Shown piece after piece: positions 1 through 6,288 of a stretch of DNA of 6,288 nucleotides (positions within the stretch are counted from its first letter, which is position 1; every line of letters begins with the position of its first letter). The translations under genes and the position numbers were made by a program. The DNA lies in IMG/VR virus record IMGVR_UViG_2695420699_000002, positions 1 through 6,288 of that record. One strand, written 5' to 3'. The stretch comes from a virus. Its lineage: Duplodnaviria; Heunggongvirae; Uroviricota; Caudoviricetes. The notes beneath the pieces were generated by a model, which saw nothing but the letters and a program-made list of their open reading frames with translations, was not told the DNA's origin and ran no database searches.

Positions 1-2
1 CA

Positions 3-698
3 GCCTTCATCAGTGGTAAGGCACCGGAAATCAAACCCTCGCCCGGCGGCAACACGCCATCGGGGCCGTCTGAAGATGCATCCATACGCACAATCTCCCT
101 GATGCCGACAGCCGGAGATGCTGCTGCGCAGGGCTGGACCATTAAGGACGGCGGAATTCAGTTGTCAGATGGTGTATTTAAGATCACCAAGCAGAGCAAT
201 AAAACCTGGTCCCTGACGCATCCGGTGGATGACGCAATTACCCTGCTGACACAGGGCGGCAGACTGACCTGTAAGTTCCGCCTGTCAGGCGCACTGACCA
301 ACAATCAGTTCGGTCTGGGAATTTATCTGTATACCGATGTAGCGTTACCTGACGTCGTGGCGATGACCGGGACTGGTAACCCGTTCCTGATGTCGTTCTT
401 CACCCAGACCACAGACGGCAAACTGAATCTGATGCATCACAAGAAAGCAGGAAACACAAAGTTGGGCGAGTTCGGGAATTACAGTAACGACTGGCAGACG
501 CTGGAGCTGGTGTTCACCGCCAGCAGTGCCACGGTTACTCCGAAACTGAATGGAGTGGCTGGCCCGGCATTCCAGGTCATAAAAGACAGTCTGACACTGG
601 GGCTGAATGCACTGACGCTGACGGATATTACCAAAAATGCAACGTATGGCGTTGAGATAGAAAGTCTGGTGCTGGAAATAAATAGTCCTGCAGCGTAA
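3..698 (+). CDS. Hypothetical protein, 5'-partial (C-terminal beta-rich domain after a Pro/Ser/Gly-rich linker); possible accessory/moron gene upstream of R
   Basis: Frame 3 is open from position 3 to TAA at 696-698 with no stop, so the gene probably starts upstream of the window. The ATG at 102 has no Shine-Dalgarno upstream and is probably internal. Residues before it (KAPEIKPSPGGNTPSGPSED) look like an interdomain linker. The downstream sequence is rich in T/S/G/N/L with alternating hydrophobic patterns, typical of a beta-sandwich, but I recognise no family. Hand-counted GC is roughly 45-52 percent versus about 58 percent for R-I. Confidence 0.55.
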   Translation, partial: AFISGKAPEIKPSPGGNTPSGPSEDASIRTISLMPTAGDAAAQGWTIKDGGIQLSDGVFKITKQSNKTWSLTHPVDDAITLLTQGGRLTCKFRLSGALTNNQFGLGIYLYTDVALPDVVAMTGTGNPFLMSFFTQTTDGKLNLMHHKKAGNTKLGEFGNYSNDWQTLELVFTASSATVTPKLNGVAGPAFQVIKDSLTLGLNALTLTDITKNATYGVEIESLVLEINSPAA

Positions 699-721
699 GG
701 AAGAACAGGAGAGCAAAACAG

Positions 722-1189
722 ATGCTTAAGACAAACAGCCTCCGGAAGGGCATGATTCATGGGTGTCGCTGGTGTCAGGCCAACCCGGAAAAATTCACCA
801 TTTTCGTGGAGAGCGGCAACATTGAAACGACCGGAGAAACGCCCTCGTTTGTTTACCGCTATCAGATGGTGATGTTTGTCATGGATTACGCCGGGGAGCT
901 GGACGACCTCACGCTGCCGCTACTGGCGTGGTTATCCGAAAATCAGCCGCAATTGTTGCTTAATCCGGAGCGTAATCAGGACATCAAATTCTCCGCCGTT
1001 ATCAATGACGATGACAGCGCCGATCTCCTGTTTACGCTCCCTCTGCGGGAACGCGTTCGCATCACGCGCAGCAGTCAGGGGGCACCGCAGGCAGAACACC
1101 TGCAGGAGCCAAAACCCCGTCTGCCATCTTCCGAAGGCGACTGGTCGCATGTATTCCAGGATGTGACGTGGGGTGAAAGCGATGGATAA
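722..1189 (+). CDS. R: Phage tail completion protein R (P2 gpR-like)
   Basis: 155 aa ORF, the same size as P2 gpR, with a similar N-terminus (MLK..SLR) and sitting immediately upstream of S-V-W-J-I-H. AGGAG at 707-711 precedes ATG 722. Stop TAA 1187-1189 overlaps the S start (ATGGATAA). Confidence 0.75.
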   Translation: MLKTNSLRKGMIHGCRWCQANPEKFTIFVESGNIETTGETPSFVYRYQMVMFVMDYAGELDDLTLPLLAWLSENQPQLLLNPERNQDIKFSAVINDDDSADLLFTLPLRERVRITRSSQGAPQAEHLQEPKPRLPSSEGDWSHVFQDVTWGESDG

Positions 1190-1817
1190 GGCATTCACCC
1201 GCGTGGATGAAACCTTTGAGGCTATCCGCGACAGCCTGAATCAGCAGGCCATCAATAACATCGCCAGAAAGCTGGCACAGGATTTACGCCGCGCCCAGCA
1301 GGCGCGTATCCGGTCACAGAAAGCGCCGGACGGGACCGCGTGGACACCACGCAGACGCCGCGTAACCCGGATACAGGAGCGCATTCGCTTTATCTGGAAT
1401 AACGAAGCACGCACGCTGAAAAACTGGCATCACGACACGGGGAAATACGGGCGAACCATTACCGGGTGGGATGAGGATAAAAACAATATCCGCACGTTTT
1501 ACCGGGATGACATCGACCGCTTTCTGGAAATACGCACCCGGCGCATCAACCAGGACAGCACAAAGCGCGTCCCCATGTTCGTAAAACTGCGCACCGCCCG
1601 CTACCTGAAAGCCCGTGCAGATGCTTCCGGTGTGACGGTGGGTTACAGCGGCGTGGCCGCACGTATTGCCCGCGTTCATCAGTTCGGTGAGCGCGATCAG
1701 GTTGCGCCGGGCATTTTCACCGATTACCCGGTACGTGAGCTGTTGGGCATCAGTCAGGCAGATGAACGCCTGATTTATAACACGGTGCTGGGCCGGATTG
1801 CGGAGGCTGTACGGTGA
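1182..1817 (+). CDS. S: Phage virion morphogenesis / tail completion protein S (P2 gpS-like)
   Basis: Contains motifs remembered from the gpS family (QKAPDGTAWTPRRR; ARIARVHQFG). ATG 1182 is preceded by GGGGTGA and overlaps the R stop; an alternative GTG start at 1173 is in the same frame. Stop TGA 1815-1817 overlaps the V GTG start. Confidence 0.8.
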   Translation: MDKAFTRVDETFEAIRDSLNQQAINNIARKLAQDLRRAQQARIRSQKAPDGTAWTPRRRRVTRIQERIRFIWNNEARTLKNWHHDTGKYGRTITGWDEDKNNIRTFYRDDIDRFLEIRTRRINQDSTKRVPMFVKLRTARYLKARADASGVTVGYSGVAARIARVHQFGERDQVAPGIFTDYPVRELLGISQADERLIYNTVLGRIAEAVR

Positions 1818-2395
1818 GCGCAGAACTCATGCGACTGCTGAGCAACATCATCCGCACTGGGATCATCTCTGAAGTTGATGAGAAGTCCTGGTGCGTGCGC
1901 GTTCGCAGCGGCGAACTGGAAACAGGCTGGTTGCGCTGGAACACCACGCGCGCGGGAGCCTTCAATGTGTGGCTGCCGCCATCACCCGGCGAACAGGTGG
2001 TAATTGCCTGCATTGGCGGCAACCCGGAAACCGCCATGATAATTGGCAGCCTGTGGAGTGATGCCAATCCGGCCCCCGGCAAAAGCCTGAAAGAAATCGT
2101 GGTCAGCGCGCCGGATGGCGCGGTGTTCCGCTACGACGCGGACGCAGGCGCACTGAGCGCCAGCGGCATGAAAACGGCCACCCTGCAGGCATCCGTCAGT
2201 GTGACACTGGACACGCCCGTCGTGGAATGCACAGACCTTCTGAGAACGGCGACGCTTGACGTCACAAAAGGGGGAAAGATGAGCGGCAATATCACGCACA
2301 GCGGCGGCAATTTCACCTCAAACGGCATCACAGTGCATACGCATAAACACGGTGGCGTGAAAGGTGGCAGCGATTCGACAGGAGGCCCGCAGTGA
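1814..2395 (+). CDS. V: Baseplate assembly protein V / central spike (P2 gpV-like)
   Basis: GTG start with GGAGG at 1802-1806 (7 nt spacing). N-terminal IRTGII motif, GEQV, and C-terminal HTHKHGG (2336-2350) match the conserved iron-binding HxH apex of gpV-type spikes. Stop TGA 2393-2395 overlaps the W start. Confidence 0.9.
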   Translation: MSAELMRLLSNIIRTGIISEVDEKSWCVRVRSGELETGWLRWNTTRAGAFNVWLPPSPGEQVVIACIGGNPETAMIIGSLWSDANPAPGKSLKEIVVSAPDGAVFRYDADAGALSASGMKTATLQASVSVTLDTPVVECTDLLRTATLDVTKGGKMSGNITHSGGNFTSNGITVHTHKHGGVKGGSDSTGGPQ

Positions 2396-2742
2396 CAACC
2401 CGCTACACAGGAATGAACCCGGACGGAACGGGAAACCTGAACGATATGGAGCATCTGAAACAGTCAGTCAGGGACATCCTGACCACCCCGCTGGCAAGCC
2501 GGGTTATGCGACGGGAATATGGCAGCCTTGTGCCCGATTTAATTGACGAACCCATGAATAACACCACTCGTCTGCAATGCATGAGTGCTGCCGTGATTGC
2601 GCTGACACGATGGGAACCCCGCATTGCCCTGGACGCCATCGACGTTGTCTGGAAGGCAGGAGGCCGCGCCGGGGTGACGCTGTCGGGCACTGTCATGCAG
2701 ACCATGCAGAATGTTGAATTAACCATCACGCTGAGGGAGTAA
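2392..2742 (+). CDS. W: Baseplate wedge protein W (GPW/gp25 family)
   Basis: 116 aa (P2 gpW is about 115 aa). N-terminus MTTRYTGMN resembles P2 gpW MTARYLGMN, and the RVMRREYGSL motif is present. GTG start 2392 with GGAGG at 2381-2385. Confidence 0.9.
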   Translation: MTTRYTGMNPDGTGNLNDMEHLKQSVRDILTTPLASRVMRREYGSLVPDLIDEPMNNTTRLQCMSAAVIALTRWEPRIALDAIDVVWKAGGRAGVTLSGTVMQTMQNVELTITLRE

Positions 2743-2745
2743 ATC

Positions 2746-3642
2746 ATGCCTGCCGTTGACCTTTCCCAGTTACCGGAACCCGCCATCATCGCGGAGCCTG
2801 ACTTTGAGGCAATTCTGGCTGACACAAAGGCCATGATGATTGCGTCCTATCCTGTCGAACAGCGTGAAGCCGTCTCCGCCGCGCTGGAGCTGGAATCGGA
2901 ACCCCTGAACGTTATCGCCCAGACAACAGCGTTTCGTGAAATGCTGTTACGCCAGCGGGTCAATGAGGGGGCACGCGCCTGCATGTTAAGCCACAGCGCC
3001 GGGACAGACCTGGACAACCTCGCGGGCAATATGAACACAAAGCGCCTGACCATCACTCCGGCAACGGATACCACCGACGCAGTGATGGAAAGTGACACCT
3101 CGCTGAGACTGCGGGCGCAGCGGGCGTACGATGGCCTGAGTGTTGCTGGCCCGTCAGGTGCATACGAGTATTTTGCCCGCAGCGCCAGCGGTCTGGTGCG
3201 TGATGCGCGGGCTATCAGTCCGTCTCCGGCAAATGTGACGGTTTCCATCCTGTCCACTGAAGGCGACGGCACAGCAACGGAGGCGTTGCTTAATACCGTT
3301 CGCGCCGTTCTGAATGCAGAGGATACCCGCCCGGTGGCCGACCGCCTGACGGTACAGAGCGCCAGAATCGTGACATGGCGGCTGAATGCAAAACTGTACT
3401 TTTACCCCGGCCCGGAATCCGAACCTATTCTGGCGGCGGCTGAATCGTCGTTCAGGAAGTGGCTGGCTGAGCAGGGGCTTATCGGTCAGGACGTGGCGTT
3501 GTCCGCCATTGCTGCCGCACTGCATGTGCACGGTGTGCAACGCGTGGAGATAATCGAACCCACACAGAATATGGCCATCAGCGACATACAGGCGGCGCGC
3601 TGTGAGTCGTTCACCATCAGCGAAGGTGGGCGCAATGAGTAA
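2746..3642 (+). CDS. J: Baseplate protein J (P2 gpJ-like, Baseplate_J family)
   Basis: 298 aa (P2 gpJ is about 302 aa). Starts MPAVDLSQLPEP (P2: MPIIDLNQLPAP) with conserved stretches (ESEPL, RLTITPA, RPVADRLTVQSA, YFYPGPESEPI, GVQRVE). GGGAG at 2735-2739 precedes ATG 2746. Confidence 0.9.
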   Translation: MPAVDLSQLPEPAIIAEPDFEAILADTKAMMIASYPVEQREAVSAALELESEPLNVIAQTTAFREMLLRQRVNEGARACMLSHSAGTDLDNLAGNMNTKRLTITPATDTTDAVMESDTSLRLRAQRAYDGLSVAGPSGAYEYFARSASGLVRDARAISPSPANVTVSILSTEGDGTATEALLNTVRAVLNAEDTRPVADRLTVQSARIVTWRLNAKLYFYPGPESEPILAAAESSFRKWLAEQGLIGQDVALSAIAAALHVHGVQRVEIIEPTQNMAISDIQAARCESFTISEGGRNE

Positions 3643-4165
3643 TTCACTGTTACCACCATCAGCCAGCAGTTTCATGCGTTGTGCCGAAGCTGTCGGAACG
3701 CGCATTACAGACATCCCGGTAGACCTCAACACGCTGTGGTCGCCGGACACCTGCCCGGTGCACCTGCTGCCTTATCTCGCCTGGGCATTTTCCGTTGACC
3801 GCTGGGATCGCAACTGGCCGGAAGAGACAAAACGACAGGTGATTCGTGATGCATGGCTGATACACCGACACAAAGGGACCATCAGCGCACTGCGCAGGGC
3901 CATTGAGCCGCTGGGATACCTCATTCGCGTGTCTGAGTGGTGGGAGTTCGGCGGAGAACCGGGAACATTTACCGTTGAAGTCGGCACACTGGACAGTGGC
4001 GTGACGGAGGAAATGTATCTGGAAATGGAGCGGTTGATTGCTGATGCCCGTCCGGTCAGCCGCCACATGACAGGGCTGAATATCATTCAGGAAATTCCGG
4101 GGGATATTTTTGCAGCGGCGGCAACTCATGACGGTGAAGTTATTACCATTTATCCGGACGATTAA
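3635..4165 (+). CDS. I: Baseplate/tail protein I (P2 gpI-like)
   Basis: ATG 3635 overlaps the J stop (ATGAGTAA) and is preceded by AAGGTGG at 3623-3629. It gives 176 aa, matching P2 gpI length, with conserved motifs ([53 protein letters not shown]). The track ORF start at 3602 is in the same frame but lies inside J and lacks an RBS. Confidence 0.85.
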
Positions 4166-4167
4166 GC

Positions 4168-6210
4168 ATGAGTACCACAACACGAAAATTTAAAACCGTT
4201 ATCACCGATACAGGTGCAAAAAAATTAGCTCAGGCAGCCGCGCCAGATGGTAAGCCTGTCCGCCTGACTCATATGGCCGTGGGCGACGGTGGCGGCGCGT
4301 TGCCCACACCAGACAGTAAGCAGACCCGTCTGGTGCATGAGGTGTGGCGACACACTGTTAATCGCGTCATCCTGGACGCAACACATCAGAACCGCATTAT
4401 TGCGGAGCTGGTTATTCCTCCAGAAACGGGCGGATTCTGGATCCGGGAAATTGGTGTGTTTGATGAGCACGGCGATTTAATCGCGGTGGGCAATACTGCC
4501 GAAAGTTACAAGCCAGCCGTTGCCGAAGGGTCCGGACGTGCACAAACATTTCGCACCATTCTGACCGTATCCAGCACTGCCACTGTGGCGCTTACCGTGG
4601 ATAACACCATGGTGATGGCCACAGTGGATTACGTGGATAACAAACTGAAAGAGCATGAACAGTCACGATGTCACCCGGATGCCTCGCTGACCGCAAAAGG
4701 CTTTGTTCAACTCAGTAGCGCCACTAACAGCGATTCTGAAACGCTGGCTGCAACGCCGAAAGCGGTTAAGGTCGCGTATGATCTTGCTAACGGAAAATAT
4801 ACAGCGCAGGATGCCACAACAGCGCGAAAAGGCCTTGTCCAGCTTAGTAGTGCAACCAACAGTACATCTGAAACGCTGGCGGCAACATCAAATGCAGTAA
4901 AAGCTGCCTATGACAATGCTGAAAAACGTCTGCAGAAAGCTAAGAATGGTGAGGATATCTCTGATAAAGACACCTTTACGAAAAATATCGGTGCCTGCCG
5001 TGCATATAGTGCAGAGCTGAATATTGGTGGAGATAGTGAAGCATGGACAACTGCGCAGTTGATTTTTTGGCTAGAGAGTCAGGGGGCATTTAACCATCCT
5101 TACTGGATGTGCAAAGGCTCATGGGCTTATGCAAATAATAAGGTCATTACAGATACAGGTTGCGGAAGTATTTGTCTTGCAGGTGCTGTTGTGGAAGTTA
5201 TTGGCACCCGCGGCGCAATGACCATACGCATTACCACACCGAGTACATCCAGCGGTGAAGGCATCCCTAATGCTCAATTTACTTATATTAATCATGGTGA
5301 TGCTTATGCTCCTGGCTGGCGAAGGGACTATAACTCCAGGAATAAGCCAACAGCATCAGAGATCGGGGCGTTACCGTCAGATGGGACAGCAGTATCGTCA
5401 GTTAATCTGGCTTCAAAAGGTCGGCTGACCGCCCTGACAGATAATATGCAGGGGGCCACAGGTCTGGAGTTATACGAGGCGTATAACAACGGATATCCAA
5501 CAACGTATGGAAATATCATTCACCTGAAAGGGATGACAGCCGTTGGCGAAGGCGAATTACTCATCGGCTGGAGTGGTATAAGCGGTGCTCATGCTCCGGC
5601 ATTTATTCGTTCACGACGGGATACGACCGACGCAAACTGGTCGCCGTGGGCGCAGCTTTACACCTCGGCTCATCCTCCTGAAGAGTTTTATCCAGTCGGT
5701 GCACCGATTCCGTGGCCATCAGATACCGTTCCGTCTGGTTATGCCCTGATGCAGGGGCAGACTTTTGACAAATCTGCATACCCGAAACTTGCAGTCGCTT
5801 ATCCGTCAGGCGTTATTCCTGATATGCGTGGCTGGACGATTAAGGGCAAGCCCGGCAGTGGTCGTGCCGTATTGTCTCAGGAACAGGACGGCATTAAATC
5901 GCACACCCACAGCGCCAGCGCATCCAGTACGGATTTGGGGACGAAAACCACATCGTCGTTTGATTACGGTACTAAAACGACCAGTTCATTTGATTACGGC
6001 ACAAAAACTACGAATAGCGCTGGAAATCATTCACACAATATACCTGTTGGTCACACTGGCGCGGGGAATGGTGTATCAGCCGGTTATAACGCTGCGTTAG
6101 GTACTGGTACCACGTCGAGCGCAGGCGAGCATGCTCACAATGTATATATCGGTGCCCATAACCACACTATCGGCATTGGTGCTCATGCCCATTCTGTCAT
6201 TATTGGTCCC
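4168..6210 (+). CDS. H: Tail fiber protein H (P2 gpH-like), 3' end interrupted by IS insertion; reading frame runs on into the IS with no stop inside the window
   Basis: ATG 4168 lies 2 nt after the I stop. The N-terminus ([19 protein letters not shown]...MAVGDGGG...HEVWR...[34 protein letters not shown]) matches the conserved baseplate-attachment domain of P2 gpH. Further down are two copies of the tail-fiber repeat motif, a tail-collar-like segment ([10 protein letters not shown]...YPKL...IPDMRGW) and an HxH array. Frame 1 has no stop from 4168 to the window end; native sequence ends at 6210 where the IS terminal repeat begins. Confidence 0.85.
4696..4914 (+). repeat. Two in-frame copies of the phage tail-fiber repeat motif (about 87 bp each, 132 bp period) within H
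   Basis: Copy 1 from 4696 ([29 protein letters not shown]) and copy 2 from 4828 ([29 protein letters not shown]). The nucleotide copies differ at several synonymous positions. Confidence 0.75.
5941..6018 (+). repeat. 30-bp tandem repeat (about 2.6 copies) encoding the decapeptide (G)TKTTSSFDY within H
   Basis: 5941-5970 acgaaaaccacatcgtcgtttgattacggt; 5971-6000 actaaaacgaccagttcatttgattacggc; 6001-6018 partial third copy. Copies differ mainly at synonymous sites (tcgtcg versus agttca for Ser-Ser). Confidence 0.75.
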
Positions 6211-6288
6211 TGGATTTGCCCCTATATTTCCAGACACCTGTTATCACTTAACCCATTACTGGCTTGCTGCCGTAGATATTCCCGTGGC
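6211..6288 (-). mobile_element. Partial IS2-like insertion sequence (IS3 family): terminal inverted repeat and adjacent transposase 3' end, extending beyond the window
   Basis: From 6211 the sequence TGGATTTGCCCCTATATTTCCAGACACCTGTTATCACTTAACCCATTAC... closely matches, from memory, the reverse complement of the IS2 right end (TGGATTTGCCCCTATATTTCCAGACATCTGTTATCACTTAACC...), with a few mismatches. It abruptly replaces tail-fiber coding sequence. Confidence 0.75.
6222..6288 (-). CDS. IS2-like transposase OrfB (InsD-like), C-terminal fragment; 5' part lies outside the window
   Basis: The - strand translation ends ...[21 protein letters not shown] with stop TAG (complement of 6222-6224), closely resembling the remembered IS2 InsD C-terminus ...[22 protein letters not shown]. 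Confidence 0.65.

Follow-up and report, generated by a model that had tools for sequence, protein, structure and literature searches.

The open reading frame (ORF) at the left end of the window, by which we mean the whole 6,288-nt stretch of viral DNA analysed here, very probably encodes the linker and C-terminal lectin-like domain of a NanS-p-type 9-O-acetyl-sialate esterase, an optional late-operon gene that lies between lysC and the tail gene R in a P2-like (Xuanwuvirus/P88-type) Escherichia coli prophage. NanS-p, a 9-O-acetyl-N-acetylneuraminate esterase, is encoded on Stx and other lambdoid prophages (PMC10462455, PMC8065619). The family is already named and biochemically characterised, and structures exist both for a chromosomal catalytic homologue (PDB 3PT5) and for a phage C-terminal domain (PDB 6YP6). 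The main yield of the analysis is therefore a resolved annotation: an ORF that had been described from its letters alone as unassigned and without recognisable resemblance turns out to be the carbohydrate-binding-type tail of NanS-p.

The ORF is open from base 3 to its stop codon and comprises 231 sense codons, while the other two plus-strand frames contain 12 and 18 stops over positions 1-698 (Table 1). As the original prediction had it, the frame runs open to the window edge and begins with a Pro/Ser/Gly-rich linker, these three residues making up 46% of its first 35 residues (AFISGKAPEIKPSPGGNTPSGPSEDASIRTISLMP). The 196 residues after the linker consist to 35% of Thr, Ser, Gly and Asn and gave the predominantly beta model described below, again in keeping with what had been read from the sequence; the identification of the next gene as tail gene R was likewise confirmed. 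The antisense ORFs at 345-716 and 479-760 are regarded as spurious, with no opposite-strand coding sequence annotated in the prophage regions of E. coli SCU-105 and O104:H4 that were examined, and a search of positions 1-1300 for structured RNA returned no Rfam match at E<=0.1.

Table 1. Features at the left end of the window (positions in the 6,288-nt stretch)
Feature	Position	Strand	Details
Probable nanS-p-type sialate O-acetylesterase gene, 3' end	1-698	+	Frame 3; TAA 696-698
Pro/Ser/Gly-rich interdomain linker AFISGKAPEIKPSPGGNTPSGPSEDASIRTISLMP	3-107	+	Joins esterase domain to C-terminal domain
C-terminal domain, predicted lectin-like jelly roll (ConA-like), 'CTR4' type	108-686	+	phmmer against PDB, AF2, Foldseek
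PF20350 (DUF6645) core	246-578	+	Window residues 82-192; 72.0 bits against a gathering cut-off of 27; E=5.6e-20
Span with three of the four aligned aromatic-site positions	309-401	+	Alignment with vb_24B_21 (phi24B)
Spacer to gene R, 23 nt	699-721	+	AGGAG ribosome-binding site 707-711
Tail completion gene R	722-1189	+	Pfam PF06891, E=1e-37
Gene S	1173-1817	+	Pfam PF05069

The upstream continuation of the ORF could be read in a close relative. Over its first 6210 bases the window differs by 1 base from the E. coli SCU-105 chromosome, which carries a 99.9%-identical prophage, and there the ORF forms the end of an intact 1878-nt coding sequence for a protein of 625 aa (WP_112933288.1). The ORF corresponds to residues 395-625 of this protein, with the 5' 1180 nt of the gene outside the window. 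Three Pfam domains score above their cut-offs in the full-length SCU-105 gene product, namely DUF1737 (PF08410) at residues 4-53 (28.7 bits against a cut-off of 24; outside the window), the SASA carbohydrate esterase domain (PF03629) at residues 75-271 and DUF6645 (PF20350) at residues 476-586. This combination is the architecture of NanS-p, the prophage sialate O-acetylesterase. Residues 69-388 match E. coli NanS (YjhS; 3PT5, E=2e-121), with 69% identity between the catalytic domain and this sialate-specific enzyme, and residues 430-622, all of which lie within the window ORF, match the PDB entry 6YP6, 'NanS-p', in a phmmer search of the PDB (E=1e-30). The linker is bounded by the end of the first match and the beginning of the second. 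In addition, the serine of the GQSN motif (S82) and the C-terminal H368, both outside the window, are conserved when the protein is aligned with NanS and with phi24B NanS-p. Since the window starts 6 residues past the end of the NanS match, it contains only the second linker and the C-terminal domain, and none of the catalytic domain. The full-length protein also matches phrog_143 of PHROGs, where the function is listed as unknown, while no NCBIfam model matches it.

With only a 5'-truncated ORF in the window, and with frameshifted copies of the gene occasionally found elsewhere (in L009 and L010 it is split into pieces of 108 aa and >300 aa), we considered that the ORF might be a decaying remnant or a chance reading frame; related readings take it for a lysis-protein extension at the C-terminus, or for a late protein from the conserved core of the P2 family. 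We consider this group of explanations extremely improbable, and for the close relatives of the window it is already refuted. Coding sequences of 625/626 aa are intact in SCU-105 and O104:H4, and the gene is annotated as a coding sequence in all of the matches listed. The part that lies in the window appears to be under purifying selection, and its confident structural model matches a solved fold (6YP6). An extension of a lysis-region protein, which the original prediction had entertained, is ruled out because the gene is a separate coding sequence with three Pfam domains of its own and its own ATG, which overlaps the lysC stop codon. For the source genome of the window, where the start codon falls outside the analysed stretch, we infer an intact gene from the 99.9%-identical relative.

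To characterise the C-terminal domain we aligned it with diverse members of its family and used the alignment to build an AF2 model. The resulting model was almost all beta, with a mean pLDDT of 92.7, and a Foldseek search of the PDB placed 6YP6 at the top (TMq 0.89, rmsd 2.1 A over 208 columns, 36% identity, E=1.9e-20). At far lower ranks followed 2W68, the sialic-acid-binding domain of the Vibrio cholerae sialidase (TM 0.60), together with the botulinum neurotoxin Hc domain (BoNT Hc) and legume-type lectins. The fold is the lectin-like jelly roll treated by Franke et al. (2020, J Struct Biol 212:107596) on the basis of 6YP6, and the window domain is thus, on the modelled structure, a putative non-catalytic carbohydrate-binding module. 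This agrees with the earlier suggestion of a possible carbohydrate-binding domain. According to the review PMC8065619, experimental demonstration of sugar binding by the C-terminal domain is absent for every NanS-p. The domain family is small: a query of 1.84 billion representative proteins with the C-terminal domain yielded 57 matches, many of them fragments. The literature searched contained no mention of 'DUF6645'.

A carbohydrate site has been proposed for phi24B NanS-p that consists of the aromatic residues Y510, Y515, Y540 and F611 (PMC10462455). These align to F497 (positions 309-311), Y502 (324-326), F527 (399-401) and L593 (597-599) of the protein studied here, so that three of the four positions are aromatic and two tyrosines are replaced by phenylalanine. 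With F/Y/F/L in place of Y/Y/Y/F at the aligned site, the ligand preference of the window domain may differ from that of phi24B. The amino acid identity of the C-terminal domain to the crystallised phi24B type is 36-38%, with several short indels, compared with 90% to the alleles of phage 434 and Stx1a and 93% to the allele of Stx2 phage 86, which has been classed as C-terminal region type CTR4 (Pascal et al. 2023). The lectin-like domain, as a representative of this non-crystallised 'CTR4' type with an altered putative site, would therefore be a natural comparator in sugar-binding tests.

We also compared substitution rates between alleles. For the C-terminal domain dN/dS was 0.22-0.24 in comparison with the alleles of 434, Stx1a and the P2-like type of O104:H4, and 0.43 in comparison with phage 86, whose allele is the closest. 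For the whole part of the gene in the window it was 0.24-0.26 against three close alleles and 0.49 against phage 86. In the esterase domain dN/dS was 0.10-0.15. These values suggest that the C-terminal domain is under purifying selection, less tight than that on the esterase domain.

In the SCU-105 prophage, which is complete, the genes run in the order portal, terminase, scaffold, capsid, gpM, gpL, X, holin, M15 endolysin, LysB (DUF2570), LysC, nanS-p, R, S, V, W, J, I, H and G, followed by the tail sheath, tube, tape-measure and D genes. The nanS-p-type gene is embedded in the late operon, its ATG overlapping the lysC stop and R starting 23 nt past its TAA, behind an AGGAG motif. The closest named phages belong to the Xuanwuvirus (P88-like) Peduoviridae, and two of these, 520873 and P884B11, match the flanks and carry no gene at the site; in phage 520873 lysC is directly followed by R. 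Alignments of the junctions showed the sequence change ~50 nt before the lysC stop and ~48 nt into R, with the first ~48 nt of R (722-769) diverging from the empty-site phage 520873 and marking the right-hand mosaic boundary of the insert. Across 5426 complete E. coli genomes, the filled junction, in which the window's C-terminal domain is joined to R, was found in 375, including O104:H4 outbreak strains, ST131, O26, O103 and O111, and the empty lysC-R junction in 689. These counts, together with the syntenic relatives that have an empty site, indicate that the gene is optional cargo rather than a core P2 late gene. A conserved core protein, the case that had been named as refuting the original prediction, is ruled out, as the site is empty in more genomes than it is filled and the gene is missing from it in most relatives. 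The expectation of an accessory or cargo gene variably present between the lysis cassette and R is thereby borne out, and it gains further support from the ~90% identity of the esterase and C-terminal parts to genes of unrelated lambdoid phages.

The more specific idea of a moron held up only in part. The gene is optional between syntenic relatives, but neither signals of its own nor a distinct composition were found. A crude consensus scan for promoters gave only weak 9-of-12 matches, in numbers not above those in shuffled sequence, and no plus-strand terminator was detected after the gene, including the spacer at 699-721, terminator-like counts again not exceeding those of shuffles. With its start coupled to lysC and an ordinary composition, the gene falls outside the strict definition of a moron. 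The ORF had also been called compositionally distinct, with a GC content lower than that of the genes R to I and suggestive of horizontal acquisition. Its GC content (0.535) is indeed below that of R-I (0.55-0.60), but it matches the values of three other genes in its prophage, those for portal (0.536), terminase (0.541) and capsid (0.537), and its GC3 of 0.62 falls inside the R-I range of 0.585-0.705. For the nanS-p-type gene GC is 0.535-0.537, inside the prophage range of 0.50-0.61. The nucleotide composition of the ORF is ordinary for its prophage, and a foreign origin can be ruled out as a conclusion from composition, since both GC and GC3 stay within the prophage's own range.

Comparison with other alleles revealed that the gene is a mosaic of domains. 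Relative to the NanS-p proteins of phage 434 and Stx1a, amino acid identity is 92% in the SASA domain and 89% in the linker, but only 31-32% over the first 68 codons, which encode DUF1737 and the first linker. Against lambdoid alleles, these 68 codons share 23-32% of amino acids and 48% of nucleotides, and megablast homology begins exactly at the DUF1737/SASA boundary. Between the two P2-like alleles of SCU-105 and O104:H4, identity is 100% over these 68 codons, against nucleotide-level values of 87% in the SASA domain and 92% in the C-terminal domain. The P2-type N-terminal segment occurs in 376 E. coli genomes, in nearly all as a single copy (median 1, maximum 3), and among the matches listed it adjoins lysC wherever lysC is annotated. 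The part of the gene in the window, in contrast, was found at 6798 places in 2448 genomes, with up to 12 per genome. Among phage records, nearly all homologues belong to lambdoid phages. The P2-type DUF1737 variant was present in 3 of 50,697 phage records, all of them Peduoviridae, and a search for distant relatives of this module retrieved only near-identical E. coli fragments and the three Peduoviridae records. On these alignments, recombination with lambdoid nanS-p copies evidently reaches the esterase and lectin parts, while the DUF1737 module stays with the P2-like chassis. This side result may be new.

A protein with a chassis-bound N-terminal module in the midst of a structural late operon could conceivably be a component of the virion, its DUF1737 docking on hexons of the P2-like capsid and displaying the esterase and lectin domains on the particle, where they would bind or modify sialoglycans of mucus or of the cell surface. 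A precedent exists in phi24B, whose NanS-p (gp84) was identified as a capsid decoration protein; cryo-EM and proteomics put its DUF1737 on hexons, as a hexamer on the central hexon of the T=9 facets, and its C-terminal domain is shed by slow autoproteolysis, with the equivalent linker reported as a cleavage site (preprint 10.64898/2026.04.10.717836). This virion-bound homologue calls into question the picture of NanS-p as a 'soluble public-good enzyme'. The restriction of the DUF1737 variant to the P2-like context, its invariance while the remainder of the gene recombines, and the existence of a few family members with DUF1737 and DUF6645 but no esterase are all consistent with a place in the particle. 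However, the chassis-specificity is explained equally well by an N-terminal segment too divergent, at 48% nucleotide identity, to recombine with lambdoid alleles. In addition, the 'tooth' residue Tyr42 of phi24B aligns to Thr43 here, with W45 and Y46 nearby, and the phi24B protein binds solely the flat hexon at the centre of the T=9 facet. The P2 capsid has T=7 geometry without a flat facet-centre hexon, and P2-like phages are not known to carry a decoration protein, both of which count against a virion component. We therefore consider a structural role of this kind unlikely. It would be compatible with the enzymatic role, and both could hold together. Were it true, a myovirus prophage would gain a mucus-binding and mucus-modifying particle, Peduoviridae would have their first known decoration protein, and there would be evidence for a match between DUF1737 modules and capsid types.

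A further possibility, raised for NanS-p in the review PMC8065619, is that the protein aids infection, its esterase and lectin domains deacetylating host O-antigen or capsule for receptor access in the manner of tailspike deacetylases. The gene adjoins tail genes, as might be expected on that account, but Pfam detects DUF1737, SASA and DUF6645 only and no domain for attachment to tail or baseplate, and the 69% identity of the catalytic domain to sialate-specific NanS also speaks against it. The 689 empty sites, with gene-less relatives common, indicate that the gene is not needed for infection. We consider an infection aid very unlikely, clearly more so than a virion component.

For the esterase that we favour, a working scheme can be proposed by analogy with its homologues. 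P2 late operons are Ogr-dependent. On this paradigm, nanS-p would be co-transcribed with genes for head, lysis and tail completion upon prophage induction, and expressed only then. Its N-terminal sequence is without a hydrophobic leader and has no evident signal peptide, so phage lysis would be the expected way out of the cell for the protein. Once it is released, its SGNH/SASA domain would take O-acetyl groups off Neu5,9Ac2 and mucin sialoglycans, as is known for homologues, and the deacetylated sialic acids would then be usable by sialidases and the E. coli Nan pathway, while the C-terminal domain in the window is proposed to tether the enzyme to sialoglycans.

Published work on the homologues is in line with such a scheme. 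NanS-p proteins de-O-acetylate Neu5,9Ac2 and mucin glycans, permit growth on them and are strongly induced with late genes (PMC8065619, PMC5923452), nanS-p being among the most strongly induced of these (PMC8065619). Every NanS-p allele tested from EDL933 and O104:H4 C227-11 is reported to be an active esterase, including all five NanS-p enzymes of C227-11 phi-cu (review PMC8065619). We found the P2-like allele type in O104:H4 C227-11, whose genome contains five nanS-like places; since its five NanS-p proteins are all reported as active, the P2-like allele type has probably already been assayed as an esterase.

NanS-p has already been linked to the growth of pathogenic E. coli on the O-acetylated sialic acids of gut mucin, and our results indicate that this metabolic or colonisation gene is very probably carried by P2-like prophages as well, a location for which the literature searched contained no paper linking nanS-p to P2-like phages. 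They also suggest that the gene is a domain mosaic, with an N-terminal module locked to its chassis and esterase and lectin parts shuffled among up to 12 copies per genome. Both points, the location on P2-like prophages and the mosaic of domains, add modestly to the literature searched.

Finally, we compared the gene with known systems. It is closest to the NanS-p proteins of lambdoid and Stx phages (z1466/L0105 of 933W; vb_24B_21, or gp84, of phi24B; and those of H-19B, 434, Stx1a and Stx2 phage 86), with which it shares the three-domain architecture and a late-gene position beside lysis genes. In those phages, however, the gene lies between Q/stx and the holin gene, whereas here it follows the lysis cassette in the order lysC-nanS-p-R; the carrier is a P2-like myovirus prophage, whereas the known carriers are lambdoid phages; and the DUF1737 module is of a separate type that is restricted to the P2-like context. 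The crystallised C-terminal domain of phi24B (6YP6) shares its fold with the window domain but differs in its site residues. Likeness to chromosomal NanS (3PT5) is limited to the catalytic domain outside the window, because the chain of 337 residues aligns only to residues 69-388 and so covers neither DUF1737 nor the lectin domain, leaving no counterpart in the window. With 2W68 and other ConA-like lectins, which are non-catalytic sugar-binding beta-sandwiches on sialic-acid-active enzymes, the resemblance is at the level of the fold only (TM about 0.5-0.6, ~14% identity, rmsd >5 A). Among P2-type phages, the classical cargo genes (old, tin and Z/fun, and cdt-V in P2-like prophages) are likewise optional genes within a conserved gene order. 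Classical P2 morons are located near cos/Q or between G and FI, and the nanS-p-type gene differs from them in its insertion site, its embedding in the late operon, the lack of detected signals of its own and its ordinary composition.

At its N terminus, the nanS-p-type protein encoded by P2-like prophages has a DUF1737 module that is a distinct variant: across codons 1-68, its amino acid identity to the alleles of lambdoid phages is ~31-32%. We found this P2-type variant in 376 genomes, where, among the matches listed, it lies only beside lysC of P2-like prophages. In two prophages the module is 100% identical at the nucleotide level, while their esterase and lectin parts are just 87-92% identical.

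Comparison of filled-site phages (lysC-nanS-p-R) with empty-site phages (lysC followed directly by R) revealed differences that reach ~17 codons into the 3' end of lysC and ~16 codons into the 5' end of R. Since the end of lysC and the start of R both differ by site type, the exchanged segment slightly exceeds the esterase gene and intrudes on both neighbours.

Coordinates of features in the window and in the P2-like prophage region of E. coli SCU-105 (L001), with a further locus (L007)
Feature	Position	Remark
Right edge of exchanged segment, start of R	window 722-769	
Left edge of exchanged segment, end of lysC	L001:13770-13824	
DUF1737 module, 5' end of nanS-p-type gene	L001:13821-14030	outside window
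Gene S	window 1173-1817	
Serine O-acetyltransferase gene	L001:21922-22494; also L007:24105-24677	opposite strand
ParM-type segregation ATPase and partitioning/stability protein genes	L001:3662-4937	early region

The multi-copy esterase region evidently disrupts short-read assemblies. The majority of database homologues of the nanS-p-type gene (protein matches P0001-P0044) are partial and lie at contig ends, and two assemblies carry the gene split into ORFs of 108 aa and >300 aa (L009:4001-5412 and L010:4001-5253). The phage records of vB_EcoM-569R5 and 705R2 have termini that fall within this gene.

The true compositional outlier of the prophage is the serine O-acetyltransferase gene, with a GC of 0.346. 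Located ~600 nt past the right end of the window and flanked by the tail-fibre assembly gene G and tail genes, it occupies the site where P2 phages classically carry their Z/fun cargo. That one phage should bear both an acetyltransferase and an O-acetyl esterase is curious. The genes for the ParM-type segregation ATPase and the partitioning/stability protein are maintenance genes of plasmid style, observed here inside an integrated chromosomal prophage.

Within the window, GC drops to 0.46-0.50 in the tail-fibre gene H (within 4168-6288), and the sequence, having differed from SCU-105 by just 1 base, diverges completely from base 6211; the receptor-binding tip looks to have been swapped. Gene S comprises 214 codons counting from the first GTG (211 in the SCU-105 annotation). 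The best stretch for the 148-position Pfam Phage_tail_S profile covers only residues 124-206, indicating a long additional N-terminal part relative to the family model.

Finally, in some database homologues (P0054 and P0076), DUF1737 is fused to DUF6645 with the esterase domain missing between them. If the phi24B result, a preprint describing the DUF1737 of gp84 (NanS-p) as a hexamer on capsid hexons, generalises, such proteins would be capsid-anchor and lectin modules alone.

Follow-up and report, generated by a model that had tools for sequence, protein, structure and literature searches.

Probable recent transposition of an IS2 isoform into the 3' end of the tail-fibre gene H of a P2-like Escherichia coli prophage

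In P2-type phages, H is the sole tail fibre, whereas the side fibre of laboratory lambda is dispensable. Natural fibre defects are known from other E. coli prophages, such as the IS629-riddled prophages of EHEC and the stf frameshift of lambda. The distal part of a tail fibre is described in detail for T4 gp37, in which the collar D10 is formed by residues 811-881 and 1010-1026, the stem by residues 882-931 and 960-1009, and the tip by residues 932-959 (PMC6957217). This protein has seven iron sites, its iron-binding histidines are critical for function (PMC6957217), and the receptor contacts in T4 are carried by the tip subdomain (PMC5221442; PMC6957217). Among the mobile elements of E. coli, IS2 possesses a right inverted repeat (IRR) of 41 bp and a left one (IRL) of 42 bp, and it transposes by a two-step circle pathway (PMC3299598). 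The window analyzed here, a stretch of 6,288 nucleotides, brings these systems together, as it contains a P2-type tail module, a fibre gene with a gp37-like 3' end, and the end of an IS2-like element (Table 1).

The genes of the module are arranged in the order R-S-V-W-J-I-H, which is that of P2, and the annotated relatives agree. H follows gpI and was found to possess an N-terminal Phage_tail_fib domain (PF12571, residues 6-153), as is characteristic of a P2-type H, as well as Phage_fiber_2 and Collar matches. The assignment of the last gene of the module to the tail fibre H, with a coding sequence ending at 6210, was first made in an earlier note on this DNA and is borne out by its place in the module. 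H is a mosaic in which a gp37-type module follows a Mu S-like middle region and an N-terminus of the P2 type. There is also a likeness to the Stf/Tfa type of lambda, since the 3' third of H and the assembly gene share approximately 90% DNA identity with the stfR/tfaR and tfaQ cassettes of lambdoid prophages. A scan of H for tandem repeats reported none.

Table 1. Features of the window, with their positions, strands, and the evidence for each
Feature	Position	Strand	Evidence
P2-type tail/baseplate module	1-4165	+	Pfam; 100% identity to annotated SCU-105 prophage
SASA/DUF6645 protein, C-terminal part	to 698	+	Pfam DUF6645
gpR	722-1189	+	Pfam P2_Phage_GpR
gpS	1182-1817	+	Pfam Phage_tail_S
gpV	1829-2395	+	Pfam Phage_base_V/Phage_spike
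gpW	2392-2742	+	Pfam GPW_gp25
gpJ	2746-3642	+	Pfam Baseplate_J
gpI	3635-4165	+	Pfam Tail_P2_I
H, truncated: codons 1-681 of 710	4168-6210	+	100% DNA identity to SCU-105; homology to O26 protein
H residues 507-681, T4 gp37 tip homologue	5686-6210	+	phmmer of intact protein vs 2xgf_A
GTCCC, predicted 5-bp target	6206-6210		read from sequence
IS2 isoform, first 78 bases, entered from its right end	6211-6288	-	78/78 identity to L008 2501-2578
IRR, 41 bp	6211-6251	transposase genes on minus strand	IRR length from PMC3299598
OrfB (InsD), last 21 codons + stop (6222-6224)	6222-6287	-	translation; annotated CDS end at L008 2512
IS-encoded extension of the H frame, 26 codons in window	6211-6288	+	translation

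At exactly 6210, prophage DNA present in a single copy gives way to a mobile element that occurs in many copies. In megablast searches of 5,426 complete E. coli genomes with positions 5200-6288 and with the whole window, all matches to intact prophages ended at 6210. An uninterrupted version of H was present in 182-187 of these genomes, among which E. coli SCU-105 (NZ_CP051738.1) matched best, being 100.0% identical over window positions 1-6210. In the intact copies, the empty site reads ATTATTGGTCCC followed by CACGGACACACC, that is, GGTCCC continued by CACGGA, whereas in the window GGTCCC is continued by TGGATTTGCCCC. SCU-105 and O26:H11 11368 both read GGTCCC and then CACGGACACACCATCACC at this site, with 90 further bases to the H stop codon. 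Within the final 589 bases, the reading frame with its many HxH motifs reaches CATTCTGTCATTATTGGTCCC at 6210, after which the sequence continues with TGGATTTGCCCCTATATTTCCAGACACC up to the end of the window. The location of an IS2-like element in the distal part of H, with its boundary at 6210/6211, as proposed in the earlier note, is therefore confirmed by the point at which the prophage matches stop and by the identity of 6211-6288 with the right end of an IS2 isoform.

Matches to 6211-6288, all at the ends of genes annotated as IS3-family/IS2 transposases, were present in 4,471 of the 5,426 genomes, with 1,013 records reaching 99% or more (E 2e-31). The contexts of the 78-base matches are unrelated and include chromosomes, plasmids, an LEE flank, and other phages. 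A complete reference copy of 1331 bp (L008, positions 2501-3831) is located on an ETEC plasmid, and its first 78 bases are those of the window. Imperfect terminal inverted repeats were detected in this copy; a programmed frameshift is annotated, and Pfam identified HTH_Tnp_1 in OrfA and HTH_21, rve, and rve_3 in OrfB, the rve domains being those of the reference copy, whereas the window holds 21 OrfB codons. The complete structure, namely 1331 bp, a 42-bp IRL, and OrfA and OrfB joined by a -1 frameshift, is likewise known from the reference copies L008 and L009.

By the ISfinder convention, an element counts as an isoform of IS2 when the two agree at 95% or more of their nucleotides. For the L008 copy and K-12 IS2, the identity is 95.6%, with zero gaps and the same OrfA/OrfB layout, and the foreign DNA probably belongs to an isoform of IS2, a member of the IS2 group in the IS3 family. 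The L008 copy shares with K-12 IS2 the length of 1331 bp, the lack of indels, the IRR/IRL architecture, and the order of OrfA and OrfB (InsC/InsD). However, the 78 bases in the window are only 92.3% identical to K-12-type ends, with 6 differing positions, one of which lies within the 41-bp IRR when compared with the canonical repeat. In addition, the OrfB C-terminus encoded by the minus strand at 6222-6287 reads QQAS where that of K-12 has QRAC. The two forms also differ in RefSeq, where K-12-type ends are annotated as 'IS3-like element IS2 family transposase' and the isoform of the window as 'IS3 family transposase' only. Two further predictions about the element hold: the IRR begins with the very first foreign base (TGGATTT...), immediately after 6210, and the opposite strand encodes the C-terminus of the transposase, namely the last 21 residues of OrfB and the stop codon. 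The idea that this isoform prefers fibre genes was dropped, as one further case in a fibre gene was found, on an ETEC plasmid, and the copies in phi456 and PhiR11_1 lie elsewhere.

The bases GTCCC that directly precede the element had been predicted to be its 5-bp target. They can be read directly in the window, and a K-12 IS2 copy was found to be flanked on both sides by GTAAT, a 5-bp duplication; GTCCC is therefore the duplicated target to be expected. A simple insertion predicts that the window would continue with about 1253 more IS2 bases ending in GGGGGCCAGTCTA, followed by GTCCC and then by CACGGACACACCATCACCGTTAACGCT, with which the final 87 bases of H and its stop codon would begin. 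As the window extends no further than 6288, a complete IS, a second GTCCC, and a remnant of H with the assembly gene beyond it are predictions. The end of the window, 78 bases inside the IS, is probably the typical end of a short-read contig.

The intact H is a protein of 710 amino acids that is annotated as 'phage tail protein' in SCU-105 and in O26:H11 11368. Compared with the O26:H11 11368 protein, the H of the window was identical at 679 of 681 residues, and the similarity ends at residue 681. The comparison with intact homologues that had been suggested as a check gave a loss of exactly 29 C-terminal residues. The reading frame of H contains no stop codon from 4168 to 6288 and, as had been claimed, remains open into the IS up to the window end. 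Provided that the rest of the IS resembles L008, the frame is predicted to encode a fusion of H(1-681) with 28 unrelated residues, a total of 709 amino acids ending in GER, with the stop codon at bases 7-9 past the window.

The alignment with T4 gp37 defines what has been lost. Residues 507-710 of the intact H align end to end with gp37 812-1026 (2xgf_A, phmmer E 8.3e-78), and the cut in H corresponds to gp37 997/998. The intact H resembles gp37 in its collar, its HxH motifs, and its matching C-terminal end, but it has six HxH motifs per chain and a shorter tip region, whereas gp37 has seven iron sites. The part of H retained in the window comprises the N-terminal part of the collar, the outgoing stem, the tip subdomain (approximately residues 624-648), most of the returning stem, and five of the six HxH motifs. 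The cut had been thought to fall right after the HxH-rich region, but it lies between the fifth motif (HAH, residues 673-675), which is retained, and the sixth (HGH, residues 682-684), which is lost. The missing segment, equivalent to gp37 998-1026, comprises 12 residues at the end of the returning stem and the C-terminal strand of the collar, which is 17 residues long. The lost segment is identical to gp37 998-1026 at 27 of 29 positions, as against 115 of 175 for the retained part, and the 29 lost residues are the most conserved part of the gp37-like module. In a gp37-type tip, the C-terminal strand closes the collar and the HxH motifs of the stem are paired; the intact homologue has this organization, whereas the H of the window does not. 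The description of the site as the receptor-binding end of the fibre is thus correct for the position within the gene but not for the position of the cut in three dimensions, as the subdomain predicted by this alignment to contact the receptor is kept in the open reading frame.

In intact relatives, a tail-fibre assembly gene encoding a Caudo_TAP protein of 192 amino acids starts at the H stop codon, with a TAATG overlap; a fibre assembly chaperone had indeed been expected downstream of H. In the window, IS sequence and not the assembly gene directly follows the truncated H. This absence is a consequence of the insertion and is no evidence against the P2-type homology. IS insertions can exert polarity on downstream genes. 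A consensus scan of the IS for intrinsic terminators in the direction from H to the assembly gene found none, and any polarity on this gene would therefore presumably be Rho-dependent.

Several searches were directed at further copies of the junction. The near junction, ATTATTGGTCCCTGGATTTGCCCCTAT, had no match in GTDB species representatives, JGI metagenomes, or IMG/VR contigs, and BLAST detected no second copy in complete E. coli genomes or GenBank phage records. Neither the partial H protein of 707 amino acids nor the reconstructed 709-residue fusion had an exact match in the protein collection, and the contigs that encode the gpJ of the window correspond to intact prophages only, none of them with the junction. 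The far junction, searched as the pattern GGGGCCAGTCTA-N(0-9)-CACGGACACACCATCACCGT, had no match in genome contigs (GTDB representatives) or metagenome contigs (JGI). No promoter-like hybrid site was found at the junction.

The explanation that we regard as likely is that an IS2 isoform has recently transposed into the 3' end of H in a P2-like E. coli prophage, with the probable loss of the fibre. The element would have moved by copy-out/paste-in through a minicircle and would now separate codon 681 from codon 682, the IRR facing the promoter side of H and the transposase genes running antiparallel to H. The product would consist of H(1-681) and 28 unrelated Cys-rich residues and would lack the elements that, in gp37, close the intertwined, iron-clamped trimer; the fibre tip should then fail to fold or to trimerize. 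We infer that the truncated or fused H is unable to trimerize because the conserved segment with its HxH motif is lost and iron-binding histidines of gp37 are essential. The assembly gene would be pushed 1336 bp (approximately 1.34 kb) downstream and uncoupled from the translation of H, lying behind some 1.25 kb of untranslated antisense IS RNA, and it would probably be under-expressed through Rho-type polarity. With fibre folding presumably impaired and the chaperone gene probably subject to this polarity, the prophage would very probably be unable to build working fibres. Its maintenance in the host is probably unaffected, and lysis of the cell may even occur, but the particles would not adsorb. 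As in the natural fibre defects of other E. coli prophages, a single lesion in a late structural gene would render an otherwise intact prophage defective. Unlike the defect in the dispensable side fibre of laboratory lambda, a defect in H should abolish adsorption.

An IS-mediated rearrangement, by which the 3' end of H, the assembly gene, and perhaps more of the prophage were lost or moved through a deletion next to the element or through two IS2 copies that inverted or recombined the DNA, would leave the same sequence in the window, since the far end of the IS lies outside it. E. coli with this prophage can contain many IS2-type copies, given that SCU-105 yielded 17 places and that the IS end is the only repeat in the query. 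Secondary events do occur, as illustrated by the copy of the isoform in the tail-fibre gene of the ETEC plasmid, of which the 5-bp flanks differ (GACAC vs GTGCA). On the other hand, the 0 differences from the intact prophage in the 6210 upstream bases suggest a very recent event, which is for that reason probably a simple one, and IS2 transposition usually results in simple insertion (PMC3299598); we thus consider a rearrangement unlikely. It is even less probable, to a degree that makes it very doubtful, that a faulty assembly attached the unique prophage sequence to an IS end present in many copies, H being intact in the organism. The window does stop 78 bases into a multi-copy repeat, in the manner of short-read contigs, and the junction was found in no second record of the collections searched. 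However, the foreign DNA opens at the exact first base of the IRR, which is a hallmark of transposition and has a chance of only about 1 in 1331 per end in a random chimera, and contigs that end in repeats normally have a real copy of the repeat at that place.

The fusion could also be imagined to be a functional fibre with altered properties, as its frame is open, its length near-native (709 vs 710 amino acids), and the receptor-contacting subdomain retained. This seems highly improbable, since the added 28 residues stem from the antisense strand of the IS and bear no relation to the segment that was lost, and this segment, nearly identical to gp37, includes an HxH motif and the strand that closes the collar; iron-binding histidines are essential in gp37 (PMC6957217). 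Similarly slight is the probability that the insertion represents a reversible or selected 'off' state, in which excision restores H, or that the fusion of near-native length yields a fibre with changed properties. The open frame and the retained tip are the sole observations in favour of an off-state or an altered fibre. The IS-excision enhancer of EHEC-type hosts acts on IS elements of the copy-out/paste-in type. If the insertion were reversible, precise excision of the IS would restore H and adsorption would switch at the population level. The proposal that the fibre family naturally includes a variant with this 3' sequence, which would then not be mobile DNA, was rejected and can be regarded as practically excluded by the data. 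More than 1,000 records from unrelated contexts have IS termini with the identical 78 bases, and the opposite strand encodes the C-terminus of a transposase. All full-length homologues (182-187) continue with CACGGA..., so that none of them naturally carries the sequence 6211-6288 at this site; its presence there in intact homologues was what the earlier note had named as evidence against an insertion.

The transposition of the IS2 isoform into H is a standard knock-out, by a well-characterized IS, of a well-characterized type of gene and as such an already known phenomenon. The particular junction is in none of the collections searched; it is a new instance and not a new kind of event, and the H::IS2 case raises no new biological question. 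For annotation, the H open reading frame should not pass as a full-length fibre merely because its frame is open into the IS, and this copy of the prophage should be flagged as disrupted in its tail fibre and probably adsorption-defective, whereas the rest of the late region is pristine. With zero substitutions over 6.2 kb relative to an intact prophage, the locus illustrates very recent IS2 movement with particular clarity and may serve as a strain-level marker.

The tail-fibre gene H, into which the IS2 isoform has inserted, was found to be a mosaic of three parts. Its N-terminus is of the P2 type (PF12571), residues 249-408 match the Mu S/S' fibre (PDB 8ju3) almost exactly, and residues 507-710 are of the same type as the tip of T4 gp37. 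The 3' third of H and the fibre assembly gene are matched in more than 4,500 E. coli genomes, and they share about 90% DNA identity with two lambdoid prophage cassettes, stfR/tfaR and tfaQ. Two small features lie within the coding sequence. A single terminator-like hairpin is probably a chance occurrence, since 0.3 such hairpins are expected in shuffled sequence. Further, a 10-residue peptide occurs twice in tandem within a 25-residue stretch, whereas the aligned T4 gp37 has one copy; Tandem Repeats Finder reported no DNA-level repeat for this peptide.

Other copies of the same IS2 isoform were also seen. On plasmid unnamed6 of ETEC1731 (NZ_CP122822.1), which is phage-like, the isoform splits a tail-fibre gene. 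The 5-mers that flank this copy differ, GACAC versus GTGCA, and there is therefore no simple target duplication, which suggests a secondary rearrangement at this locus. In strain E2863 (NZ_AP018802.1), a copy adjoins ler, a regulator gene of the LEE. An IS1203 insertion has truncated this copy, whose annotation is that of a frameshifted pseudogene.

Features of the prophage and of related loci (L003, a locus with an intact prophage)
Feature	Location	Strand	Remark
SASA (sialate O-acetylesterase-like) + DUF6645 protein, 625 aa	window 1-698	+	window starts inside gene
Mosaic tail-fibre gene H	window 4168-6210; L003 9168-11878	+ (window)	
Terminator-like hairpin	window 5940-5957	+	in H coding sequence
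Tandem peptide, H residues ~591-617	window 5950-6010	+	
Serine O-acetyltransferase gene	L003 11922-12494	-	downstream of assembly gene in intact prophages
IS2 isoform copy, ETEC1731 plasmid	L008 2501-3831 (L008, a locus from NZ_CP122822.1)		
IS2 isoform copy, E2863	L002 3001-4144 (L002, a locus from NZ_AP018802.1)		

The SASA/DUF6645 gene is flanked by the lysis cassette and gpR in this P2-like prophage, whereas P2 itself has no gene of this type at that position; its product looks like either cargo or an additional virion-associated enzyme. The serine O-acetyltransferase gene of intact prophages is located on the opposite strand, with the fibre assembly gene on one side and the tail genes on the other, which is a typical cargo slot of P2. 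For a simple insertion in the window, this gene would be found directly past the displaced assembly gene.

What the first reader, a model, noticed from the sequence alone, without database searches (positions are those of the whole stretch)
4900..6210. Compositional break inside H suggests a mosaic tail fiber with a horizontally exchanged distal module
The H N-terminal region (4168 to about 4620) is recognisably P2 gpH-like and GC-rich like the baseplate genes. After the two repeat motifs (ending about 4914), hand counts over 4921-5340 give roughly 40-53 percent GC per 60-nt line, versus about 55-75 percent in V-J. This distal part carries different domain content: a Cys-containing segment, a tail-collar-like motif and an HxH array reminiscent of T4 gp37-type tips. 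Exchange of fiber distal modules at conserved repeat boundaries is a known route of host-range switching.
Basis: partly seen in the sequence, partly recalled or inferred. Interest (0 to 1): 0.45.

Follow-up and report, generated by a model that had tools for sequence, protein, structure and literature searches.

The report
Mosaic P2-type tail fibre gene
The drop in GC content inside this prophage tail-fibre gene is real and marks a well-known kind of patchwork, in which a fixed baseplate-binding front end is joined to host-recognition modules shared with unrelated phages (Mu, lambda-like, P1-like, T4); in this copy an insertion sequence has also cut off the end of the gene.

Summary
Window 4921-5340 is 45.5% GC, against 58.5 ± 1.8% for every 420-nt window in genes R-I (z = -7.3). 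Third-codon-position GC falls from 0.66 to 0.36.

- The window is a P88-like (Xuanwuvirus, P2-family) E. coli prophage.
- It is collinear with phage P88 at 96% from R to H codon 251, which is the end of the second Phage_fiber_2 repeat (nt 4920). The identity gradients cross inside the repeats.
- Nt 4943-5334 is 88% identical to the Mu/P88 S' invertible-arm module (PDB 8JU3).
- Nt 4705-5976 is 86% identical to lambdoid side tail fibres.
- From nt 5689 the gene is 98.8% identical to the P1-like plasmid fibre gene S.
- Residues 507-710 are a true T4 gp37-type collar plus HxH needle (PDB 2XGF, E = 8e-78).

The backbone occurs in 725 complete E. coli genomes, this H allele in 182, and its tip in 213, including 64 plasmid copies.

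Two corrections to the finding. The GC decline starts upstream of the junction. H does not end at 6210: nt 6211-6288 is an IS3-family end that removes the last 29 codons.

Mosaic tail fibres are textbook knowledge, so interest is low.

The parts
4168..6210 (+). Tail fibre gene H, codons 1-681. It is truncated: the intact allele has 710 codons.
   Evidence: open frame with no stop in the window; 100% identical to E. coli SCU-105 over 1-6210, where H is 710 aa (WP_032276832.1).
4168..4626 (+). Constant N-terminal domain of the P2 gpH type (aa 1-153). It belongs to the P88-like backbone.
   Evidence: PF12571, E = 6.5e-54; 94% to P88-like phages, 72.8% to P2 H; 97-100% DNA identity to P88.
4696..4788 (+). 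Phage_fiber_2 repeat 1 (aa 177-207, [31 protein letters not shown]). Homology to lambdoid Stf begins here.
   Evidence: PF03406; direct repeat. Stf alignments start at 4705; identity to P88 drops from about 98% to about 90% here.
4828..4920 (+). Phage_fiber_2 repeat 2 (aa 221-251). This is the crossover zone, and collinear homology to P88 ends at 4920.
   Evidence: window 764-4920 equals P88 at 96.4%; identity to P88 falls to about 80% and then to background after 4915, while identity to Stf rises to 87-97%.
4921..5334 (+). Module B (aa 252-389): a Cys-containing shaft module of the Mu S' / P88 alternative-arm type. It is the GC trough (0.452, GC3 0.362).
   Evidence: nt 4943-5334 is 88% identical to the P88 inverted arm and 87.5% to Mu Sv'. 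PDB 8JU3, aa 249-408, domain E = 4.8e-81. GC.
5335..5685 (+). Module C/D (aa 390-506): a shaft segment of the lambdoid Stf type, with no Pfam or PDB match by sequence.
   Evidence: 86% to lambdoid Stf (L003, L004); 95.8% to the K-12 Qin stfQ remnant from 5429; tail-fibre PHROGs only; no PDB match.
5686..5976 (+). Collar domain, first HxH and start of the [10 protein letters not shown] repeats (aa 507-603). This is the most widely shared block.
   Evidence: PF07484; about 95% to stfR/stfQ-type genes; this block is the commonest kind of partial match among the 4036 genomes hit; 69% DNA identity to T4 gene 37. PDB 2XGF.
5977..6163 (+). Hypervariable needle and tip (aa 604-665). It aligns with the T4 gp37 stem and receptor-contacting tip subdomain, and is the presumed specificity determinant.
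   Evidence: homology to Stf is lost between 5976 and 6164; near-identical only in P88-like prophages and P1-like plasmids (213 genomes). alignment, with T4 tip residues 932-959 taken from PMC6957217.
6164..6210 (+). Conserved returning strand of the HxH needle ([19 protein letters not shown]), cut off after codon 681.
   Evidence: homology to Stf resumes at L001 12164; aligned to T4 gp37. HxH positions.
6211..6288 (.). Terminal 78 nt of an IS3-family insertion sequence. It replaces the last 29 codons of H, and G (tfa) no longer follows H directly as it does in the intact allele.
   Evidence: thousands of matches annotated as IS3 family transposase; 100% identical to the element end in E. coli strain 9, and divergent from intact H from 6211 on.

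Best explanation
Gene H of a P88-like (P2-family) E. coli prophage is a recombinant mosaic.

The front end is inherited with the baseplate genes. It comprises codons 1-176 (the N-terminal domain proper spans aa 1-153) and it anchors the trimeric fibre to the baseplate. Two conserved Phage_fiber_2 repeats follow (codons 177-251). These repeats are shared by P2-type H, Mu/P1 S and lambdoid Stf genes, and they acted as the homology patch for recombination.

Everything distal comes from the common pool of enterobacterial fibre modules:
- a Mu S'-type shaft module;
- a lambdoid Stf-type shaft segment;
- a T4 gp37 / lambda Stf-type receptor-binding end. This end has a collar, a needle with His-x-His motifs that probably bind metal, and a hypervariable tip.

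The receptor-binding end travels together with its Tfa chaperone gene. It is almost identical in P1-like plasmid prophages of the same EHEC lineages.

These modules circulate among phages of about 46-50% GC, so they stand out against the 58% GC backbone. Swapping them changes host range.

In this copy an IS3-family element has removed the last HxH motif and the C-terminal 29 residues. In the intact allele the chaperone gene G follows H directly; here the IS lies there instead. The fibre encoded here is therefore probably non-functional.

Shown: the composition, the homologies, the breakpoints and the IS junction. Inferred: recombination as the mechanism, metal binding, the role in host range and the loss of function.
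For: Composition: (GC 0.455 against 0.585 ± 0.018; GC3 0.36 against 0.66).

Backbone: the window is 96.4% collinear with phage P88 from 764 to 4920. The N-terminal 255 aa are closest to Xuanwuvirus phages.

Distal part: it is closest to lambdoid Stf, P7/P1 Sv and Gifsy/Fels-1. Nt 4943-5334 is 88% identical to the Mu/P88 S' arm (PDB 8JU3). Nt 4705-5976 is 86% identical to Stf. From 5689 onward the match is 98.8% to the P1-like plasmid pE2855-2 and 98.5% (amino acids) to a Punavirus S gene. That homology continues through tfa and an acetyltransferase.

T4 gp37 tip: E = 8e-78 and 66% identity.

Crossover: the identity gradients cross within the repeats.

Population: the backbone is in 725 genomes, this H in 182, and the tip in 213 genomes with 64 plasmid copies.

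Generality: P88's own distal H is also low in GC, 0.48 against 0.578 for its backbone.

Chaperone: Caudo_TAP / PHROG 105.

IS.

Literature: fibre genes are recombination hot spots, citing Haggård-Ljungquist 1992 and Sandmeier (PMC8986868). Engineered P2 gpH / gp37 chimeras retarget P2 (PMC9594776). The P88 fibre C-terminus sets host range (PMC5285337).
Against: - The GC decline starts about 800 nt upstream of the homology junction (change point 4077), so composition and recombination boundary do not coincide exactly.
- No donor with near-100% identity was found for 4921-5688 (best 86-88%). That part of the exchange is therefore old, or its donor is unsampled.
- Neither the direction of transfer nor the number of events can be read from these data.
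- No formal recombination test (GARD, RDP) was run.
- Receptor, metal binding and loss of function are untested inferences.
Confidence: 0.9

Rival explanations
1. The distal part is a 'frozen' arm of a Mu/P88-type invertible G segment. On this view it was joined to the constant part by invertase-mediated site-specific recombination, and the second arm and the invertase were lost later.
For: P88 and JJ2434-type relatives carry H-G-G'-S'-invertase with gix sites. Window 4943-5334 is 88% identical to the S' arm of P88 and 87.5% to that of Mu, starting about 25 nt after the position of their gix site. P7/P1 Sv arms match aa 256-500.
Against: No gix-like site occurs in the window or in 18 kb of the intact prophage above chance: the best match is 17/28, and shuffled sequences reach 15-19. 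In P88 the gix site lies at H codon ~420, not at codon 251. The junction here falls in the Phage_fiber_2 repeat, with a graded identity profile typical of homologous exchange. There is no invertase and no second arm in L001. Homology to S' ends at 5334, and the rest is Stf/P1-like.
Confidence: 0.07
2. The GC drop reflects amino-acid composition or local selection in a vertically inherited, fast-evolving fibre gene. On this view there was no horizontal exchange.
For: The GC decline begins inside the backbone (gene I end and H N-terminus). Fibre proteins are rich in Ser/Thr/Asn/Gly.
Against: The drop is concentrated at third codon positions while GC2 is flat. Distal segments are 86-99% identical at the DNA level to genes of lambdoid, Mu-like and P1-like elements, while sister P88-like prophages with 94-98% identical backbones carry unrelated distal parts.
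Confidence: 0.02
3. The apparent mosaic is an assembly chimera or an artefact of the window.
For: The window does end in foreign DNA (the IS).
Against: The same H sequence (≥98%) is found in 182 complete genomes from independent projects.
Confidence: 0.01

Closest known systems
Tail fibre gpH of phage P2 and gp39 of phage P88 (Peduoviridae, Xuanwuvirus)
   Same: Same gene position after V-W-J-I. Same PF12571 N-terminal domain and PF03406 repeats. 94% (P88) and 72.8% (P2) identity over aa 1-254. A tail-fibre assembly gene lies downstream in the intact allele.
   Different: From codon 252 on it is unrelated to the main H reading frame of P88 and only distantly related to P2 H. P88 has three repeats and a Mu-like invertible segment with an invertase, which this lineage lacks.
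Receptor-binding tip of the T4 long tail fibre protein gp37 (PDB 2XGF) and the homologous C-terminus of lambda Stf
   Same: Collar domain, repeated HxH motifs and a conserved C-terminal ...[15 protein letters not shown]. E = 8e-78, with 66% identity to T4 and 64% to lambda. A Tfa/gp38-type chaperone gene follows.
   Different: Six HxH motifs instead of seven (five in the truncated window allele). One extra [10 protein letters not shown] copy. The segment aligned to T4's receptor-contacting tip subdomain (932-959) is shorter and poorly conserved, so the receptor need not be OmpC or LPS glucose.
Mu tail fibre S' (G(-) orientation; PDB 8JU3) and the Sv arms of P1/P7
   Same: Aa 249-408 match the first part of the Mu S' variable region with a domain E-value of 4.8e-81 and few substitutions in the printed alignment, including all four Cys residues. 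DNA identity is 87.5%.
   Different: There is no gix site, no invertase and no alternative arm. The S' receptor-binding C-terminus is replaced by Stf/gp37-type modules after nt 5334.
S-tfa-acetyltransferase region of P1-like phage-plasmids (Punavirus vB_EcoM-Ro157c2YLVW; pE2855-2)
   Same: 94-95% DNA identity from H codon ~508 through tfa and the hexapeptide acetyltransferase, and 98.8% within the window.
   Different: The proximal 75% of the P1-like S gene and the rest of the element are unrelated to the P88-like prophage.

Membership tests
P2 gpH-type tail fibre (Peduoviridae) | N-terminal tail-collar fibre domain (PF12571) | tested here: met
   aa 6-153, E = 6.5e-54, full profile coverage.
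P2 gpH-type tail fibre (Peduoviridae) | Position directly downstream of the baseplate genes V, W, J and I | tested here: met
   Pfam matches for R, S, V, W, J, I; annotation of the intact prophage.
P2 gpH-type tail fibre (Peduoviridae) | Followed by a tail-fibre assembly (G/Tfa) gene | tested here: inconclusive
   Present in the intact allele (L001 12300-12878; Caudo_TAP E = 1.2e-39). In the window the IS lies where G should follow, and the far side of the IS is not available.
T4 gp37 / lambda Stf-type receptor-binding tip | Collar domain (PF07484) | tested here: met
   aa 511-558, E = 2.9e-11; aligned to the 2XGF collar.
T4 gp37 / lambda Stf-type receptor-binding tip | Array of His-x-His motifs forming the needle | tested here: met
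   HxH at 579, 621, 655, 664, 673 and 682 in the intact allele (T4 has 7). The window allele keeps 5.
T4 gp37 / lambda Stf-type receptor-binding tip | Conserved C-terminal strand (...GHTITVN...[11 protein letters not shown]) that completes the trimer | tested here: not met
   It is present in the intact allele. In the window it is replaced from nt 6211 by IS sequence. The window allele is therefore a truncated member.
T4 gp37 / lambda Stf-type receptor-binding tip | Metal (Fe2+) coordination by the HxH motifs; binding of OmpC or LPS | not testable with these tools
   Iron coordination is known for T4 gp37 from my own knowledge of Bartual et al. 2010 (paper not held). T4 receptor data come from PMC6957217.
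Invertible tail-fibre segment (Mu G / P1 C / p15B Min type) | Pair of inverted gix/cix crossover sites | tested here: not met
   the best match in the window and in L001 is 17/28, within the range of shuffled sequences. The sites are found readily in Mu (28/28) and P88 (26-27/28).
Invertible tail-fibre segment (Mu G / P1 C / p15B Min type) | Adjacent serine invertase gene and a second, inverted S'/U' arm | tested here: not met
   in the intact prophage, H-G is followed by an acetyltransferase and then gene U. Compare P88 and JJ2434, which have both features.
IS3-family insertion sequence | Terminal sequence identical to a known element that carries an IS3-family transposase with a programmed frameshift | tested here: met
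   78/78 nt identical to the element end in E. coli strain 9.
IS3-family insertion sequence | Target-site duplication and the second inverted repeat | not testable with these tools
   The window ends 78 nt into the element. The exact junction is absent from the complete E. coli genomes and from genome contigs.

The most novel reading that the evidence does not exclude
The distal end of H, its Tfa chaperone and the adjacent low-GC hexapeptide acetyltransferase may form one mobile unit. This unit would move between P1-like plasmid prophages and P88-like chromosomal prophages within EHEC O26/O103/O111 lineages. The acetyltransferase would modify the surface polysaccharide receptor that this same fibre tip recognises, so that host range and superinfection exclusion are transferred together. 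The IS insertion in this window would then be one route by which such a prophage loses its own adsorption function.
Probability: 0.12. Interest if true: 0.45.

Novelty: already known. Interest (0 to 1): 0.15.

Why it matters
It matters little beyond annotation.

It is a clear, well-resolved example of the modular exchange of phage receptor-binding proteins, which has been known since the early 1990s. A P2-family baseplate adaptor is fused through conserved repeats to Mu-, lambda-, P1- and T4-type distal modules.

Practical points:
- It shows where natural fusion points lie (the Phage_fiber_2 repeats and the start of the collar) for engineering P2/P88-type particles or tailocins.
- It shows that P88-like prophages and P1-like plasmids in EHEC O26/O103/O111 strains carry the same fibre tip.
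- It warns that this window's copy is IS-disrupted and should be annotated as a pseudogene.

Tried and rejected
- I searched for a gix/cix crossover site at the junction, prompted by the S'-arm homology. Nothing rose above chance, so the 'frozen inversion' idea was demoted. A possible relic in the DTFTKNIG coding sequence matched only 13/28.
- The apparent breakpoint at nt 5423-5428 (K-12 Qin match) is the deletion end of the stfQ pseudogene next to nohA, not a module boundary.
- The apparent extension of IS matches to nt 6197 is a chance similarity of 14 flanking bases.
- Tandem Repeats Finder found nothing in H. The [10 protein letters not shown] duplication is too short and too diverged at synonymous sites.
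- An exact search for the H::IS junction in genome contigs found nothing, and no complete E. coli genome holds it. The source strain and the far side of the IS remain unknown.
- The GC3 value printed for module B was computed out of frame and should be ignored.
- The primary papers (Bartual 2010, Haggård-Ljungquist 1992) are not in the held library.
- Structure prediction and the large protein-database searches were not used, because solved structures and DNA-level matches already settled the question.
Full report
**What the window is.** The 6288-nt window is part of the late operon of a P2-family prophage of Escherichia coli. Pfam identifies R (722-1189), S (1173-1817), V (1814-2395), W (2392-2742), J (2746-3642), I (to 4165) and the tail fibre gene H, which starts at 4168. 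Nt 1-6210 is 100% identical to E. coli SCU-105 and 99.7-99.8% identical to many O26, O103 and O111 EHEC chromosomes. 187 complete genomes hold at least 80% of the window. The closest named phage is P88 (Peduoviridae, genus Xuanwuvirus), which is collinear with window 764-4920 at 96.4%.

**Check of the observation.** The GC trough is real.
- As a block, 4921-5340 is 0.455 GC. None of the 3026 overlapping 420-nt windows in R-I falls below 0.548 (mean 0.585, sd 0.018), giving z = -7.3 and binomial p = 4e-7.
- The change sits at synonymous sites. GC3 is 0.657 in R-I, 0.534 in H codons 1-176, 0.387 in the repeats, 0.362 in codons 252-389, about 0.49-0.51 in codons 390-603 and 0.385 in codons 604-681. 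GC2 stays near 0.5.
The best single change point is nt 4077, in gene I.
- The distal part is not uniformly low.

The domain statements also hold.
- PF12571 covers aa 6-153.
- There are two PF03406 repeats.
- The PF07484 collar covers aa 511-558.
- Cys residues lie at 277, 315, 332 and 336, and there is an HxH array.

**H does not end at 6210.** The frame has no stop in the window. All prophage matches stop at 6210. Nt 6211-6288 is 100% identical to the end of an IS3-family element. In intact alleles H is 710 aa and is followed directly by a Caudo_TAP-type tail fibre assembly gene. The insertion lies after codon 681. It removes [29 protein letters not shown], which includes the last HxH. If the element continues as in strain 9, a 28-residue IS-encoded tail is added (inference).

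**Do the two halves have different relatives?** Yes.
- By tblastn against 50,697 phage records, residues 1-255 are closest to P88-like phages (91-94%). P2-like Peduovirus phages follow at about 72%.
- Residues 256-710 are closest to lambdoid side tail fibres (PhiR29_1, mEp460 and others; 75-77%). Next come the Sv arms of the invertible C segments of P7/P1/D6 (67-77% over aa 256-500) and Gifsy-1/2 and Fels-1. No P88-like phage ranks near the top; only Escherichia phage Chuche reappears, for the last ~230 residues at 66.5%.
- In complete E. coli genomes the J-I-H(N) backbone occurs in 725 genomes, but this H allele in only 182.
- Sister prophages such as that of JJ2434 are 96% identical up to nt 4920 and then carry a different distal part.

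**Fine structure of the mosaic (window coordinates).**
1. Up to about 4710, identity to P88 is 97-100%.
2. 4696-4920 holds the two Phage_fiber_2 repeats (aa 177-207 and 221-251). Identity to P88 falls stepwise to about 90% and then about 80%, and vanishes after 4915. Identity to a lambdoid Stf (L004) rises from about 70% to 87-97%. Stf alignments begin at 4705 or 4808, which are the starts of the two repeats.
3. 4943-5334 is 88% identical to the alternative, inverted arm of P88 and 87.5% to Mu Sv'. At the protein level, aa 249-408 match the solved Mu S/S' fibre (8JU3) with a domain E-value of 4.8e-81. This is the 'Cys-containing segment' and the GC minimum.
4. 5335-5685 has only Stf-type relatives: 86% to lambdoid Stf, and 95.8% to the K-12 Qin stfQ remnant from 5429. 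The 5423-5428 'boundary' is merely the deletion end of that pseudogene.
5. 5686-5976 is the collar block. It is shared at about 95% with stfR/stfQ-type genes; it is the commonest kind of partial match among the 4036 genomes hit. It still aligns with T4 gene 37 at 69% DNA identity.
6. 5977-6163 is hypervariable. Homology to Stf is lost here. Near-identical copies occur only in P88-like prophages and in 87-101 kb P1-like plasmids: 213 genomes, with 209 chromosomal and 64 plasmid places.
7. From 6164 the conserved HxH strands resume.

From nt 5689 the sequence is 98.8% identical to plasmid pE2855-2 and 98.5% (amino acids) to the S gene of Punavirus vB_EcoM-Ro157c2YLVW. In the intact prophage this homology (94-95%) continues through tfa and a low-GC (0.35) hexapeptide acetyltransferase.

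**The T4 gp37 resemblance is true homology.** Residues 507-710 of the intact protein match the crystallised receptor-binding tip of T4 gp37 (2XGF) with E = 8e-78. Identity is 66% to T4 and 64% to lambda Stf. The intact allele has six HxH motifs and T4 has seven. In T4 these motifs coordinate iron in the needle; this rests on my own knowledge of Bartual et al. 2010, which is not in the held library. T4's receptor-contacting tip subdomain is residues 932-959 (PMC6957217). It aligns with H residues ~626-650, which are shorter and poorly conserved. The scaffold is therefore conserved while the specificity-determining loop differs.

**Relation to invertible segments.** P88 carries a Mu-like G segment with S, U, U', S' and an invertase. 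Its gix sites read TTATC(G/T)AA(T/A)ACCTCGGTTTACAGGAAAC and match the Mu gix 28-mer at 26 and 27 of 28 positions. The left site lies at H codon ~420. In the lineage of this window that whole 4.3-kb region is replaced by 2.7 kb, made up of distal H, tfa and the acetyltransferase. Homology to P88 resumes at gene U. No gix-like site exists in the window or in 18 kb of the intact prophage beyond chance (17/28 against 15-19 in shuffles). The fibre is therefore fixed, and site-specific inversion is not the likely origin of the junction.

**Why the GC differs.** The distal modules have similar, lower GC wherever they occur.
- Module B is 0.45 here, 0.49 in Mu and 0.49 in the P88 alternative arm.
- P88's own distal H is 0.48, against 0.578 for its backbone.
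- The T4 tip is 0.46 and tfa is 0.48.

The compositional step is thus a general signature of a 58% GC P88-type structural operon carrying fibre modules drawn from a pool shared among phages of about 46-50% GC. It flags the mosaic but does not locate the junction.

**Mechanism (shown and inferred).**
- Shown: the modular homologies, the breakpoints, co-inheritance of the tip with tfa, the population distribution and the IS truncation.
- Inferred from established knowledge of P2 H, Mu S, lambda Stf and T4 gp37: the N-terminal domain docks the trimer to the baseplate. The repeats and shaft modules space the tip. Tfa chaperones trimerisation starting at the C-terminus. The hypervariable tip binds the receptor. 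Homologous recombination between co-resident prophages at conserved patches exchanges the distal part and so changes host range.
- Supporting literature: PMC8986868 cites Haggård-Ljungquist 1992 and Sandmeier. PMC9594776 reports engineered gpH/gp37 chimeras. PMC5285337 shows that the P88 fibre C-terminus sets host range.
- The window's allele lacks the C-terminal strand, and the chaperone gene no longer follows H directly. It is probably non-functional (inference).

**Novelty and verdict.** Horizontal exchange of tail fibre modules among P2, Mu, P1, lambda and T-even phages is classical knowledge. This allele is already present, and annotated as a phage tail protein, in 182 complete genomes. 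Interest is low (0.15). The most novel reading not excluded concerns a tip-tfa-acetyltransferase cassette shared between P1-like plasmids and P88-like prophages (probability about 0.12).

Noticed in passing
window 6211-6288: This is the end of an IS3-family insertion sequence, 78/78 nt identical to an element in E. coli strain 9. It is inserted after H codon 681 and deletes the last HxH and the C-terminal 29 residues, so G (tfa) no longer follows H directly. From memory it resembles the right end of IS2. The exact junction was not found in any complete E. coli genome or in genome contigs.
   Followed up: partly
window 1-698 (full ORF: L001 4821-6698): The first ORF is the C-terminal 198 aa of a 625-aa protein with DUF1737, SASA (sialate 9-O-acetylesterase) and DUF6645 domains. 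From memory this is like the NanS-p esterases of Stx prophages. It sits between the lysis genes and R, has lower GC (0.49-0.52), is absent from phage P88 and is present in JJ2434-type prophages. It looks like an accessory ('moron') gene.
   Followed up: partly
window 5938-6018: An imperfect 30-nt tandem duplication encodes [10 protein letters not shown] twice plus a partial third copy. The copies are about 73% identical and differ mostly at synonymous sites. T4 gp37 has one copy fewer. Most megablast alignments to other fibre genes stop inside it (nt 5976). Tandem Repeats Finder does not report it.
   Followed up: partly
L001 11689-13486; L007 3998-5795; L011 4001-5798: The fibre tip, tfa and a low-GC (0.35) hexapeptide-repeat acetyltransferase form a block shared at 94-95% between the P88-like prophage and P1-like plasmids/phages. 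RefSeq annotates the enzyme as serine O-acetyltransferase, but it scores below every NCBIfam cut-off, and its best matches are polysaccharide acetyltransferases of the EpsC/WcaB type. The block occupies the place of P88's invertible segment and invertase.
   Followed up: partly
L002 5001-10003 (phage P88): P88 carries a Mu-like invertible G segment: S and S' arms, two assembly genes, an invertase, and gix sites that match the Mu gix 28-mer at 26 and 27 of 28 positions. The left site lies at H codon ~420, so P88 can presumably switch between two fibre tips as Mu does.
   Followed up: partly
L001 12922-18210; L002 10039-10762: In this phage group the tail sheath, tube, tape-measure and U genes lie on the strand opposite to V-W-J-I-H-G, converging on the fibre region. 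From memory, in P2 itself they follow H-G on the same strand.
   Followed up: no
window 3900-4700: GC and GC3 already decline in the 3' end of gene I and in the N-terminal domain of H (GC3 0.58 and 0.53, against 0.66-0.70 in V-J). This stretch is still 97-100% identical to P88. The cause is unexplained; it could be an older exchange or a different constraint.
   Followed up: no
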